UHGV virus genome: UHGV-0104567
Direction: 5' to 3' (one strand)
Source: a virus
DNA length: 11,955 nucleotides
The notes beneath the pieces are model-generated. The model made no database searches and had not been told where the DNA came from. It was given only the letters and a program-made list of their open reading frames with translations. The translations under genes were made by a program, and so were the position numbers. Shown here one piece after another: positions 1 to 11,955 of the stretch (positions within the stretch are counted from its first letter, which is position 1; every line of letters begins with the position of its first letter).

Positions 1-3
1 CTT

Positions 4-44
4 TGTGTACACTTTTGTGTACCCAAAAACAAAAATGTGTACCC
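4..44 (+). repeat. Three direct repeats of TGTGTAC(CC) immediately upstream of int (candidate integrase arm-type / att-proximal or int regulatory sites)
   Basis: TGTGTAC at 4-10, TGTGTACCC at 16-24 and 36-44, read directly; each preceded by a T- or A-run. Function is inferred from position only. Confidence 0.4.
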
Positions 45-49
45 ATTCA

Positions 50-1243
50 ATGATCACCGACACAAAGCTCAGGAAGGCGCTCGGCAAGAAAAGAGATGAT
101 ATCGAGATTATTTCTGATTCGCACGGGCTCAACGCCAGAATCAGCCAGGCCGGAAAAATATCATTTTTCTATCGGTATCGCTGGGCCGGTAAAGCGGTAA
201 AACTCAATGTTGGTGATTATCCTGCAATGAGTATCACCCAGGCAAGAGAGCGTCGCCAACAATTCAGAAACTGGTTAACTGAGGGACTGGATCCGCGAGA
301 GCAGGTGAAGCTGGATAAGCAGACCCGACAGGAAGCGATGTCCGTTGCCGAAGCGTTCAATTACTGGATTGAAAGGCACTGTATCGCTAACGGGCTAGTT
401 AAAGTCGATTACTATCGCCAGGTGTTTGAGAAACATATCGCCGAACCGATGAAGAATGTCAAAGTCGATAACACAGCGAAAATGCACTGGATCAACGTCT
501 TCGATTCTATAGAAAGCAGGGTGATGGCTCATTACATGCTTTCGCTGTGCAAACGGGCGTTTAGGTTCTGCGTTAACAGAAGTGTGATCGCCTCAAACCC
601 ACTCGAGGGATTACTGCCATCTGATGTCGGGCAAAAGCCTAAAAAGAGAACTCGCAGGATGGACGATGACGATCTGCGCAAAATCTATCAGTGGTTGAAA
701 AGCCATATGTCGATAGAGTCCGTTTTCCTGGTGAAATTTATTATGCTTACCGGATGCCGTACGGCTGAGATTCGACTTAGTGAGAGATCATGGTTTCGAT
801 TGGATGATAATGAGTGGGTCGTGCCTGCGGGCAGTTATAAAACTCGGGTACATATTAGAAGGGGACTCTCAGACGCCGCCGTTAACCTGGTCAGAAATCA
901 CCTCAAGAAAATAAACACCAATCACCTGGTGACTTCACAACGTAAAATTGATGGCGGGATCAAAGATTCGCCCGTTCATTCACCTGTGGCATCCAATTAC
1001 GCCCGTTCTATTTGGAATGGAACAGGTATGGCAGAGTGGTCGCTTCATGATATGAGGCGGACGATAGCCACAAATCTCTCTGAGTTAGGTTGCCCGCCGC
1101 ACGTAATTGAAAAGCTGCTCGGGCATCAGATGGTGGGGGTTATGGCGCATTACAACCTTCATGACTATATCGATGATCAGAAACACTGGCTCCGCGTTTG
1201 GCAGAGCCATCTTGAAGAGATCATCGGAGAGCCCTTCAGTTAA
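50..1243 (+). CDS. int: Tyrosine recombinase / phage integrase, P4-type (IntR-like) with N-terminal arm-binding DUF4102-like domain
   Basis: ATG at 50 gives [10 protein letters not shown]...[10 protein letters not shown], the characteristic P4-family integrase N-terminus. C-terminus has [11 protein letters not shown] ... LLGHQ ... MAHY consistent with the Arg/His/Tyr catalytic motifs. The track ORF begins at GTG 5, but the 5' extension lies in the repeat region and lacks family similarity. Confidence 0.9.
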
Positions 1244-1437
1244 TTTATCTTCTTTTTATCCTCCCACTCTTTGATTGACTCAGAGCGCCAGCGGTTAGGG
1301 TTGCCGGGCCAGTCAGGGGGTGGGAACGGGCATACGAAGCCCCGAGGCATTGTGTCTGCACTTTGCCATGACCAAAGGGTTTTGCGTGAAATTTTGTAGC
1401 GACTGGTCAGGTCTGACGTTACCAAAATATCATCCAT
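1240..1437 (-). CDS. AlpA/excisionase-like small HTH DNA-binding protein (Xis candidate)
   Basis: 65 aa from ATG at 1437 with SD GGAG 6 nt upstream; the track ORF start at 1482 is TTG. Sequence [20 protein letters not shown] ... [22 protein letters not shown] fits the AlpA/Xis HTH pattern (HTH, then F-P-x-P ... W-R-x-S-E-I-x-x-W). Stop overlaps the int stop. Confidence 0.6.
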
Positions 1438-1478
1438 AGCTCTCTCCAGTTGCCCGTTCGGGCCATTCAAAATCTTTT

Positions 1479-1721
1479 TCAACCAACCTGCCCGGGCAGG
1501 GAGCGGAGACGGCGCATGCCGGTCATCGCTGTGGCCACGTAGCTCGCCTTTCGGTTCACCACCTCCACCCAGACTTTCACGCCTTCAACCTTCACCGTAT
1601 AAGTCTCTTTCATCTTGCTTCGCCCATAGTCGCCATATGTTTGCAAGTGAGCTGCCAGCGCGATGTCGCATGCTTGGCGAGCTAAAGGTGATTGCTTACT
1701 TCCTCGATTGATCAGTCGCAT
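1479..1721 (-). CDS. Hypothetical small phage protein (80 aa)
   Basis: ATG start at 1721 with SD AAGGAG 5 nt upstream; same strand as recT and xis. No family recognised. Confidence 0.5.
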   Translation of the reverse strand: MRLINRGSKQSPLARQACDIALAAHLQTYGDYGRSKMKETYTVKVEGVKVWVEVVNRKASYVATAMTGMRRLRSLPGQVG

Positions 1722-1734
1722 ATAATCTCCTTGA

Positions 1735-1752
1735 GGGAGGGTTACCCCTCCC
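1735..1752 (-). other. GC-rich perfect hairpin (7-bp stem GGGAGGG/CCCTCCC, loop TTAC) between recT stop and the next RBS
   Basis: Read directly: GGGAGGGTTACCCCTCCC. No U-tract follows on either strand, so not a canonical intrinsic terminator. Confidence 0.4.
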
Positions 1753-1759
1753 GGTCTCG

Positions 1760-2878
1760 TCAGGCCACGTATTCCGGTTTCATATCCGCCAGGGTGATGC
1801 TGAATTGATCGTGCAGTTCATCGCCTAAGTGACGCTTTGAAGATGCAAGCATGCGCTCGGCTTCAGCGAACCGTTCGGCTGCATGCGGCTCGTCGGGCTG
1901 GGGCAGGGATTTAATAGCCTCCTCAACCTTGTTGCGTGCATCCACTAGGTAATAACGCTTTACGGCTTTGTTTTTCAGCTCGGTGAATAGTGCGGATCCC
2001 AGCGTAGCTTTCGCCGTTTCAATGTCGGCACGCAGCGATTTGGCGCTATCCACGTCCTGAGCAGATTCGATGCGTTCGCGGAAATCATCGGCAAGAGAGT
2101 CGACATTTACCGACGATTCCTGTGCGCTTTGCGTGGTTGTGACGGTGTCACCTGAGATATCAGCCAGGCTAACGCGTTGCGGCGTTGGGTTGATCTCTTT
2201 TTCTGTGCGCTGTTCAATCTCATCAGGGGTGTACACACCAAGAACAACTGCAGGGCAATATAGGCGCGCCCAGTATTTGAGTGCCAGATAAGCGATCTGC
2301 TGTTTCGGGTTTGATACCCAAAGTGGAGAATTACGTGTGATTACGCTGGAGAGGAAAACAGGCTCTCCCCAGGTGATATCACTTTCACCGCGAATAACGG
2401 CACCTACCCGTACCGACAGTCCTTGTTCATCAGCACTTTCCCAACCGCGTACCATTTCTTTCTTGTCGTACGTCCCGCCACCTTTCGCAGGCTTTTTAAC
2501 GGTTATCTCGCGGCTGCTGGCACATTTCGACCAGTCGCCCTCGTACTCATAGTGAAAGCGGCCAACGATGGCGTTTGAGCTGGAGATCACCGCATTAACC
2601 AGTTGCGCTTCGTATCCCAGGACACCGTTAACCAGGTGCGTCTTTTGCGCCACGGCGTAAGGGTTCATACCCCACTGCATCGCCTGCATGATGATGGCCA
2701 TGCAGTCTGCCGGATTGCCGCGGAGGTGCTCAGGCACCGTTACGGCTGCCTGTGCCATCAACCCGGCGACAGACTGAAGCTGGGTTAAAGCCTGCACGTT
2801 GAAAATGGCATTGCTGGCTGAGATCGTGTTTGGAGTCTGCTGTTCAGCGGTTACGATATTCGTGTTTTCCATCATCAT
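1760..2878 (-). CDS. recT: RecT / Red-beta family single-strand annealing protein
   Basis: Motifs NPADCMAIIMQAMQWGMNPY and SPLWVSNPKQQIAYLALKYWARLY resemble conserved RecT/Bet segments; lies immediately downstream of the RecE-like gene as in the recET operon. Three consecutive ATGs (2878, 2875, 2872); the third has the best spacing from SD AAGGGG. Confidence 0.8.
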   Translation of the reverse strand: MMMENTNIVTAEQQTPNTISASNAIFNVQALTQLQSVAGLMAQAAVTVPEHLRGNPADCMAIIMQAMQWGMNPYAVAQKTHLVNGVLGYEAQLVNAVISSSNAIVGRFHYEYEGDWSKCASSREITVKKPAKGGGTYDKKEMVRGWESADEQGLSVRVGAVIRGESDITWGEPVFLSSVITRNSPLWVSNPKQQIAYLALKYWARLYCPAVVLGVYTPDEIEQRTEKEINPTPQRVSLADISGDTVTTTQSAQESSVNVDSLADDFRERIESAQDVDSAKSLRADIETAKATLGSALFTELKNKAVKRYYLVDARNKVEEAIKSLPQPDEPHAAERFAEAERMLASSKRHLGDELHDQFSITLADMKPEYVA

Positions 2879-2883
2879 TCCCC

Positions 2884-5793
2884 TTATGCCTGAGTACGCA
2901 GCGCTTCAAGGCGGCGCAGGTCGAAGTCGTTCAGTTCGTCGGTGTAGTCAGCAGTGATTGGCGCTGGCCATTCACCTGTGTCGAATCCGGTTGCGATATT
3001 GCGCATCGCTTTGCGGTACTCGAGCATACCCAGCTCCAGTAGTTCAGCGGATGCCTCGATGATGGCGATCCAGTGGTAGTTCTCGTCTTTGTTGACGAAA
3101 ATCCAGAAGAACTGATCCAGCGCTGCGGTTTCGCAGTACATAGCCGCGCTCAGGTGATAATCACGTTCAATAATTTCCCGGTGTAGCCTGGCGCGCAGGC
3201 TTTCCTGCTTAACATTCCACATGCTGATGGTTTTCAGGTCTGCACCTATACGCACGCCATCCAGGTCGATCTCAAGGTCAGGGCGCACACGAACTTCCAA
3301 GCCCGTCTCCTCGTCAAAACCAAAGTAGCTCACCTCAACGGCTCGGCTAGGGTGGGTCAGCAGCATGCCGGCGGTCGGGTGTGCCAGAAGCGCTTTTTGA
3401 ATATTCAGCGCGGTGCTCAGCTGCTGGCGGGTGACCAGCACTTTTCCTTCCGGGTTATCGCGCCAGGCATCCAGCAGTTCGTCGGCAAATACGGCATCTG
3501 GTTTGACTGCCTTCACGGCCTGGATCATGTCTGCTTTGGTACCGGACACTTTCAGTGGTGCCGGTTTCTGTGCTTCCTGAGCCACAAGGTCAGGGTTGAT
3601 GATTGCCAACTGCTCCAGCAGCGCGTCACGGCTGCCGCTGGTTTTAACCGGCGGCGGCAGGGTGGCGTTGTACTCTTTAATGCATGCCTTCATTGCCGTC
3701 GCCGTCTGCTTCTGGTCACCATCAATACGCTGGAAGTCAGCTGGCAGCGCCATATAGTTCTGTGCCGTTTCTTCCAGGTTAGCGCCAAGCGGAACCTGCG
3801 GCGGCAGGGTGGCGTTGTACTCTTCCAGTAACACCTTGATGTCGTCGGCAGACAGCAGCGCCGGCAGGCTGGCATTGTGCTCATCGATAAAGGCGCGCAG
3901 GGTCGCGGCCGTTGTGAATGCGCCTTCAGGGATCACCGGTTCAACGCTGAATTCTGCGTCCAGTAGTTCAGGCTGCAACGCCAGCGCATGCACCAAGTTG
4001 CCCATGTCCAGCACCGCTGAGCGCTCTTTGACGATGGTTTTCTCTACGTGGCGCGCATTGAAGTACATCAGCGAAACGCGCGCATCTTTCACCTGGGTTG
4101 AGCTGATGCCGTTGGCGGCGTGGTAAACCTCGTTTGGCAGCCCTTCATAGCGGCCTGGCTCGAAATAAGCGGGATAAACAACAGCTGGTTCGTCAGATTG
4201 CGCTTCTGGCTCGGTTTGTGCTGCAACTGGTTCGGTTTGGCTTACAGAATCGCTATTTTTGGCGACAGAATCCGTATTCTGGTCTACATCGTCCTTCTGG
4301 CTGGTATCTGACTCTTCACCAGACTCCAGACTGCTTTCGCCTGGCTGTACTTCATCACCAGCTTGTTTTTCATCACTGACAGTTTCTTGAACCTGCACAT
4401 TGCTGGTGGTCTCCGTAGCCTTTTTCGTGCCATGAGTTGCTGAGTTCTGCAGCAAAGCCGTAACGTCGAATATTCCGTTGCCGACATTTTTAACCAGTTC
4501 TTGTTCGACTTTCTGCGGTTGTGCTGCCGCTTCCTCTGCGCGGCGGCGTGCTCCTTCTTCACGCACGCGTTGCAGGTTCTCTTCGTGAGTGCAGAAGGAT
4601 TTGCGCGGAGACTCCTTACCTTCAGGTTGGGGAATTTCCTGTGCTGCGGGTTCAGCCTCATGCAACGGCAATAACTCGACCGCGGAATTGAACGCGGCTG
4701 TCATGGTCTGGTTAACAAATTCCAGGTGAGCGACAGGAGTTAAATGAATATTTTCCGGTGCGATACGTACCAGGTTAAAAATAGCCGTGCGGTTAACACC
4801 CAGAACGCCTGGCTGATTGCGCAGGATGTTGCTCCATGATTTCCATGGTTCTTCTTTTTTGGTCACGATTTCTTTAGCGCGACGAAGAATGCTGCCCGGG
4901 ATCTCGAAGTGGTTGAAGTCCATAGGCAGAAGGGCACACGCAATCTCTAAATCGAGAGTGTCCAGTGTGTGGTGTGCGTCAGGTCCACGGTCAGTGACGT
5001 AACCGCCGTCGGCATTAGTGCCGGAATCAGTACGCTGCACACTACTGATGCGATTACCGGCGGCCCATTCACGCGCCAGGATGCCACGGTCAATGTAATC
5101 AGTCGCCGCCCACATTCTGGTGAAACGGAGTACCAGCGCGAGTTCGTGACGCTTGTCCTGGCTGAACACTTTGCGAATGGCATCGGTGTAGCGCCACAGG
5201 TCTTTGGTGTCGTAACCCTTCACTTCCGGGCAGTTCTCAGCAGCTAACAGCAAGTTCTGGACGTAACTGTTATCAGTGTCCATCTCCAGCGCGCCGATAG
5301 CTTCGTACTCTTCGTGGGTTACGTGGTGGCGCAGTTCGTCGGCGGTGAACTGGGAAAGCAGTTGCTTACGAAACGGCATCTGCACTACCGGGTAGAGGGT
5401 TGAGTCGTCGTCGTGTTCGTCCAGCGTGATGCCAGCGGTTTCTGGCAGCGTTGACTCAGTAGTTATGTGACTATCAACGGTCTGAGCCGTTTTCTCGTCA
5501 GAGTTTTCAGCTGTGACTTTTGGCAGCCAGGTGCGGTCATCGTTCTGCAGTTCGTAGCGTTCGCACCAGGTGTAATCCACTGCGCCTTCTTCCGGCAGGT
5601 CGTCATATACCGGGAAATCGGTGCGGATTGGTTTGGCATAATCTTTACCGCGGCCAGTTTCTTCAATTCCGGCTTCTTCCAGTGCCACATCGAGTTGGAG
5701 ATTGGCGCGCGCTACACTTTTCGCAGTGAACCAAATCACTGCATCTTTCTTGCCAGACTTCTGACTGGCTTTTATCAGATGGAAAAATTCCAT
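2884..5793 (-). CDS. recE: Exodeoxyribonuclease VIII (RecE-like) with C-terminal PD-(D/E)XK nuclease domain
   Basis: 969 aa, ATG at 5793 with SD AGAGGA. N-terminal segments DFPVYDDLPEEGAVDYTWCERYEL and TDYIDRGILAREWAAGNRIS resemble E. coli RecE as I recall it. C-terminal RPDLEIDLDG...GADLKT fits PD-(D/E)XK motifs. Synteny with recT. Confidence 0.8.
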   Translation of the reverse strand: MEFFHLIKASQKSGKKDAVIWFTAKSVARANLQLDVALEEAGIEETGRGKDYAKPIRTDFPVYDDLPEEGAVDYTWCERYELQNDDRTWLPKVTAENSDEKTAQTVDSHITTESTLPETAGITLDEHDDDSTLYPVVQMPFRKQLLSQFTADELRHHVTHEEYEAIGALEMDTDNSYVQNLLLAAENCPEVKGYDTKDLWRYTDAIRKVFSQDKRHELALVLRFTRMWAATDYIDRGILAREWAAGNRISSVQRTDSGTNADGGYVTDRGPDAHHTLDTLDLEIACALLPMDFNHFEIPGSILRRAKEIVTKKEEPWKSWSNILRNQPGVLGVNRTAIFNLVRIAPENIHLTPVAHLEFVNQTMTAAFNSAVELLPLHEAEPAAQEIPQPEGKESPRKSFCTHEENLQRVREEGARRRAEEAAAQPQKVEQELVKNVGNGIFDVTALLQNSATHGTKKATETTSNVQVQETVSDEKQAGDEVQPGESSLESGEESDTSQKDDVDQNTDSVAKNSDSVSQTEPVAAQTEPEAQSDEPAVVYPAYFEPGRYEGLPNEVYHAANGISSTQVKDARVSLMYFNARHVEKTIVKERSAVLDMGNLVHALALQPELLDAEFSVEPVIPEGAFTTAATLRAFIDEHNASLPALLSADDIKVLLEEYNATLPPQVPLGANLEETAQNYMALPADFQRIDGDQKQTATAMKACIKEYNATLPPPVKTSGSRDALLEQLAIINPDLVAQEAQKPAPLKVSGTKADMIQAVKAVKPDAVFADELLDAWRDNPEGKVLVTRQQLSTALNIQKALLAHPTAGMLLTHPSRAVEVSYFGFDEETGLEVRVRPDLEIDLDGVRIGADLKTISMWNVKQESLRARLHREIIERDYHLSAAMYCETAALDQFFWIFVNKDENYHWIAIIEASAELLELGMLEYRKAMRNIATGFDTGEWPAPITADYTDELNDFDLRRLEALRTQA
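3651..3824 (-). repeat. Perfect 27-bp direct repeat inside recE, copies at 3651-3677 and 3798-3824, 147 bp apart (in frame)
   Basis: GCGGCGGCAGGGTGGCGTTGTACTCTT occurs twice, read directly. On the coding strand it encodes the duplicated peptide EYNATLPP, 49 codons apart. Confidence 0.85.
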
Positions 5794-5932
5794 GTGAGAT
5801 CCTCTTTTTTGGGTGTTAGAATCCCCGGACCATTGATAGCGCCCATTGGGTTAACTTTGGTTTTAATGTTGTTTCCGGTGTAACTTTGGTCGGTACCACC
5901 GGACGTAGATCCCGCCTTGCGCGGGTTTTACG

Positions 5933-6094
5933 TTAGCCTTCGTGAGCCATCTGGTCGTGCGAAGCGCAACGTTTGGAGCAATACTCTTTTTCTTTGCGCG
6001 CCAGCTGTGAGCCGTTGCGATAGAGAAGGGTGCTCTTGATTACTTCCTCCGTTTTAACCGGCTTGCCGCAATATCCGCATTTCTTGTCTAACAT
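5933..6094 (-). CDS. Small zinc-ribbon protein, 53 aa (CxxC...CxxxC); YdaE-like by position
   Basis: Not in the supplied track (below size cutoff). Hand translation: MLDKKCGYCGKPVKTEEVIKSTLLYRNGSQLARKEKEYCSKRCASHDQMAHEG. SD GGAGG 5 nt upstream of ATG, directly after the stop of the upstream gene (coupled). Confidence 0.5.
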   Translation of the reverse strand: MLDKKCGYCGKPVKTEEVIKSTLLYRNGSQLARKEKEYCSKRCASHDQMAHEG

Positions 6095-6105
6095 GACATC
6101 CTCCG

Positions 6106-6312
6106 CTAGTGGCTGAGTCCATGCCCCAGACCGTTCAGATAAACTTCAACCAGCAAATCCTTGGTGTAAGTCATTTCTACGCCGCGATGCAGATACAAAC
6201 GTCCGCGAGCGTTAGCTGATGCCGTCCAGGTTGAGTCTTTGTGTTTGACGAGCATCCCCGGCTGAACTGCGCCGCGGTTTACTGTCTGTGTACCGTAGTG
6301 CTGATGAACCAT
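6106..6312 (-). CDS. Small protein at the kil position of lambdoid/Rac early operons (68 aa; function not established)
   Basis: ATG at 6312 with SD GGAG 6 nt upstream. The track ORF extends to a GTG at 6471 with no SD. Kil-like assignment is positional only. Confidence 0.5.
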   Translation of the reverse strand: MVHQHYGTQTVNRGAVQPGMLVKHKDSTWTASANARGRLYLHRGVEMTYTKDLLVEVYLNGLGHGLSH

Positions 6313-6491
6313 GATGTACTCCAGTTTTTCTGAGTGAACTTCGCTGGTGGTGCCGTGGTGCTGATCTTCACAGTTGAGCGTTTTAACTCTGCAGTTCACC
6401 ACCGCGAAACCCACTCTTATGTGCCTGTCTTTTATCCACTTCAGGCTCGGTGGTATGCTGGTAGTTCTCACACAGCCAGCAAGGAATAACT

Positions 6492-6785
6492 ATGAAATCA
6501 GTAACTAAGCCATGTCCTATTTGTGGTGAAGATGCTTTGTCTTTTAACCAGACAAATCAGTTGGTTAACATCAAAGTAAAACCACCAACTATTCGTGAAG
6601 TTCCATCAGTGGTTTACGTTTGCGATACTCACGGATGGTTTTCACTTTCAGAACAGATAAACAGACTCGTCACATCTAATAACGACCCTGCGGCTAAGCA
6701 AAAACTGGCTGTTATTGTCAAAGAGCGATATGTGCCGGAACAGGATCAGCCGTTAGCCCTGAAACCTATTGAGTCGCTCGCATAA
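6492..6785 (+). CDS. Hypothetical zinc-ribbon protein (97 aa; CPICG ... CDTHG), opposite orientation to flanking early genes
   Basis: ATG with SD AAGGA 7 nt upstream. CxxC and CxxH pairs about 30 residues apart suggest a zinc ribbon, possibly like the MqsA N-terminal (YgiT-type) finger, but no HTH follows. Visibly more AT-rich than flanking genes. Confidence 0.6.
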   Translation: MKSVTKPCPICGEDALSFNQTNQLVNIKVKPPTIREVPSVVYVCDTHGWFSLSEQINRLVTSNNDPAAKQKLAVIVKERYVPEQDQPLALKPIESLA

Positions 6786-7035
6786 GGTCTTTTCGGCTCT
6801 CGCTGCGATATCCCAGGCGGTACATTTTCACGTAGGCTTTGCCGCGAGGAATGCCGCCTGTTTTGTTGAATCTCTGCTGGGCGCGGCGATGGTGTTTTGC
6901 TTCAGGGCTGTTTGAACCTTTCCCGCCATTCGATCGAGAACTTGGGAGTTGCATTGGCTTTTGGCGTGAATAGAATTTACGTGCCCAGCATGCTCCAAAG
7001 CCGATCATGCCTGTTTTCTTCGTATTACCTTTCAT
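6766..7035 (-). CDS. Hypothetical small basic protein (89 aa, Lys/Arg/Gly-rich)
   Basis: ATG at 7035 with SD GAGGGG 6 nt upstream. The track ORF extends to 7128. Overlaps the convergent + ORF by 20 bp. Located where the N gene would sit relative to the repressor in lambda, but no N similarity recognised. Confidence 0.4.
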   Translation of the reverse strand: MKGNTKKTGMIGFGACWARKFYSRQKPMQLPSSRSNGGKGSNSPEAKHHRRAQQRFNKTGGIPRGKAYVKMYRLGYRSESRKDLMRATQ

Positions 7036-7188
7036 CTCAATCCCCTCGTTTGCCCTTGTCGCCAGGCTGGCGGAACATTTCTTAACCTGACAACGGTGCG
7101 CGTGTTGTCGATGGAGATAACAATACAAATTTTATTTTCATCTCGCAAGTGGAATGAAATGTAAATTTTCAATTAGGGGTACAGCAAA

Positions 7189-7208
7189 GCATCCAAGCTG
7201 TTGGATGC
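7189..7208 (-). terminator. Candidate weak intrinsic terminator downstream of the repressor gene (8-bp stem GCATCCAA/TTGGATGC, loop GCTG)
   Basis: Hairpin read directly. On the minus-strand transcript it is preceded by a U8 run and followed only by UUUGCUGU, so the T-tract is poor. Confidence 0.3.
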
Positions 7209-7230
7209 AATGAAAAAAAAGATGTGATTT

Positions 7231-7650
7231 TTACTTCTGAATGCTTTGGATGATGTTGGAAACGTCATCCTTGAGGAGATCTAGCTCTTTAAGGGTGGCT
7301 TTTGCGTGAACGATGAGGCGAAGCTTTTCTGCTTCAGGCATCTGGTTGAATAATGAGAGCAAAGCGATTTCTTTTTCATCCAGTTGCCGTGGAGGTTCAT
7401 GCATGCTCAGGTCATCATCACCTGCATCAGGCGGCATAAAAAACCAATGCTCTGGTTTACCTGTGGCAGCTGCAAGGCGTTTCAACCTTTCACCTCGAGG
7501 CGCAGACTCACCTTTAGCCCATTGCTGAACTGCCTGGGGAGTAACCATGGCTCTCCTGGCTATATCAGACATGTTCCAGCCGAATTCATCTTTGATGAGC
7601 TGAAGTCGGTAGGCGAACGCTTCATGAGGTGCTTTTTTCATGGCAATCAT
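7231..7650 (-). CDS. racR: Prophage repressor, XRE-family HTH (RacR-like)
   Basis: HTH segment WNMSDIARRAMVTPQAVQQWAKGE; divergent from a YdaS/YdaT-like pair, as for racR in Rac. Start ambiguous: in-frame ATGs at 7695, 7677, 7650 and 7641, none with a clear SD (possibly leaderless). I chose 7650 because it keeps the 14-bp palindrome intergenic and gives a typical XRE N-terminus. Confidence 0.7.
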   Translation of the reverse strand: MIAMKKAPHEAFAYRLQLIKDEFGWNMSDIARRAMVTPQAVQQWAKGESAPRGERLKRLAAATGKPEHWFFMPPDAGDDDLSMHEPPRQLDEKEIALLSLFNQMPEAEKLRLIVHAKATLKELDLLKDDVSNIIQSIQK

Positions 7651-7680
7651 TCTACAAGGTAGCCTTTCATAGTGCATTGC

Positions 7681-7716
7681 AAATATTATTTTCATTCTTG
7701 ATTGAAAATAATATTT
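7681..7716. promoter_or_regulatory. Operator-like perfect inverted repeat (14-bp arms AAATATTATTTTCA / TGAAAATAATATTT, 8-bp spacer) in the divergent repressor / cro-like control region
   Basis: Read directly. Sits within five TTTCAT repeats (7636-7641, 7665-7670, 7690-7695, 7715-7720, 7735-7740). Candidate -35 TTGATT (7698-7703) and -10 TGTAAT (7723-7728) lie upstream of the cro-like gene, whose SD is GAGG. Confidence 0.5.
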
Positions 7717-7756
7717 TCATGTTGTAATCTCATTTTTCATTCACTGAGGGCTGGAT

Positions 7757-7984
7757 ATGACCAAATCAATCAAACAGCGAGTATGCGATGTCATGACTCA
7801 AACAGAGATCGCCAAGAGTCTTGGCACAACTTCTCAAGCTGTAAGTCTATGGCTGAACCATGAGGTTCCCGCGCATCGAGTGCTCCCGATTTGCAAGTTA
7901 TTGGGATGGAAAATCACTCCACATGAAGTACGTAGTGACATTTATCCCAATCCTACAGACGGGCTGCCAAAACAGGAGTCCTGA
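7757..7984 (+). CDS. ydaS: Cro-like HTH regulator, YdaS family
   Basis: 75 aa; TEIAKSLGTTSQAVSLWLNHEVPAHRVLPICKLLGW matches the YdaS/Cro-type HTH pattern. Divergent from the repressor and followed 3 bp later by the YdaT-like gene. Confidence 0.7.
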   Translation: MTKSIKQRVCDVMTQTEIAKSLGTTSQAVSLWLNHEVPAHRVLPICKLLGWKITPHEVRSDIYPNPTDGLPKQES

Positions 7985-7986
7985 CC

Positions 7987-8529
7987 ATGCATGCCATTTC
8001 ATATCAACAAAATACCGGAATAACTCCGGTGGCGATGATAAATCGCAATCAGCCAAGTGCGGCAGATAAGCACGAACAGATCCGCGATGCCGTTCGTGCC
8101 TGGGCCGCATCACTGGATAACCAGGATGTGGTTGCCGGAATCATCGTTGAAGAATGGGAGAGACAGGGCGGTGCCGGGCTGGATTTTCCAGAAGACCTGA
8201 GCCGTAAGCGTCAGAAACTCTTCCGATGGCTCGATGGTGATACGGAGTATGCGCGCAAAAACATCAGCCAGCTGTCACCCGCGATCCTCGCCGTTCTACC
8301 GCTTGAGTTCCGTGGCCGCCTGGTACCCCAAGACTGCTTTATGACGCGTTATGCAGCGATGGAGAAGGAGATCGGCGAAGCGAAACGCGCGGTAATTCTG
8401 AGGGCGCCACAGCATCAGCTGGTGAAAGAGGTGAGAGAGGGCATTGAACACCTGCTGGCGCTTCTGCCAGGGGAGGCTGTTGTTCAGGTTCTGAGTGGTC
8501 TCGCGGTAATGAGCCCGGGCGTAATGTGA
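7987..8529 (+). CDS. ydaT: YdaT-family protein (historically annotated as toxin YdaT; CII-like regulator by analogy)
   Basis: 180 aa; segment EEWERQGGAGLDFPEDLSRKRQKLFRWLDGDTEYARKNISQLSPAILAVLPLEFRGRL fits my recollection of the YdaT family. SD AGGAG 8 nt upstream of the ATG. Confidence 0.7.
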   Translation: MHAISYQQNTGITPVAMINRNQPSAADKHEQIRDAVRAWAASLDNQDVVAGIIVEEWERQGGAGLDFPEDLSRKRQKLFRWLDGDTEYARKNISQLSPAILAVLPLEFRGRLVPQDCFMTRYAAMEKEIGEAKRAVILRAPQHQLVKEVREGIEHLLALLPGEAVVQVLSGLAVMSPGVM

Positions 8530-8670
8530 GGTGCGCAGTGAATCATGTCGAATTTAAGGTGAAAGCCGCGGTGCGCGAACACCAACGGCTTTCGGGTGCA
8601 AAAACGCGACGTAATTGCGAGGTCATTATGACAAACGCATGTACTAAACACCAGGCAAAAGGGGCATAGC

Positions 8671-9720
8671 ATGTCGAATGTCGCTTATGCCGATTTTGCG
8701 GCACGTAGTGCCATCAGGAGCAACCGGATGGAGAACCAGAAGACCGGATTCATCCCGTTGTACCGGAGCGTACTGAAGAAGCCCTGGGCGAAAGATGTGT
8801 TCCTGCGCACGCTGTGGGAGAACCTTCTTTTGGGGGCTGCGCGCCAGCCCTACACGGCAAACTTTAAAGGCCGTCAATGGCCATTACAAACCGGACAACT
8901 GGTAACCACCTCGGCCGATTTGGGGCTGAAATTATGCGACAGGGAAGGGAAGCCATGTAGTCGTCACGCCGTGGATAGAATGCTGGATATTTTCGAGCGT
9001 GAAGGAATGATTTCTCGCTATGGAGAGAAGCGAAAAGGCACTGTGATAACCATCACAAATTATGAGCAATACGCTCAAAAAACGAGCGATTTACCCGCGC
9101 AATTCCCCGCGCATATTGCCGAGCATTACCCAGCGCATGACGAAGCCAGCAGTGGTGCGGCTTGCGGAGGGTATGCCGCGCATTTACCCGCGAATAAGAC
9201 CGCGCATTTCACCGAGAATCATGAACAACAATGTAATAACAACAATATAAATAATAAGATCTCTTCGTCTCGGAATTCTGATGAATCCCGAAACGAGGCA
9301 ACTCAAAAATTCCTCTCTCGTCACCCTGAAGCTGCTGACGGAATCTACACGCCTGCAGGTAAGTCATGGGGCACCGCTGACGATCTCAAAGCCGCTCGCT
9401 GGATTCATTCCCTGCGCCTGACGGTCAATTCCAGCCTGAGCGAGCCGAAGTGGGTCGAATGGGCTAACACAATCCGTCTGATGCGCGTCCAGGACAACCG
9501 TACTCACTTCGAGATTTGCGACCTGTTCAAGTGGGCCAACAAGGATGATTTCTGGAAAGACAACATCCTGAGCCCATCAAGCCTGCGCAGGAAGTGGGAC
9601 GACCTGACAACCAAGCGCCTGCGCAGCGGTGGACAGGCAATGAAGTCCAATGCGAAGGGCAAGATCGATTTCAACAACACAGACTGGATAAACGGGGTGT
9701 TCGATGAAAAGTCTTTCTGA
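8671..9720 (+). CDS. Phage replication initiator / replisome organiser (lambda O functional analogue; winged-helix N-terminal domain, low-complexity linker, conserved C-terminal domain)
   Basis: 349 aa; SD AAAAGGGG. Immediately upstream of and overlapping the P-like gene. Contains iteron-like repeats and an AT-rich tract in the linker-coding region. An alternative ATG at 8728 has SD AGGAG. Confidence 0.75.
   Translation: MSNVAYADFAARSAIRSNRMENQKTGFIPLYRSVLKKPWAKDVFLRTLWENLLLGAARQPYTANFKGRQWPLQTGQLVTTSADLGLKLCDREGKPCSRHAVDRMLDIFEREGMISRYGEKRKGTVITITNYEQYAQKTSDLPAQFPAHIAEHYPAHDEASSGAACGGYAAHLPANKTAHFTENHEQQCNNNNINNKISSSRNSDESRNEATQKFLSRHPEAADGIYTPAGKSWGTADDLKAARWIHSLRLTVNSSLSEPKWVEWANTIRLMRVQDNRTHFEICDLFKWANKDDFWKDNILSPSSLRRKWDDLTTKRLRSGGQAMKSNAKGKIDFNNTDWINGVFDEKSF
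9087..9265 (+). repeat. Iteron-like direct repeats (TTACCCGCGCA family) followed by a roughly 45-bp AT-rich tract; candidate origin of replication inside the initiator gene
   Basis: CCGCGCA at 9095-9101, 9107-9113, 9176-9182 and 9200-9206, plus variants CCCAGCGCA (9129-9137) and CCCGCGAA (9187-9194), most preceded by TTAC/TTCC. AT-rich tract at about 9221-9265. Confidence 0.55.
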
Positions 9721-10393
9721 GCAGTTGATGAACTGTGATCGCGAGAATTTCCGCCGCATCGCAAACGGTATGCCCGAGGCGCCGGCGGAACGCCCGCAGG
9801 TTGAGCAGACGGCCGAAATTTTTAACGCCCTATTCAGCGCATTGCGCGCCGCGTTCCCGGCCAGCTTGCACAGCTTTAACGACCAGGCCGAGTTCAACGA
9901 GCTGCGTCGCCAGTGGGTGCTGGCATTCCGTGAAAATGGGATCACTACCATGGAGCAGGTGAGCGCCGGTCTGCGAGTGGCCCGCCGCCAGGAGCGCCCA
10001 TTCCTGCCGTCGCCGGGCCAGTTCGTCGCCTGGTGCAAGCAGAGCGGCGGCGCGCTGGGCGTCAACGTTGACCAGGTGATCGCCGAATACTGGGACTGGC
10101 GTAACCGCTCGTTCGAATTCATCTCCAGCGAGCAATTTCCATGGTCGCAGCCGGTCATGTACCACATTTGCGTAGAATTGCGCCACCGCAGCACCGAGCG
10201 CCAGTTAACGCATGGTGAACTGGCACGCGAGGCAGGCGATCTGCTGGACATGTGGGAAAGGCGCGTCACCGAGGGTAAGCCAGTGCCGCCGGTACGCCGG
10301 GCTATTGCCGCACCAGCTGCCGAGCAAGGGCCGACGCCGATCCAGCTGCTGCTGGCCAAGTACAACCGCAACAAGTCGAACGGGATGGTGTGA
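9704..10393 (+). CDS. Lambda P-like replication protein (DnaB helicase loader)
   Basis: 229 aa; long collinear similarity to lambda P as I recall it, e.g. CDRENFRRIANGMPE and RRQWVLAFRENGITTMEQVSAGLRVARRQERPFLPSPGQFVAWC. Start overlaps the 3' end of the initiator gene by 17 bp. Confidence 0.85.
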   Translation: MKSLSEQLMNCDRENFRRIANGMPEAPAERPQVEQTAEIFNALFSALRAAFPASLHSFNDQAEFNELRRQWVLAFRENGITTMEQVSAGLRVARRQERPFLPSPGQFVAWCKQSGGALGVNVDQVIAEYWDWRNRSFEFISSEQFPWSQPVMYHICVELRHRSTERQLTHGELAREAGDLLDMWERRVTEGKPVPPVRRAIAAPAAEQGPTPIQLLLAKYNRNKSNGMV

Positions 10394-10394
10394 G

Positions 10395-10736
10395 ATGGCC
10401 ATAACAATTCGTGAGCAACTGCTGGCAGCACTGCGTAATAACCCAGGGCTTAACTCCGCGCTACTGGCCTCAATGGTTGGCATGACCAGCAAAAAGATAT
10501 CGGGAACGATTAGCGCACTGATGGCCGATGGGTTGATTTCCTGTGAAGGCCGCTATGGCCAGCGTCTGTATAGCCTGACCAGTTACGGAATGCGCTATGC
10601 AGCTGACACAGTACCAGGCAGGAAGATTGGCACGACGAAGTTAATTCAGCGGACGGACACAAACGTGATCTGCCAGGAGTGCCGCAATAGCGCGGTGATG
10701 AAACGAATTTTAAGCGTATACGGGGTGAGAGCATGA
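10395..10736 (+). CDS. Hypothetical protein, possible winged-helix DNA-binding fold (113 aa)
   Basis: ATG 1 bp after the P stop; the track ORF's 5' extension (from 10212) overlaps P in another frame and is rejected. Stop overlaps the next start (ATGA). Confidence 0.5.
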   Translation: MAITIREQLLAALRNNPGLNSALLASMVGMTSKKISGTISALMADGLISCEGRYGQRLYSLTSYGMRYAADTVPGRKIGTTKLIQRTDTNVICQECRNSAVMKRILSVYGVRA

Positions 10737-11164
10737 AACCAACCTATGAAGAACTTGAGCAGCAGCTTGCAGAATCACATCGCGCTCTGCGTGCAGAGAC
10801 TACTGCTCACGATCACGTGAAGATGCATCTGGAGAAGATGGCTGCGGAGAATGTGGGGCTGAAAGAATATCTGGCCCCAGTAGGGCTAGCGGTAGAGGGA
10901 ACCCCAGCAACAGACGCTTTCCTGGCTGAAGTGCGGGCGCAAGCCCACAAGGAAGGCGCTCACTTTGTTGCTAACAGGATGCTGGCCGCATGGGAGGCTG
11001 GGTTTATCGATGATACGGCGAAGAACGCAGCTGATATTGCGAGAATGATCCTTACCTCCACAGAGTTTATGGCTGATGCTCCCGAAGGTGATTACGATCG
11101 CTCGTTCGCTGATGGCGTACTCGAAGACATCGCTGCCCAGCTTCGCAAAGGAGTGCAGTCATGA
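10733..11164 (+). CDS. Hypothetical phage protein with N-terminal coiled-coil-like segment (143 aa)
   Basis: ATGA overlap with the upstream gene; stop overlaps the next start. No family recognised. Confidence 0.55.
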   Translation: MKPTYEELEQQLAESHRALRAETTAHDHVKMHLEKMAAENVGLKEYLAPVGLAVEGTPATDAFLAEVRAQAHKEGAHFVANRMLAAWEAGFIDDTAKNAADIARMILTSTEFMADAPEGDYDRSFADGVLEDIAAQLRKGVQS

Positions 11165-11346
11165 AAAACCGTAAAGCAAAAATCATCGTTCTGCGTGCTT
11201 TGAGAAACTGCTATCCGCGCCAGTGGCTGAACGTAAGCAATCGCCGCATGGTTCTCTTCTCGCTCGGTGGCGTGACCCGCGAAGGGCATCAATTCAAAAA
11301 TAGCTCAGCCCAGAATCGCTGGAAGAATCATGTGAGGTTCCAATGA
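11161..11346 (+). CDS. Hypothetical small basic protein (61 aa)
   Basis: Strong SD GGAG 7 nt upstream; ATGA-coupled at both ends. Confidence 0.5.
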   Translation: MKNRKAKIIVLRALRNCYPRQWLNVSNRRMVLFSLGGVTREGHQFKNSSAQNRWKNHVRFQ

Positions 11347-11729
11347 GCAACATCGACAAACGTGGATTACGGGAAGCAGCGGAGAAGGCGACGAAAGGCC
11401 GGTGGGCTGTTGAGTTCGACGATGAGATTTACTCCACTGACGGCGTGAACCATGAGCAAATAGCCATGGTATTCAGTGAAAACGAAGCGCGTGATGCTGC
11501 ATTTATCGCCGCAGCCAACCCCGCCACCGTGCTGGCGCTGCTGGATGAGCTGGAAGCCGCAGAGAAGCGCATAGCAGAACTGGAGGCGCGGACGGTGAAG
11601 CTGCCCGAATATCGCAATTCACCGGACATGCACACAAAACAGTTTTATGAGGCTATCGGATTTAATCAGGGGCTTGATGTTTTCATAGAAGCACTCCGCG
11701 CCGCTGGCATTGGCGTGAAGGGGGAGTGA
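11343..11729 (+). CDS. Ead/Ea22-like protein
   Basis: 128 aa; motif AAANPATVLALLDELEAAEKRIAELEA matches my recollection of the Ead/Ea22-like family. SD GAGG 5 nt upstream. Confidence 0.6.
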   Translation: MSNIDKRGLREAAEKATKGRWAVEFDDEIYSTDGVNHEQIAMVFSENEARDAAFIAAANPATVLALLDELEAAEKRIAELEARTVKLPEYRNSPDMHTKQFYEAIGFNQGLDVFIEALRAAGIGVKGE

Positions 11730-11730
11730 G

Positions 11731-11922
11731 ATGGATAAATTAATCAAACCTACTACCAAAGGTAAACATGATGGTTCATGTGATTATCTTTGCTCGGACG
11801 ATGCGCGATTCATCGTTATGCGCGGCGATTATACGGAAGCGGAAATAATTCAGGCTTCTGTGTACCAAGATGTAATCGACTCGGATGGCGCGGCTGATTT
11901 TGACCTGCTCCCCGTTGATTAG
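11731..11922 (+). CDS. Hypothetical small acidic protein (63 aa)
   Basis: SD GGGGGAG directly upstream; ATG 2 bp after the previous stop. Confidence 0.5.
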   Translation: MDKLIKPTTKGKHDGSCDYLCSDDARFIVMRGDYTEAEIIQASVYQDVIDSDGAADFDLLPVD

Positions 11923-11955
11923 TACACCCCGATGTTAGTAATGTCTTCATAAGCC

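What the first reader, a model, noticed from the sequence alone, without database searches (positions are those of the whole stretch)
2884..5793. RecE-like exonuclease with a perfect 27-bp in-frame internal direct repeat
Seen: GCGGCGGCAGGGTGGCGTTGTACTCTT at 3651-3677 and 3798-3824, encoding EYNATLPP twice, 49 codons apart, within a run of short helical segments (ADDIKVLLEEYNATLPP, RDALLEQLAIINPDL, KADMIQAVKAVKPD). Inference: these look like tandem helix-turn modules lying between recognisable nuclease-domain segments. Homologous recombination between the two copies would delete exactly 147 bp in frame, so the locus may be length-polymorphic. The perfect identity suggests a recent duplication or ongoing conversion.
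Basis: partly seen in the sequence, partly recalled or inferred. Interest (0 to 1): 0.5.

Follow-up and report, generated by a model that had tools for sequence, protein, structure and literature searches.

The report
Length-variable helical insert in phage RecE
A prophage recombination nuclease (RecE) has two identical 27-base stretches inside a conserved helical insert, and public genomes contain the exact 147-base in-frame deletion and duplication that recombination between them would produce; this is a tidy but modest case of a protein domain that changes length in nature.

Summary
GCGGCGGCAGGGTGGCGTTGTACTCTT occurs at 3651-3677 and 3798-3824, inside a 969-aa RecE-family gene (2884-5793, minus strand) of an mEp237-like lambdoid prophage. 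It encodes EYNATLPP twice, 49 codons apart.

The predicted length polymorphism exists. E. coli 730V1 carries the exact 147-bp deletion product and CUWW10 the exact duplication product, each with no mismatch to the prediction. A metagenome contig carries the same 49-codon deletion in a different allele.

It is not a recent duplication. The two motifs, 49 codons apart, are conserved across Enterobacterales RecE genes whose synonymous sites are nearly saturated. Codon choice does not explain the identity (P about 3e-4). The two copies share lineage-specific synonymous codons, which points to short-tract gene conversion or unequal exchange.

The repeats encode the end of two equivalent 14-residue helices in a roughly 168-aa all-helical insert (AlphaFold pLDDT about 87-90, dN/dS about 0.11). 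The insert replaces the 34-residue channel-rim loop (residues 665-698) of Rac RecE. Its modules are weakly SAP/HeH-like and vary in number across the family. What the insert does, DNA capture or partner docking, is inferred only.

Verdict: a new variant of a known kind, of moderate interest.

The parts
2884..5793 (-). recE: 969-aa RecE-family exodeoxyribonuclease gene, stop codon included
   Evidence: ORF list and translation. 99.8% identical to the exonuclease gene of phage mEp237. Pfam PF06630 and PF12684. NCBIfam PRK09709 matched at 458 bits, below its equivalog cut-off of 1269.
4201..5784 (-). N-terminal region (aa 4-531) homologous to the N-terminal part of Rac RecE, followed by an acidic low-complexity linker
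   Evidence: Pfam Exonuc_VIII at aa 4-181, E=9e-22. NCBIfam PRK09709 at aa 4-531. Net charge is -18 for aa 401-537.
3934..4182 (-). First part of the PD-(D/E)XK nuclease domain (aa 538-620), including the histidine equivalent to Rac RecE His-652 (codon within 3976-3996)
   Evidence: Aligned to 3H4R chain residues 5-95. The histidine is invariant in alignment A2. Coordinates.
3430..3933 (-). About 168-aa all-helical insert (aa 621-788). It is built of three H1 modules, a helical hairpin and two H2 modules, and takes the place of the Rac RecE rim loop 665-698
   Evidence: 134 profile positions have no counterpart in 3H4R. AlphaFold pLDDT is about 90 in the whole-domain model and 87 when the insert is modelled alone. 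dN/dS is 0.11. Loop description from PMC11611040.
3798..3824 (-). Repeat copy nearer the 5' end of the gene: end of helix H1b and start of its proline-rich linker (EYNATLPP, aa 658-665)
3651..3677 (-). Repeat copy nearer the 3' end of the gene: end of helix H1c and start of its linker (EYNATLPP, aa 707-714)
3651..3797 (-). The 147-bp (49-codon) unit that is lost in E. coli 730V1 and duplicated in E. coli CUWW10
   Evidence: L002 equals the predicted deletion product (0 mismatches in 554 nt). L001 equals the predicted duplication product (0 mismatches in 848 nt).
3853..3884 (-). Third, degenerate copy (75% identical) at the end of helix H1a (EHNASLPA), 60 nt = 20 codons from the H1b copy
   Evidence: (family D1). 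A 20-aa extra module in this register occurs in the 482-aa length class.
3664..3912 (-). Helices H1a (3871-3912), H1b (3811-3852), hairpin helix (3736-3780) and H1c (3664-3705)
   Evidence: DSSP on the AlphaFold models. Coordinates. The three H1 asparagines are invariant in 25 diverse homologues.
3508..3633 (-). H2a (3574-3633) and H2b (3508-3540): modules of the type SG-x-[KR]-x-x-L-[LI], resembling the second helix of a SAP domain
   Evidence: Pfam SAP partial matches fall here. Coordinates.
2887..3429 (-). Second part of the nuclease domain (aa 789-969), with the catalytic RPD (3265-3291) and D-L-K (3229-3246) motifs
   Evidence: Pfam DUF3799 at aa 792-944. Aligned to 3H4R chain residues 90-249. 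Invariant columns. Coordinates.
1760..2878 (-). recT: the partner single-strand annealing protein, immediately downstream of recE
   Evidence: Pfam RecT, E=2.5e-36. The same gene order is annotated in related prophages.

Best explanation
The locus is the recE gene of an mEp237/Gifsy-type lambdoid prophage.

Where the repeats sit. The nuclease domain carries a conserved, folded, all-helical insert of about 168 residues. It occupies the place where Rac RecE has a 34-residue loop on the rim of the DNA channel. The insert is built from short homologous modules: three H1 helices ending in [YH]-N-A-[ST]-L-P, one hairpin, and two H2 helices. The two 27-nt repeats encode the last four residues and the proline-rich linker of helices H1b and H1c, which are structurally equivalent points.

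What is shown. The two-module arrangement is old, but the two DNA patches are kept identical or nearly so within a lineage. This is best explained by short-tract gene conversion or cycles of unequal exchange.

What is inferred. The 27-nt identity is long enough to allow occasional misaligned recombination or replication slippage. Such an event removes or adds exactly one 49-codon unit (half of H1b, the hairpin, half of H1c) and leaves a regular helix at the junction. This gives 1-, 2- and 3-unit RecE proteins with intact reading frames.

What is speculative. The modules resemble halves of SAP/LEM-type helix-extended-helix domains. Four such arrays would crown the mouth of the RecE tetramer. 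They probably help to capture the DNA end or to dock a partner such as RecT, so the number of modules would set the size or reach of this crown.
For: - Repeat confirmed and not due to chance or codon usage.
- Exact deletion and duplication products of this very allele are found in two complete E. coli genomes, with intact annotated CDSs of 920 and 1178 aa.
- The 3-unit protein also occurs under a second NCBI protein accession (EFB9665630.1; seen on 2 contigs). Its 2-unit parent form (1129 aa) is common.
- An independent 1-unit deletion occurs in a different allele on metagenome contig PPYF01172921.1, with an open frame of 917 aa.
- The motifs stay 49 codons apart (50 in four) in 74 loci, 65 from species-representative genomes.
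- Within-genome identity of the two copies exceeds between-genome identity (24.4 against 22.9 of 30 nt; permutation p=1e-4).
- The synonymous proline codon is the same in both copies in 53 of 73 loci, against 23.3 expected. All four codons occur as concordant pairs.
- On a tree built from flanking sequence, changes in the two copies fall on the same branch 8 times, against 2.7 expected.
- Synonymous divergence between alleles is about 0.8-1.2, while the two copies differ at no site.
- The insert is placed in the Rac RecE loop 665-698 by the profile alignment to 3H4R together with the published description of that loop (PMC11611040).
- The insert is predicted helical with pLDDT 87-90 and is under purifying selection, dN/dS 0.11.
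- Other module-number variants exist at 20-aa and 31-aa registers, and Providencia has a minimal form.
Against: - Copy-number variants are rare: 2 of about 34 near-identical alleles in complete E. coli genomes, 0 of 43 IMG/VR contigs, 1 of 24 metagenome contigs. The 1-unit E. coli protein is known from a single assembly, so an assembly error there cannot be excluded.
- The conversion evidence rests on a patch of about 30 nt. The two copies are tightly linked and phage alleles are mosaic, so related sequences inflate the counts. The tree-aware excess is moderate (8 against 2.7).
- The mechanism of the rearrangement (RecA, RecET or slippage) was not tested.
- The AlphaFold model of the nuclease core was of low confidence, so how the insert packs against the core is unknown.
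Confidence: 0.75

Rival explanations
1. Recent duplication: the two copies are identical because a 147-bp segment was duplicated recently in this lineage.
For: The 27-nt identity is perfect. A true recent duplication of the unit does exist in CUWW10.
Against: In the window the 147-nt unit is only 44% identical to the following 147 nt. The two motifs 49 codons apart are present in Escherichia, Salmonella, Klebsiella, Enterobacter, Citrobacter, Kluyvera, Serratia and more distant homologues, whose synonymous divergence is about 1.
Confidence: 0.02
2. Constraint only: the same peptide is needed twice, and codon bias or selection on the mRNA makes the DNA identical, without any exchange between the copies.
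For: The peptide E[YH]NA[ST]LP is strongly conserved in both positions. Several codons (AAC, GCC, ACC, CTG) are the commonest choice in both copies across the family.
Against: The probability of eight identical codons under the window's codon usage is 3.4e-4, and 0 of 1000 resampled genes gave 27 nt. At the variable proline codon all four synonymous codons occur as matching pairs (29, 14, 7 and 3 loci), 53 of 73 against 23.3 expected. Non-synonymous lineage-specific states are also shared, such as EHN in both copies of Siccibacter and Pro-to-Ala in both copies of HK225-type alleles.
Confidence: 0.08
3. Assembly artefact: the 1-unit and 3-unit forms are errors of genome assembly at a short repeat, not real alleles.
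For: Repeats can mislead assemblers. The 1-unit E. coli protein is found in one assembly only. The 3-unit variant with diverged units (P0012) comes from a short metagenome contig that could be a chimera.
Against: Both E. coli records are complete chromosomes with intact, in-frame genes. Expansion of a repeat is not a typical assembler error, and the 3-unit protein occurs under two separate NCBI accessions. A second, independent 1-unit allele with a different sequence background exists. Stable length classes with extra 20-aa and 31-aa modules are common in Klebsiella and others.
Confidence: 0.07
4. Adaptive switch: the repeats are maintained because frequent, reversible gain and loss of the unit tunes RecE activity or helps it escape a host or phage inhibitor (a contingency locus).
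For: Identity is actively maintained. Variants keep the reading frame, recur in different alleles, and module number varies across the family.
Against: Variants are rare and the 2-unit form dominates in every data set. 27 nt is a weak substrate compared with classical contingency repeats. No phenotype is known.
Confidence: 0.08

Closest known systems
Rac prophage RecE (exonuclease VIII), nuclease domain structure PDB 3H4R
   Same: Homologous N-terminal region and C-terminal PD-(D/E)XK nuclease domain. The His, PD and DxK active-site residues are conserved, and the gene is paired with recT.
   Different: Rac RecE has a 34-residue, largely disordered rim loop (665-698) where this protein has a folded helical array of about 168 residues. 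The protein scores far below the NCBIfam equivalog cut-off (458 against 1269 bits).
RecE of phages mEp237, HK225, Gifsy-1/Gifsy-2, SPN3UB and related Klebsiella prophages
   Same: The same gene family and the same two-motif helical insert. mEp237 is 99.8% identical over the gene.
   Different: In several of these the two patches are no longer identical (for example PHB10 18 of 30, Gifsy-1 24 of 30). No record or paper I found describes the insert or its length variants.
SAP / LEM-like helix-extended-helix (HeH) domains
   Different: Only half-profile matches. The window's own sequence is below threshold. Here the half-units are multiplied (H1 one to three times, H2 one to three times) rather than forming a single 35-residue domain. 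The array is net acidic.
Deletion and duplication between short direct repeats in E. coli (misaligned recombination or replication slippage)
   Same: The event joins two short identical repeats about 150 bp apart and removes or adds the interval. RecA-independent deletions between short direct repeats are documented in E. coli K-12 (PMC5426353, abstract seen).
   Different: Here the repeats lie at equivalent points of two homologous helices, so both products are in frame and structurally regular. The repeats also appear to be kept identical over evolutionary time.
The 42-nt in-frame indel in Gifsy-1 recE (PMC8496262)
   Same: An in-frame length difference inside a Gifsy-type recE gene, seen between laboratory Salmonella lineages.
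   Different: That indel lies in the acidic linker in the middle of the gene, not in the nuclease-domain insert. It corresponds to the gap seen between Gifsy-1 and SPN3UB.

Membership tests
RecE family exonuclease (PD-(D/E)XK, Rac RecE type) | Sequence homology of the C-terminal domain to the RecE nuclease domain | tested here: met
   A profile of 34 homologues against PDB gives 3H4R at E=7.5e-11, in two stretches. Pfam PF12684 E=5.6e-10.
RecE family exonuclease (PD-(D/E)XK, Rac RecE type) | Catalytic residues: the His-652 equivalent, the PD motif and the D-x-K motif | tested here: met
   LVHALAL (aa 600-606), RVRPDLEID (835-843) and GADLKT (850-855) align with the RecE motifs and are invariant in alignment A2.
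RecE family exonuclease (PD-(D/E)XK, Rac RecE type) | N-terminal exonuclease VIII region | tested here: met
   Pfam PF06630 at aa 4-181, E=9e-22. NCBIfam PRK09709 aligned over aa 4-531.
RecE family exonuclease (PD-(D/E)XK, Rac RecE type) | Equivalog of Rac RecE by NCBIfam PRK09709 (cut-off 1269 bits) | tested here: not met
   458.5 bits. It is a family member but not an equivalog of the Rac protein. RefSeq names its relatives 'RecE family exodeoxyribonuclease'.
RecE family exonuclease (PD-(D/E)XK, Rac RecE type) | Operon partner RecT | tested here: met
   A RecT-family ORF lies at 1760-2878, immediately downstream on the same strand.
RecE family exonuclease (PD-(D/E)XK, Rac RecE type) | Toroidal tetramer and processive 5'-3' exonuclease activity | not testable with these tools
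   The AlphaFold monomer model of the core was of low confidence. No multimer prediction or biochemistry was available.
SAP / HeH domain | Match to Pfam SAP (PF02037) above its gathering score of 23.9 bits | tested here: inconclusive
   The window's insert scores 14.2 bits, E=0.03. Of 25 diverse homologous inserts, 15 match at E<=1, and two reach 26.5 and 25.3 bits. All matches cover only profile positions 19-35.
SAP / HeH domain | Helix-extended loop-helix fold | tested here: inconclusive
SAP / HeH domain | Binding of DNA (or of a defined partner) | not testable with these tools
   Indirect evidence only: the position corresponds to the presumed DNA-capturing loop of Rac RecE, but the net charge of -9 argues against simple DNA binding.
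Contingency (phase-variable) repeat locus | Array of identical tandem units with frequent reversible gain and loss | tested here: not met
   Only the 27-nt boundaries are identical and the units are 44% alike. TRF finds no array. Variants are 3 among roughly 100 contigs that carry the 27-mer. The switching rate itself was not measurable.

The most novel reading that the evidence does not exclude
The helical array on the rim of the RecE ring is an evolvable, length-adjustable device. Conversion keeps short recombinogenic patches at the ends of equivalent helices, so that modules can be added or removed in frame at 20-, 31- and 49-residue registers. Module number would then tune how the ring engages DNA ends or its RecT partner, or help it evade a host or rival-phage inhibitor. 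That would make this a contingency-like locus inside a phage recombination enzyme.
Probability: 0.12. Interest if true: 0.65.

Novelty: new variant of a known kind. Interest (0 to 1): 0.4.

Why it matters
RecE/RecT is one of the two systems used for recombineering, yet only the Rac enzyme has been studied structurally, and its DNA-capturing rim loops are disordered in the crystal.

The Gifsy/mEp237-type enzymes are common in Enterobacterales prophages. They replace that loop with a conserved, folded array of SAP-like helical modules whose number differs between natural alleles. This offers a ready-made natural series (1, 2 and 3 units, plus other length classes) for testing what the rim of the ring does: substrate capture, processivity or RecT loading.

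It is also a clean small example of how short patches kept identical inside a gene allow in-frame gain and loss of structural modules. It does not reveal a new kind of system.

Tried and rejected
- AlphaFold on the whole C-terminal domain (34-sequence alignment) gave a confident insert but a low-confidence nuclease core (pLDDT below 50). The Foldseek search of PDB with that model was therefore meaningless and did not even recover 3H4R.
- The afdb50 fold library was not available.
- Foldseek of the insert model against viral predicted structures gave nothing (best E=0.56).
- A sequence search of PDB with the insert alone gave nothing.
- Pfam on the window's insert alone gave only a sub-threshold SAP hit. 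The signal became usable only when 25 diverse homologues were scanned.
- Scanning IMG/VR for the 27-mer found 43 contigs but no copy-number variant. Contigs with a single exact match simply have an imperfect second copy.
- The truncated match in E. coli EC2001 is a rearrangement next to IS26, not an event at the repeats.
- Tandem Repeats Finder does not see the 147-nt period.
- Literature searches on RecE, Gifsy, SAP and DUF3799 found no description of the insert or of its length variants.
- I considered a DNA-level role for the 27-mer, such as a Chi-like site. It does not contain Chi, and the Chi count in the window (2 against 0.48 expected; 15 of 200 shuffles reached at least 2) is not significant.
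Full report
1. THE OBSERVATION

The window is the early-left region of a lambdoid prophage. It holds an integrase (5-1243, plus strand), recT (1760-2878, minus) and a 969-aa ORF at 2884-5793 (minus). That ORF is 99.8% identical to the exonuclease gene of Enterobacteria phage mEp237. The window as a whole is a mosaic closest to mEp237 and HK225.

The 27-mer GCGGCGGCAGGGTGGCGTTGTACTCTT occurs at exactly 3651-3677 and 3798-3824 and nowhere else. Both copies are in frame and encode EYNATLPP, at residues 658-665 and 707-714, 49 codons apart. The match extends to 32 nt with one mismatch. A third, 75% copy lies 60 nt further on, at 3853-3884.

Chance does not explain this.
- Codon-shuffled genes never gave an exact repeat of 20 nt or more.
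- With the protein kept and codons redrawn from the window's own usage, 0 of 1000 genes gave 27 nt.
- The probability that all eight codons agree is 3.4e-4.

This is not a tandem repeat of whole units. The 147-nt unit is only 44% identical to the next 147 nt, and Tandem Repeats Finder does not report it.

2. THE PREDICTED POLYMORPHISM EXISTS

A search of 5,426 complete E. coli genomes with window 3400-4100 found 58 prophages. About 34 carry a near-identical allele that can be classified.

- Strain O19:H7 730V1 has a match 147 bp shorter.
- Strain CUWW10 has a match 147 bp longer.
- I built the products expected from one misaligned exchange between the two 27-mers. 730V1 equals the predicted deletion with 0 mismatches in 554 nt. 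CUWW10 equals the predicted duplication with 0 mismatches in 848 nt.
- Both genes are annotated as intact, at 920 and 1178 aa.
- The 1178-aa protein is also recorded under a second NCBI accession (EFB9665630.1). Its 1129-aa two-unit parent form is common. The 920-aa protein is known from 730V1 only.

I then scanned other collections for the 27-mer.
- IMG/VR: 43 contigs, all with the two-unit arrangement.
- Metagenomes: 24 contigs. One of them, PPYF01172921.1, has the same 49-codon deletion in a clearly different allele, with an open frame of 917 aa.

A three-unit protein with diverged units (P0012) also exists. It comes from a short metagenome contig and could be a chimeric assembly.

So the length variants are real and recurrent, but rare.

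3. NOT A RECENT DUPLICATION, AND THE COPIES EVOLVE TOGETHER

The two motifs are present in RecE genes of Salmonella (Gifsy-1, SPN3UB), Klebsiella, Enterobacter, Citrobacter, Kluyvera, Serratia and many others. In 74 loci, 65 of them from species-representative genomes, the spacing is 49 codons, or 50 in four of them. Synonymous divergence between these alleles is about 0.8-1.2. Copies that old should have drifted apart.

Instead, the two patches resemble each other more within a genome than between genomes: 24.4 against 22.9 of 30 nt (permutation p=1e-4). At the freely variable proline codon:
- both copies use the same synonymous codon in 53 of 73 loci, against 23.3 expected;
- all four codons occur as matching pairs (CCC 29, CCG 14, CCA 7, CCT 3).

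Lineage-specific amino-acid states are also shared. Examples are EHN in both copies in Siccibacter, and Pro-to-Ala in both copies of HK225-type alleles. Perfect 30-nt identity with different sequences occurs in Citrobacter youngae, Siccibacter, Kluyvera and E. coli 1218KP.

On a neighbour-joining tree built from the flanking sequence, changes in the two copies fall on the same branch 8 times, 6 of them to the same codon, against 2.7 expected.

These tests are limited. The patch is short, the copies are linked, and phage alleles are mosaic. Even so, short-tract conversion or cycles of unequal exchange is the simplest reading. Constraint on the peptide plus codon bias does not account for the matching synonymous codons.

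4. WHAT THE REPEATS ENCODE

A profile of 34 homologues matches the Rac RecE nuclease domain (PDB 3H4R) at E=7.5e-11. The match comes in two pieces, chain residues 5-95 and 90-249, and 134 profile positions between them have no counterpart (single-sequence version).

The chain is 265 residues, consistent with 4 tag residues followed by RecE residues 606-866. Its histidine 51 would then be the published His-652. Under that offset of 601, the unmatched block sits inside Rac residues 665-698. [quoted passage not shown]

In the present protein that loop is replaced by residues 621-788.
- AlphaFold predicts this stretch as all-helical with high confidence: pLDDT about 90 in the whole-domain model, and 87 with pTM 0.67 when modelled alone.
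- It is under purifying selection almost as strong as the nuclease core (dN/dS 0.11 against 0.08).
- The nuclease core itself was modelled poorly, so how the insert packs against it is unknown.

The insert is modular:
- three 14-residue helices (H1a, H1b, H1c), each ending in [YH]-N-A-[ST]-L-P, whose asparagine is invariant in 25 diverse homologues;
- a helical hairpin between H1b and H1c;
- two H2 modules of the type K-T-S-G-x-R-x-x-L-L.

The repeated peptide EYNATLPP is the last turn of H1b and of H1c plus the start of the proline-rich linker. An exchange between the two patches therefore joins equivalent points of two helices. It removes or adds half of H1b, the hairpin and half of H1c, and leaves a regular helix at the junction.

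5. MODULE NUMBER VARIES ACROSS THE FAMILY

- A 482-aa domain class, common in Klebsiella pneumoniae and also found in E. coli and Silvania, carries one extra 20-aa H1 module and one extra 31-aa H2 module.
- More distant homologues have three H1 and three H2 modules.
- A Providencia protein has only one of each.
- Rac RecE appears to keep a single H1-like segment.

The 20-aa register equals the spacing between the weak third repeat copy and the H1b copy in the window.

The insert as a whole is narrowly distributed. Only 78 of 1.84 billion 50%-identity cluster representatives match it, and nearly all of those examined are RecE-like proteins.

6. WHAT THE MODULES RESEMBLE

The window's own insert gives only a sub-threshold Pfam SAP hit (14 bits, E=0.03). 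Across 25 diverse inserts the signal is stronger:
- 15 match SAP at E<=1, and two exceed the gathering score (26.5 and 25.3 against 23.9 bits);
- 7 match SAP_new25;
- one H1 module matches the LEM-like Thymopoietin profile at E=2.7e-4.

The SAP matches always cover only the second half of the profile and fall on H2 modules.

I therefore describe the modules as SAP/HeH-like half-units that have been multiplied. This is a resemblance, not an established membership.

Against a simple DNA-binding role, the insert is net acidic: -9 here and a mean of -7 across the family. Docking of RecT or another partner is an equally open possibility.

7. MECHANISM, WITH STATUS OF EACH STEP

- Shown: the repeat, its position in the protein, the conserved architecture, the exact deletion and duplication alleles, and the excess similarity of the two copies within genomes.
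- Inferred: conversion keeps the patches identical, and misaligned recombination or replication slippage between them generates the variants. Deletion between short direct repeats without RecA is documented in E. coli (PMC5426353).
- Speculative: four arrays crown the mouth of the RecE tetramer, and module number tunes substrate or partner engagement.

8. COMPARISON AND VERDICT

The gene is a member of the RecE family. It shows homology, catalytic residues, the N-terminal region and a RecT partner. It is not an equivalog of Rac RecE (458 against 1269 bits). Close relatives are already annotated in phages and prophages.

I found no description of three things in the searchable literature:
- the folded SAP-like array that replaces the rim loop;
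- its variable module number;
- the conserved recombinogenic patches with natural 1-, 2- and 3-unit alleles.

An unrelated 42-nt in-frame indel in the linker of Gifsy-1 recE has been reported (PMC8496262).

I rate this a new variant of a known kind, of moderate interest. Its 'recent duplication' alternative was wrong.

Noticed in passing
window 4236-4278: A 21-nt tandem repeat (2 copies, 81% match) lies in the acidic linker of recE, encoding NTDSVAKNSDSVSQ. Alleles differ by indels in this linker (alignment). A 42-nt in-frame indel in the middle of Gifsy-1 recE is published (PMC8496262). This is a second length-variable spot in the same gene.
   Followed up: partly
L001 2485-6021 (E. coli CUWW10) compared with window 4700-5793: The N-terminal third of RecE is mosaic. 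The CUWW10-type protein has about 160 extra residues between aa ~98 and ~135 of the window protein and a diverged following segment, yet its C-terminal 700 residues are near-identical. HK225 and PHB10 also have longer genes.
   Followed up: no
window 4402-4409 and 6343-6350 (+ strand): Two Chi sites (GCTGGTGG), both on the plus strand, against 0.48 expected; 15 of 200 shuffles reached at least 2, so this is not significant. A 2025 paper notes that Gifsy-1-type phages, which lack an anti-RecBCD gene, are often Chi-rich (PMC12315714).
   Followed up: partly
L069 (Sphingomonas sp. NPDC019816), L077 (Streptomyces sp. NPDC002677), L081 (Prolixibacteraceae JC049): Contigs in assemblies of non-enterobacterial organisms carry Serratia-like or Enterobacteriaceae-like recE (64-89% identical to the window protein). 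L069 and L077 have identical repeat-region sequence. These are probably contaminating enterobacterial DNA in those assemblies.
   Followed up: no
L086 (E. coli EC2001), locus 556-2881: recE and recT are both truncated, with an IS26 transposase gene next to recT and a partial ISNCY transposase gene beyond it. This is an unrelated decay of the same prophage module.
   Followed up: yes
window 2887-4182 (protein aa 538-969): AlphaFold with a 34-sequence alignment was confident about the helical insert (pLDDT about 90) but not about the well-known PD-(D/E)XK core (below 50). This is the reverse of what one would expect. The reason was not examined; a shallow, highly similar alignment or the tetrameric nature of RecE are guesses.
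   Followed up: no
window 1240-1721: Two small minus-strand ORFs of 80 aa each lie between the integrase gene and recT. The one at 1479-1721 matches the position and size of the gene annotated DUF4060 in related prophages. The other was not examined.
   Followed up: no

Follow-up and report, generated by a model that had tools for sequence, protein, structure and literature searches.

The DNA analysed here is an 11,955-nucleotide stretch of a viral genome (UHGV virus genome UHGV-0104567; the window), and between a gene in the kil position and a gene of the recE family it holds a very short reading frame. The locus raises two questions: is this frame a gene, and if it is, with which of its neighbours does its product work? 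The original prediction described an unlisted small metal-binding protein of the zinc-ribbon type, a counterpart of ydaE of the Rac prophage, translated together with the kil-position gene. The reading frame, its CxxC-(29)-CxxxC pattern, a GGAGG Shine-Dalgarno sequence and a gap of 11 nt after the upstream stop codon are all present in the window (Table 1).

Table 1. Features of the ydaE locus and its flanks, in window coordinates.
Feature	Position	Strand	Remark
ydaE-family CDS, 53 aa	5933-6094	minus	ATG 6094-6092, stop codon 5935-5933
First zinc knuckle, C6-G-Y-C9 (ligands predicted)	6068-6079	minus	C6, Y8 and C9 invariant (alignment A1, long-form relatives)
Second ligand pair, C39-S-K-R-C43 (predicted)	5966-5980	minus	start of predicted helix 41-46
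C-terminal tail, D47-Q-M-A-H-E-G53	5936-5956	minus	invariant across the family
kil-ydaE spacer, 11 nt, CGGAGGATGTC	6095-6105	minus	between TAG and ATG
kil, 68 aa (FtsZ/septation inhibitor homologue)	6106-6312	minus	directly upstream of ydaE
ydaE-recE spacer, 139 nt	5794-5932	minus	without minus-strand terminator
recE-family exonuclease VIII, 969 aa	2884-5793	minus	downstream of ydaE
recT recombinase, 372 aa	1760-2878	minus	last in the recombination module

The reading frame is a ydaE orthologue of a Rac-like prophage

Translation of the ORF gave MLDKKCGYCGKPVKTEEVIKSTLLYRNGSQLARKEKEYCSKRCASHDQMAHEG (53 aa), with cysteines arranged as C6-x2-C9-x29-C39-x3-C43. The protein scored 94 bits on the NCBIfam model NF041288 "YdaE family" (cut-off 35), with residues 4-53 aligned to positions 1-50 of the 50-position profile, and was assigned to phrog_1520, which PHROGs lists as function unknown. 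All 58 database homologues carry the Pfam domain PF27493 "YdaE". Megablast of positions 5800-6500 matched 78 complete E. coli genomes, the best at 99.3% identity, and the ORF was labelled "YdaE family protein" by RefSeq in 20/20 records among the matches listed (WP_096321125.1 in that best match). The exact window YdaE sequence was found in at least 1000 public contigs. An identical protein is encoded by the viable lambdoid phage mEp237 in the order kil-ydaE-recE-recT, and ydaE is also carried by the viable phages HK225, PHB10, SPN3UB and Gifsy-1/2. The prophage is a lambdoid one of the Rac-like (mEp237) type, and the window ORF is its ydaE orthologue, located in the leftward early operon. Both gene and family are on record in RefSeq, NCBIfam, Pfam and PHROGs, and the K-12 homologue has counted as zinc-binding since 2002; the finding itself is minor. 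"Unlisted" was accurate for the ORF track on which the original prediction was made and inaccurate for public annotation, which already lists ydaE.

The pattern of substitution was that of a coding sequence under constraint. Nei-Gojobori dN/dS of window ydaE against 22 homologous loci was 0.10-0.37, with a median for ydaE of 0.22 over 240 pairs, and variability was highest at third codon positions. In alignment A1 of YdaE homologues C6, Y8, C9, Y38, C39 and S40 were invariant, C43 was kept in at least 90% and the DQMAHE motif was nearly invariant. A dN/dS of about 0.2 together with the conserved four cysteines argues that ydaE is a real gene, and we regard its membership of the YdaE family as practically certain. 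The frame is only 53 aa long, as would suit a frame that arose by chance between kil and recE. Against this stand the 94-bit profile match, the dN/dS of about 0.2, cysteines and a tail that are invariant across 131 distinct sequences, and the conservation of ydaE in viable phages, and the spurious reading is effectively refuted, with negligible probability. The proposed real small gene, counterpart of Rac ydaE, is thereby confirmed: ydaE is conserved with its four cysteines in syntenic prophages and phages, and in K-12 the gene does lie between kilR and recE, in the order kilR-ydaE-racC-recE.

Loss of RacR in K-12 derepresses ydaE about 40-fold, kilR more than 70-fold, and racC too (PMC6765115; bioRxiv 10.64898/2026.09.06.749655). 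Literature searches found no functional study of YdaE, and ydaE appeared as a screen hit only: for T6SS susceptibility (PMC7012810), in Tn-seq under chemical stress (PMC5064937), as "essential" by TraDIS only (PMC5821084) and in a kanamycin MIC screen (PMC12924614). In E. coli the prophage locus with 99.3% identity adjoins kch (window 1-1243, plus strand; L001 1-246), and for mEp237 the record gives a phi80-like attP located between kch and yciI, indicating that the integration site differs from that of K-12 Rac.

Probable zinc site, predicted fold and C-terminal tail

The window YdaE was modelled with AlphaFold2 from an alignment of 26 sequences (pLDDT 81). In the predicted fold a knuckle is followed by a long beta-hairpin (residues 19-27 and 30-38) and by a helix (41-46) that begins at CSKRC. 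The model resembled MYND and HIT fingers as well as the fingers at the C-terminus of phenol monooxygenase and of methane monooxygenase. On this model the fold is predicted to be a treble-clef/TRASH-like finger, not the classical zinc ribbon first suggested: a zinc ribbon has two zinc knuckles, each in a beta-hairpin, whereas in the YdaE model the second cysteine pair sits at the N-terminus of a helix. A sequence search of the PDB with the YdaE family profile returned weak L24e matches only, indicating that there is no solved YdaE structure. The four cysteines probably form a single structural Cys4 site and, judged by homology, would hold one zinc ion. The metal-binding claim holds for the K-12 homologue as a matter of record, both in RefSeq and in the passage of PMC6892955 that attributes zinc binding to Blindauer 2002, and would extend to the window protein by homology.

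Conservation of the cysteines and of the tail was surveyed in 131 distinct YdaE domain sequences out of 242 ORFs. C6, Y8 and C9 were kept in at least 97% of the 131, and the stop codon fell exactly one residue past HE in 129 of 130 distinct YdaE sequences. The same DQMAHE tail is common to the YdaE of enterobacterial prophages and to phage proteins of about 190 aa from other phyla. These longer proteins were recovered by scanning 1.84 billion representatives, which yielded 128 YdaE-related proteins at E <= 1e-3, many of them about 190 aa long with a YdaE domain ending in DQMAHEG as their last 50 residues. Examples come from AT-rich and GC-rich phage contigs of several environments (L301 6001-6588, L056-L062, L092, L303-L309). 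Their N-terminal domain is conserved and was confidently modelled with AlphaFold2 (pLDDT 94); it had no match in Pfam, PHROGs, PDB or BFVD. Comparison of Kil with this domain by hhalign found no relation.

Exchange of the upstream gene and linkage to recE

The gene upstream of ydaE matched phrog_294 "Kil protein" with 118 bits and was 34% identical to K-12 KilR; on NF008465 it scored 58.5 bits, below the cut-off of 92. The exact sequence is named "cell division inhibitor protein" in public records and Kil in mEp237. The mechanical ORF list gave this gene 121 aa from a GTG at 6471 (6106-6471, minus). Its start is most likely the ATG at 6312 (68 aa), preceded by GGAG at 6322-6319, as in the RefSeq and mEp237 annotation. 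The sequence 5' of this ATG (RTTSIPPSLKWIKDRH...) is a conserved leader that is kept where another small gene replaces kil (L010, L049). Upstream of kil a divergent 97-aa ORF (6492-6785, plus strand) occupies the position of Rac sieB and has an N-terminal CPICG knuckle. It matched phrog_31519 (unknown function) end to end and Lar restriction-alleviation proteins weakly, and its family adjoins kil or ydaE in several other loci. The PADLOC anti-phage defence models had no match for YdaE, Kil, this 97-aa ORF (orf97) or RecE, and Rfam had no match in the window.

The kil stop codon (TAG, 6108-6106) is followed 11 nt further on by the ydaE ATG, with GGAGG at 6100-6104 (minus) 5 nt ahead of it, and a purine-rich box with a gap of 10-11 nt recurred ahead of ydaE in all Kil-type loci. 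The predicted RNA fold of the kil/ydaE junction was not beyond that of shuffled controls (z = 0.13), so coupling would rest on proximity and on the Shine-Dalgarno sequence of ydaE itself. A search for minus-strand terminators from kil through ydaE to recE in the window found none. The sole terminator-like hairpin in the ydaE-recE spacer (CCCGC CTTGC GCGGG followed by TTTT, 5911-5925, plus strand) stands just 3' of the ydaE stop codon with its T-run on the plus strand and, from its sequence, resembles a terminator that would act on the strand opposite the operon.

The window gene is therefore well placed to be translated after kil, with the short gap, its own Shine-Dalgarno sequence and no intervening terminator, and to this extent the proposed coupling stands; as a property of the family it does not, because kil was the upstream gene in only 17 of 52 species-level loci. 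A 38-aa ORF took the place in 20 of these loci, a DUF1482 gene in 13 and something else in 2. The 38-aa ORF (MIDFARKPGRQQAVKLN..EVILRRLCYLLAQKGNPDV, MIDFARKP...LAQKGNPDV; phrog_22279) overlaps the ydaE start by 8 nt (L009-L020, L032, L036, L038, L045, L049, L052; Gifsy-2 L218 4386-4502), and DUF1482 (phrog_1092) fills the kil slot upstream of ydaE in other loci. Among the 71 RecE-anchored viral loci that carry ydaE, Kil was directly upstream in 38. Exchange of ydaE itself was evident in a pair of viral contigs, L140 and L141 (~3630-4020), in which near-identical 5' parts of kil and near-identical recE genes flank YdaE alleles only 55% identical, a mosaic patch whose breakpoints fall at the start of recE and, on the other side, within the 3' portion of kil. 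Such alleles indicate that there is no allele-specific co-adaptation of YdaE with RecE, and arguments from mirror trees or co-adaptation were dropped for RecE as well as for Kil, since near-identical flanks enclose interchanged YdaE alleles.

These observations bear directly on the idea that YdaE works with Kil, binding or tuning this septation inhibitor as its cofactor, chaperone or antidote, which would also explain translational coupling. The 11-nt gap in the window and the overlapping stop and start codons in K-12 are consistent with such a partnership, as are the counts of Kil upstream at both the species level and in the RecE-anchored set. In four of the 17 Kil loci (Phytobacter, Atlantibacter) Kil and YdaE moreover form a single in-frame ORF of 124 aa, a classical hint of joint function that points to Kil and against a tie to RecE/RecT; in these fusions (L025 3776-4150, L034 3785-4159, L035, L042) a Met at the junction has a G-rich box ahead of it. 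However, 35 of the 52 species-level loci couple ydaE equally tightly to another upstream gene, or to none, kil is retained and ydaE deleted in 31 Stx-type loci (11 dereplicated types), and one Kil allele accompanies the divergent YdaE alleles described above. KilR also stops division on its own, as Conter is said to have found in 1996. With an upstream gene that varies and a kil that persists without ydaE, the claim of a meaningful partnership with kil was not upheld, and we consider a role as Kil partner unlikely.

The downstream side gave the opposite picture: Kil is not a conserved neighbour of ydaE, whereas the RecE-family gene downstream is constant. In the window this gene encodes the N-terminal Exonuc_VIII domain of Pfam (4-181) and a PDDEXK domain, DUF3799 (792-944), and the recT assignment after it is based on the RefSeq label "RecT family recombinase" in a near-identical locus and on tblastn synteny. 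A RecE-family gene followed ydaE in 50/51 informative species-level loci; the 52 loci comprised these 50, one truncated locus and one Acidobacteria MAG without RecE. The same was found in 68 of 80 ydaE-anchored viral loci, and 9 of the 12 exceptions were long-form relatives from other phyla. Anchored on RecE, 71 of 77 informative viral loci carried ydaE. The six that lacked it had a RecE whose N-terminus was either replaced or truncated, a pattern resembling prophage decay. Loci with a full-length RecE of the K-12 type plus RecT had ydaE in 16/16 cases (7/7 dereplicated). Loci of the Stx type, with a RecE lacking the nuclease followed by gam-bet-exo, had it in 13 and lacked it in 31 (present in 8/19 dereplicated). 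The Stx-type RecE homologue is a 690-aa protein consisting of the N-terminal region only, without PDDEXK (L216 5731-7803, L221-L257), and corresponds to the "RecE-2" class (PMC12315714). Although allele-exchange breakpoints occur at the recE start, ydaE was not seen elsewhere in enterobacterial DNA; in enterobacterial prophages it is almost never separated from recE.

Two remote relatives of YdaE also adjoin exonuclease/RecT pairs. In L107 (4989-7228) a 59-aa YdaE-like ORF ends 4 nt before a gene for a 298-aa nuclease-only RecE-like protein (PDDEXK), followed by recT, so that the order YdaE-exonuclease-RecT also exists without the RecE N-terminal region. In L092 a long-form relative precedes recT and a YqaJ-like exonuclease.

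Possible roles and known systems

Because ydaE keeps its recE neighbour despite the breakpoints and is lost mainly where the RecE nuclease is lost, an accessory role with RecE/RecT fits the asymmetric linkage best, and the case remains correlative. YdaE would then be a small binding module stabilised by zinc, with the invariant tail at its C-terminus (...DQMAHE-x-COOH) as its working surface. It would work together with the RecE/RecT module, its target being RecE or else the DNA ends or partners handled by RecE, and would be neither a Kil cofactor nor a RecBCD inhibitor nor a zinc store. A functional tie to the RecE/RecT module is proposed tentatively, at somewhat less than an even chance. That YdaE is an unrecognised third component of the module, binding RecE or its DNA ends and partners through the DQMAHE-x tail, is possible and on balance doubtful. 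For the statement as a whole, a ydaE orthologue with a zinc finger that serves as a tail-mediated RecE/RecT binding module, we put the chances as even. Several points temper this reading. Physical linkage and the clonal sampling of prophages are confounders of the ydaE-recE synteny. RecE and RecT suffice alone in recombineering (PMC11611040), so YdaE can be at most accessory. Among the ~190-aa relatives, whose YdaE domain is C-terminal, most have no recognisable recombinase beside them, suggesting that the domain may bind something more universal than RecE. If the accessory role is true, YdaE would offer an initial approach to the N-terminal two-thirds of RecE, which are still unexplained, and RecET recombineering could possibly be improved by adding it. 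Of the present results the context analysis deserves to be kept: a recE-linked family with interchangeable upstream genes and an invariant tail.

The position of ydaE also suggests a different answer: RecET phages would have in YdaE their missing analogue of Gam, a small protein that inhibits the RecBCD of the host. Lambda Gam and P22 Abc2 are likewise products of small early-left-operon genes between kil and the recombinase genes, so that ydaE stands at the position of lambda gam. Rec modules of the Rac/Gifsy type are without a recognised anti-RecBCD gene (PMC11611040; PMC12315714, class B), and ydaE is always present with RecE plus RecT and often lost where gam-bet-exo is present. The distribution of Chi sites speaks against an inhibitor. 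The whole genome of mEp237 (L302), whose kil, ydaE and recE are identical, carries Chi (GCTGGTGG) 8 times, always on the same strand, compared to 1.45 expected, and 0/100 shuffles reached 8; co-oriented Chi enrichment is the signature of phages that use, and do not inhibit, RecBCD (PMC12315714). The window itself has two Chi sites, at 4402-4409 and 6343-6350, both on the plus strand, compared to 0.48 expected, and the counts of mEp237 and the window fit the Chi-rich class of lambdoid phages without an anti-RecBCD gene. Furthermore, phiSTEC1589-Stx1c and 8 dereplicated loci of the Stx type carry both ydaE and gam, and YdaE had no family match and no likeness in fold or sequence to Gam, GamL, Abc2 or MuGam. 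In recBCD+ cells recombineering with RecET requires added Gam, and the constructs used are without ydaE. A Chi-rich mEp237 and the presence of both genes in some Stx phages make a Gam-like RecBCD inhibitor very unlikely.

Likeness to other zinc proteins suggests two further roles. YacG (PF03884), the chromosomal DNA gyrase inhibitor, is likewise a small Cys4 treble-clef protein with C-x2-C ... C-S-K-R-C, and YdaE could by analogy inhibit gyrase or some other core enzyme of the host, its zinc finger docking on a host protein early in infection. The structural alignment with window YdaE was weak (31% identity), and the scores fell below both curated YacG cut-offs (NCBIfam 15.1 against 79; Pfam 13.8 against 25.5). 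The hairpin spans 29 residues in YdaE and 15 in YacG. YacG requires its C-terminal tail for engagement with GyrB, and YdaE, which is phage-encoded, is without a long C-terminal tail and has 10 residues past its last cysteine; inhibition of this kind, of gyrase or of another host enzyme, is quite improbable. As for the host-interaction factor of the original prediction, the computed comparisons pointed to no host target. K-12 YdaE has also been placed among the "SmtA-like zinc fingers", related to the zinc-finger part of the cyanobacterial metallothionein SmtA (PF02069) by a YCSxxCA motif, and called a "zinc-binding chaperone", in the passage of PMC6892955 that cites Blindauer 2002. As a cut-down metallothionein of this type YdaE would be a zinc store or chaperone. 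Weak matches to Pfam Metallothio_Pro (PF02069) point the same way (15 bits for window YdaE, 20.6 bits for K-12 YdaE), yet both lie under the cut-off of 33 bits; K-12 YdaE also had sub-threshold matches to Rtr1/RPAP2. Four cysteines alone make a Zn4 cluster of the SmtA/BmtA type impossible and amount to one structural site, ydaE is found only in phage early operons beside recombination genes, and in pig E. coli isolates it was present in 16-53% across three ZnCl2 MIC groups (PMC6892955). Zinc storage is extremely improbable as its role.

Window YdaE has the cysteine spacing C-x2-C-x29-C-x3-C; that of TRASH/L24e treble clefs, the group of ribosomal protein L24e and of MYM, MYND and HIT fingers, is C-x2-C-x19-22-C-x3-C. 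Its named counterpart is YdaE of K-12 Rac (b4526, RefSeq "zinc-binding protein"), to which it is 40% identical. The two have in common the family assignment (NF041288/PF27493/PHROG 1520), the four-cysteine scheme, the DQMAHE tail and the place after kil and before recE. They differ in the first knuckle, which is C-x4-C (CAYHLC) in the K-12 protein and C-x2-C in the window protein, and in the junctions: in K-12 the stop codon of kilR and the start of ydaE overlap, and ydaE is separated from recE by racC, whereas the window has the 11-nt gap and is without racC.

What the first reader, a model, noticed from the sequence alone, without database searches (positions are those of the whole stretch)
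6313..6785. Oppositely oriented, AT-rich zinc-ribbon gene inside the leftward early operon (moron candidate)
Seen: a 97-aa ORF with a good SD on the plus strand, flanked on both sides by minus-strand early genes; its 5' half is visibly AT-richer than recE/recT; it carries CPICG and CDTHG pairs about 30 residues apart. It diverges from the kil-position gene across about 180 bp (6313-6491). Inference: an independently transcribed accessory gene (moron). The equivalent lambda interval carries sieB/ral/rex-type exclusion genes, so a superinfection-exclusion, regulatory or anti-defence role is plausible but unsupported by sequence alone.
Basis: partly seen in the sequence, partly recalled or inferred. 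Interest (0 to 1): 0.5.

Follow-up and report, generated by a model that had tools for sequence, protein, structure and literature searches.

The report
Zinc-ribbon gene in prophage sieB slot
The 97-codon gene is real, but it is one half of a rare, always-linked pair of small prophage genes sitting exactly where phages lambda and P22 keep their superinfection-exclusion gene sieB, behind the same conserved antisense-RNA leader, so it is most likely a lysogen-expressed accessory (exclusion-type) gene of unknown biochemistry.

Summary
In detail: window 6492-6785 (+) encodes a 97-aa protein (A) under purifying selection (dN/dS 0.16), with invariant C8/C11/C44/H47 and a confident AF2 model (pLDDT 90). 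That model matches nothing significantly in the PDB or BFVD. MqsA/YgiT and Lar membership are not supported.

A is not a lone moron. It is half of a 627-bp cassette. The other half is an 89-aa very basic protein (B, 6766-7035, -), convergent with a 20-bp overlap. The partner was present in all 14 A-bearing and all 24 intact-B-bearing IMG/VR loci. Only 2 of 5426 complete E. coli genomes carry the cassette.

The roughly 65 nt upstream of A (6423-6487) is the most conserved part. It is the element found upstream of lambda and P22 sieB, and its complement is the 3' part of the published P22 sas antisense RNA. The same block heads at least 27 unrelated cargo families, including SieB, e14 YmfI and rac10.

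Repressor operators at 7121-7173 make B the first gene of the leftward early operon.

Best reading: A is a lysogen-expressed cargo in the sieB slot, shut off by antisense and convergent pL transcription, and probably exclusion-related. B would be its early-lytic partner. The function is inferred, not shown.

The parts
6423..6487 (.). Conserved sieB-type leader, or sas-type block. Helix 1 is 6423-6427 with 6442-6446. Helix 2 is 6456-6461 with 6476-6481. Read on the minus strand, the block corresponds to the 3' part of P22 sas antisense RNA.
   Evidence: Mean pairwise identity is 90% over 63 nt in 9 loci whose A proteins are only 39-87% identical. The block occurs in 1734 of 5426 E. coli genomes and 137 phage records. 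It lies at lambda 34397-34440, upstream of sieB. It matches the published P22 sas sequence (PMC13397905). Helix 2 covaries: 3 of 6 pairs change on both sides, score 0.184 against 0.048 for shuffles, 0 of 500 shuffles as high.
6432..6459 (+). Candidate promoter of A. The -35 is TTATCC at 6432-6437 (TTAACC in most relatives), followed by a 16-nt spacer. The extended -10 is TGg-TATGCT at 6451-6459. The predicted start is near 6466. This is an inference.
   Evidence: Read directly from the sequence and from its conservation. It was not reported by the consensus scan, which needs 9 of 12 matches. In P22 the annotated P_sieB lies further downstream, so the placement differs.
6492..6785 (+). Gene A: a 97-aa soluble Cys3-His zinc-ribbon protein (phrog_31519). 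Four beta-strands with a long beta2-beta3 hairpin, two helices, and a conserved C-terminal P-I-E-S-L tail.
6766..6785 (.). 20-bp convergent overlap of the 3' ends of A and B.
   Evidence: The overlap is exactly 20 bp in 15 of 17 loci, in 14 of 14 loci, and in 23 further loci.
6766..7035 (-). Gene B: an 89-aa very basic protein (pI 11.5, 22 K+R), phrog_29236. It is predicted helical at low confidence. It is the first gene downstream of the leftward early promoter. Its ribosome site, GAGGGG, is the complement of 7042-7047.
   Evidence: (dN/dS 0.17).
6418..7044 (.). The dispensable cassette as a whole: block, A and B. It is absent from otherwise 98-99% identical prophages.
7121..7173 (-). Leftward operator/promoter region (OL/PL equivalent). 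Two operator copies, at 7121-7141 and 7152-7173, match those between the repressor and cro (7675-7742).
   Evidence: Repeat families D1, I2-I6. A terminator-like hairpin for the repressor gene lies at 7208-7189 (-).
6106..6312 (-). The kil gene, the next pL-operon gene downstream of the cassette. Leftward transcripts must cross A antisense to reach it.
   Evidence: phrog_294 E=2e-34 and NF008465. No minus-strand terminator-like site was found between 6313 and 6766.

Best explanation
A is a genuine small zinc-ribbon protein gene. Together with the convergent 89-aa basic-protein gene B, it forms a two-gene accessory cassette in a Rac-like prophage. The cassette occupies the slot where lambda and P22 have sieB (rightward) facing N/24 (the first leftward early gene).

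Proposed working, with each step marked:
1. In the lysogen the repressor holds the operators at 7121-7173, so B, kil and recET are silent. Status: operators shown, repression inferred.
2. A is transcribed from its own constitutive promoter inside the conserved leader. Its transcript runs antisense into B. Status: inferred; the K-12 counterparts ymfI-ymfJ and sieB-ydaF are reported as convergent overlapping transcripts.
3. On induction or superinfection pL fires and B is made first. Leftward transcription then crosses A antisense and yields a sas-like RNA. The conserved two-hairpin 3' part of that RNA is the block at 6423-6487, and its 5' part covers A's ribosome site and start codon, so A synthesis is switched off. 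Status: inferred by homology with P22 sas.
4. A is therefore a prophage-expressed effector or sensor, most probably of superinfection exclusion or abortive infection. B is its early-lytic partner, most simply a counter-factor that lets the phage's own lytic growth escape A, as Esc does for SieB. Status: inferred from position, regulation and strict A-B linkage.

The biochemical target of A is unknown. The variable beta2-beta3 hairpin is the likely specificity element.
For: Gene reality: constant length, dN/dS 0.16 for A and 0.17 for B against 1.4-1.9 in the shifted frames, and an AF2 model at pLDDT 90, pTM 0.79.

Cassette: a 627-bp indel relative to otherwise identical prophages.

Linkage:
- The partner is present in all 17 loci first fetched, including remote homologues at 39-48% identity.
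- It is present in all 14 A-bearing and all 24 intact-B-bearing IMG/VR loci.
- In the same slot generally, partner families are shuffled among cargo families, which makes the A-B linkage stand out.

Slot homology: lambda sieB (+) abuts N (-), and P22 sieB faces gene 24.

Leader:
- The block is identical in pattern to lambda and P22 and equals the 3' part of P22 sas (PMC13397905).
- It is the most conserved part of the cassette, at 90% identity against 48% at third codon positions.
- Helix 2 covaries.

Regulation:
- Operators sit upstream of B only.
- sas switches SieB translation (PMC12197685, PMC7067206).
- In K-12, ymfI-ymfJ and sieB-ydaF are listed as convergent excludons (PMC12288877).
- ymfJ, but hardly ymfI, is induced late in the SOS response (PMC11002266).

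Divergence: A diverges faster than B, with mean identity 52% against 65%, and A lower than B in 45 of 55 pairs. The variation is concentrated in the beta-hairpin.
Against: - No transcript data exist for this element.
- The proposed promoter matches only 7-8 of 12 consensus positions plus an extended TG, and the scan did not call it.
- The hairpins are not thermodynamically unusual, z = -0.02.
- In P22 the sieB promoter lies downstream of the shared block, so promoter homology is not established.
- A has no internal start for an Esc-like product.
- A distant A-like zinc ribbon (C15; hhalign 90.9% over the core only) sits in the slot without B.
- A and B allele identities correlate only weakly, r = 0.49.
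- A-B linkage could partly reflect the lack of any recombination-prone homology between two overlapping genes.
Confidence: 0.4

Rival explanations
1. A is a regulator of the prophage's own development rather than an exclusion factor. On this reading it is a zinc-ribbon nucleic-acid-binding or RNA-polymerase-binding protein that tunes pL transcription, induction or the lysis-lysogeny choice, with B as a co-regulator.
Confidence: 0.2
2. A and B form a toxin-antidote (addiction or abortive-infection) pair in the opposite sense. B is a toxic basic protein made when pL fires, and A, or the A mRNA running antisense across B, is the antidote kept on in the lysogen.
For: Co-inheritance is strict, with a fixed 20-bp convergent overlap. 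No plus-strand terminator lies between A and B, so the A transcript probably covers B antisense; the only weak terminator-like sites are at 6875-6888 and 7059-7073. B is small, basic and predicted partly disordered.
Against: B is co-transcribed with kil and recET as part of normal lytic development, so an unopposed toxin there would harm the phage. Neither protein hits any toxin or antitoxin family. The architecture is not that of type II modules. B is more conserved than A, which is unusual for a toxin whose antidote must track it.
Confidence: 0.15
3. A is an anti-defence protein of the Lar/Ral restriction-alleviation type, or another inhibitor of host immunity.
For: Weak hits of the first zinc knuckle to Lar models: PF14354 E=0.016, TIGR03655 E=0.018, phrog_599 E=0.2. 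Two 'restriction alleviation' entries appear among the non-significant BFVD hits. Rac-type prophages do carry lar in the early left arm; this rests on my own knowledge.
Against: Scores are far below the curated cut-offs, 15.9 against 28.6 bits and 15.3 against 39.6 bits, and cover only about 20 residues. A is antisense to pL and is predicted to be turned off when the phage grows lytically, the opposite of what an anti-restriction gene needs. Lambda and P22 ral lie elsewhere, co-oriented with pL.
Confidence: 0.08
4. A is an MqsA/YgiT-type zinc-ribbon antitoxin.
For: The CxxC ... Cxx[CH] spacing of about 30 residues, followed by a helix, resembles the MqsA N-terminal domain. This is a pattern only, and rests on my own knowledge.
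Confidence: 0.02

Closest known systems
P22/lambda sieB-esc-sas superinfection-exclusion locus (Ranade & Poteete 1993, as cited in PMC12197685, PMC7067206 and PMC13397905)
   Same: The chromosomal slot and orientation match: a rightward gene between the early-left genes and the first pL gene, convergent with that gene. The conserved upstream element is the same, and its complement is the 3' part of sas RNA. By analogy, the gene would be expressed in the lysogen and shut off by antisense RNA during lytic growth.
   Different: The protein is unrelated: a 97-aa soluble zinc ribbon against a SieB of 184 codons in lambda and 192 in P22. There is no internal in-frame start for an Esc-like product. 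The ATG lies 38 nt after the shared GGTGG, against about 75 nt in P22, so the promoter must sit elsewhere. The partner is B, with a 20-bp overlap, not N/24.
E. coli K-12 e14 ymfI/ymfJ and Rac sieB/ydaF convergent pairs ('excludons', PMC12288877); Rac-SA53 rac10/rac11; SfII gp36 with an unannotated 68-aa ORF
   Same: The leader block is the same; the K-12 e14 copy is 93.9% identical over 66 nt. The gene pairs are convergent with overlapping 3' ends (overlaps of 63, 39 and 39 bp) and lie between the early-left genes and the repressor. The slot-2 gene ymfJ is induced late in the SOS response.
   Different: All the proteins are unrelated to A and B. None of them has a known function either.
MqsA/YgiT zinc-ribbon antitoxins
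   Same: Two metal-ligand pairs about 30 residues apart in a beta-rich N-terminal region.
   Different: There is no profile, hhalign or fold match, no HTH domain and no toxin partner.
Lar/Ral restriction-alleviation proteins (PF14354, TIGR03655)
   Same: A small phage zinc-knuckle protein of Rac-type prophages, with sub-threshold hits to the first CxxC knuckle.
   Different: The scores are below the cut-offs, only about 20 residues align, and the orientation is opposite to the early operon.
CarD/CdnL/Mfd RNA-polymerase-interacting (Tudor-like) domains

Membership tests
SieB/Esc/sas exclusion locus | Protein homologous to SieB | tested here: not met
   A matches only phrog_31519 (unknown function). 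There is no SieB hit in Pfam, PHROGs or NCBIfam. In IMG/VR the SieB cargo family (C1) is a separate cluster.
SieB/Esc/sas exclusion locus | Rightward gene convergent with the first pL gene, between the early-left genes and the immunity region | tested here: met
   The window order is kil(-) / A(+) / B(-) / OL-PL / repressor(-). Lambda has sieB(+)/N(-) and P22 has sieB/24.
SieB/Esc/sas exclusion locus | Upstream leader homologous to the P_sieB/sas region | tested here: met
   GCCTGTCTTTTAWCCACWTCAGGC matches in lambda (0 mismatches) and in all A loci. Alignment with P22 and with the published sas sequence agrees.
SieB/Esc/sas exclusion locus | Internal in-frame start giving an Esc-like truncated inhibitor | tested here: not met
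   A has a single Met, at residue 1, and no internal ATG in frame (translation).
SieB/Esc/sas exclusion locus | Expression from the prophage, an antisense RNA made during lytic growth, and exclusion of superinfecting phage | not testable with these tools
   This needs RNA-seq or northern blots and plating assays. The only indirect support is the K-12 analogues.
MqsA/YgiT-type zinc-ribbon antitoxin | Match to YgiT/MqsA profiles or to the MqsA N-domain fold | tested here: not met
MqsA/YgiT-type zinc-ribbon antitoxin | C-terminal XRE-type HTH domain and an adjacent MqsR-type toxin | tested here: not met
   The AF2 model shows only two short helices after the ribbon. The neighbours are kil and B, and B has no family hit.
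Lar/Ral restriction alleviation (PF14354 / TIGR03655) | Score above the curated family cut-off over the whole domain | tested here: not met
   15.9 bits against a cut-off of 28.6, and 15.3 against 39.6. Only residues 5-25 align.
Convergent overlapping gene pair ('excludon'-type) | Convergent genes whose 3' ends overlap, conserved across relatives | tested here: met
   The 20-bp overlap is present in nearly all loci.
Convergent overlapping gene pair ('excludon'-type) | Overlapping antisense transcripts with mutually exclusive expression | not testable with these tools
   There are no transcript data for this element. No intrinsic terminator lies between the genes on either strand.
Lambda N-type antiterminator (considered for B) | N-family homology, with matching nutL and nutR boxB sites | tested here: not met
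   B has no Pfam hit. The candidate element at 7052-7075 is single-copy in the window and is retained in prophages that lack B. There is no room for a nutR between cro (ends 7984) and the next gene (starts 7987).
Known anti-phage defence systems (PADLOC-DB) | Match of A or B to any defence-system protein model | tested here: not met
   Zero families at E<=10.

The most novel reading that the evidence does not exclude
A and B may be a new two-protein superinfection-exclusion or abortive-infection module built on a zinc-ribbon fold with no known relative. More broadly, the sas-type leader may be a portable regulatory socket. Lambdoid prophages of Enterobacteriaceae would use it to express at least 25 unrelated small cargo genes in the lysogen and to silence them by antisense and convergent pL transcription in lytic growth. 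Many of these cargos carry their own convergent, overlapping early-lytic partner. That would amount to a general, so far undescribed class of 'lysogen effector + early-lytic antidote' cassettes, of which SieB/Esc is only the first known case.
Probability: 0.2. Interest if true: 0.7.

Novelty: new variant of a known kind. Interest (0 to 1): 0.45.

Why it matters
If the reading is right, it assigns a regulatory logic to an orphan protein pair: on in the lysogen, off by sas-like antisense and convergent pL transcription. It also gives a testable role, exclusion with a self-escape partner.

It further shows that the sieB promoter/sas region, studied only in P22, is a widely shared leader. The block is in about a third of complete E. 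coli genomes and precedes dozens of unrelated cargo genes, among them the long-unexplained K-12 genes ymfI/ymfJ. That would give a simple sequence handle, a 31-nt conserved block, for mining prophage-expressed accessory or defence genes. It would also give a set of small two-gene cassettes that can be tested directly by plating assays.

If A turns out to be merely one more hypothetical moron, the finding is still a useful annotation of a rare cassette.

Tried and rejected
- MqsA/YgiT relation: rejected. No profile hits, hhalign probability 1.6%, no fold hit.
- Lar/Ral membership: rejected. Sub-threshold, single knuckle only.
- Known defence proteins: none in PADLOC.
- Relatives with solved structures, by sequence: none for A or B.
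- Deep HMM search of 1.84 billion representatives: only four real relatives.
- Known RNA family for the leader: Rfam has none.
- Thermodynamic support for the hairpins: none, z = -0.02. Only covariation supports helix 2.
- A small ORF in the leader: rejected. The start codons are in different registers and there are 1-nt indels.
- LexA box or sigma-54 promoter in the leader: examined by eye; the spacing does not fit.
- Direct repeat TGTCTTTTA(A/T)CCA at 6426-6438 and 6538-6550: rejected as functional, because synonymous changes destroy it in other loci.
- B as an N-type antiterminator: rejected.
- Flanking direct repeats or a mobility signature at the cassette ends: none beyond a 4-nt microhomology.
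- Literature search for the accessions and PHROG ids: nothing.
- Published coordinate for lambda tL1, to test whether the block is that terminator: not found.
- AF2 of B: low confidence, pLDDT 56, so no fold search was run on it.

Full report
**Setting.** The window is the left arm and immunity region of a Rac-like lambdoid prophage. In order it contains:
- integrase, 5-1243 (+)
- excisionase, 1240-1482 (-)
- DUF4060 protein, 1479-1721 (-)
- recT, 1760-2878 (-)
- recE, 2884-5793 (-)
- ydaE, 5933-6094 (-)
- kil, 6106-6312 (-)
- the target ORF, 6492-6785 (+)
- an 89-aa ORF, 6766-7035 (-)
- an HTH repressor, 7231-7695 (-)
- a cro/YdaS-like gene, 7757-7984 (+)
- a YdaT/cII-like gene, 7987-8529 (+)

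**Observation.**
- The ORF is 97 aa with an AAGGA ribosome site 6 nt before the ATG.
- Minus-strand genes flank it on both sides.
- The gap to kil is 179 bp.
- The 5' half is 38.8% GC, against 54% for recE and recT.
- The motifs CPIC (residues 8-11) and CDTH (residues 44-47) are there.

The ORF is a real gene. A search of 5.8 billion proteins found 22 clusters, all of 97 aa (or 109 aa with an upstream start), 57-97% identical and confined to Enterobacteriaceae. Pairwise dN/dS has a median of 0.16 in frame, against 1.4-1.9 in the shifted frames. C8, C11, C44, H47 and the following G-W-F are invariant, as is a C-terminal P-I-E-S-L tail. In a subfamily with a shorter beta-hairpin, H47 is replaced by Asp.

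**Structure and family.** AlphaFold2 with the 23-sequence alignment gives a confident model: pLDDT 90, pTM 0.79. It has four strands with a long beta2-beta3 hairpin, the two metal knuckles at the hairpin bases, two helices and an extended tail. The model has no significant neighbour:
- Foldseek against the PDB and BFVD gives nothing at E <= 0.001.
- A profile search of PDB sequences gives nothing.
- A profile HMM search of 1.84 billion representatives finds only four real relatives.
- Only 2 of 185,579 species-representative genomes and 2 of 5426 complete E. coli genomes carry the gene.

Pfam and NCBIfam give only sub-threshold hits of the first CxxC knuckle to Lar models. PHROGs places A in phrog_31519, of unknown function. 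PADLOC gives nothing.

**It is a pair, not a single gene.**
- Comparison with E. coli genomes shows about thirty prophages with the same recE-ydaE-kil arm at 98-99% identity that lack a 627-bp block, window 6418-7044. That block holds both the 97-aa gene (A) and the convergent 89-aa gene (B).
- B is also a real gene, with dN/dS 0.17 and 32 clusters, nearly all of 89 aa. It is very basic, with pI 11.5. It has its own PHROG (29236, unknown) and no Pfam hit. Its predicted structure is of low confidence, pLDDT 56.
- In all 17 complete loci first fetched (Kosakonia, Atlantibacter, Klebsiella, Citrobacter, Phytobacter, E. coli and metagenomes), A is paired with B. The overlap is 20 bp in 15 of them and 56 or 68 bp in the other two.
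- Remote A homologues at 39-48% identity still have a B homologue.
- In IMG/VR, 14 of 14 A-bearing loci have B. All 24 B-bearing loci in which B is intact have an A-family partner with the 20-bp overlap.
- A diverges faster than B. Mean pairwise identity is 52% against 65%, A is lower than B in 45 of 55 pairs, and the correlation is only r = 0.49. A alleles are therefore reshuffled against B alleles, yet never, in this sample, replaced by another gene.

**The upstream region is the key.**
- The roughly 65 nt before A (6423-6487) is the most conserved part of the cassette. Mean pairwise identity is 90%, against 48% at third codon positions and 72-81% at first and second positions. It cannot be coding, because the start codons are in different registers and there are 1-nt indels.
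- A search with this block showed that it is not private to the cassette. It occurs in 1734 of 5426 E. coli genomes and in 137 phage records.
- In K-12 it precedes e14 ymfI, which is convergent with ymfJ and overlaps it.
- In Rac-SA53 it precedes rac10, facing rac11. In SfII it precedes gp36, facing an unannotated 68-aa ORF. In Aeromonas phage pAEv1818 it precedes a pair that includes a YmfJ homologue.
- In lambda it lies at 34397-34440, immediately upstream of sieB.
- Lambda sieB (+) abuts N (-). P22 sieB faces gene 24, the N homologue. So A occupies the sieB slot and B occupies the N slot.
- The published sequence of the P22 antisense RNA sas (127 nt; PMC13397905, Table 2) ends with ...ACCACCGAGCCUGACGUGGUUAAAAGACAGGC. 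That is the reverse complement of the block.
- According to the reviews read (PMC12197685, PMC7067206), sas pairs with sieB mRNA and switches translation from SieB to its inhibitor Esc.
- The block contains two inverted repeats. The first, 6423-6427 with 6442-6446, never varies. The second, 6456-6461 with 6476-6481, covaries across lineages: TGCTGG/CCAGCA, TACTGG/CCAGTA, TCTTGG/CCAAGA, and TCTCG/CGAGA in lambda and P22. Three of its six pairs change on both sides, with a covariation score of 0.184 against 0.048 in shuffles, 0 of 500 as high.
- Free base substitution in a stem argues for an RNA helix rather than a protein operator. Thermodynamically the fold is unremarkable, z = -0.02.

**The promoter question.** In P22 the annotated P_sieB lies downstream of the shared block, and the sieB ATG is about 75 nt after GGTGG. 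In the window the ATG is only 38 nt after GGTGG. In the e14/Rac-type leaders the position right after GGTGG reads TATGCT, TATACT or TATCTT, preceded by TGG, and TTAACC (TTATCC here) lies 16 nt upstream. That suggests an extended -10 promoter, with the -35 at 6432-6437 and the -10 at 6454-6459. This is my inference. The consensus scan did not call it.

**The leftward promoter.** Repeat analysis finds the repressor's operator motif both between the repressor and cro (7675-7742) and at 7121-7141 and 7152-7173. The repressor gene has a terminator-like hairpin at 7208-7189. B, which starts at 7035, is therefore the first gene of the repressor-controlled leftward operon. Leftward transcripts must cross A antisense to reach kil and recET, because no minus-strand terminator-like site lies between them. 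A's own upstream region carries no operator copy.

In K-12, ymfI-ymfJ and sieB-ydaF are both listed as convergent excludons from RNA-seq (PMC12288877). The N-slot gene ymfJ is induced late in the SOS response (log2 fold change 4-4.8), while ymfI changes little (PMC11002266). Both results fit this layout.

**The slot is a cargo hotspot.** In the 112 that have an ORF after the block, I found 27 cargo families and 37 partner families.
- The largest cargo family is SieB, with 29 loci.
- Many small cargos have a dedicated convergent, overlapping partner. Examples are an 81-aa cargo with its partner in 15 of 15 loci, SfII gp36 in 5 of 5, and rac10 in 3 of 3.
- Partner families are also shared between different cargos, so the two slots can be shuffled. 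This makes the unbroken A-B linkage more meaningful.
- One cargo family (C15, 91 aa) is a probable distant relative of A's zinc-ribbon core (hhalign 90.9%, E = 1e-6, core only) and has no B partner. The ribbon can therefore exist without B. A's helices and tail, which are absent from C15, may be the part that relates to B.

**Interpretation.**
- Shown: the gene is real; the pair is an evolutionary unit; it is dispensable and rare; it sits in the sieB and N slots; its leader is homologous to the sieB/sas region; and operators precede B only.
- Inferred: A is expressed from its own promoter in the lysogen. It is silenced by sas-like antisense RNA and convergent pL transcription during lytic growth. 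It acts as an exclusion or abortive-infection effector. B is its early-lytic partner or antidote.
- Confidence: about 0.8 for the regulatory architecture, about 0.35 for the exclusion role, and 0.4 for the combined statement.
- Rivals: a developmental regulator (0.2), a toxin-antidote pair with B as the toxin (0.15), an anti-defence protein (0.08) and an MqsA-type antitoxin (0.02).

**Novelty and score.** The proteins are orphans with a fold that matches nothing known, but the kind of element is known: a prophage-expressed gene in the sieB slot under sas-type control. I rate it a new variant of a known kind, with interest 0.45. The more general observation may be the more valuable lead. A 31-nt conserved leader marks a hypervariable cargo slot in about a third of E. 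coli genomes, often with convergent overlapping gene pairs.

Noticed in passing
window 6423-6487; loci L040-L159 (IMG/VR): The conserved sas-type block precedes at least 27 unrelated cargo families in 112 viral contigs. These include SieB, YmfI, rac10, SfII gp36 and several other small zinc-ribbon proteins. Many have a convergent, overlapping partner ORF. The block occurs in 1734 of 5426 complete E. coli genomes.
   Followed up: partly
L003, L004, L008-L010, L013, L014, L030, L034 (between the B homologue and the repressor): Related prophages carry variable defence-like genes on the repressor strand, in the position of lambda rexAB. Examples are HipA-like + DUF3037, DUF6932, DUF6414, Ser/Thr kinase + PP2C phosphatase, and an SDH-type protease. 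The window has nothing there.
   Followed up: no
window 7052-7075 (-): The semi-conserved element TTCCGCCAGCCTGGCGACAAGGGC lies between the leftward promoter and B. It is single-copy in the window, present in most relatives, and retained in prophages that lack the cassette. Its role is unknown; it does not look like a nut site for B.
   Followed up: partly
window 7121-7173 and 7675-7742: Operator-like repeats of the form TGAAAAT-n-TATTTTCA define the OL and OR regions of a non-S24 (RacR/DicA-like, 154-aa) repressor. Two copies lie on the left and three or four on the right.
   Followed up: partly
window 5835-5931 (+): A sub-threshold Rfam match to the Hfq-binding sRNA isrB (28.6 bits against a gathering score of 35, E = 0.013), in the recE-ydaE intergenic region and ending at a terminator-like hairpin (5911-5925).
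   Followed up: no
L030 3239-3514, L033 3251-3538, L184 1754-2041, P0056: A subfamily of A has a shorter beta2-beta3 hairpin (91-95 aa) and C-x2-D in place of C-x2-H at the second metal knuckle. It is still paired with B with the 20-bp overlap.
   Followed up: partly
L037 1501-1565 (Salmonella phage SopEPhi, P2-like): A 79%-identical match to the block lies in a P2-like phage, between a fil-like and a cII-like gene and so outside a lambdoid context. It may be chance or a transferred element.
   Followed up: no
L014 4227-4544, L019 438-728: In two lineages B's stop codon is lost or shifted. B is then extended to 105 or 96 aa, and the overlap with A grows to 68 or 56 bp without disrupting A.
   Followed up: no

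What the first reader, a model, noticed from the sequence alone, without database searches (positions are those of the whole stretch)
6766..7230. Small basic ORF with strong SD, upstream hairpin and candidate promoter at the N-gene position
Seen: an 89-aa Lys/Arg/Gly-rich ORF (ATG 7035, SD GAGGGG) downstream of the repressor on the same strand. Upstream on the minus strand are a 6-bp-stem hairpin (plus coordinates 7089-7109, GACAAC...GTTGTC) and a possible sigma70 promoter (-35 TTGCGA at 7148-7143, 17-bp spacer, -10 TATTGT at 7125-7120). Established: in lambda, pL-nutL-N occupies this position relative to cI. Inference: a pL-like early-left promoter and its first gene; whether the product is an antiterminator is unknown, since I see no N-like arginine-rich N-terminus or boxA.
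Basis: partly seen in the sequence, partly recalled or inferred. Interest (0 to 1): 0.4.

Follow-up and report, generated by a model that had tools for sequence, protein, structure and literature searches.

The report
Prophage early-left promoter and first gene
This stretch holds the repressor-controlled "early-left" promoter of a Gifsy/Rac-type prophage, a conserved untranslated leader and a real small basic gene of unknown function that always comes with a convergent zinc-ribbon gene; it is ordinary phage architecture and not a lambda N-like antiterminator.

Summary
The 89-aa ORF (7035..6766, minus) is a real gene: about 30 homologues keep the 89-aa length, and dN/dS is about 0.2. It has no known domain. 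The weak promoter (TTGCGA-17-TATTGT) is credible as pL. Two 17-bp operators (TGAAAAT-N3-ATTTTCA) flank it and recur between the repressor and cro. Related phages keep TTGnnA-17-TATTGT while their operators change with the repressor. The hairpin is unremarkable energetically. It opens a roughly 77-nt leader whose 34-nt core is nearly invariant in over 100 viral contigs, in Gifsy-1/2 and in about 55 Enterobacterales species. This leader is absent from Rfam. The gene is very unlikely to be N. The first gene after the same leader differs among at least 12 families, even in a phage with an identical repressor. The core occurs once per phage, so there is no nutR twin, and the protein has no Arg-rich N-terminus. 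The 89-aa gene always pairs with a convergent 97-aa CPxC/CxxH gene, overlapping it by at least 20 nt. Together they form a roughly 635-bp cassette inserted between the pL leader and kil. The functions of the pair and of the leader core remain inferred.

The parts
7231..7641 (-). Prophage repressor of the short DicA/GtgR type. It has no peptidase domain. The mechanical ORF runs to 7695, but homologues start at the ATG at 7641 (136 aa).
   Evidence: Pfam HTH_3 at 1.9e-10. 52% identical over 138 aa to the Gifsy-2 repressor STM1012. NCBIfam DicA at 1.7e-11, below its cut-off. tblastn homologues align from residue 19.
7181..7208 (-). Intrinsic terminator-like hairpin after the repressor gene, upstream of pL: GCATCCAACAGCTTGGATGC followed by TTTGCTGT.
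   Evidence: Found by the terminator scan. Related phages have a hairpin plus T-run at the same place with different stem sequences.
7155..7171 (.). Distal left operator, TGAAATGTAAATTTTCA, just upstream of the -35.
   Evidence: 2 mismatches to TGAAAAT-N3-ATTTTCA. The motif has 4 hits in the window against 0.71 expected. Repeat families link it to 7678-7739. It is conserved in the same-immunity cluster.
7143..7148 (-). pL -35 hexamer, TTGCGA.
   Evidence: Read directly. The equivalent position holds TTGCCA, TTGCTA, TTGTCA or TTGCAT in phages of the same immunity cluster.
7124..7140 (.). Proximal left operator, TACAAATTTTATTTTCA on the plus strand. It fills the promoter spacer and touches the -10.
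   Evidence: 2 mismatches to the operator motif. In other immunity types a different palindrome sits at this same spot.
7120..7125 (-). pL -10 hexamer, TATTGT.
   Evidence: Read directly. A TAnnnT hexamer sits at a constant distance from the conserved leader start in about 80 distinct loci. The identical TATTGTTATC..CCATCGA occurs in L137 behind TTGACT-17.
7112..7113 (-). Predicted transcription start (CCATCG). Cross-phage conservation begins here.
   Evidence: Inferred from the -10 position. The conserved block starts at CATCGACAAC in all v1 leaders. Not mapped experimentally.
7089..7109 (-). Leader hairpin 1, GACAAC-ACGCGCACC-GTTGTC, starting 3-4 nt after the predicted 5' end.
   Evidence: Unique perfect match in the window. 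The sequence is conserved in at least 120 IMG/VR contigs and in Gifsy-1/2. Other leader variants carry different small hairpins here, and a few carry none. Energetically unremarkable.
7048..7081 (-). Conserved leader core, GAAATGTTCCGCCAGCCTGGCGACAAGGGCAAAC. It contains a candidate 4-bp stem, GCCU (7067-7064) paired with GGGC (7055-7052), around the 8-nt loop GGCGACAA.
   Evidence: Covariance-model hit of 58 bits, E 1.4e-12, with a single strong copy per source in 100 sources. The stem is 100% and 98.9% paired; its one variable pair is U-G, G-C, U-A or C-G, or is deleted on both sides together. The alternative stem CGCCA/UGGCG is no better than shuffles. Not in Rfam.
7042..7047 (-). Shine-Dalgarno sequence GAGGGG, 6 nt before the ATG.
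   Evidence: Read directly.
6766..7035 (-). 89-aa basic protein gene, first cistron after pL in this prophage.
   Evidence: phrog_29236 at 1.5e-56, function unknown. 32 homologues at 62-94% identity, almost all 89 aa. dN/dS 0.20-0.23. AlphaFold2 pLDDT 56.
6492..6785 (+). Convergent 97-aa partner gene with a CPxC...CxxH zinc-ribbon motif. Its last 20 nt overlap the 3' end of the 89-aa gene.
   Evidence: phrog_31519 at 3.8e-60. 22 homologues; C8, C11, C44 and H47 are invariant. It co-occurs with the 89-aa gene in 17 of 17 loci examined. AlphaFold2 pLDDT 90, with no PDB or viral structural match.
6414..6491 (+). Conserved promoter/leader cassette driving the 97-aa gene. It has an extended -10 (TGgTATGCT), a CTGG..CCAG hairpin and an AAGGAA SD.
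   Evidence: 83-94% identical upstream of unrelated plus-strand genes in Rac-SA53 (rac10), SfII (gene 36) and Klebsiella phages. The promoter assignment is inferred from the sequence.
7678..7739 (.). Right operators between repressor and cro: 7678-7694, 7703-7719 (a perfect palindrome) and a weaker third at 7723-7739.

Best explanation
The interval is the left arm of the immunity region of a Gifsy/Rac-type lambdoid prophage.

Shown by sequence and comparison:
- The repressor gene (7641..7231) ends in a terminator hairpin.
- Downstream lies a sigma-70 promoter, TTGCGA-17-TATTGT, with one 17-bp operator in its spacer and another just upstream of the -35. The same operator type sits between repressor and cro.
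- The predicted transcript starts at about 7112. Its roughly 77-nt leader (a 5'-proximal hairpin, then a nearly invariant 34-nt core, then the SD) is shared by a large family of Enterobacterales prophages.
- The first cistron, the 89-aa basic protein, is a real gene under purifying selection.
- This gene and the convergent 97-aa zinc-ribbon gene form one roughly 635-bp cassette. Phages such as mEp237 lack it, and there the leader core runs straight into the kil 5' UTR.

Inferred:
- In the lysogen the repressor occupies both left operators and shuts pL. The 97-aa gene can still be expressed from its own conserved extended -10 promoter.
- On induction (by an antirepressor for this repressor class) or on infection, pL fires. 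The 89-aa protein is made first. Transcription then runs antisense through the 97-aa gene into kil-ydaE-recE-recT, opposing expression of the 97-aa gene.
- The 5' hairpin most likely protects the mRNA 5' end.
- The core most likely acts on the sense RNA as a small protein-bound or processing/translation element at the junction between the immunity module and the early-left module.
- The 89-aa protein (net charge +19, largely disordered or helical) most likely binds nucleic acid or its zinc-ribbon partner. It is an accessory protein, not an antiterminator.
For: Gene is real.

Promoter and operators:
- Operator motif has 4 hits against 0.71 expected, clustered at the two expected places.
- Phages with 87-100% identical repressors keep TTGnnA-17-TATTGT, the distal operator and a terminator that is conserved in structure but varies in sequence.
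- About 80 distinct leaders show a TAnnnT hexamer at a fixed offset, behind immunity-specific palindromes.
- L126 shows the same logic with another operator type present at both OR and OL.
- The repressor is 52% identical to Gifsy-2 GtgR. In Gifsy phages a recE-lacZ fusion in the leftward operon is induced by mitomycin C, and GtgR binds the Gifsy-2 right operator (PMC3121763). In Qin, DicA represses the analogous promoter dicBp (PMC10448788).

Leader:
- Conserved in at least 120 viral contigs, Gifsy-1/2, mEp237, Chris1 and a Klebsiella phage, and in about 55 Enterobacterales species representatives.
- Single copy per phage.
- The stem is kept through U-G, U-A, G-C and C-G changes. The predominant U-G pair is possible only on the pL-sense RNA.

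Cassette:
- The pair is present in 17 of 17 loci.
- The insertion relative to mEp237 is seen.
- The conserved plus-strand promoter cassette is seen.
Against: - No transcription start, repressor binding or translation has been measured for this element.
- The promoter matches only 8 of 12 consensus positions and was not called by the scan.
- Hairpin 1 and the whole leader are not more stable than shuffles, and a few leader variants lack hairpin 1.
- Support for the core stem rests on one variable base pair; the other three never vary. Alignment A7 was hand-picked.
- In L137 the core lies after another gene and a terminator, not next to pL. Its role is therefore not tied to initiation.
- The proposed functions of the two proteins, and the antagonism through convergent transcription, have no direct evidence. 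The 89-aa model has low confidence.
Confidence: 0.75

Rival explanations
1. The 89-aa protein is an N-like processive antiterminator and the upstream hairpin or core is its nutL site.
For: It sits first after pL, downstream of the repressor, as N does in lambda. The protein is very basic and predicted to be largely disordered. The leader has a conserved linear stretch followed by a small stem with a conserved loop, loosely like boxA plus boxB. Two rare variants have GGAAGA and GAAAGA loops.
Against: - The same leader precedes at least 12 unrelated first genes, including in L014, which has an identical repressor.
- There is no second (nutR) copy in the window, in the whole Gifsy-2 genome or in 100 sources, at E up to 1.
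- Only 1 Arg occurs in the first 22 residues.
- No similarity to any annotated family.
- BLASTP finds no similarity to the L137 protein labelled N, which lies upstream of the identical 89-aa gene.
- No intrinsic terminator was found on the minus strand inside the left operon of the window.
Confidence: 0.04
2. The conserved leader (hairpin 1 plus core) is a self-contained cis-acting RNA. It would modify transcription elongation like HK022 put, or block Rho, so that the long left operon with toxic kil is read only from pL.
For: It lies at the very start of a left operon of at least 6 kb. It is nearly invariant while both flanks vary. The stem is kept through compensatory changes on the sense strand. 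It is not in Rfam. From memory, Rho is known to silence kil in Rac.
Against: It is single-copy, whereas HK022 has putL and putR (from memory). The helices are tiny and not thermodynamically distinctive. In L137 the core lies after a gene and a terminator, in a phage that appears to carry its own N. No intrinsic terminators are seen downstream in the window. Nothing here tests Rho.
Confidence: 0.12
3. The core is conserved mainly as a recombination linker, a short patch of homology at a module boundary that lets phages swap immunity and early-left modules. It would have little or no RNA function.
For: It sits exactly between two hypervariable regions. Mosaic joints fall inside or next to it. 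E. coli MSB1_9D is 99.3% identical to window 6400-7080 and unrelated beyond. Different first genes share the SD and even the codons ATGAAAGG(T/C)AA. The core travels to new contexts, as in L137, L126 and mEp237.
Against: Near-identity across many genera needs selection. The one variable stem position changes in a pairing-preserving way, with U-G predominating, which points to the sense RNA. The two explanations are not exclusive.
Confidence: 0.2
4. The 89-aa and 97-aa genes form a two-part switch. The zinc-ribbon protein is made in the lysogen, for exclusion, defence or restriction-related activity. The basic protein is made from pL on induction and neutralises or replaces it. Convergent transcription and overlapping 3' ends reinforce the switch (toxin-antitoxin-like or sieB/esc-like logic).
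For: The two genes always co-occur and overlap at their 3' ends. The partner diverges to 40-45% identity while the 89-aa protein stays at 73-77%, and the pairing is still kept. The 97-aa gene has its own promoter cassette, shared with other genes in the sieB slot of Rac-like phages. The pair is a discrete insertion. There are weak Lar/restriction-alleviation hints for the zinc knuckle (NCBIfam E 0.018; BFVD E 0.44).
Against: No match in PADLOC. No toxin or antitoxin domain. No significant structural neighbour. The genes are convergent, not a co-directional autoregulated operon. No expression or interaction data exist. The Lar hints are far below the family threshold.
Confidence: 0.2
5. The ORF is a chance reading frame, and the interval is only the untranslated leader of kil.
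For: No known domain and a low-confidence structure model. Overlapping antisense ORFs exist.
Against: Length and frame are kept in about 30 homologues at 62-94% identity. dN/dS is about 0.2, with differences concentrated at third positions. A strong SD sits at ideal spacing. Antisense frames carry stops that are not conserved.
Confidence: 0.02

Closest known systems
Lambda cI - OL/pL - nutL - N
   Same: The gene order and logic match. The repressor gene and leftward promoter are on the same strand. Multiple operators overlap the promoter and recur at the rightward promoter. A first small basic protein is followed by kil and recombination genes.
   Different: - The repressor is the short DicA/GtgR type without a cleavage domain.
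- There are two clear left operators rather than three.
- No boxA/boxB pair and no nutR twin.
- The first gene is interchangeable and has no N features.
Gifsy-1/Gifsy-2 immunity region of Salmonella (GtgR/GogR repressor; Lemire et al. 2011, PMC3121763)
   Same: The repressor is 52% identical. The noncoding leader between the repressor and the first leftward gene is 81-84% identical, including hairpin 1, the core and the SD. The downstream recE/recT module is the same, with an isrB-like RNA.
   Different: The operators and -35 differ, so the immunity differs. The first gene in Gifsy-2 is a 38-aa ORF (MIDFARKP...), not the 89-aa gene, and there is no convergent pair. As far as I could find, the paper does not describe the leader.
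Qin dicA - dicBp - dicBF operon of E. coli K-12 (PMC10448788)
   Same: A short DicA-type repressor with a pL-like promoter downstream on the same strand. That promoter drives an operon encoding cell-division inhibitors and is derepressed by an antirepressor. NCBIfam gives a DicA hit at 1.7e-11.
   Different: The operon content differs (ydfABC, DicF, dicB against the 89-aa/97-aa pair, kil, ydaE and recET). The NCBIfam score of 44 bits is below the 101-bit cut-off. I did not test whether the leader core exists in Qin.
Rac prophage racR - ydaG/ydaF - sieB - kilR - ydaE - racC - recE
   Same: The module order is the same, including a gene on the opposite strand in the sieB slot between the first leftward genes and kilR. 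In Rac-SA53 the same conserved promoter cassette precedes that gene, and it overlaps a convergent leftward gene.
   Different: The genes in the two slots are unrelated in sequence (BLASTP finds nothing).
HK022 put RNA (cis-acting antiterminator)
   Same: A structured RNA transcribed immediately downstream of pL, with two small stem-loops. The comparison is from memory.
   Different: Here the element is single-copy per phage. Its helices are much smaller and not distinctive in energy. No terminators are evident downstream. I did not test sequence relatedness.

Membership tests
Lambda N-type antiterminator protein | Arginine-rich RNA-binding motif at the N-terminus | tested here: not met
   The first 22 residues, MKGNTKKTGMIGFGACWARKFY, hold 1 Arg and 4 Lys. 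The N-terminus MKGNTKK is invariant in the family.
Lambda N-type antiterminator protein | Sequence or profile similarity to known N families | tested here: not met
   No Pfam, NCBIfam or PDB-sequence hit. The PHROG family has no known function. No BLASTP similarity to the L137 protein labelled PF26859. Caveat: the local Pfam copy lacks PF26859.
Lambda N-type antiterminator protein | Cognate nut sites in both the leftward and the rightward early transcripts | tested here: not met
   Hairpin 1 and the core each occur once in the window, once in the 45.8-kb Gifsy-2 genome and once per source in 100 sources.
Lambda N-type antiterminator protein | The gene co-inherits with its nut site | tested here: not met
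   The same leader is followed by at least 12 unrelated first genes. L014 has an identical repressor, pL and leader but a different first gene.
Lambda N-type antiterminator protein | Terminators downstream that require antitermination | tested here: inconclusive
   No minus-strand intrinsic terminator lies between 7035 and recT. Rho-dependent terminators cannot be detected with these tools.
Repressor-controlled sigma-70 early promoter (pL type) | -35 and -10 hexamers with a 16-18-nt spacer | tested here: met
   TTGCGA-17-TATTGT matches 8 of 12 positions, a weak match below the scan threshold. The hexamers are kept in the same-immunity cluster and in L137.
Repressor-controlled sigma-70 early promoter (pL type) | Operators overlap the promoter and are shared with the divergent pR/pRM region | tested here: met
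   Sites at 7124-7140 and 7155-7171, and at 7678-7694 and 7703-7719. The motif has 4 hits against 0.71 expected.
Repressor-controlled sigma-70 early promoter (pL type) | A mapped transcription start and repression by the cognate repressor | not testable with these tools
   Only indirect support exists. Gifsy recE-lacZ fusions respond to induction, and DicA represses dicBp.
DicA/GtgR-type short prophage repressor | N-terminal HTH, about 135 aa, no S24 autocleavage domain, homology to GtgR/DicA | tested here: met
   Only HTH_3 is found. 52% identity to GtgR over the full length. DicA subfamily hit below its cut-off.
Type II toxin-antitoxin pair | Two adjacent small genes that always co-occur | tested here: met
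   Present in 17 of 17 loci.
Type II toxin-antitoxin pair | A co-directional operon and a recognisable toxin or antitoxin domain | tested here: not met
   The genes are convergent with overlapping 3' ends. There are no Pfam, NCBIfam or PADLOC hits.
Any described RNA family (Rfam 15) | A covariance-model match to the leader | tested here: not met
   No hit at E up to 1 in window 5800-8100, nor in four related loci that carry the long leader form. Only isrB was found, elsewhere.

The most novel reading that the evidence does not exclude
The roughly 77-nt pL leader may be an undescribed cis-regulatory RNA class of Gifsy/Rac-type prophages. It has a 5' hairpin and a nearly invariant 34-nt core whose 3-4-bp stem presents the loop GGCGAYAA. 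It could be a binding site for a host or phage factor that controls elongation, processing or translation of the whole early-left operon. The 89-aa/97-aa convergent cassette inserted right after it may be a new lysogeny/induction switch module, in which the two proteins antagonise each other.
Probability: 0.2. Interest if true: 0.55.

Novelty: new member of a known kind. Interest (0 to 1): 0.3.

Why it matters
The finding itself, a repressor-controlled leftward promoter and its first gene in a lambdoid prophage, is textbook architecture. Its main value is correct annotation: it locates pL, the operators, the terminator, the real start of the repressor and a real small gene.

Two by-products could matter more.

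First, a leader element is conserved across many Enterobacterales prophages, including the well-studied Gifsy-1/2 of Salmonella. It is absent from Rfam, and I found none of the three leader strings I searched for in the paper library. It marks the exact junction where immunity modules and early-left accessory genes are exchanged. If it has an RNA function, it would control expression of kil, recET and many accessory genes.

Second, an obligate convergent gene pair of unknown function sits at a hotspot where related prophages carry exclusion or defence genes.

Tried and rejected
- **N/nut reading.** Rejected for the reasons given under the rival explanations.
- **Hairpin as a repressor operator.** Rejected. 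It is conserved among phages whose repressors are only 30-50% identical and whose operators differ. No related site exists near cro.
- **Alternative core stem CGCCA/UGGCG.** Not better than shuffles, and broken in several variants.
- **Long-range helix GUUGUCAGG/CCUGGCGAC from the MFE fold.** Not pursued. The whole-leader z-score is only -1.1.
- **IsrB-like sRNA (5835-5931) pairing with the leader.** No better than shuffled leaders.
- **Rfam.** Nothing for the short or the long leader form.
- **Function of the 89-aa protein.** No information from Pfam, PHROG, NCBIfam, PADLOC, PDB sequences or a 1.84-billion-protein profile search. That search found only 8 representatives at E up to 0.001, of which 3 (P0033, P0035, P0036) align from residue 1 and look like family members. 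The AlphaFold2 model was too poor (pLDDT 56) to justify a fold search.
- **The Phage_N_antitermin label in L137.** I could not reproduce it with the local Pfam or with PHROGs, so I use it only as a hint.
- **Literature.** No paper contains the three leader strings searched, or links Gifsy phages to nutL.
Full report
**Setting.** The window is a Rac/Gifsy-type lambdoid prophage segment. Its genes, in order, are:
- an integrase (5-1243, plus strand);
- small xis-region ORFs;
- recT (1760-2878, minus) and recE (2884-5793, minus);
- a ydaE-like gene (5933-6094, minus);
- kil (about 6106-6312, minus; phrog_294);
- a 97-aa ORF (6492-6785, plus);
- the 89-aa ORF of the finding (6766-7035, minus);
- an HTH_3 repressor (7231-7695 as the mechanical ORF, minus);
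- cro/YdaS (7757-7984, plus), YdaT (7987-8529, plus), then O- and P-type replication genes.

The repressor is 52% identical over its whole length to the Gifsy-2 repressor and has no peptidase domain. Homologues start at the ATG at 7641, giving 136 aa.

**Observation check.**
- ATG at 7035, stop at 6766.
- SD GAGGGG at 7047-7042, with a 6-nt spacer.
- Inverted repeat GACAAC-N9-GTTGTC at 7089-7109.
- TTGCGA at 7148-7143 and TATTGT at 7125-7120, 17 nt apart.
- A 20-nt overlap with the convergent ORF.

The protein has 11 K, 11 R and 11 G, a pI of 11.5 and a net charge of +19. On their own, the promoter and hairpin are not beyond chance. The promoter matches 8 of 12 consensus positions and was not called by the scan. 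The hairpin folds at -6.5 kcal/mol, which 18% of shuffles reach, and the whole leader has z = -1.1.

**The ORF is a real gene.**
- It matches phrog_29236 at 1.5e-56; the family has no known function.
- A search of 5.8 billion proteins returned 32 homologues at 62-94% identity, nearly all exactly 89 aa. The blocks MKGNTKK, GF, QKP, LPSSR and GG are invariant and IPRGK nearly so.
- Pairwise dN/dS among four diverged copies is 0.20-0.23, and differences concentrate at third codon positions.
- The family is narrow. A profile search of 1.84 billion cluster representatives found 8 at E up to 0.001, of which 3 align from residue 1 and look like family members.
- Pfam, NCBIfam, PADLOC and PDB sequences gave nothing.
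- The AlphaFold2 model is poor (pLDDT 56), with four short helices.

**The promoter is credible as pL because of its context.**
- A 17-bp palindromic motif, TGAAAAT-N3-ATTTTCA, occurs four times in the window at up to 3 mismatches, against 0.71 expected. Only 1 of 200 shuffles reached four hits.
- Two copies lie at 7124-7140 (filling the promoter spacer) and 7155-7171 (just upstream of the -35). Two more lie at 7678-7694 and 7703-7719, between repressor and cro, with a weaker third at 7723-7739.
- Phages whose repressor is 87-100% identical keep TTGnnA-17-TATTGT at the same place. They also keep the distal operator, and a terminator hairpin after the repressor gene whose stem sequence differs but whose structure persists.
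- Across about 80 distinct related loci, a TAnnnT hexamer sits at a fixed distance from the conserved leader. It lies behind palindromes that differ with immunity type.
- In L126 a different operator type occurs at both OR and OL.

The predicted start is at about 7112/7113 (CCATCG), exactly where cross-phage conservation begins. Published work fits this picture. In Gifsy phages, recE-lacZ fusions in the leftward operon respond to induction and GtgR binds the right operator (PMC3121763). In Qin, DicA represses the analogous promoter dicBp (PMC10448788).

**The hairpin is the start of a conserved leader.**
- Window 7043-7128 is 81-84% identical to the unannotated DNA between the repressor and the first leftward gene of Gifsy-1 and Gifsy-2.
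- In these contigs the block from CATCGACAAC to the SD is conserved, while the upstream operators and the downstream gene both vary.
- The most constant part is a 34-nt core, GAAATGTTCCGCCAGCCTGGCGACAAGGGCAAAC (7081-7048).
- The core also occurs without hairpin 1 in mEp237, Citrobacter phage Chris1, E. coli MSB1_9D, L126 and L128. There it lies behind a longer, different 5' leader with its own operator-flanked promoter.
- In L137 the core lies after another gene and an intrinsic terminator.
- A pattern scan of one genome per species found the core in about 55 Enterobacterales species. These include Leclercia, Kluyvera, Klebsiella, Enterobacter, Citrobacter, Lelliottia, Buttiauxella, Erwinia and Pantoea. 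There were also chance hits in GC-rich unrelated taxa.
- Only 63 of 5,426 complete E. coli genomes carry it.
- Rfam has no match, and none of the three leader strings searched appears in the paper library.

**Structure in the leader.** Two mutually exclusive small stems are possible in the core.
- GCC(N)/(N)GGC around the loop GGCGAYAA is paired in 100% of cells in a hand-picked set of 14 variants. Its single variable pair is U-G in 9, G-C in 2, U-A in 2 and C-G in 1. The covariation score is 0.217 against 0.073 in shuffles, reached by 1 of 500.
- In an alignment of loci that had been fetched by hairpin 1, that pair is U-G in 11 and G-C in 3, and both sides are deleted together in 12.
- The rival stem CGCCA/UGGCG is no better than shuffles and is broken in several variants.
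- The predominance of U-G means that any such structure is read on the pL-sense RNA.

This evidence is thin, because three of the four pairs never vary. For hairpin 1, other leader variants carry unrelated small hairpins at the same position (AACGC/GCGTT, AGCAC/GTGCT, CGCG/CGCG and others), and a few carry none.

**Why the gene is not N.**
1. The first gene after the same leader belongs to at least 12 unrelated families, kil among them. L014, with a 100% identical repressor and the same pL and leader, has a different first gene.
2. A covariance model of the core finds exactly one strong hit per source in 100 sources. These include the window (7048-7081, 58 bits) and the complete Gifsy-2 genome, so there is no nutR counterpart.
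3. There is no Arg-rich N-terminus.
4. In L137 the identical 89-aa gene lies downstream of a 98-aa gene that the precomputed table labels PF26859 Phage_N_antitermin, followed by a terminator. I could not confirm that label locally. BLASTP finds no similarity between the two proteins.
5. No intrinsic terminator is seen on the minus strand within the left operon. Rho-dependent sites cannot be assessed.

**What the gene belongs to.**
- In all 17 loci examined, the 89-aa gene is paired with the convergent 97-aa gene, with overlapping 3' ends. In Phytobacter the gene caller missed it, and the protein is extended to 105 aa.
- The partner has an invariant CPxC...CxxH motif and an invariant C-terminus.
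- The partner is preceded by a conserved promoter/leader cassette at 6414-6491, with an extended -10. The same cassette stands in front of unrelated genes in the same slot of Rac-SA53, SfII and Klebsiella phages.
- Alignment with mEp237 shows that there the leader core runs straight into the kil 5' UTR. The window therefore carries a roughly 635-bp insertion between them, about 7047 to 6414. It comprises the SD, the 89-aa gene, the 97-aa gene and its promoter.
- In relatives, the space between the repressor and pL holds defence-type genes (BstA, HipA-like plus DUF3037, a protein kinase, DUF6932) followed by terminators, as rexAB are placed in lambda.

**Most likely mechanism.**
- *Shown:* the layout, the operators, the conservation, the coding status and the cassette structure.
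- *Inferred:*
  - The repressor shuts pL in the lysogen while the 97-aa gene can be expressed from its own promoter.
  - On induction, pL produces the 89-aa protein first and then transcribes antisense through the 97-aa gene into kil and recET.
  - Hairpin 1, only 3-4 nt from the predicted 5' end, probably protects the mRNA. This draws on the known effect of 5'-terminal stem-loops, which I recall from memory.
  - The core acts on the RNA as a small factor-binding, processing or translation element, or is kept as a recombination linker, or both.
  - The 89-aa protein is an accessory nucleic-acid-binding or partner-binding protein.

**Verdict.** The pL interpretation is supported and the N analogy is not. 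This is a new member of a known kind of element. The conserved leader and the obligate gene pair remain modestly interesting open questions.

Noticed in passing
window 5835-5931 (+): A sub-threshold match to the Hfq-binding sRNA isrB (28.6 bits, gathering score 35, E 0.015), ending in a good terminator at 5911-5925. It lies antisense between ydaE and recE. The same element occurs at the same place in L126, L128 and mEp237 at 28.6-34.4 bits.
   Followed up: partly
window 6414-6491 (+): A conserved promoter/leader/SD cassette (TGCCTGTCTTTTA.CCACTTCAGGCTCGGTGGTATGCTGG...CCAGCAAGGAA) stands in front of unrelated opposite-strand genes in Rac-SA53, SfII, Klebsiella and Aeromonas phages. It looks like a portable expression cassette for the sieB slot.
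   Followed up: partly
L126 3850-4000; L128 3870-4000; L123 (mEp237) 2400-2535: A second, longer leader form of about 140 nt (CCCACGAAGTAGC..GGCATACGAA..CGGATGAGGTGG..TTAACGCGCA..) precedes the same core in many Enterobacterales. By eye it shows apparent compensatory changes in at least one stem (GCCG/CGGC, GCUG/CGGC, GCG/CGC). It is not in Rfam.
   Followed up: partly
window about 7080: A mosaic joint. Two E. coli chromosomes are 99.3% identical to window 6400-7080 and unrelated to the right of it. The breakpoint therefore falls inside the leader, between hairpin 1 and the core.
   Followed up: yes
L132, L136, L128, L126 (between the repressor and pL): Relatives carry defence-type genes in the rexAB-like slot downstream of the repressor and upstream of pL: BstA_C, HipA-like plus DUF3037, a Ser/Thr kinase, or DUF6932. 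Each set is followed by two intrinsic terminators. The window has no such insert.
   Followed up: no
window 6817-6865, inside the 89-aa ORF: CAGGCGG...(about 33 nt)...CCGCCTG forms a long-range inverted repeat, conserved in six diverged homologues. Read in the sense of the 97-aa gene, it is followed by a U-rich run in four of the six. It may be the terminator of the 97-aa mRNA, embedded in the conserved TGGIPRGK...RLG coding region.
   Followed up: partly
window 7642-7695: The mechanical repressor ORF starts 18 codons upstream of where all homologues start and runs into the right operators. The real start is probably the ATG at 7641.
   Followed up: yes
window 6313-6471 (-): The 121-aa ORF listed for kil is an upstream extension. 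The kil family matches only residues 47-120, and the extension corresponds to the conserved kil 5' UTR seen in mEp237.
   Followed up: yes
L137 1990-2050: In the N-bearing relative, the pL leader shares the first bases (TATTGTTATCCCATCGAAAC) with the window. It then contains a terminator-like hairpin, GGCGGACAGCAAGTCGCC followed by TGCTTTTT, early in the transcript.
   Followed up: no

What the first reader, a model, noticed from the sequence alone, without database searches (positions are those of the whole stretch)
7231..8529. RacR-like repressor divergent from a YdaS/YdaT pair, with a perfect 14-bp palindrome and phased TTTCAT repeats in the switch region
Seen: an XRE-type repressor gene (minus) and a Cro-like/YdaT-like pair (plus) flank about 100 bp of AT-rich DNA holding a perfect inverted repeat (7681-7694 and 7703-7716) and five TTTCAT copies spaced 20-29 bp apart. 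Established: in E. coli K-12 Rac, racR is essential because loss of repression lets ydaS/ydaT expression kill the host, and YdaS/YdaT have been described both as a toxin-antitoxin pair and as Cro/CII analogues. Inference: this is the immunity switch of the element and the palindrome plus TTTCAT repeats are operator sites. None of the four candidate repressor ATGs has an SD, so a leaderless repressor mRNA (as for lambda cI from PRM) is possible.
Basis: partly seen in the sequence, partly recalled or inferred. Interest (0 to 1): 0.6.

Follow-up and report, generated by a model that had tools for sequence, protein, structure and literature searches.

The report
Prophage immunity switch, Gifsy-type repressor
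This is the ordinary lysis/lysogeny control region of a Rac/Gifsy-like lambdoid prophage: a small repressor and a Cro-like gene face each other across four 17-bp operator sites, so it is a well-understood kind of switch rather than something new.

Summary

The interpretation needs three corrections:
- **Repressor family.** The repressor (true start Met19, 7641; 136 aa) is not a RacR orthologue. It matches K-12 RacR only over 44 aa of helix-turn-helix. It is 53% identical over its full length to the Gifsy-1/2 repressor GtgR, a small non-cleavable repressor.
- **Operators.** The palindrome and the TTTCAT repeats are two views of one thing: four 17-bp dyad operators, TGnAA-N7-TTnCA, at 7653-69, 7678-94, 7703-19 and 7723-39. 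Two more lie at the leftward promoter (7124-40, 7155-71). Across 16 related sequences, 38 of 40 half-site bases are invariant, against 18 of 47 bases elsewhere in the spacer. The 14-bp repeat is perfect only in this window. The fifth TTTCAT is the repressor's ATG-AAA.
- **Leaderless mRNA.** This is supported. A TA(A/G/T)AAT −10 box sits 6-7 nt before the ATG in all 48 distinct relatives.

The repressor and YdaS are exchanged together with their operators. YdaT stays 96-99% identical throughout. This fits a CI/Cro/CII arrangement, not a toxin pair.

Induction is inferred to use a LexA-controlled antirepressor encoded beyond the window.

Verdict: a new member of a known kind, of low interest.

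The parts
7231..7641 (-). Repressor gene (CI analogue), 136 aa, XRE/HTH_3 family, Gifsy GtgR type. The true start is Met19 of the 154-aa ORF that runs up to 7695.
   Evidence: - Pfam HTH_3, 41 bits.
- Met-Lys at 7641 is invariant in 20 homologues, while the codons upstream of it are not conserved.
- 53% identity over 136 aa to the Gifsy-1/2 repressor.
- 26% over 128 aa to DicA.
- 30% over 44 aa to RacR.
- The AlphaFold model is all-helical: a five-helix HTH, a disordered linker and a C-terminal helical hairpin.
7189..7208 (-). Intrinsic terminator of the repressor transcript.
   Evidence: Found by the terminator scan. The stem keeps pairing through compensatory changes in relatives, for example GCATCCAA/TTGGATGC versus GCAGCCAA/TTGGCTGC versus GCAATCA/TGATTGC.
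7649..7654 (-). PRM −10 hexamer TAGAAT (reverse complement of ATTCTA), 7 nt upstream of the repressor ATG. This implies a leaderless mRNA that starts at or next to A7641.
   Evidence: TA(A/G/T)AAT lies 6-7 nt before the conserved ATG in 48 of 48 distinct upstream regions, from relatives with 53-100% repressor identity. The 6-7 nt in between are not conserved.
7653..7669 (.). Operator O4, TACAAGGTAGCCTTTCA. Its centre is about −20 from the PRM start, making it the OR3-like autoregulatory site.
   Evidence: One mismatch to TGNAA-N7-TTNCA. All 17 positions are invariant in 16 sequences.
7678..7694 (.). Operator O3, TGCAAATATTATTTTCA. It abuts the weak PRM −35 and is centred about −45 from the PRM start, making it the OR2-like site.
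   Evidence: One mismatch to the O2 palindrome. Half-site positions are 99% conserved and the centre 93%.
7703..7719 (.). Operator O2, TGAAAATAATATTTTCA, a perfect 17-bp dyad.
   Evidence: (repeat I4). Half-sites are invariant while the centre varies. Its own dyad has 0-2 mismatches in all relatives.
7723..7739 (.). Operator O1, TGTAATCTCATTTTTCA, the weakest dyad. It overlaps the PR −10 and the inferred start site.
   Evidence: Half-sites are invariant while 7731-7733 vary. In another immunity group the half-site at this position changes to that group's motif, CTTGTA.
7702..7730 (+). PR promoter, TTGAAA-17 bp-TAATCT, driving ydaS-ydaT-O-P. The start is inferred near 7737, and there is an SD (GAGGG) at 7747-7751.
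   Evidence: TTGnnn-17-TAnnnT geometry is present in 41 of 51 distinct relatives. The sequence was read directly. It falls below the threshold of the simple promoter scan.
7757..7984 (+). ydaS-like gene (Cro analogue), 75 aa.
   Evidence: - PF15943, 40.8 bits against a cut-off of 30.
- phrog_35 transcriptional repressor, 3.6e-21.
- 30% identity to K-12 YdaS.
- Co-varies with the repressor across immunity groups.
7987..8529 (+). ydaT-like gene (CII analogue), 180 aa.
   Evidence: - PF06254, 137.5 bits against a cut-off of 21.
- phrog_163 CII-like activator, 9e-56.
- 42% identity to K-12 YdaT.
- Matches the solved CP-933P YdaT structure 8bt1, E=1.9e-7.
- Stays 96-99% identical in phages that carry different repressor/YdaS cassettes.
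8035..8052 (.). Candidate YdaT box, ATGATAAATCGCAATCAG, inside the 5' end of ydaT (low confidence).
   Evidence: Three mismatches to TTGATT-N6-AATCAA. It resembles the Rac YdaT box ATGATTCATGAAAATCAA, which also lies near the ydaT start (PMC11879457). It recurs in relatives of several immunity groups, but it is coding sequence, so conservation alone does not prove a site.
7155..7171 (.). Left operator OLa, TGAAATGTAAATTTTCA, just upstream of the PL −35.
   Evidence: Zero mismatches to the operator pattern. Half-sites are invariant and the centre variable. In relative L003 it is identical to that phage's O2.
7124..7140 (.). Left operator OLb, TACAAATTTTATTTTCA, overlapping the PL spacer and −10.
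   Evidence: In relatives it reads TACAAA-N5-TTTGTA. The motif at this position changes along with the OR motif in other immunity groups.
7120..7148 (-). PL promoter, TTGCGA-17 bp-TATTGT on the minus strand, driving the leftward early operon (unknown gene, kil, ydaE, recE, recT). The start is inferred near 7113.
   Evidence: Read directly from the sequence. The −10 block TAACAATACAAAT is invariant in group A. Relatives have better −35 boxes such as TTGTCA. This assignment is inference; no start site has been mapped.

Best explanation
The region is the immunity switch of a Rac/Gifsy-like lambdoid prophage.

**Lysogenic state.** A 136-aa, non-cleavable XRE-family repressor is made from a leaderless mRNA. 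Its promoter PRM has the −10 box TAGAAT 7 nt before the ATG. The repressor is inferred to bind as dimers to 17-bp dyad operators of the form TGnAA-N7-TTnCA.
- Four operators fill the 115-bp spacer, with centres 25, 25 and 20 bp apart.
- O1 and O2 cover the −10, start site and −35 of the rightward promoter PR (TTGAAA-17-TAATCT), so binding there blocks ydaS-ydaT-O-P.
- O3 abuts the weak PRM −35, where a bound repressor could stimulate its own synthesis.
- O4 lies inside PRM, where binding would limit repressor synthesis.
- Two further operators cover the leftward promoter PL, which drives the kil/recET operon.

**Lytic state.** The Cro-like YdaS, the first gene from PR, is inferred to use the same operators to shut PRM off.

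**Establishment.** YdaT is the CII analogue. It lies outside the exchangeable immunity cassette and probably acts at a YdaT box near its own 5' end.

**Induction.** The repressor is inferred to be inactivated by a small LexA-controlled antirepressor, not by RecA-stimulated self-cleavage. The antirepressor would be encoded in a dinI operator module beyond the right end of the window.

**What is shown and what is inferred.**
- Shown here: the sites, their conservation, their co-variation with the repressor/YdaS cassette, the −10-to-ATG geometry, and the homologies.
- Inferred: which protein binds which site, activation at O3, the transcription start sites, and the induction route.
For: **Genes and families**
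- HTH_3, YdaS and YdaT pass Pfam cut-offs, and O and P replication genes follow.
- Kil and YdaE lie to the left.
- The repressor is 53% identical over its full length to Gifsy-1/2 GtgR.

**Operators**
- All six matches to TGNAA-N7-TTNCA (≤1 mismatch) in the 11.9-kb window fall in the two regulatory spacers.
- Four sites in the 115-bp spacer were reached in 0 of 20,000 local shuffles; two in the OL region gave P=0.008.
- The OL sites were found independently using the O2 palindrome, where 0.04 matches were expected.
- Footprint across 16 distinct sequences: 38 of 40 half-site positions invariant, against 17 of 28 operator centres, 18 of 47 other spacer positions, and 16% of repressor third-codon positions.
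- In heteroimmune relatives the half-site differs (TACAAG-N5-CTTGTA, or GTTTCA/GTTTCG types), and it changes at OR and OL together.

**Leaderless start**
- Met-Lys at 7641 is invariant while upstream codons vary.
- A −10 box lies 6-7 nt from the ATG in 48 of 48 distinct relatives.
- The analogous PaaR2 repressor of prophage CP-933P was shown experimentally to be leaderless (PMC8630535).

**Cassette structure**
- Repressor/YdaS identities move together (98/99, 75/61, 71/66, 63/65, 53/49, 34/42%), while YdaT stays 96-99% identical across cassettes whose repressor identity ranges from 30% to 100%.

**Induction route**
- Gifsy repressors are not cleaved and are inactivated by LexA-controlled antirepressors (PMC3121763).
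- The AlphaFold model is all-helical with no S24 peptidase domain.
- A relative with a 98%-identical repressor (L229) carries this module about 6 kb right of ydaT: terminator, LexA box TACTGTATAAAAACACAGTA, DinI (PF06183), a 69-aa ORF 65% identical to the Gifsy-2 ORF at the gftA position, and DUF1367.
Against: - No binding, start-site or expression data exist for this element.
- The operator pattern was defined from this sequence, so the shuffle P-values are optimistic.
- The whole-window count of pattern matches (6) is no higher than chance (6.3 expected). Only their clustering and conservation are significant.
- The simple σ70 scan found no promoter in 7150-8700. PR, PRM and PL are all sub-consensus and were assigned by eye plus conservation.
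- O1 and O4 are poor dyads (5 of 8 pairs), and their left halves overlap −10 boxes. Part of their conservation may therefore be promoter constraint.
- The repressor and YdaS always co-vary, so sequence data cannot say which of them reads the operators.
- In Rac, YdaS was reported not to repress racR (PMC9638921), so the Cro analogy may be incomplete.
- The window holds no LexA box or antirepressor gene, and its right arm (the P gene) is mosaic relative to its immunity relatives. The antirepressor route is therefore extrapolated.
Confidence: 0.8

Rival explanations
1. One regulatory palindrome (14-bp arms with an 8-bp gap, centred at 7698/7699) is bound as a single unit. A separate class of phased TTTCAT direct repeats is bound by another protein, or head-to-tail.
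For: - The inverted repeat is perfect in this window and extends to 20-nt arms at 90% complementarity.
- TTTCAT is locally enriched.
- For CP-933P, the authors considered that both direct and inverted repeats might be used (PMC8630535).
Against: - The long repeat decays to 1-4 mismatches in all 15 close relatives. Meanwhile each arm's own 17-bp dyad and its outer half-sites stay intact.
- Two adjacent copies of any palindromic site automatically form both a direct and an inverted repeat.
- The T after TTTCA is not conserved.
- The copy at 7636 is the repressor's ATG-AAA, which is conserved because Met-Lys is invariant.
- Every other TTTCA has a TGnAA or TACAA partner exactly 12 nt upstream.
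Confidence: 0.07
2. A toxin-repressor or atypical toxin-antitoxin module. YdaS and YdaT are a toxin pair, and the main role of the divergent repressor is to keep them silent.
For: - The Pfam names are 'YdaS_toxin' and 'YdaT_toxin'.
- Silencing racR in K-12 up-regulates ydaS/ydaT and is lethal (PMC5700377 and PMC5700373).
Against: - YdaS travels with the repressor and its operators, whereas YdaT is shared almost unchanged (96-99%) among phages with different cassettes. That is the pattern of cro and cII, not of a co-adapted toxin/antitoxin pair.
- Both proteins are HTH DNA binders: phrog_35 repressor and phrog_163 CII-like activator, and the solved YdaT structure 8bt1.
- They sit between PR and the O/P replication genes, as cro and cII do in lambda.
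- Published work on CP-933P and Rac shows Cro-like and CII-like activities (PMC8630535, PMC9986795, PMC11879457), and Jobling made the same argument (PMC5917428).
Confidence: 0.05
3. The repressor is the full 154-aa or a 139-aa ORF (start at 7695 or 7650), translated from a leadered mRNA made by a promoter further to the right. PRM as proposed here does not exist.
For: - The ORF is open up to 7695.
- Gene callers annotated 139-154-aa versions in several relatives.
- In Gifsy-3 an N-terminally extended repressor form appears on induction (PMC3121763).
Against: - Residues before Met19 are not conserved, and the reading frame is lost in relatives with 6-nt spacing.
- None of the upstream ATGs has an SD.
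- The ATG at 7650 is part of the conserved −10 context TAGAATG.
- The −10-to-ATG distance is fixed at 6-7 nt in 48 of 48 relatives.
Confidence: 0.05
4. The repressor and YdaS read different, interleaved sites. For example, the repressor reads the TACAA-type half-sites of O4/OLb and YdaS reads the TGAAA type, rather than both sharing all operators.
For: - Two half-site flavours coexist (TACAA in O4 and OLb; TGAAA, TGCAA or TGTAA elsewhere), and group B mixes both motif types.
- CP-933P footprints of PaaR2 and YdaS overlap but are not identical.
Against: - All sites share one 17-bp frame and the same right half, TTTCA.
- L065 swaps TTTCA for TTTGTA within O3 with no other change, which suggests the two flavours are tolerated variants of a single site.
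Confidence: 0.15

Closest known systems
Gifsy-1/Gifsy-2 (Salmonella LT2) immunity region: repressor GtgR/GftR with the LexA-controlled antirepressor GftA (Lemire et al. 2011, PMC3121763)
   Same: - The repressor is 53% identical over all 136 aa.
- Both are small, all-helical and lack a cleavage domain.
- Both face a divergent Cro analogue across an AT-rich spacer of about 110 bp, with a TAAAAT −10 box 6 nt before the ATG.
- recE/recT lie on the left and O-like replication genes on the right.
- Close relatives of the window carry the dinI-gftA-like LexA module.
   Different: - Operator half-sites differ, so the phages are heteroimmune.
- Gifsy-2 pairs its repressor with a P22 C1-type CII analogue, not YdaT.
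- The antirepressor module is not within this window.
CP-933P (E. coli O157:H7) paaR2 / ydaS-ydaT switch (Jurenas et al. 2021, PMC8630535; Prolic-Kalinsek et al. 2023, PMC9986795)
   Same: - A leaderless CI analogue faces ydaS-ydaT across about 100 bp.
- There are four regularly spaced palindromes of about 18 bp that overlap PRM and PR.
- Matching operators lie at a PL promoter.
- YdaS behaves like Cro and YdaT like CII; YdaT is a tetramer that recognises TTGATT-N6-AATCAA.
   Different: - The operator sequence is different (GTTTAGTAA-type half-sites there).
- CP-933P carries the paaA2-parE2 toxin-antitoxin genes behind the repressor; here a terminator follows directly.
- The window's YdaT matches 8bt1 only at E=1.9e-7 over the DNA-binding domain.
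- The similarity of PaaR2 to this repressor was not measured.
E. coli K-12 Rac: racR / ydaS-ydaT
   Same: - The gene order is syntenic: int, xis, recT, recE, ydaE, kilR, repressor, ydaS, ydaT, replication genes.
- YdaT is 42% and YdaS 30% identical.
- There are multiple repressor operators in the spacer (PMC9638921).
- A YdaT box lies near the ydaT start (PMC11879457).
   Different: - The repressor is not orthologous, with 30% identity over 44 aa only.
- The RacR operator WTAGGC-N3-GCCTAW is absent.
- Replication genes are of the lambda O/P type, not ydaU/ydaV.
- The conserved PL leader element is absent from Rac.
Phage lambda cI-OR-cro-cII (and 434/P22)
   Same: From textbook knowledge:
- 17-bp dyad operators spaced about 24 bp apart, covering divergent PR and PRM.
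- A leaderless cI mRNA from PRM.
- Operator copies at PL.
- An exchangeable immunity cassette made of cI + operators + cro, with cII outside it.

The N-terminal domain has the 434/P22 c2 fold.
   Different: - There are four sites in the spacer rather than three, and two rather than three were detected at PL.
- The repressor lacks the S24 self-cleavage domain.
- The Cro and CII analogues belong to unrelated families (YdaS, YdaT).
Qin prophage DicA/DicC
   Same: DicA aligns over 128 aa, including the C-terminal LLxLFNxLPExE motif (26% identity, E=6e-12). Both have a divergent repressor/Cro-like layout.
   Different: - The score is below the NCBIfam DicA subfamily cut-off (44 against 101 bits).
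- DicC shows no similarity to the window's YdaS.

Membership tests
RacR (Rac prophage repressor) | Full-length sequence homology to K-12 RacR | tested here: not met
   BLASTP gives 30% identity over 44 aa, in the HTH only, at E=5e-4. The rest does not align.
RacR (Rac prophage repressor) | Operators of the form WTAGGC-N3-GCCTAW in the spacer (PMC9638921) | tested here: not met
   There is no match with ≤2 mismatches in 7100-7800. The only window match is at 6833.
Gifsy-type non-cleavable repressors (GtgR/GfoR; PMC3121763) | Full-length homology to a characterised member | tested here: met
Gifsy-type non-cleavable repressors (GtgR/GfoR; PMC3121763) | Small size (about 135-150 aa) with no LexA/CI-type S24 self-cleavage domain | tested here: met
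   The protein is 136 aa. The only Pfam hit is HTH_3. The AlphaFold model is all-helical, with mean pLDDT 81.
Gifsy-type non-cleavable repressors (GtgR/GfoR; PMC3121763) | A LexA-controlled dinI-antirepressor operon elsewhere in the same prophage | not testable with these tools
   The window has no LexA box to the right of the switch and ends about 4 kb right of ydaT. A relative with a 98%-identical repressor has the module about 6 kb right of ydaT.
Gifsy-type non-cleavable repressors (GtgR/GfoR; PMC3121763) | The repressor is not cleaved on induction and is released from DNA by antirepressor binding | not testable with these tools
   This needs western blots and EMSA.
DicA subfamily (NCBIfam NF007257) | HMM score at or above the curated cut-off | tested here: not met
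   44.1 bits against a cut-off of 101. The pairwise comparison gives 26% identity.
YdaS family (Pfam PF15943), Cro analogue | HMM score at or above the gathering cut-off | tested here: met
   40.8 bits against a cut-off of 30.
YdaS family (Pfam PF15943), Cro analogue | First gene of the rightward operon, divergent from the repressor and exchanged together with it | tested here: met
   It lies at 7757-7984, directly after PR and the SD. Its identity tracks repressor identity across 61 loci.
YdaT family (Pfam PF06254 / phrog_163), CII analogue | HMM score at or above the gathering cut-off | tested here: met
   137.5 bits against a cut-off of 21. phrog_163 scores 9e-56.
YdaT family (Pfam PF06254 / phrog_163), CII analogue | POU-like HTH domain plus a long helix forming a tetramer (PMC9986795) | not tested
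   There is only a sequence match to 8bt1 residues 21-108, E=1.9e-7. No model was built.
YdaT family (Pfam PF06254 / phrog_163), CII analogue | A (T/A)TGATT-N6-AATCAA box near the ydaS/ydaT junction | tested here: inconclusive
   The best candidate is ATGATAAATCGCAATCAG at 8035-8052, with 3 mismatches, inside coding sequence. It recurs in relatives.
Lambda-type CI repressor | C-terminal S24 peptidase domain for RecA-stimulated self-cleavage | tested here: not met
   There is no S24 hit. The C-terminal 48 residues form two helices.
Lambdoid immunity switch (architecture) | Several dyad operators overlapping divergent PR and PRM, repeated at PL | tested here: met
   There are four sites in the spacer and two at PL. 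They are conserved and co-vary with the immunity group.
Type II toxin-antitoxin pair (YdaS/YdaT) | The two partners are inherited and diverge together | tested here: not met
   YdaT is 96-99% identical in loci where YdaS is only 46-67% identical.
CP-933P-type paaR2-paaA2-parE2 locus | Toxin-antitoxin genes co-transcribed downstream of the repressor | tested here: not met
   The repressor stop at 7231 is followed by a terminator at 7208-7189, then the OL sites. There is no ORF in between.

The most novel reading that the evidence does not exclude
Two things the data allow but do not prove.

1. The whole Gifsy/DicA-like family of short repressors may be made from leaderless mRNAs, with the −10 box locked 6-7 nt from the ATG. 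Its operator specificity may evolve by half-site swaps (TGAAA, TACAAG, GTTTCG) that occur in step at OR and OL.

2. The most novel reading concerns the roughly 75-nt PL leader at 7036-7113. It is nearly invariant across all immunity groups, although the gene behind it differs from phage to phage. It could be a cis-acting RNA signal, such as a put-like protein-independent antiterminator or an attenuator with two mutually exclusive folds, in a phage group that has no recognisable N protein.
Probability: 0.15. Interest if true: 0.5.

Novelty: new member of a known kind. Interest (0 to 1): 0.22.

Why it matters
For annotation, three points follow:
- The repressor should be called a Gifsy-type (GtgR-like) CI analogue of 136 aa, not RacR and not a 154-aa protein.
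- 'YdaS_toxin' and 'YdaT_toxin' should be read as Cro and CII analogues.
- The operator motif TGnAA-N7-TTnCA defines the immunity specificity of this phage group.

The comparative set offers a ready-made natural experiment. Homologous repressor/Cro cassettes carry at least five different half-sites, and the matching OR and OL sites are known for each. This could be used to study how HTH specificity changes.

It also extends evidence for leaderless repressor mRNAs from lambda and CP-933P to a large family. None of this changes the current understanding of how such switches work.

Tried and rejected
- **DNA-level searches.** Searching 7100-8700 against E. coli complete genomes and GenBank phages gave only an 80-bp match near the start of the O gene. 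The element is not in those collections at the DNA level.
- **Promoter scan.** The simple σ70 scan found nothing in 7150-8700. Promoters were therefore assigned from conservation.
- **YdaT box.** TTGATT-N6-AATCAA with ≤2 mismatches gave one hit over the ydaS start codon (7752-7769), which is no better than chance. I do not rely on it.
- **LexA box.** There is no convincing site in the window.
- **Right arm via the P protein.** Fetching relatives with the window's P protein returned 80 loci, none with this repressor type. The right arm is mosaic. A second fetch using YdaT succeeded.
- **PDB sequence search.** The repressor gave nothing useful. The Foldseek PDB search gave only generic HTH_3 matches, none at E<0.001.
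- **Rfam.** No family was found for the PL leader. There was one sub-threshold isrB hit elsewhere.
- **Covariation in the PL leader.** Hairpin 1 is invariant, so the test is uninformative. Its single-sequence fold is not more stable than shuffles (z=−1.36).
- **PaaR2.** It was not found among the 120 repressor homologues when searched by its published N-terminus MQKKE. Its relation to this repressor was not measured.
- **Reverse promoter.** A PRE-like reverse promoter inside ydaS could not be identified by eye.

Full report
**1. The observation**

- 7681-7694 (AAATATTATTTTCA) and 7703-7716 (TGAAAATAATATTT) are exact reverse complements. The repeat extends to 20-nt arms at 90% complementarity.
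- TTTCAT occurs on the + strand at 7636, 7665, 7690, 7715 and 7735.
- Five copies within 116 bp occurred in only 0.025% of local dinucleotide-preserving shuffles.
- A minus-strand ORF (7231-7695) carries a Pfam HTH_3 domain. The plus-strand genes 7757-7984 and 7987-8529 pass the Pfam cut-offs for YdaS (40.8 against 30 bits) and YdaT (137.5 against 21 bits).
- None of the four in-frame ATGs of the minus-strand ORF has a Shine-Dalgarno sequence (read).

**2. Context**

The window is a Rac-like lambdoid prophage segment. From left to right it carries:
- a tyrosine integrase (5-1243);
- small leftward genes, including a DUF4060 gene;
- RecT-like (1760-2878) and RecE-like (2884-5793) genes;
- YdaE (5933-6094) and Kil (6106-6471);
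- the repressor, ydaS and ydaT;
- a lambda O-like gene (8671-9720) and a P-like gene (9704-10393).

This is the gene order of K-12 Rac. However, the DNA is not found in complete E. coli genomes or in GenBank phages. The nearest named hosts of related repressors are Pseudescherichia vulneris and Silvania confinis. IMG/VR holds many relatives, including one with an identical repressor protein.

**3. The repressor is not RacR**

Similarity to K-12 RacR is limited to 44 residues of the helix-turn-helix (30%, E=5e-4). The score against the NCBIfam DicA model is below its cut-off (44 against 101 bits), although DicA does align over 128 residues at 26% identity.

The best characterised match is the repressor of Gifsy-1/Gifsy-2 from Salmonella LT2, at 52.9% identity over all 136 residues. 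Lemire et al. (PMC3121763) showed three things about Gifsy repressors:
- They are not cleaved during induction.
- They bind small antirepressors.
- Those antirepressors are encoded in a LexA-controlled dinI operon outside the immunity region.

An AlphaFold model built from 20 homologues (mean pLDDT 81) has a five-helix HTH (residues 5-68), a disordered linker, and a helix-turn-long-helix tail. It has no β-rich S24 domain. Foldseek returns only HTH_3 regulators, including the N-terminal domains of the 434 and P22 c2 repressors.

**4. The start codon and the leaderless mRNA**

In an alignment of 20 homologues, Met-Lys at the window's Met19 (7641) is invariant, while everything upstream is variable. 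The gene is therefore 7231-7641 and encodes 136 aa.

On the coding strand the ATG is preceded by TAGAAT-GATTGCC. Across 48 distinct upstream regions, from relatives with 53-100% repressor identity, a TA(A/G/T)AAT hexamer always lies 6 or 7 nt before the conserved ATG. The bases in between are free to vary. Gifsy-2 shows the same arrangement.

This geometry leaves no room for a 5' leader. It matches the leaderless paaR2 mRNA demonstrated experimentally in prophage CP-933P (PMC8630535).

**5. What the palindrome and the TTTCAT repeats are**

The right arm of the palindrome lies inside a perfect 17-bp dyad, TGAAAATA-A-TATTTTCA (7703-7719). The left arm lies inside a near copy, TGCAAATATTATTTTCA (7678-7694).

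The pattern TGNAA-N7-TTNCA (≤1 mismatch) occurs six times in the window. All six lie in two places:
- 7653-69, 7678-94, 7703-19 and 7723-39, in the spacer;
- 7124-40 and 7155-71, just beyond the repressor's terminator.

The whole-window count is no higher than chance; the clustering is what stands out. Four sites in the 115-bp spacer were never reached in 20,000 local shuffles, and two sites in the left region gave P=0.008. These values are optimistic, because the pattern was derived from this sequence. An independent check exists: the left sites were first found with the O2 palindrome as query, where 0.04 matches were expected.

Four of the five TTTCAT copies are the right half-sites of the four spacer operators. 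The fifth (7636-7641) is the complement of the repressor's ATG-AAA.

**6. Phylogenetic footprint**

I compared 16 distinct sequences whose repressors are ≥87% identical.

| Position class | Invariant positions |
|---|---|
| Operator half-sites | 38 of 40 |
| Operator centres | 17 of 28 |
| Rest of the spacer | 18 of 47 |
| Repressor third-codon positions | 16% |

The variable stretches are exactly these:
- the −10-to-ATG gap;
- the gaps between operators (7670-73, 7695-7700);
- the operator centres;
- 7731-33 and 7740-46.

The 14-bp inverted repeat is perfect only in this window. All 15 relatives have 1-4 mismatches, and T7684 is G in 14 of them. The self-dyad of O2, by contrast, keeps 0-2 mismatches. 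The base after TTTCA varies between T, A and C.

**7. Co-variation across immunity groups**

More distant homologues (52-75% repressor identity) keep the same layout but use other half-sites. One group has TACAAG-N5-CTTGTA, and others have GTTTCA or GTTTCG types. In each group the region just past the repressor's terminator carries that same group's motif. Operators at OR and OL thus change together with the repressor, which is the signature of true operators in heteroimmune lambdoid phages.

**8. Promoters (inferred)**

- **PR:** TTGAAA (7702-07), a 17-bp spacer, then TAATCT (7725-30), followed by the SD GAGGG and the ydaS ATG. The TTGnnn-17-TAnnnT geometry recurs in 41 of 51 distinct relatives.
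  - O2 overlaps the −35 and the spacer.
  - O1 overlaps the −10 and the start site.
- **PRM:** the −10 is at 7654-7649, with a poor −35 (ATGCAC).
  - O3 abuts that −35, centred about −45.
  - O4 lies between the −10 and the −35, centred about −20.
- **PL:** TTGCGA-17-TATTGT on the minus strand (7148-7120).
  - OLb lies over the spacer and the −10.
  - OLa lies just upstream of the −35.

From textbook knowledge of lambda, this placement suggests four things:
- repression of PR and PL;
- possible self-activation from O3;
- self-limitation at O4;
- shut-off of PRM by the Cro analogue.

The simple promoter scan did not detect any of these promoters, and no binding data exist.

The repressor transcript ends at a hairpin (7208-7189). 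Its stem is maintained by compensatory changes in relatives.

**9. YdaS and YdaT**

I examined 61 loci fetched with the window's YdaT. Repressor and YdaS identities to the window rise and fall together, while YdaT remains 96-99% identical across cassettes whose repressor identity ranges from 30% to 100%.

| Repressor identity (%) | YdaS identity (%) |
|---|---|
| 98 | 99 |
| 75 | 61 |
| 71 | 66 |
| 63 | 65 |
| 53 | 49 |
| 34 | 42 |

The exchangeable immunity cassette is therefore repressor + operators + ydaS, with ydaT outside it. This is what is known for cI/cro versus cII in lambdoid hybrids (textbook knowledge). It is not what a co-adapted toxin-antitoxin pair would show.

This agrees with several published results:
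- Jobling's argument (PMC5917428);
- the Cro-like and CII-like activities shown for CP-933P (PMC8630535);
- the solved YdaT structure and its TTGATT-N6-AATCAA site (PMC9986795);
- the YdaT box ATGATTCATGAAAATCAA near the Rac ydaT start (PMC11879457).

The window has a similar sequence, ATGATAAATCGCAATCAG, at 8035-8052 in the 5' end of ydaT, and it recurs in relatives. It is coding sequence and has three mismatches to the CP-933P consensus, so it is only a candidate.

**10. Induction (inferred)**

The window has no LexA box near the switch, and it ends about 4 kb right of ydaT. In L229, a relative with a 98%-identical repressor, the following module lies about 6 kb right of ydaT:
- a terminator;
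- the LexA box TACTGTATAAAAACACAGTA;
- a DinI homologue (PF06183, 86 bits);
- a 69-aa ORF that is 65% identical to the Gifsy-2 ORF between dinI and the irsA-like gene, which is the position of the antirepressor gene gftA;
- a DUF1367 gene.

This is the Gifsy arrangement. Whether the element in this window has such a module cannot be told. Its right arm is mosaic, and its P gene is found with other immunity types.

**11. Comparison with known systems and verdict**

The region works like the lambda, CP-933P, Rac and Gifsy switches. By membership:
- The repressor belongs with the Gifsy-type short repressors. It is not RacR, not the DicA subfamily, and not a lambda-type CI.
- The two rightward genes belong to the YdaS and YdaT families.
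- The operator sequence, and hence the immunity specificity, is not among those described in the papers read here. However, the same specificity is common in public prophage sequences.

It is a new member of a known kind. Interest is low.

Noticed in passing
window 7036-7113 (minus strand), between PL and the first leftward gene: A roughly 75-nt leader is nearly invariant in 45 distinct versions from all immunity groups, although the gene behind it differs from phage to phage. It contains the palindrome GACAAC-N9-GTTGTC and a hairpin CGCCA-GCC-TGGCG. It is absent from K-12 Rac and has no Rfam match. Hairpin 1 shows no covariation, and the energy-minimum fold pairs GUUGUCAGG with CCUGGCGAC instead. 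It could be an antitermination or attenuation signal, a protein-binding site, or a module-boundary sequence.
   Followed up: partly
window 6766-7035 (minus strand): The first gene of the leftward operon encodes 89 aa (MKGNTKKTG…) and is basic. It matches phrog_29236, of unknown function, and has no Pfam hit. It sits where lambda has N. It was not found in any of the 61 YdaT-fetched relatives, so this slot is mosaic.
   Followed up: partly
window 6492-6785 (plus strand): A 97-aa ORF with a CPICG…C..H zinc-ribbon-like motif matches phrog_31519, of unknown function, over its full length. It is transcribed against the leftward operon, in the position that sieB occupies in Rac.
   Followed up: no
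window 8014-8030: A perfect 17-bp palindrome, ACCGGAGTTATTCCGGT, lies inside codons 10-15 of ydaT and is followed on the minus strand by a T-rich run. The terminator scan flagged it. It lies 5 bp left of the candidate YdaT box. It could stop leftward transcripts or be a protein-binding site.
   Followed up: no
L229 13130-14500 (relative with a 98%-identical repressor): This relative carries a complete Gifsy-style SOS module: terminator, LexA box TACTGTATAAAAACACAGTA, DinI homologue, a 69-aa GftA-like ORF (65% identical to Gifsy-2 STM1020.1n) and a DUF1367 gene.
   Followed up: yes
L144 3495-3911 (Gifsy-2, NC_010393.1 6864-7280): The deposited Gifsy-2 repressor gene starts at a GTG. The ATG 6 nt downstream is the conserved start, and it has a TAAAAT −10 box 6 nt upstream. 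GtgR is therefore probably also made from a leaderless mRNA, a point that paper does not mention.
   Followed up: partly
window 5835-5931 (plus strand): There is a sub-threshold Rfam match to the Hfq-binding sRNA isrB (28.6 bits against a gathering score of 35, E=0.076). It lies between the recE-like start and ydaE. It is probably chance.
   Followed up: no
window 6106-6471 (minus strand): The Kil (FtsZ inhibitor) homology covers only residues 47-120 of the 121-aa ORF. In relatives the Kil-type protein starts at MVHQHYGTQ, which corresponds to an internal Met here. The real gene is probably about 70 aa.
   Followed up: no
window 10212-10736 (plus strand): This ORF overlaps the end of the P-like gene and carries a winged-helix HTH_24 domain at residues 66-109. 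The likely real start is the internal MAITIREQ…, right after the P stop. It may be an extra DNA-binding protein in the nin-like region.
   Followed up: no

What the first reader, a model, noticed from the sequence alone, without database searches (positions are those of the whole stretch)
9087..9265. Iteron cluster plus AT-rich tract inside the initiator gene: candidate phage origin
Seen: at least four exact CCGCGCA cores (9095, 9107, 9176, 9200) and two near-copies, most preceded by TTAC/TTCC, then an AT-rich tract at about 9221-9265. The repeats fall in the low-complexity linker-coding part of the initiator gene, giving repeated PAH/PRI peptide motifs. Established: lambda ori lies inside gene O as iterons followed by an AT-rich region, and O bound there recruits P-DnaB. 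Inference: this is the equivalent cis-acting origin, bound by the N-terminal domain of the protein it lies within.
Basis: partly seen in the sequence, partly recalled or inferred. Interest (0 to 1): 0.6.

Follow-up and report, generated by a model that had tools for sequence, protein, structure and literature searches.

The report
Prophage replication origin inside initiator gene
The repeats are real and are very probably the replication origin of an Enterobacter lambda-like prophage, placed inside its initiator gene as in phage lambda but built from 12-base head-to-tail repeats rather than lambda's palindromic sites.

Summary
Window 9091-9219 holds eight 12-bp head-to-tail units (core CCGMGCAT), not four. 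They form two arrays of four (9091-9138 and 9172-9219) separated by a 33-bp spacer. An A-rich, easily melted tract follows at 9220-9262, then an inverted repeat at 9267-9294 that is homologous to the one in lambda ori. All of this lies in the linker of an O-like initiator gene (8671-9720), which is followed by a lambda-P-like gene.

Across 67 distinct homologous sequences the layout keeps its register. The peptide it encodes varies (54% pairwise identity, against 90% in the N-domain). Yet the four-fold-degenerate third codon positions inside the units are nearly fixed (0.94 against 0.66). The selection therefore acts on the DNA, not on the protein.

The N-domain, the repeats and the AT tract are inherited together as one mosaic module. 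Relatives with diverged N-domains carry different 12-bp cores in the same layout.

The origin interpretation is supported by these computations, but neither binding nor replication was tested.

The twist is the repeat design. The units lack the internal dyad found in the lambda, phi80 and P22 sites. They are short direct repeats in paired arrays around a conserved spacer. I rate this a new variant of a known kind, of moderate interest.

The parts
8671..9720 (+). O-like replication initiator gene. The ATG at 8728 (MENQK...) is the start used in NCBI records, giving 330 aa.
   Evidence: ORF list and translation. Pfam Phage_rep_O at aa 19-131, E 9e-13. Hits of 98-100% identity are named 'replication protein' in Enterobacter.
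8728..9090 (+). Coding region for the N-terminal Phage_rep_O domain, the presumed iteron-binding domain.
   Evidence: Its codon-position conservation is typical of protein-level selection: 0.90/0.96/0.71 for positions 1/2/3.
9091..9138 (+). Iteron array A: four 12-bp direct-repeat units with core CCGMGCAT.
9139..9171 (+). A 33-bp G+C-rich spacer between the arrays (GACGAAGCCAGCAGTGGTGCGGCTTGCGGAGGG). Its length and sequence are conserved across all iteron subtypes. Its role is unknown.
9172..9219 (+). Iteron array B: four 12-bp direct-repeat units.
9220..9262 (+). A-rich, low-stability tract, the presumed DNA-unwinding element. It ends at a GATC.
   Evidence: GC is 0.20. It is the second least stable 40-mer in the window. 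The top strand has 24 A to 8 T, against 26 to 7 in the lambda tract. It is conserved at all three codon positions: 0.93/0.87/0.88.
9267..9294 (+). Imperfect inverted repeat GTCTCGGAATTC-tgat-GAATCCCGAAAC, the positional homologue of the inverted repeat to the right of lambda ori (lambda 39162-39189).
   Evidence: There are compensatory changes at three pairs. DNA hairpin energy is -7.1 kcal/mol, z -1.85.
9295..9720 (+). Coding region for the C-terminal domain, homologous to the lambda O C-terminal domain that binds P.
   Evidence: BLASTP: 43% identity, E 2e-35, window aa 199-343 against lambda O aa 159-297.
9704..10393 (+). Lambda-P-like helicase-loader gene, overlapping the end of O.
   Evidence: Pfam Phage_lambda_P, E 1e-48.

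Best explanation
Window 9091-9294 is the cis-acting replication origin of a lambdoid (Rac/lambda-like) prophage of the Enterobacter cloacae complex, embedded in the linker-coding part of its own initiator gene. Proposed mechanism (inferred): the N-terminal Phage_rep_O domain of the O-like protein binds the eight 12-bp units (core CCGMGCAT) of the two arrays and builds an O-some-like nucleoprotein complex. Torsional stress then opens the adjacent A-rich tract (9220-9262). The lambda-type C-terminal domain recruits the P-like protein with host DnaB onto the opened DNA. Shown here: the anatomy, the DNA-level rather than protein-level conservation of the units and the AT tract, the linkage of N-domain, repeats and AT tract as one mosaic module, and the positional homology to lambda ori. 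Inferred: binding, stoichiometry, unwinding and origin activity.
For: (1) Context. The window carries O-type and P-type genes downstream of cI/cro/cII-like genes. (2) Position. The repeats and AT tract lie directly left of the start of homology to the lambda O C-domain and of the lambda-like inverted repeat. This mirrors the iterons annotated in lambda record J02459. (3) Selection on the DNA. In 67 distinct sequences, pairwise amino-acid identity is 0.54 in the arrays against 0.90 in the N-domain. Yet four-fold-degenerate third positions are 0.94 identical in the arrays (n=9) against 0.66 in the N-domain (n=49), Mann-Whitney p=1.5e-4. The statistic (position 3 minus positions 1 and 2) is +0.10 in the arrays, against a resampled N-domain mean of -0.22 and maximum of -0.09 in 10,000 draws. 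(4) Pooled logo WWNN-CCG[C/A]GCAT, with 1.05-1.98 bits per core position. (5) No alternative reading frame is conserved. (6) The Kp2b/CUS-3 mosaic junction falls right after the AT tract: about 0.8 identity drops to about 0.4. N-domain and origin therefore travel together while the C-domain and its partner (P or DnaB-like) are swapped. (7) Diverged N-domains carry different 12-bp cores in the same layout, and iteron type partitions with N-domain clade. (8) The AT tract is the least stable coding 40-mer and is A-rich on the same strand as in lambda. (9) Unit-number variants differ by whole units or by exactly 81 bp, as expected for recombination between functional direct repeats.
Against: There is no experimental evidence of binding or of replication for this iteron type, in this work or in the papers I could search. 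The units lack the dyad symmetry that lambda O dimers use, so the binding mode cannot simply be copied from lambda. Iteron type tracking the N-domain clade is also what physical linkage alone would produce. The structure model is of low confidence (mean pLDDT 51). Some relatives keep only two or four units. Either few units suffice or those prophages are defective.
Confidence: 0.8

Rival explanations
1. The repeats are only a low-complexity, tandemly duplicated peptide linker (xPAH repeats) between two protein domains, generated by slippage, with no role as DNA.
For: The repeats are in frame with a period of exactly four codons. They fall in a segment that AlphaFold models without secondary structure and at pLDDT 22-36. 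The number of units varies among relatives.
Against: The peptide is poorly conserved (0.54) while the synonymous sites in it are nearly fixed (0.94 against 0.66 in the N-domain, p=1.5e-4). Ala/Glu and His/Gln/Asn/Arg substitutions are tolerated as long as the core CCGMGCAT is kept. The adjacent AT tract is conserved at all codon positions.
Confidence: 0.06
2. The repeats are selected as DNA, but for a job other than origin firing. Examples would be copy-control or handcuffing sites, titration or exclusion of related phages, autoregulation of O-P expression, or a recombination hotspot for module exchange. The true start site would then lie elsewhere.
For: The DNA-level selection does not by itself say what the sites do. 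Cloned lambda ori fragments are known to inhibit related phages (PMC3349717, abstract). The mosaic junction lies next to the repeats.
Against: The repeats abut a conserved, strand-asymmetric, easily melted tract and the lambda-homologous inverted repeat, in exactly the order found in lambda ori. The only less stable region in the window is the cI/cro operator region. These roles would add to origin function rather than replace it.
Confidence: 0.1
3. The third-position conservation reflects an overlapping gene in another frame, namely the 62-aa ORF 9062-9250 that gives 'PRI' repeats, or an antisense ORF.
For: An ATG-started ORF is present in the window.
Against: That frame is open in only 28 of 62 distinct homologues, and its ATG is kept in 27. 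The other four frames carry stops in most or all sequences.
Confidence: 0.01

Closest known systems
Phage lambda ori (four iterons plus an AT-rich region inside gene O; record J02459)
   Same: It lies inside the initiator gene, between the N-domain and the P-binding C-domain. The order is repeats, then an A-rich tract (same strand bias, about 40 bp), then an inverted repeat containing GAATTC. The C-domain is 43% identical and the partner is P-like. Lambda ori mutants also arise as small in-frame deletions (PMC6022878).
   Different: Lambda has four 18-19-bp sites, each an imperfect inverted repeat, spaced 20-24 bp apart. The window has eight 12-bp direct-repeat units without a dyad, in two arrays split by a conserved 33-bp spacer. 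BLASTP does not align the two N-domains, although both belong to Pfam Phage_rep_O.
phi80 ori (four gp15-binding sites in gene 15; JX871397) and P22 ori in gene 18 (BK000583)
   Same: The gene-internal placement is the same, as are the AT tract and the flank to its right. The phi80 flank AGATCTTCGTCCGAGAATTCTGACGAATCCTCTGAC is near-identical to that of the Kp2b and M37H relatives. The P22 flank CCCCC...GGGGG matches that of CUS-3.
   Different: Their sites are dyad-symmetric: TTCCCG-N5-CGGGAA in phi80 and TTTACC-N5-GGTAAA in P22. There are four copies at about 20-bp spacing and no central spacer.
Origins inside rep genes of lactococcal temperate phages (TP901-1, Tuc2009), from my own memory; the papers are not held in the library
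   Same: As I recall, these are O-family initiators whose origin consists of direct repeats plus an AT-rich stretch within the rep gene. Distant representatives found also show two repeated peptide blocks ahead of an N/K-rich stretch.
   Different: The host range and repeat sequences differ. I could not check unit length or arrangement here.
Iteron plasmids (RepA/pi/TrfA type origins)
   Same: They have head-to-tail direct repeats bound by a winged-helix initiator, next to an AT-rich unwinding element (general knowledge; reviews PMC4980987 and PMC5043065 were listed but not read).
   Different: Plasmid iterons are about 17-22 bp, lie outside the rep gene, and recruit helicase through DnaA and host loaders. 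Here the units are 12 bp, lie inside the gene, and the partner is lambda-P-type.

Membership tests
Lambdoid-phage origin embedded in the O-type initiator gene | The origin lies within the initiator ORF, between the DNA-binding N-domain and the C-domain that binds the helicase loader. | tested here: met
   Phage_rep_O at aa 19-131. The repeats are encoded by aa 141-183, with the AT tract starting at codon 184. Homology to the lambda O C-domain starts at aa 199.
Lambdoid-phage origin embedded in the O-type initiator gene | A cluster of repeated candidate initiator-binding sites (iterons) is conserved as DNA. | tested here: met
   There are eight units. The weight-matrix cluster is 8 hits against at most 3 in shuffles. 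Synonymous-site identity is 0.94 against 0.66.
Lambdoid-phage origin embedded in the O-type initiator gene | An AT-rich, strand-asymmetric unwinding tract lies directly to the right of the iterons. | tested here: met
   GC 0.20, 24 A to 8 T, +3.7 sd in duplex free energy, and conserved at all codon positions.
Lambdoid-phage origin embedded in the O-type initiator gene | A cognate helicase-loader or helicase gene lies immediately downstream. | tested here: met
   Phage_lambda_P, E 1e-48, at 9704-10393.
Lambdoid-phage origin embedded in the O-type initiator gene | The initiator binds the repeats and the fragment supports initiator-dependent replication. | not testable with these tools
   This needs EMSA or footprinting and an ori-plasmid assay.
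Lambda/phi80/P22-type iteron (classical design) | Each site is 15-19 bp with internal dyad symmetry, in about four copies spaced 20-24 bp apart. | tested here: not met
   The same tool finds perfect 6-bp dyads with a 5-nt gap in lambda, phi80 and P22, and none in 9085-9218. The unit period here is 12 bp.
Pfam PF04492 Phage_rep_O initiators | The N-terminal domain scores above the Pfam gathering threshold. | tested here: met
   49 bits against a cutoff of 28.7. PF04492 is precomputed on nearly all of the listed close homologues.

The most novel reading that the evidence does not exclude
A large clade of O-type phage initiators uses an origin design that differs from the lambda textbook case. 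It has two equal arrays of three or four 12-bp head-to-tail units around a 33-bp spacer that is fixed in length and conserved in sequence. This would imply a different origin-complex geometry. One possibility is a head-to-tail filament of monomers. Another is a fold-back in which symmetric O dimers bridge unit Ai to a unit of array B, with the spacer as the apex or as a host-factor site. The clade has diversified into at least six mutually distinct iteron 'alphabets', which could be a natural set of orthogonal initiator-origin pairs.
Probability: 0.3. Interest if true: 0.55.

Novelty: new variant of a known kind. Interest (0 to 1): 0.4.

Why it matters
An origin inside an O gene is textbook for lambdoid phages, so its existence is no surprise. 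What is useful is that this O subfamily is common in Enterobacter, Klebsiella, Salmonella, Yersinia and E. coli prophages. It includes CUS-3 and many Stx2a-converting phages. It appears to use a different site design, namely 12-bp direct repeats in paired arrays with a conserved spacer, for which I found no description in the searchable literature. If confirmed, it would give a second architecture for O-some assembly to compare with lambda. It would offer a simple sequence signature (4-residue peptide periodicity flanking a KPSxGAA motif) for locating origins in prophage annotation. It would also provide a panel of naturally diverged initiator-iteron pairs for specificity studies or for building orthogonal replicons.

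Tried and rejected
- **Overlapping ORF.** I considered this as the cause of the third-position conservation. It is rejected because the frame is not conserved.
- **Hidden dyad symmetry in the units.** None was found, although the same tool finds the lambda, phi80 and P22 dyads.
- **Structure of O.** The AlphaFold model from a shallow 16-sequence alignment was too weak (mean pLDDT 51, pTM 0.32) for fold searches. I used it only as a weak indication that aa 136-215 are unstructured. No sequence relative of O was found among solved structures.
- **Rfam and promoter scans.** Rfam at gathering thresholds found nothing in the window. The promoter and terminator scan of 8300-9800 found nothing notable.
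- **Literature.** Seven searches found lambda and Stx-phage iteron work and the Eru papers, but nothing on this repeat type. The TP901-1 origin paper is not held.
- **Iteron type against N-domain clade.** Types partition cleanly. I do not count this as independent evidence of recognition, because the two are physically linked.
- **Not run.** I did not run a genome-wide scan for 12-bp-spaced cores. Fourteen specified bases would give thousands of chance hits.

Full report
**1. Observation**

The window holds 9 copies on both strands against 3.15 expected.

There are eight units at strict 12-bp period:
- Array A, 9091-9138: TTACCCGCGCAA, TTCCCCGCGCAT, ATTGCCGAGCAT, TACCCAGCGCAT.
- Array B, 9172-9219: TATGCCGCGCAT, TTACCCGCGAAT, AAGACCGCGCAT, TTCACCGAGAAT.
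- A 33-bp G+C-rich spacer (9139-9171) separates them.

The repeat finder reports the two blocks as one 50-nt direct repeat 81 bp apart, and TRF reports a 12-bp period.

I built a weight matrix only from homologues less than 85% identical to the window in this region. It scores all eight units at 12.2 bits or more. They are 8 of the 14 best hits on both strands of the window. That is eight hits within 130 bp, against at most three in 200 mononucleotide shuffles.

The AT tract is real. GC is 0.20 at 9220-9259. The stretch 9227-9266 is the second least stable 40-mer of the window, at -41.2 kcal/mol against a mean of -56.5 and sd of 4.2. Only the cI/cro intergenic region is less stable.

In the gene's frame the units encode 4-residue repeats: LPAQ FPAH IAEH YPAH ... 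YAAH LPAN KTAH FTEN.

**2. Context**

The window is the early region of a lambdoid, Rac-like prophage:

| Gene | Coordinates | Strand |
|---|---|---|
| Integrase | 5-1243 | + |
| RecT | 1760-2878 | - |
| 969-aa ORF (no domain search run; RecE-like by position) | 2884-5793 | - |
| HTH (cI-like) repressor | 7231-7695 | - |
| YdaS/Cro-like | 7757-7984 | + |
| YdaT (in the cII position) | 7987-8529 | + |
| O-like initiator (Phage_rep_O aa 19-131, E 9e-13) | 8671-9720 | + |
| P-like protein (Phage_lambda_P, E 1e-48) | 9704-10393 | + |

Proteins 98-100% identical to the O-like initiator are annotated 'replication protein' in Enterobacter ludwigii, E. cloacae and E. hormaechei.

Only the C-terminal domain aligns with lambda O: window aa 199-343 against lambda aa 159-297, 43% identity. 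The alignment starts at SS(R/E)NS, immediately right of the AT tract.

In the lambda record the four annotated iterons (39034-39118) and the AT tract lie immediately left of the equivalent point. The window feature is therefore the positional equivalent of lambda ori.

**3. Is the DNA conserved beyond what the protein needs?**

Yes. I collected 80 IMG/VR loci, four records from the phage and E. coli collections and the window. These gave 67 distinct sequences that stay in register from the N-domain through the AT tract. Mean pairwise identity by region and codon position:

| Region | Position 1 | Position 2 | Position 3 |
|---|---|---|---|
| N-domain | 0.90 | 0.96 | 0.71 |
| Array A | 0.80 | 0.71 | 0.85 |
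| Array B | 0.71 | 0.72 | 0.83 |
| AT tract | 0.93 | 0.87 | 0.88 |

The N-domain shows the usual signature of protein-level selection. In the arrays the pattern is reversed.

- Amino-acid identity is 0.54 in the arrays against 0.90 in the N-domain.
- Four-fold-degenerate third positions are 0.94 identical in the arrays (n=9) against 0.66 in the N-domain (n=49). Mann-Whitney p is 1.5e-4.
- None of 10,000 resamples of 32 N-domain codons reaches the array statistic.

The pooled unit logo is WWNN-C-C-G-[C/A]-G-C-A-T.

No alternative frame explains this. The shifted ORF 9062-9250 is open in only 28 of 62 homologues.

A second subtype, with core GAGGTAACAAA, shows the same trend less cleanly.

**4. 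Modularity and variation**

Klebsiella phage 2b has a P-type partner and CUS-3 has a DnaB-type partner. They are about 80% identical through the N-domain, the arrays and the AT tract. Identity then drops to background exactly at the end of the AT tract. N-domain and origin are thus inherited as one unit, and the C-domain goes with the partner protein.

Among the 120 closest protein clusters, I measured the distance across the repeats for 114:
- 105 have the full eight-unit length.
- The rest differ by whole units: seven units in two clusters and six units in one.
- Four clusters lack exactly 81 bp, leaving four units and no spacer.
- Two clusters lack 105 bp, leaving two units.

This is what recombination between direct repeats with a period divisible by three should give. 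It parallels the small in-frame ori deletions of lambda (PMC6022878).

**5. A wider family with the same layout**

Relatives with diverged N-domains (48-74% identity by tblastn) keep a common layout. It has two arrays of three or four 12-bp units, a 33-bp spacer, and then an AT tract. The cores differ:
- CCGCACAT in Kp2b, CUS-3, TL-2011a and a Yersinia phage. The many Stx2a-converting phages are placed in this group only by their BLAST matches; their repeats were not read.
- CCGATGAACC in Salmonella phage S.Inf 5-2 and many IMG/VR contigs.
- GTCGAAGG/GACGAGCC in Enterobacter phage BHUENT3.
- GAGGTAACAAA in L126-L142.
- A GTNCAG type in L143 and L144.

Iteron type partitions with N-domain clade, but physical linkage alone would also produce that.

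Many representatives at the 50% clustering level show the 4-residue periodicity twice, on either side of a (K/E)PSxGAA-like motif, down to about 35% identity.

The spacer consensus is AAACCCAGYNNTGGCGCGGCTTTG. It is conserved in length and sequence even where the cores are unrelated. I have no explanation for that.

**6. Comparison with known origins**

The annotated sites of lambda, phi80 (gp15 sites) and P22 (ori in gene 18) are 15-19 bp. Each contains a perfect 6-bp dyad with a 5-nt gap: TCCCTC/GAGGGA, CGGGAA/TTCCCG and TTTACC/GGTAAA. Each origin has three or four such sites at about 20-bp spacing.

The same search finds no dyad in 9085-9218. The window therefore fails the 'classical iteron' feature while meeting every other feature of a gene-embedded lambdoid origin.

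To the right of the AT tract lies the inverted repeat 9267-9278/9283-9294. It is homologous to lambda 39162-39189. It shows compensatory changes at three pairs:
- GC 9 against CG 8.
- AU 11 against GC 8.
- Four Watson-Crick types at the third pair.

Two of these three probably reflect a single ancestral event.

**7. Mechanism (inferred)**

O N-domains occupy the 12-bp units. The complex stresses and opens the A-rich tract. That tract has 24 A to 8 T on the top strand, as in lambda with 26 to 7. The lambda-type C-domain brings in P with DnaB.

Because the units are direct repeats, the lambda model of one dimer on one dyad cannot be transferred. Two alternatives are a head-to-tail array of monomers, or dimers bridging the two arrays across a folded spacer. 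Neither was tested.

**8. Rivals**

- A protein-only repeat is contradicted by the synonymous-site data.
- An overlapping gene is excluded.
- A non-origin DNA role (copy control or exclusion) cannot be excluded, but it would most likely add to origin function rather than replace it.

**9. Verdict**

The existence of an origin in an O gene is expected. The different iteron architecture is the part worth an experiment. I found no description of it in the searchable literature. Older papers in subscription journals could not be checked.

I rate it a new variant of a known kind, with interest 0.4.

Noticed in passing
window 9139-9171, and the equivalent stretch in L001-L144: The 33-bp spacer between the two arrays is conserved in length and sequence in every iteron subtype. 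Its consensus is AAACCCAGYNNTGGCGCGGCTTTG, encoding (K/E)PSxGAA(L). This holds even where the N-domain is 50% identical or less and the cores are unrelated. It could be a host-factor site, a bend or apex, or a protein motif. It remains unexplained.
   Followed up: partly
window 9267-9294: An inverted repeat lies to the right of the AT tract and is homologous to the one in lambda ori. It shows compensatory double changes in both arms across relatives (GAG/CTC against CGG/CCG, and four Watson-Crick pair types at one position).
   Followed up: yes
P0106, P0108, P0112, P0113, P0092, P0117, P0118; L092: Natural unit-number variants exist. These are in-frame losses of 12, 24, 81 or 105 bp, leaving seven, six, four or two units. 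One contig carries three arrays because array plus spacer is duplicated. Whether the reduced origins still fire is unknown.
   Followed up: partly
window 7665-7720: A 25-bp tandem repeat (2.2 copies, TTTCATACTGCATTGAAAATAATAT) lies in the cI-like/cro-like intergenic region. This is the least stable 40-mer of the window. It is probably the operator and promoter region.
   Followed up: no
window 11807-11818 (- strand) and 7865-7876 (+ strand): Isolated 12-mers score as well as true units: ATCGCCGCGCAT at 16.7 bits and GTTCCCGCGCAT at 14.2 bits. The second lies inside the cro-like gene. They may be chance hits or extra O-binding sites.
   Followed up: no
window 8671-8727: There are two candidate starts for O. 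NCBI records start at the ATG at 8728 (MENQK). The 19-residue extension from 8671 (MSNVAYADFAA..RSNR) is nevertheless conserved as protein in diverged relatives (P0115, P0118, P0119, CUS-3), which suggests the longer form is real.
   Followed up: partly
window 9257-9262: AGATCT, containing a GATC Dam site, lies at the right edge of the AT tract. It is conserved in the Klebsiella relatives and in phi80. Lambda has GATTAT at this position.
   Followed up: no
window 10212-10736: This ORF has a winged-helix hit (HTH_24). It overlaps the 3' end of the P-like gene by about 180 nt as listed. The E. coli M37H relative annotates a shorter ArsR/SmtB-family gene starting right after P, so the real start is probably near 10390.
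   Followed up: no
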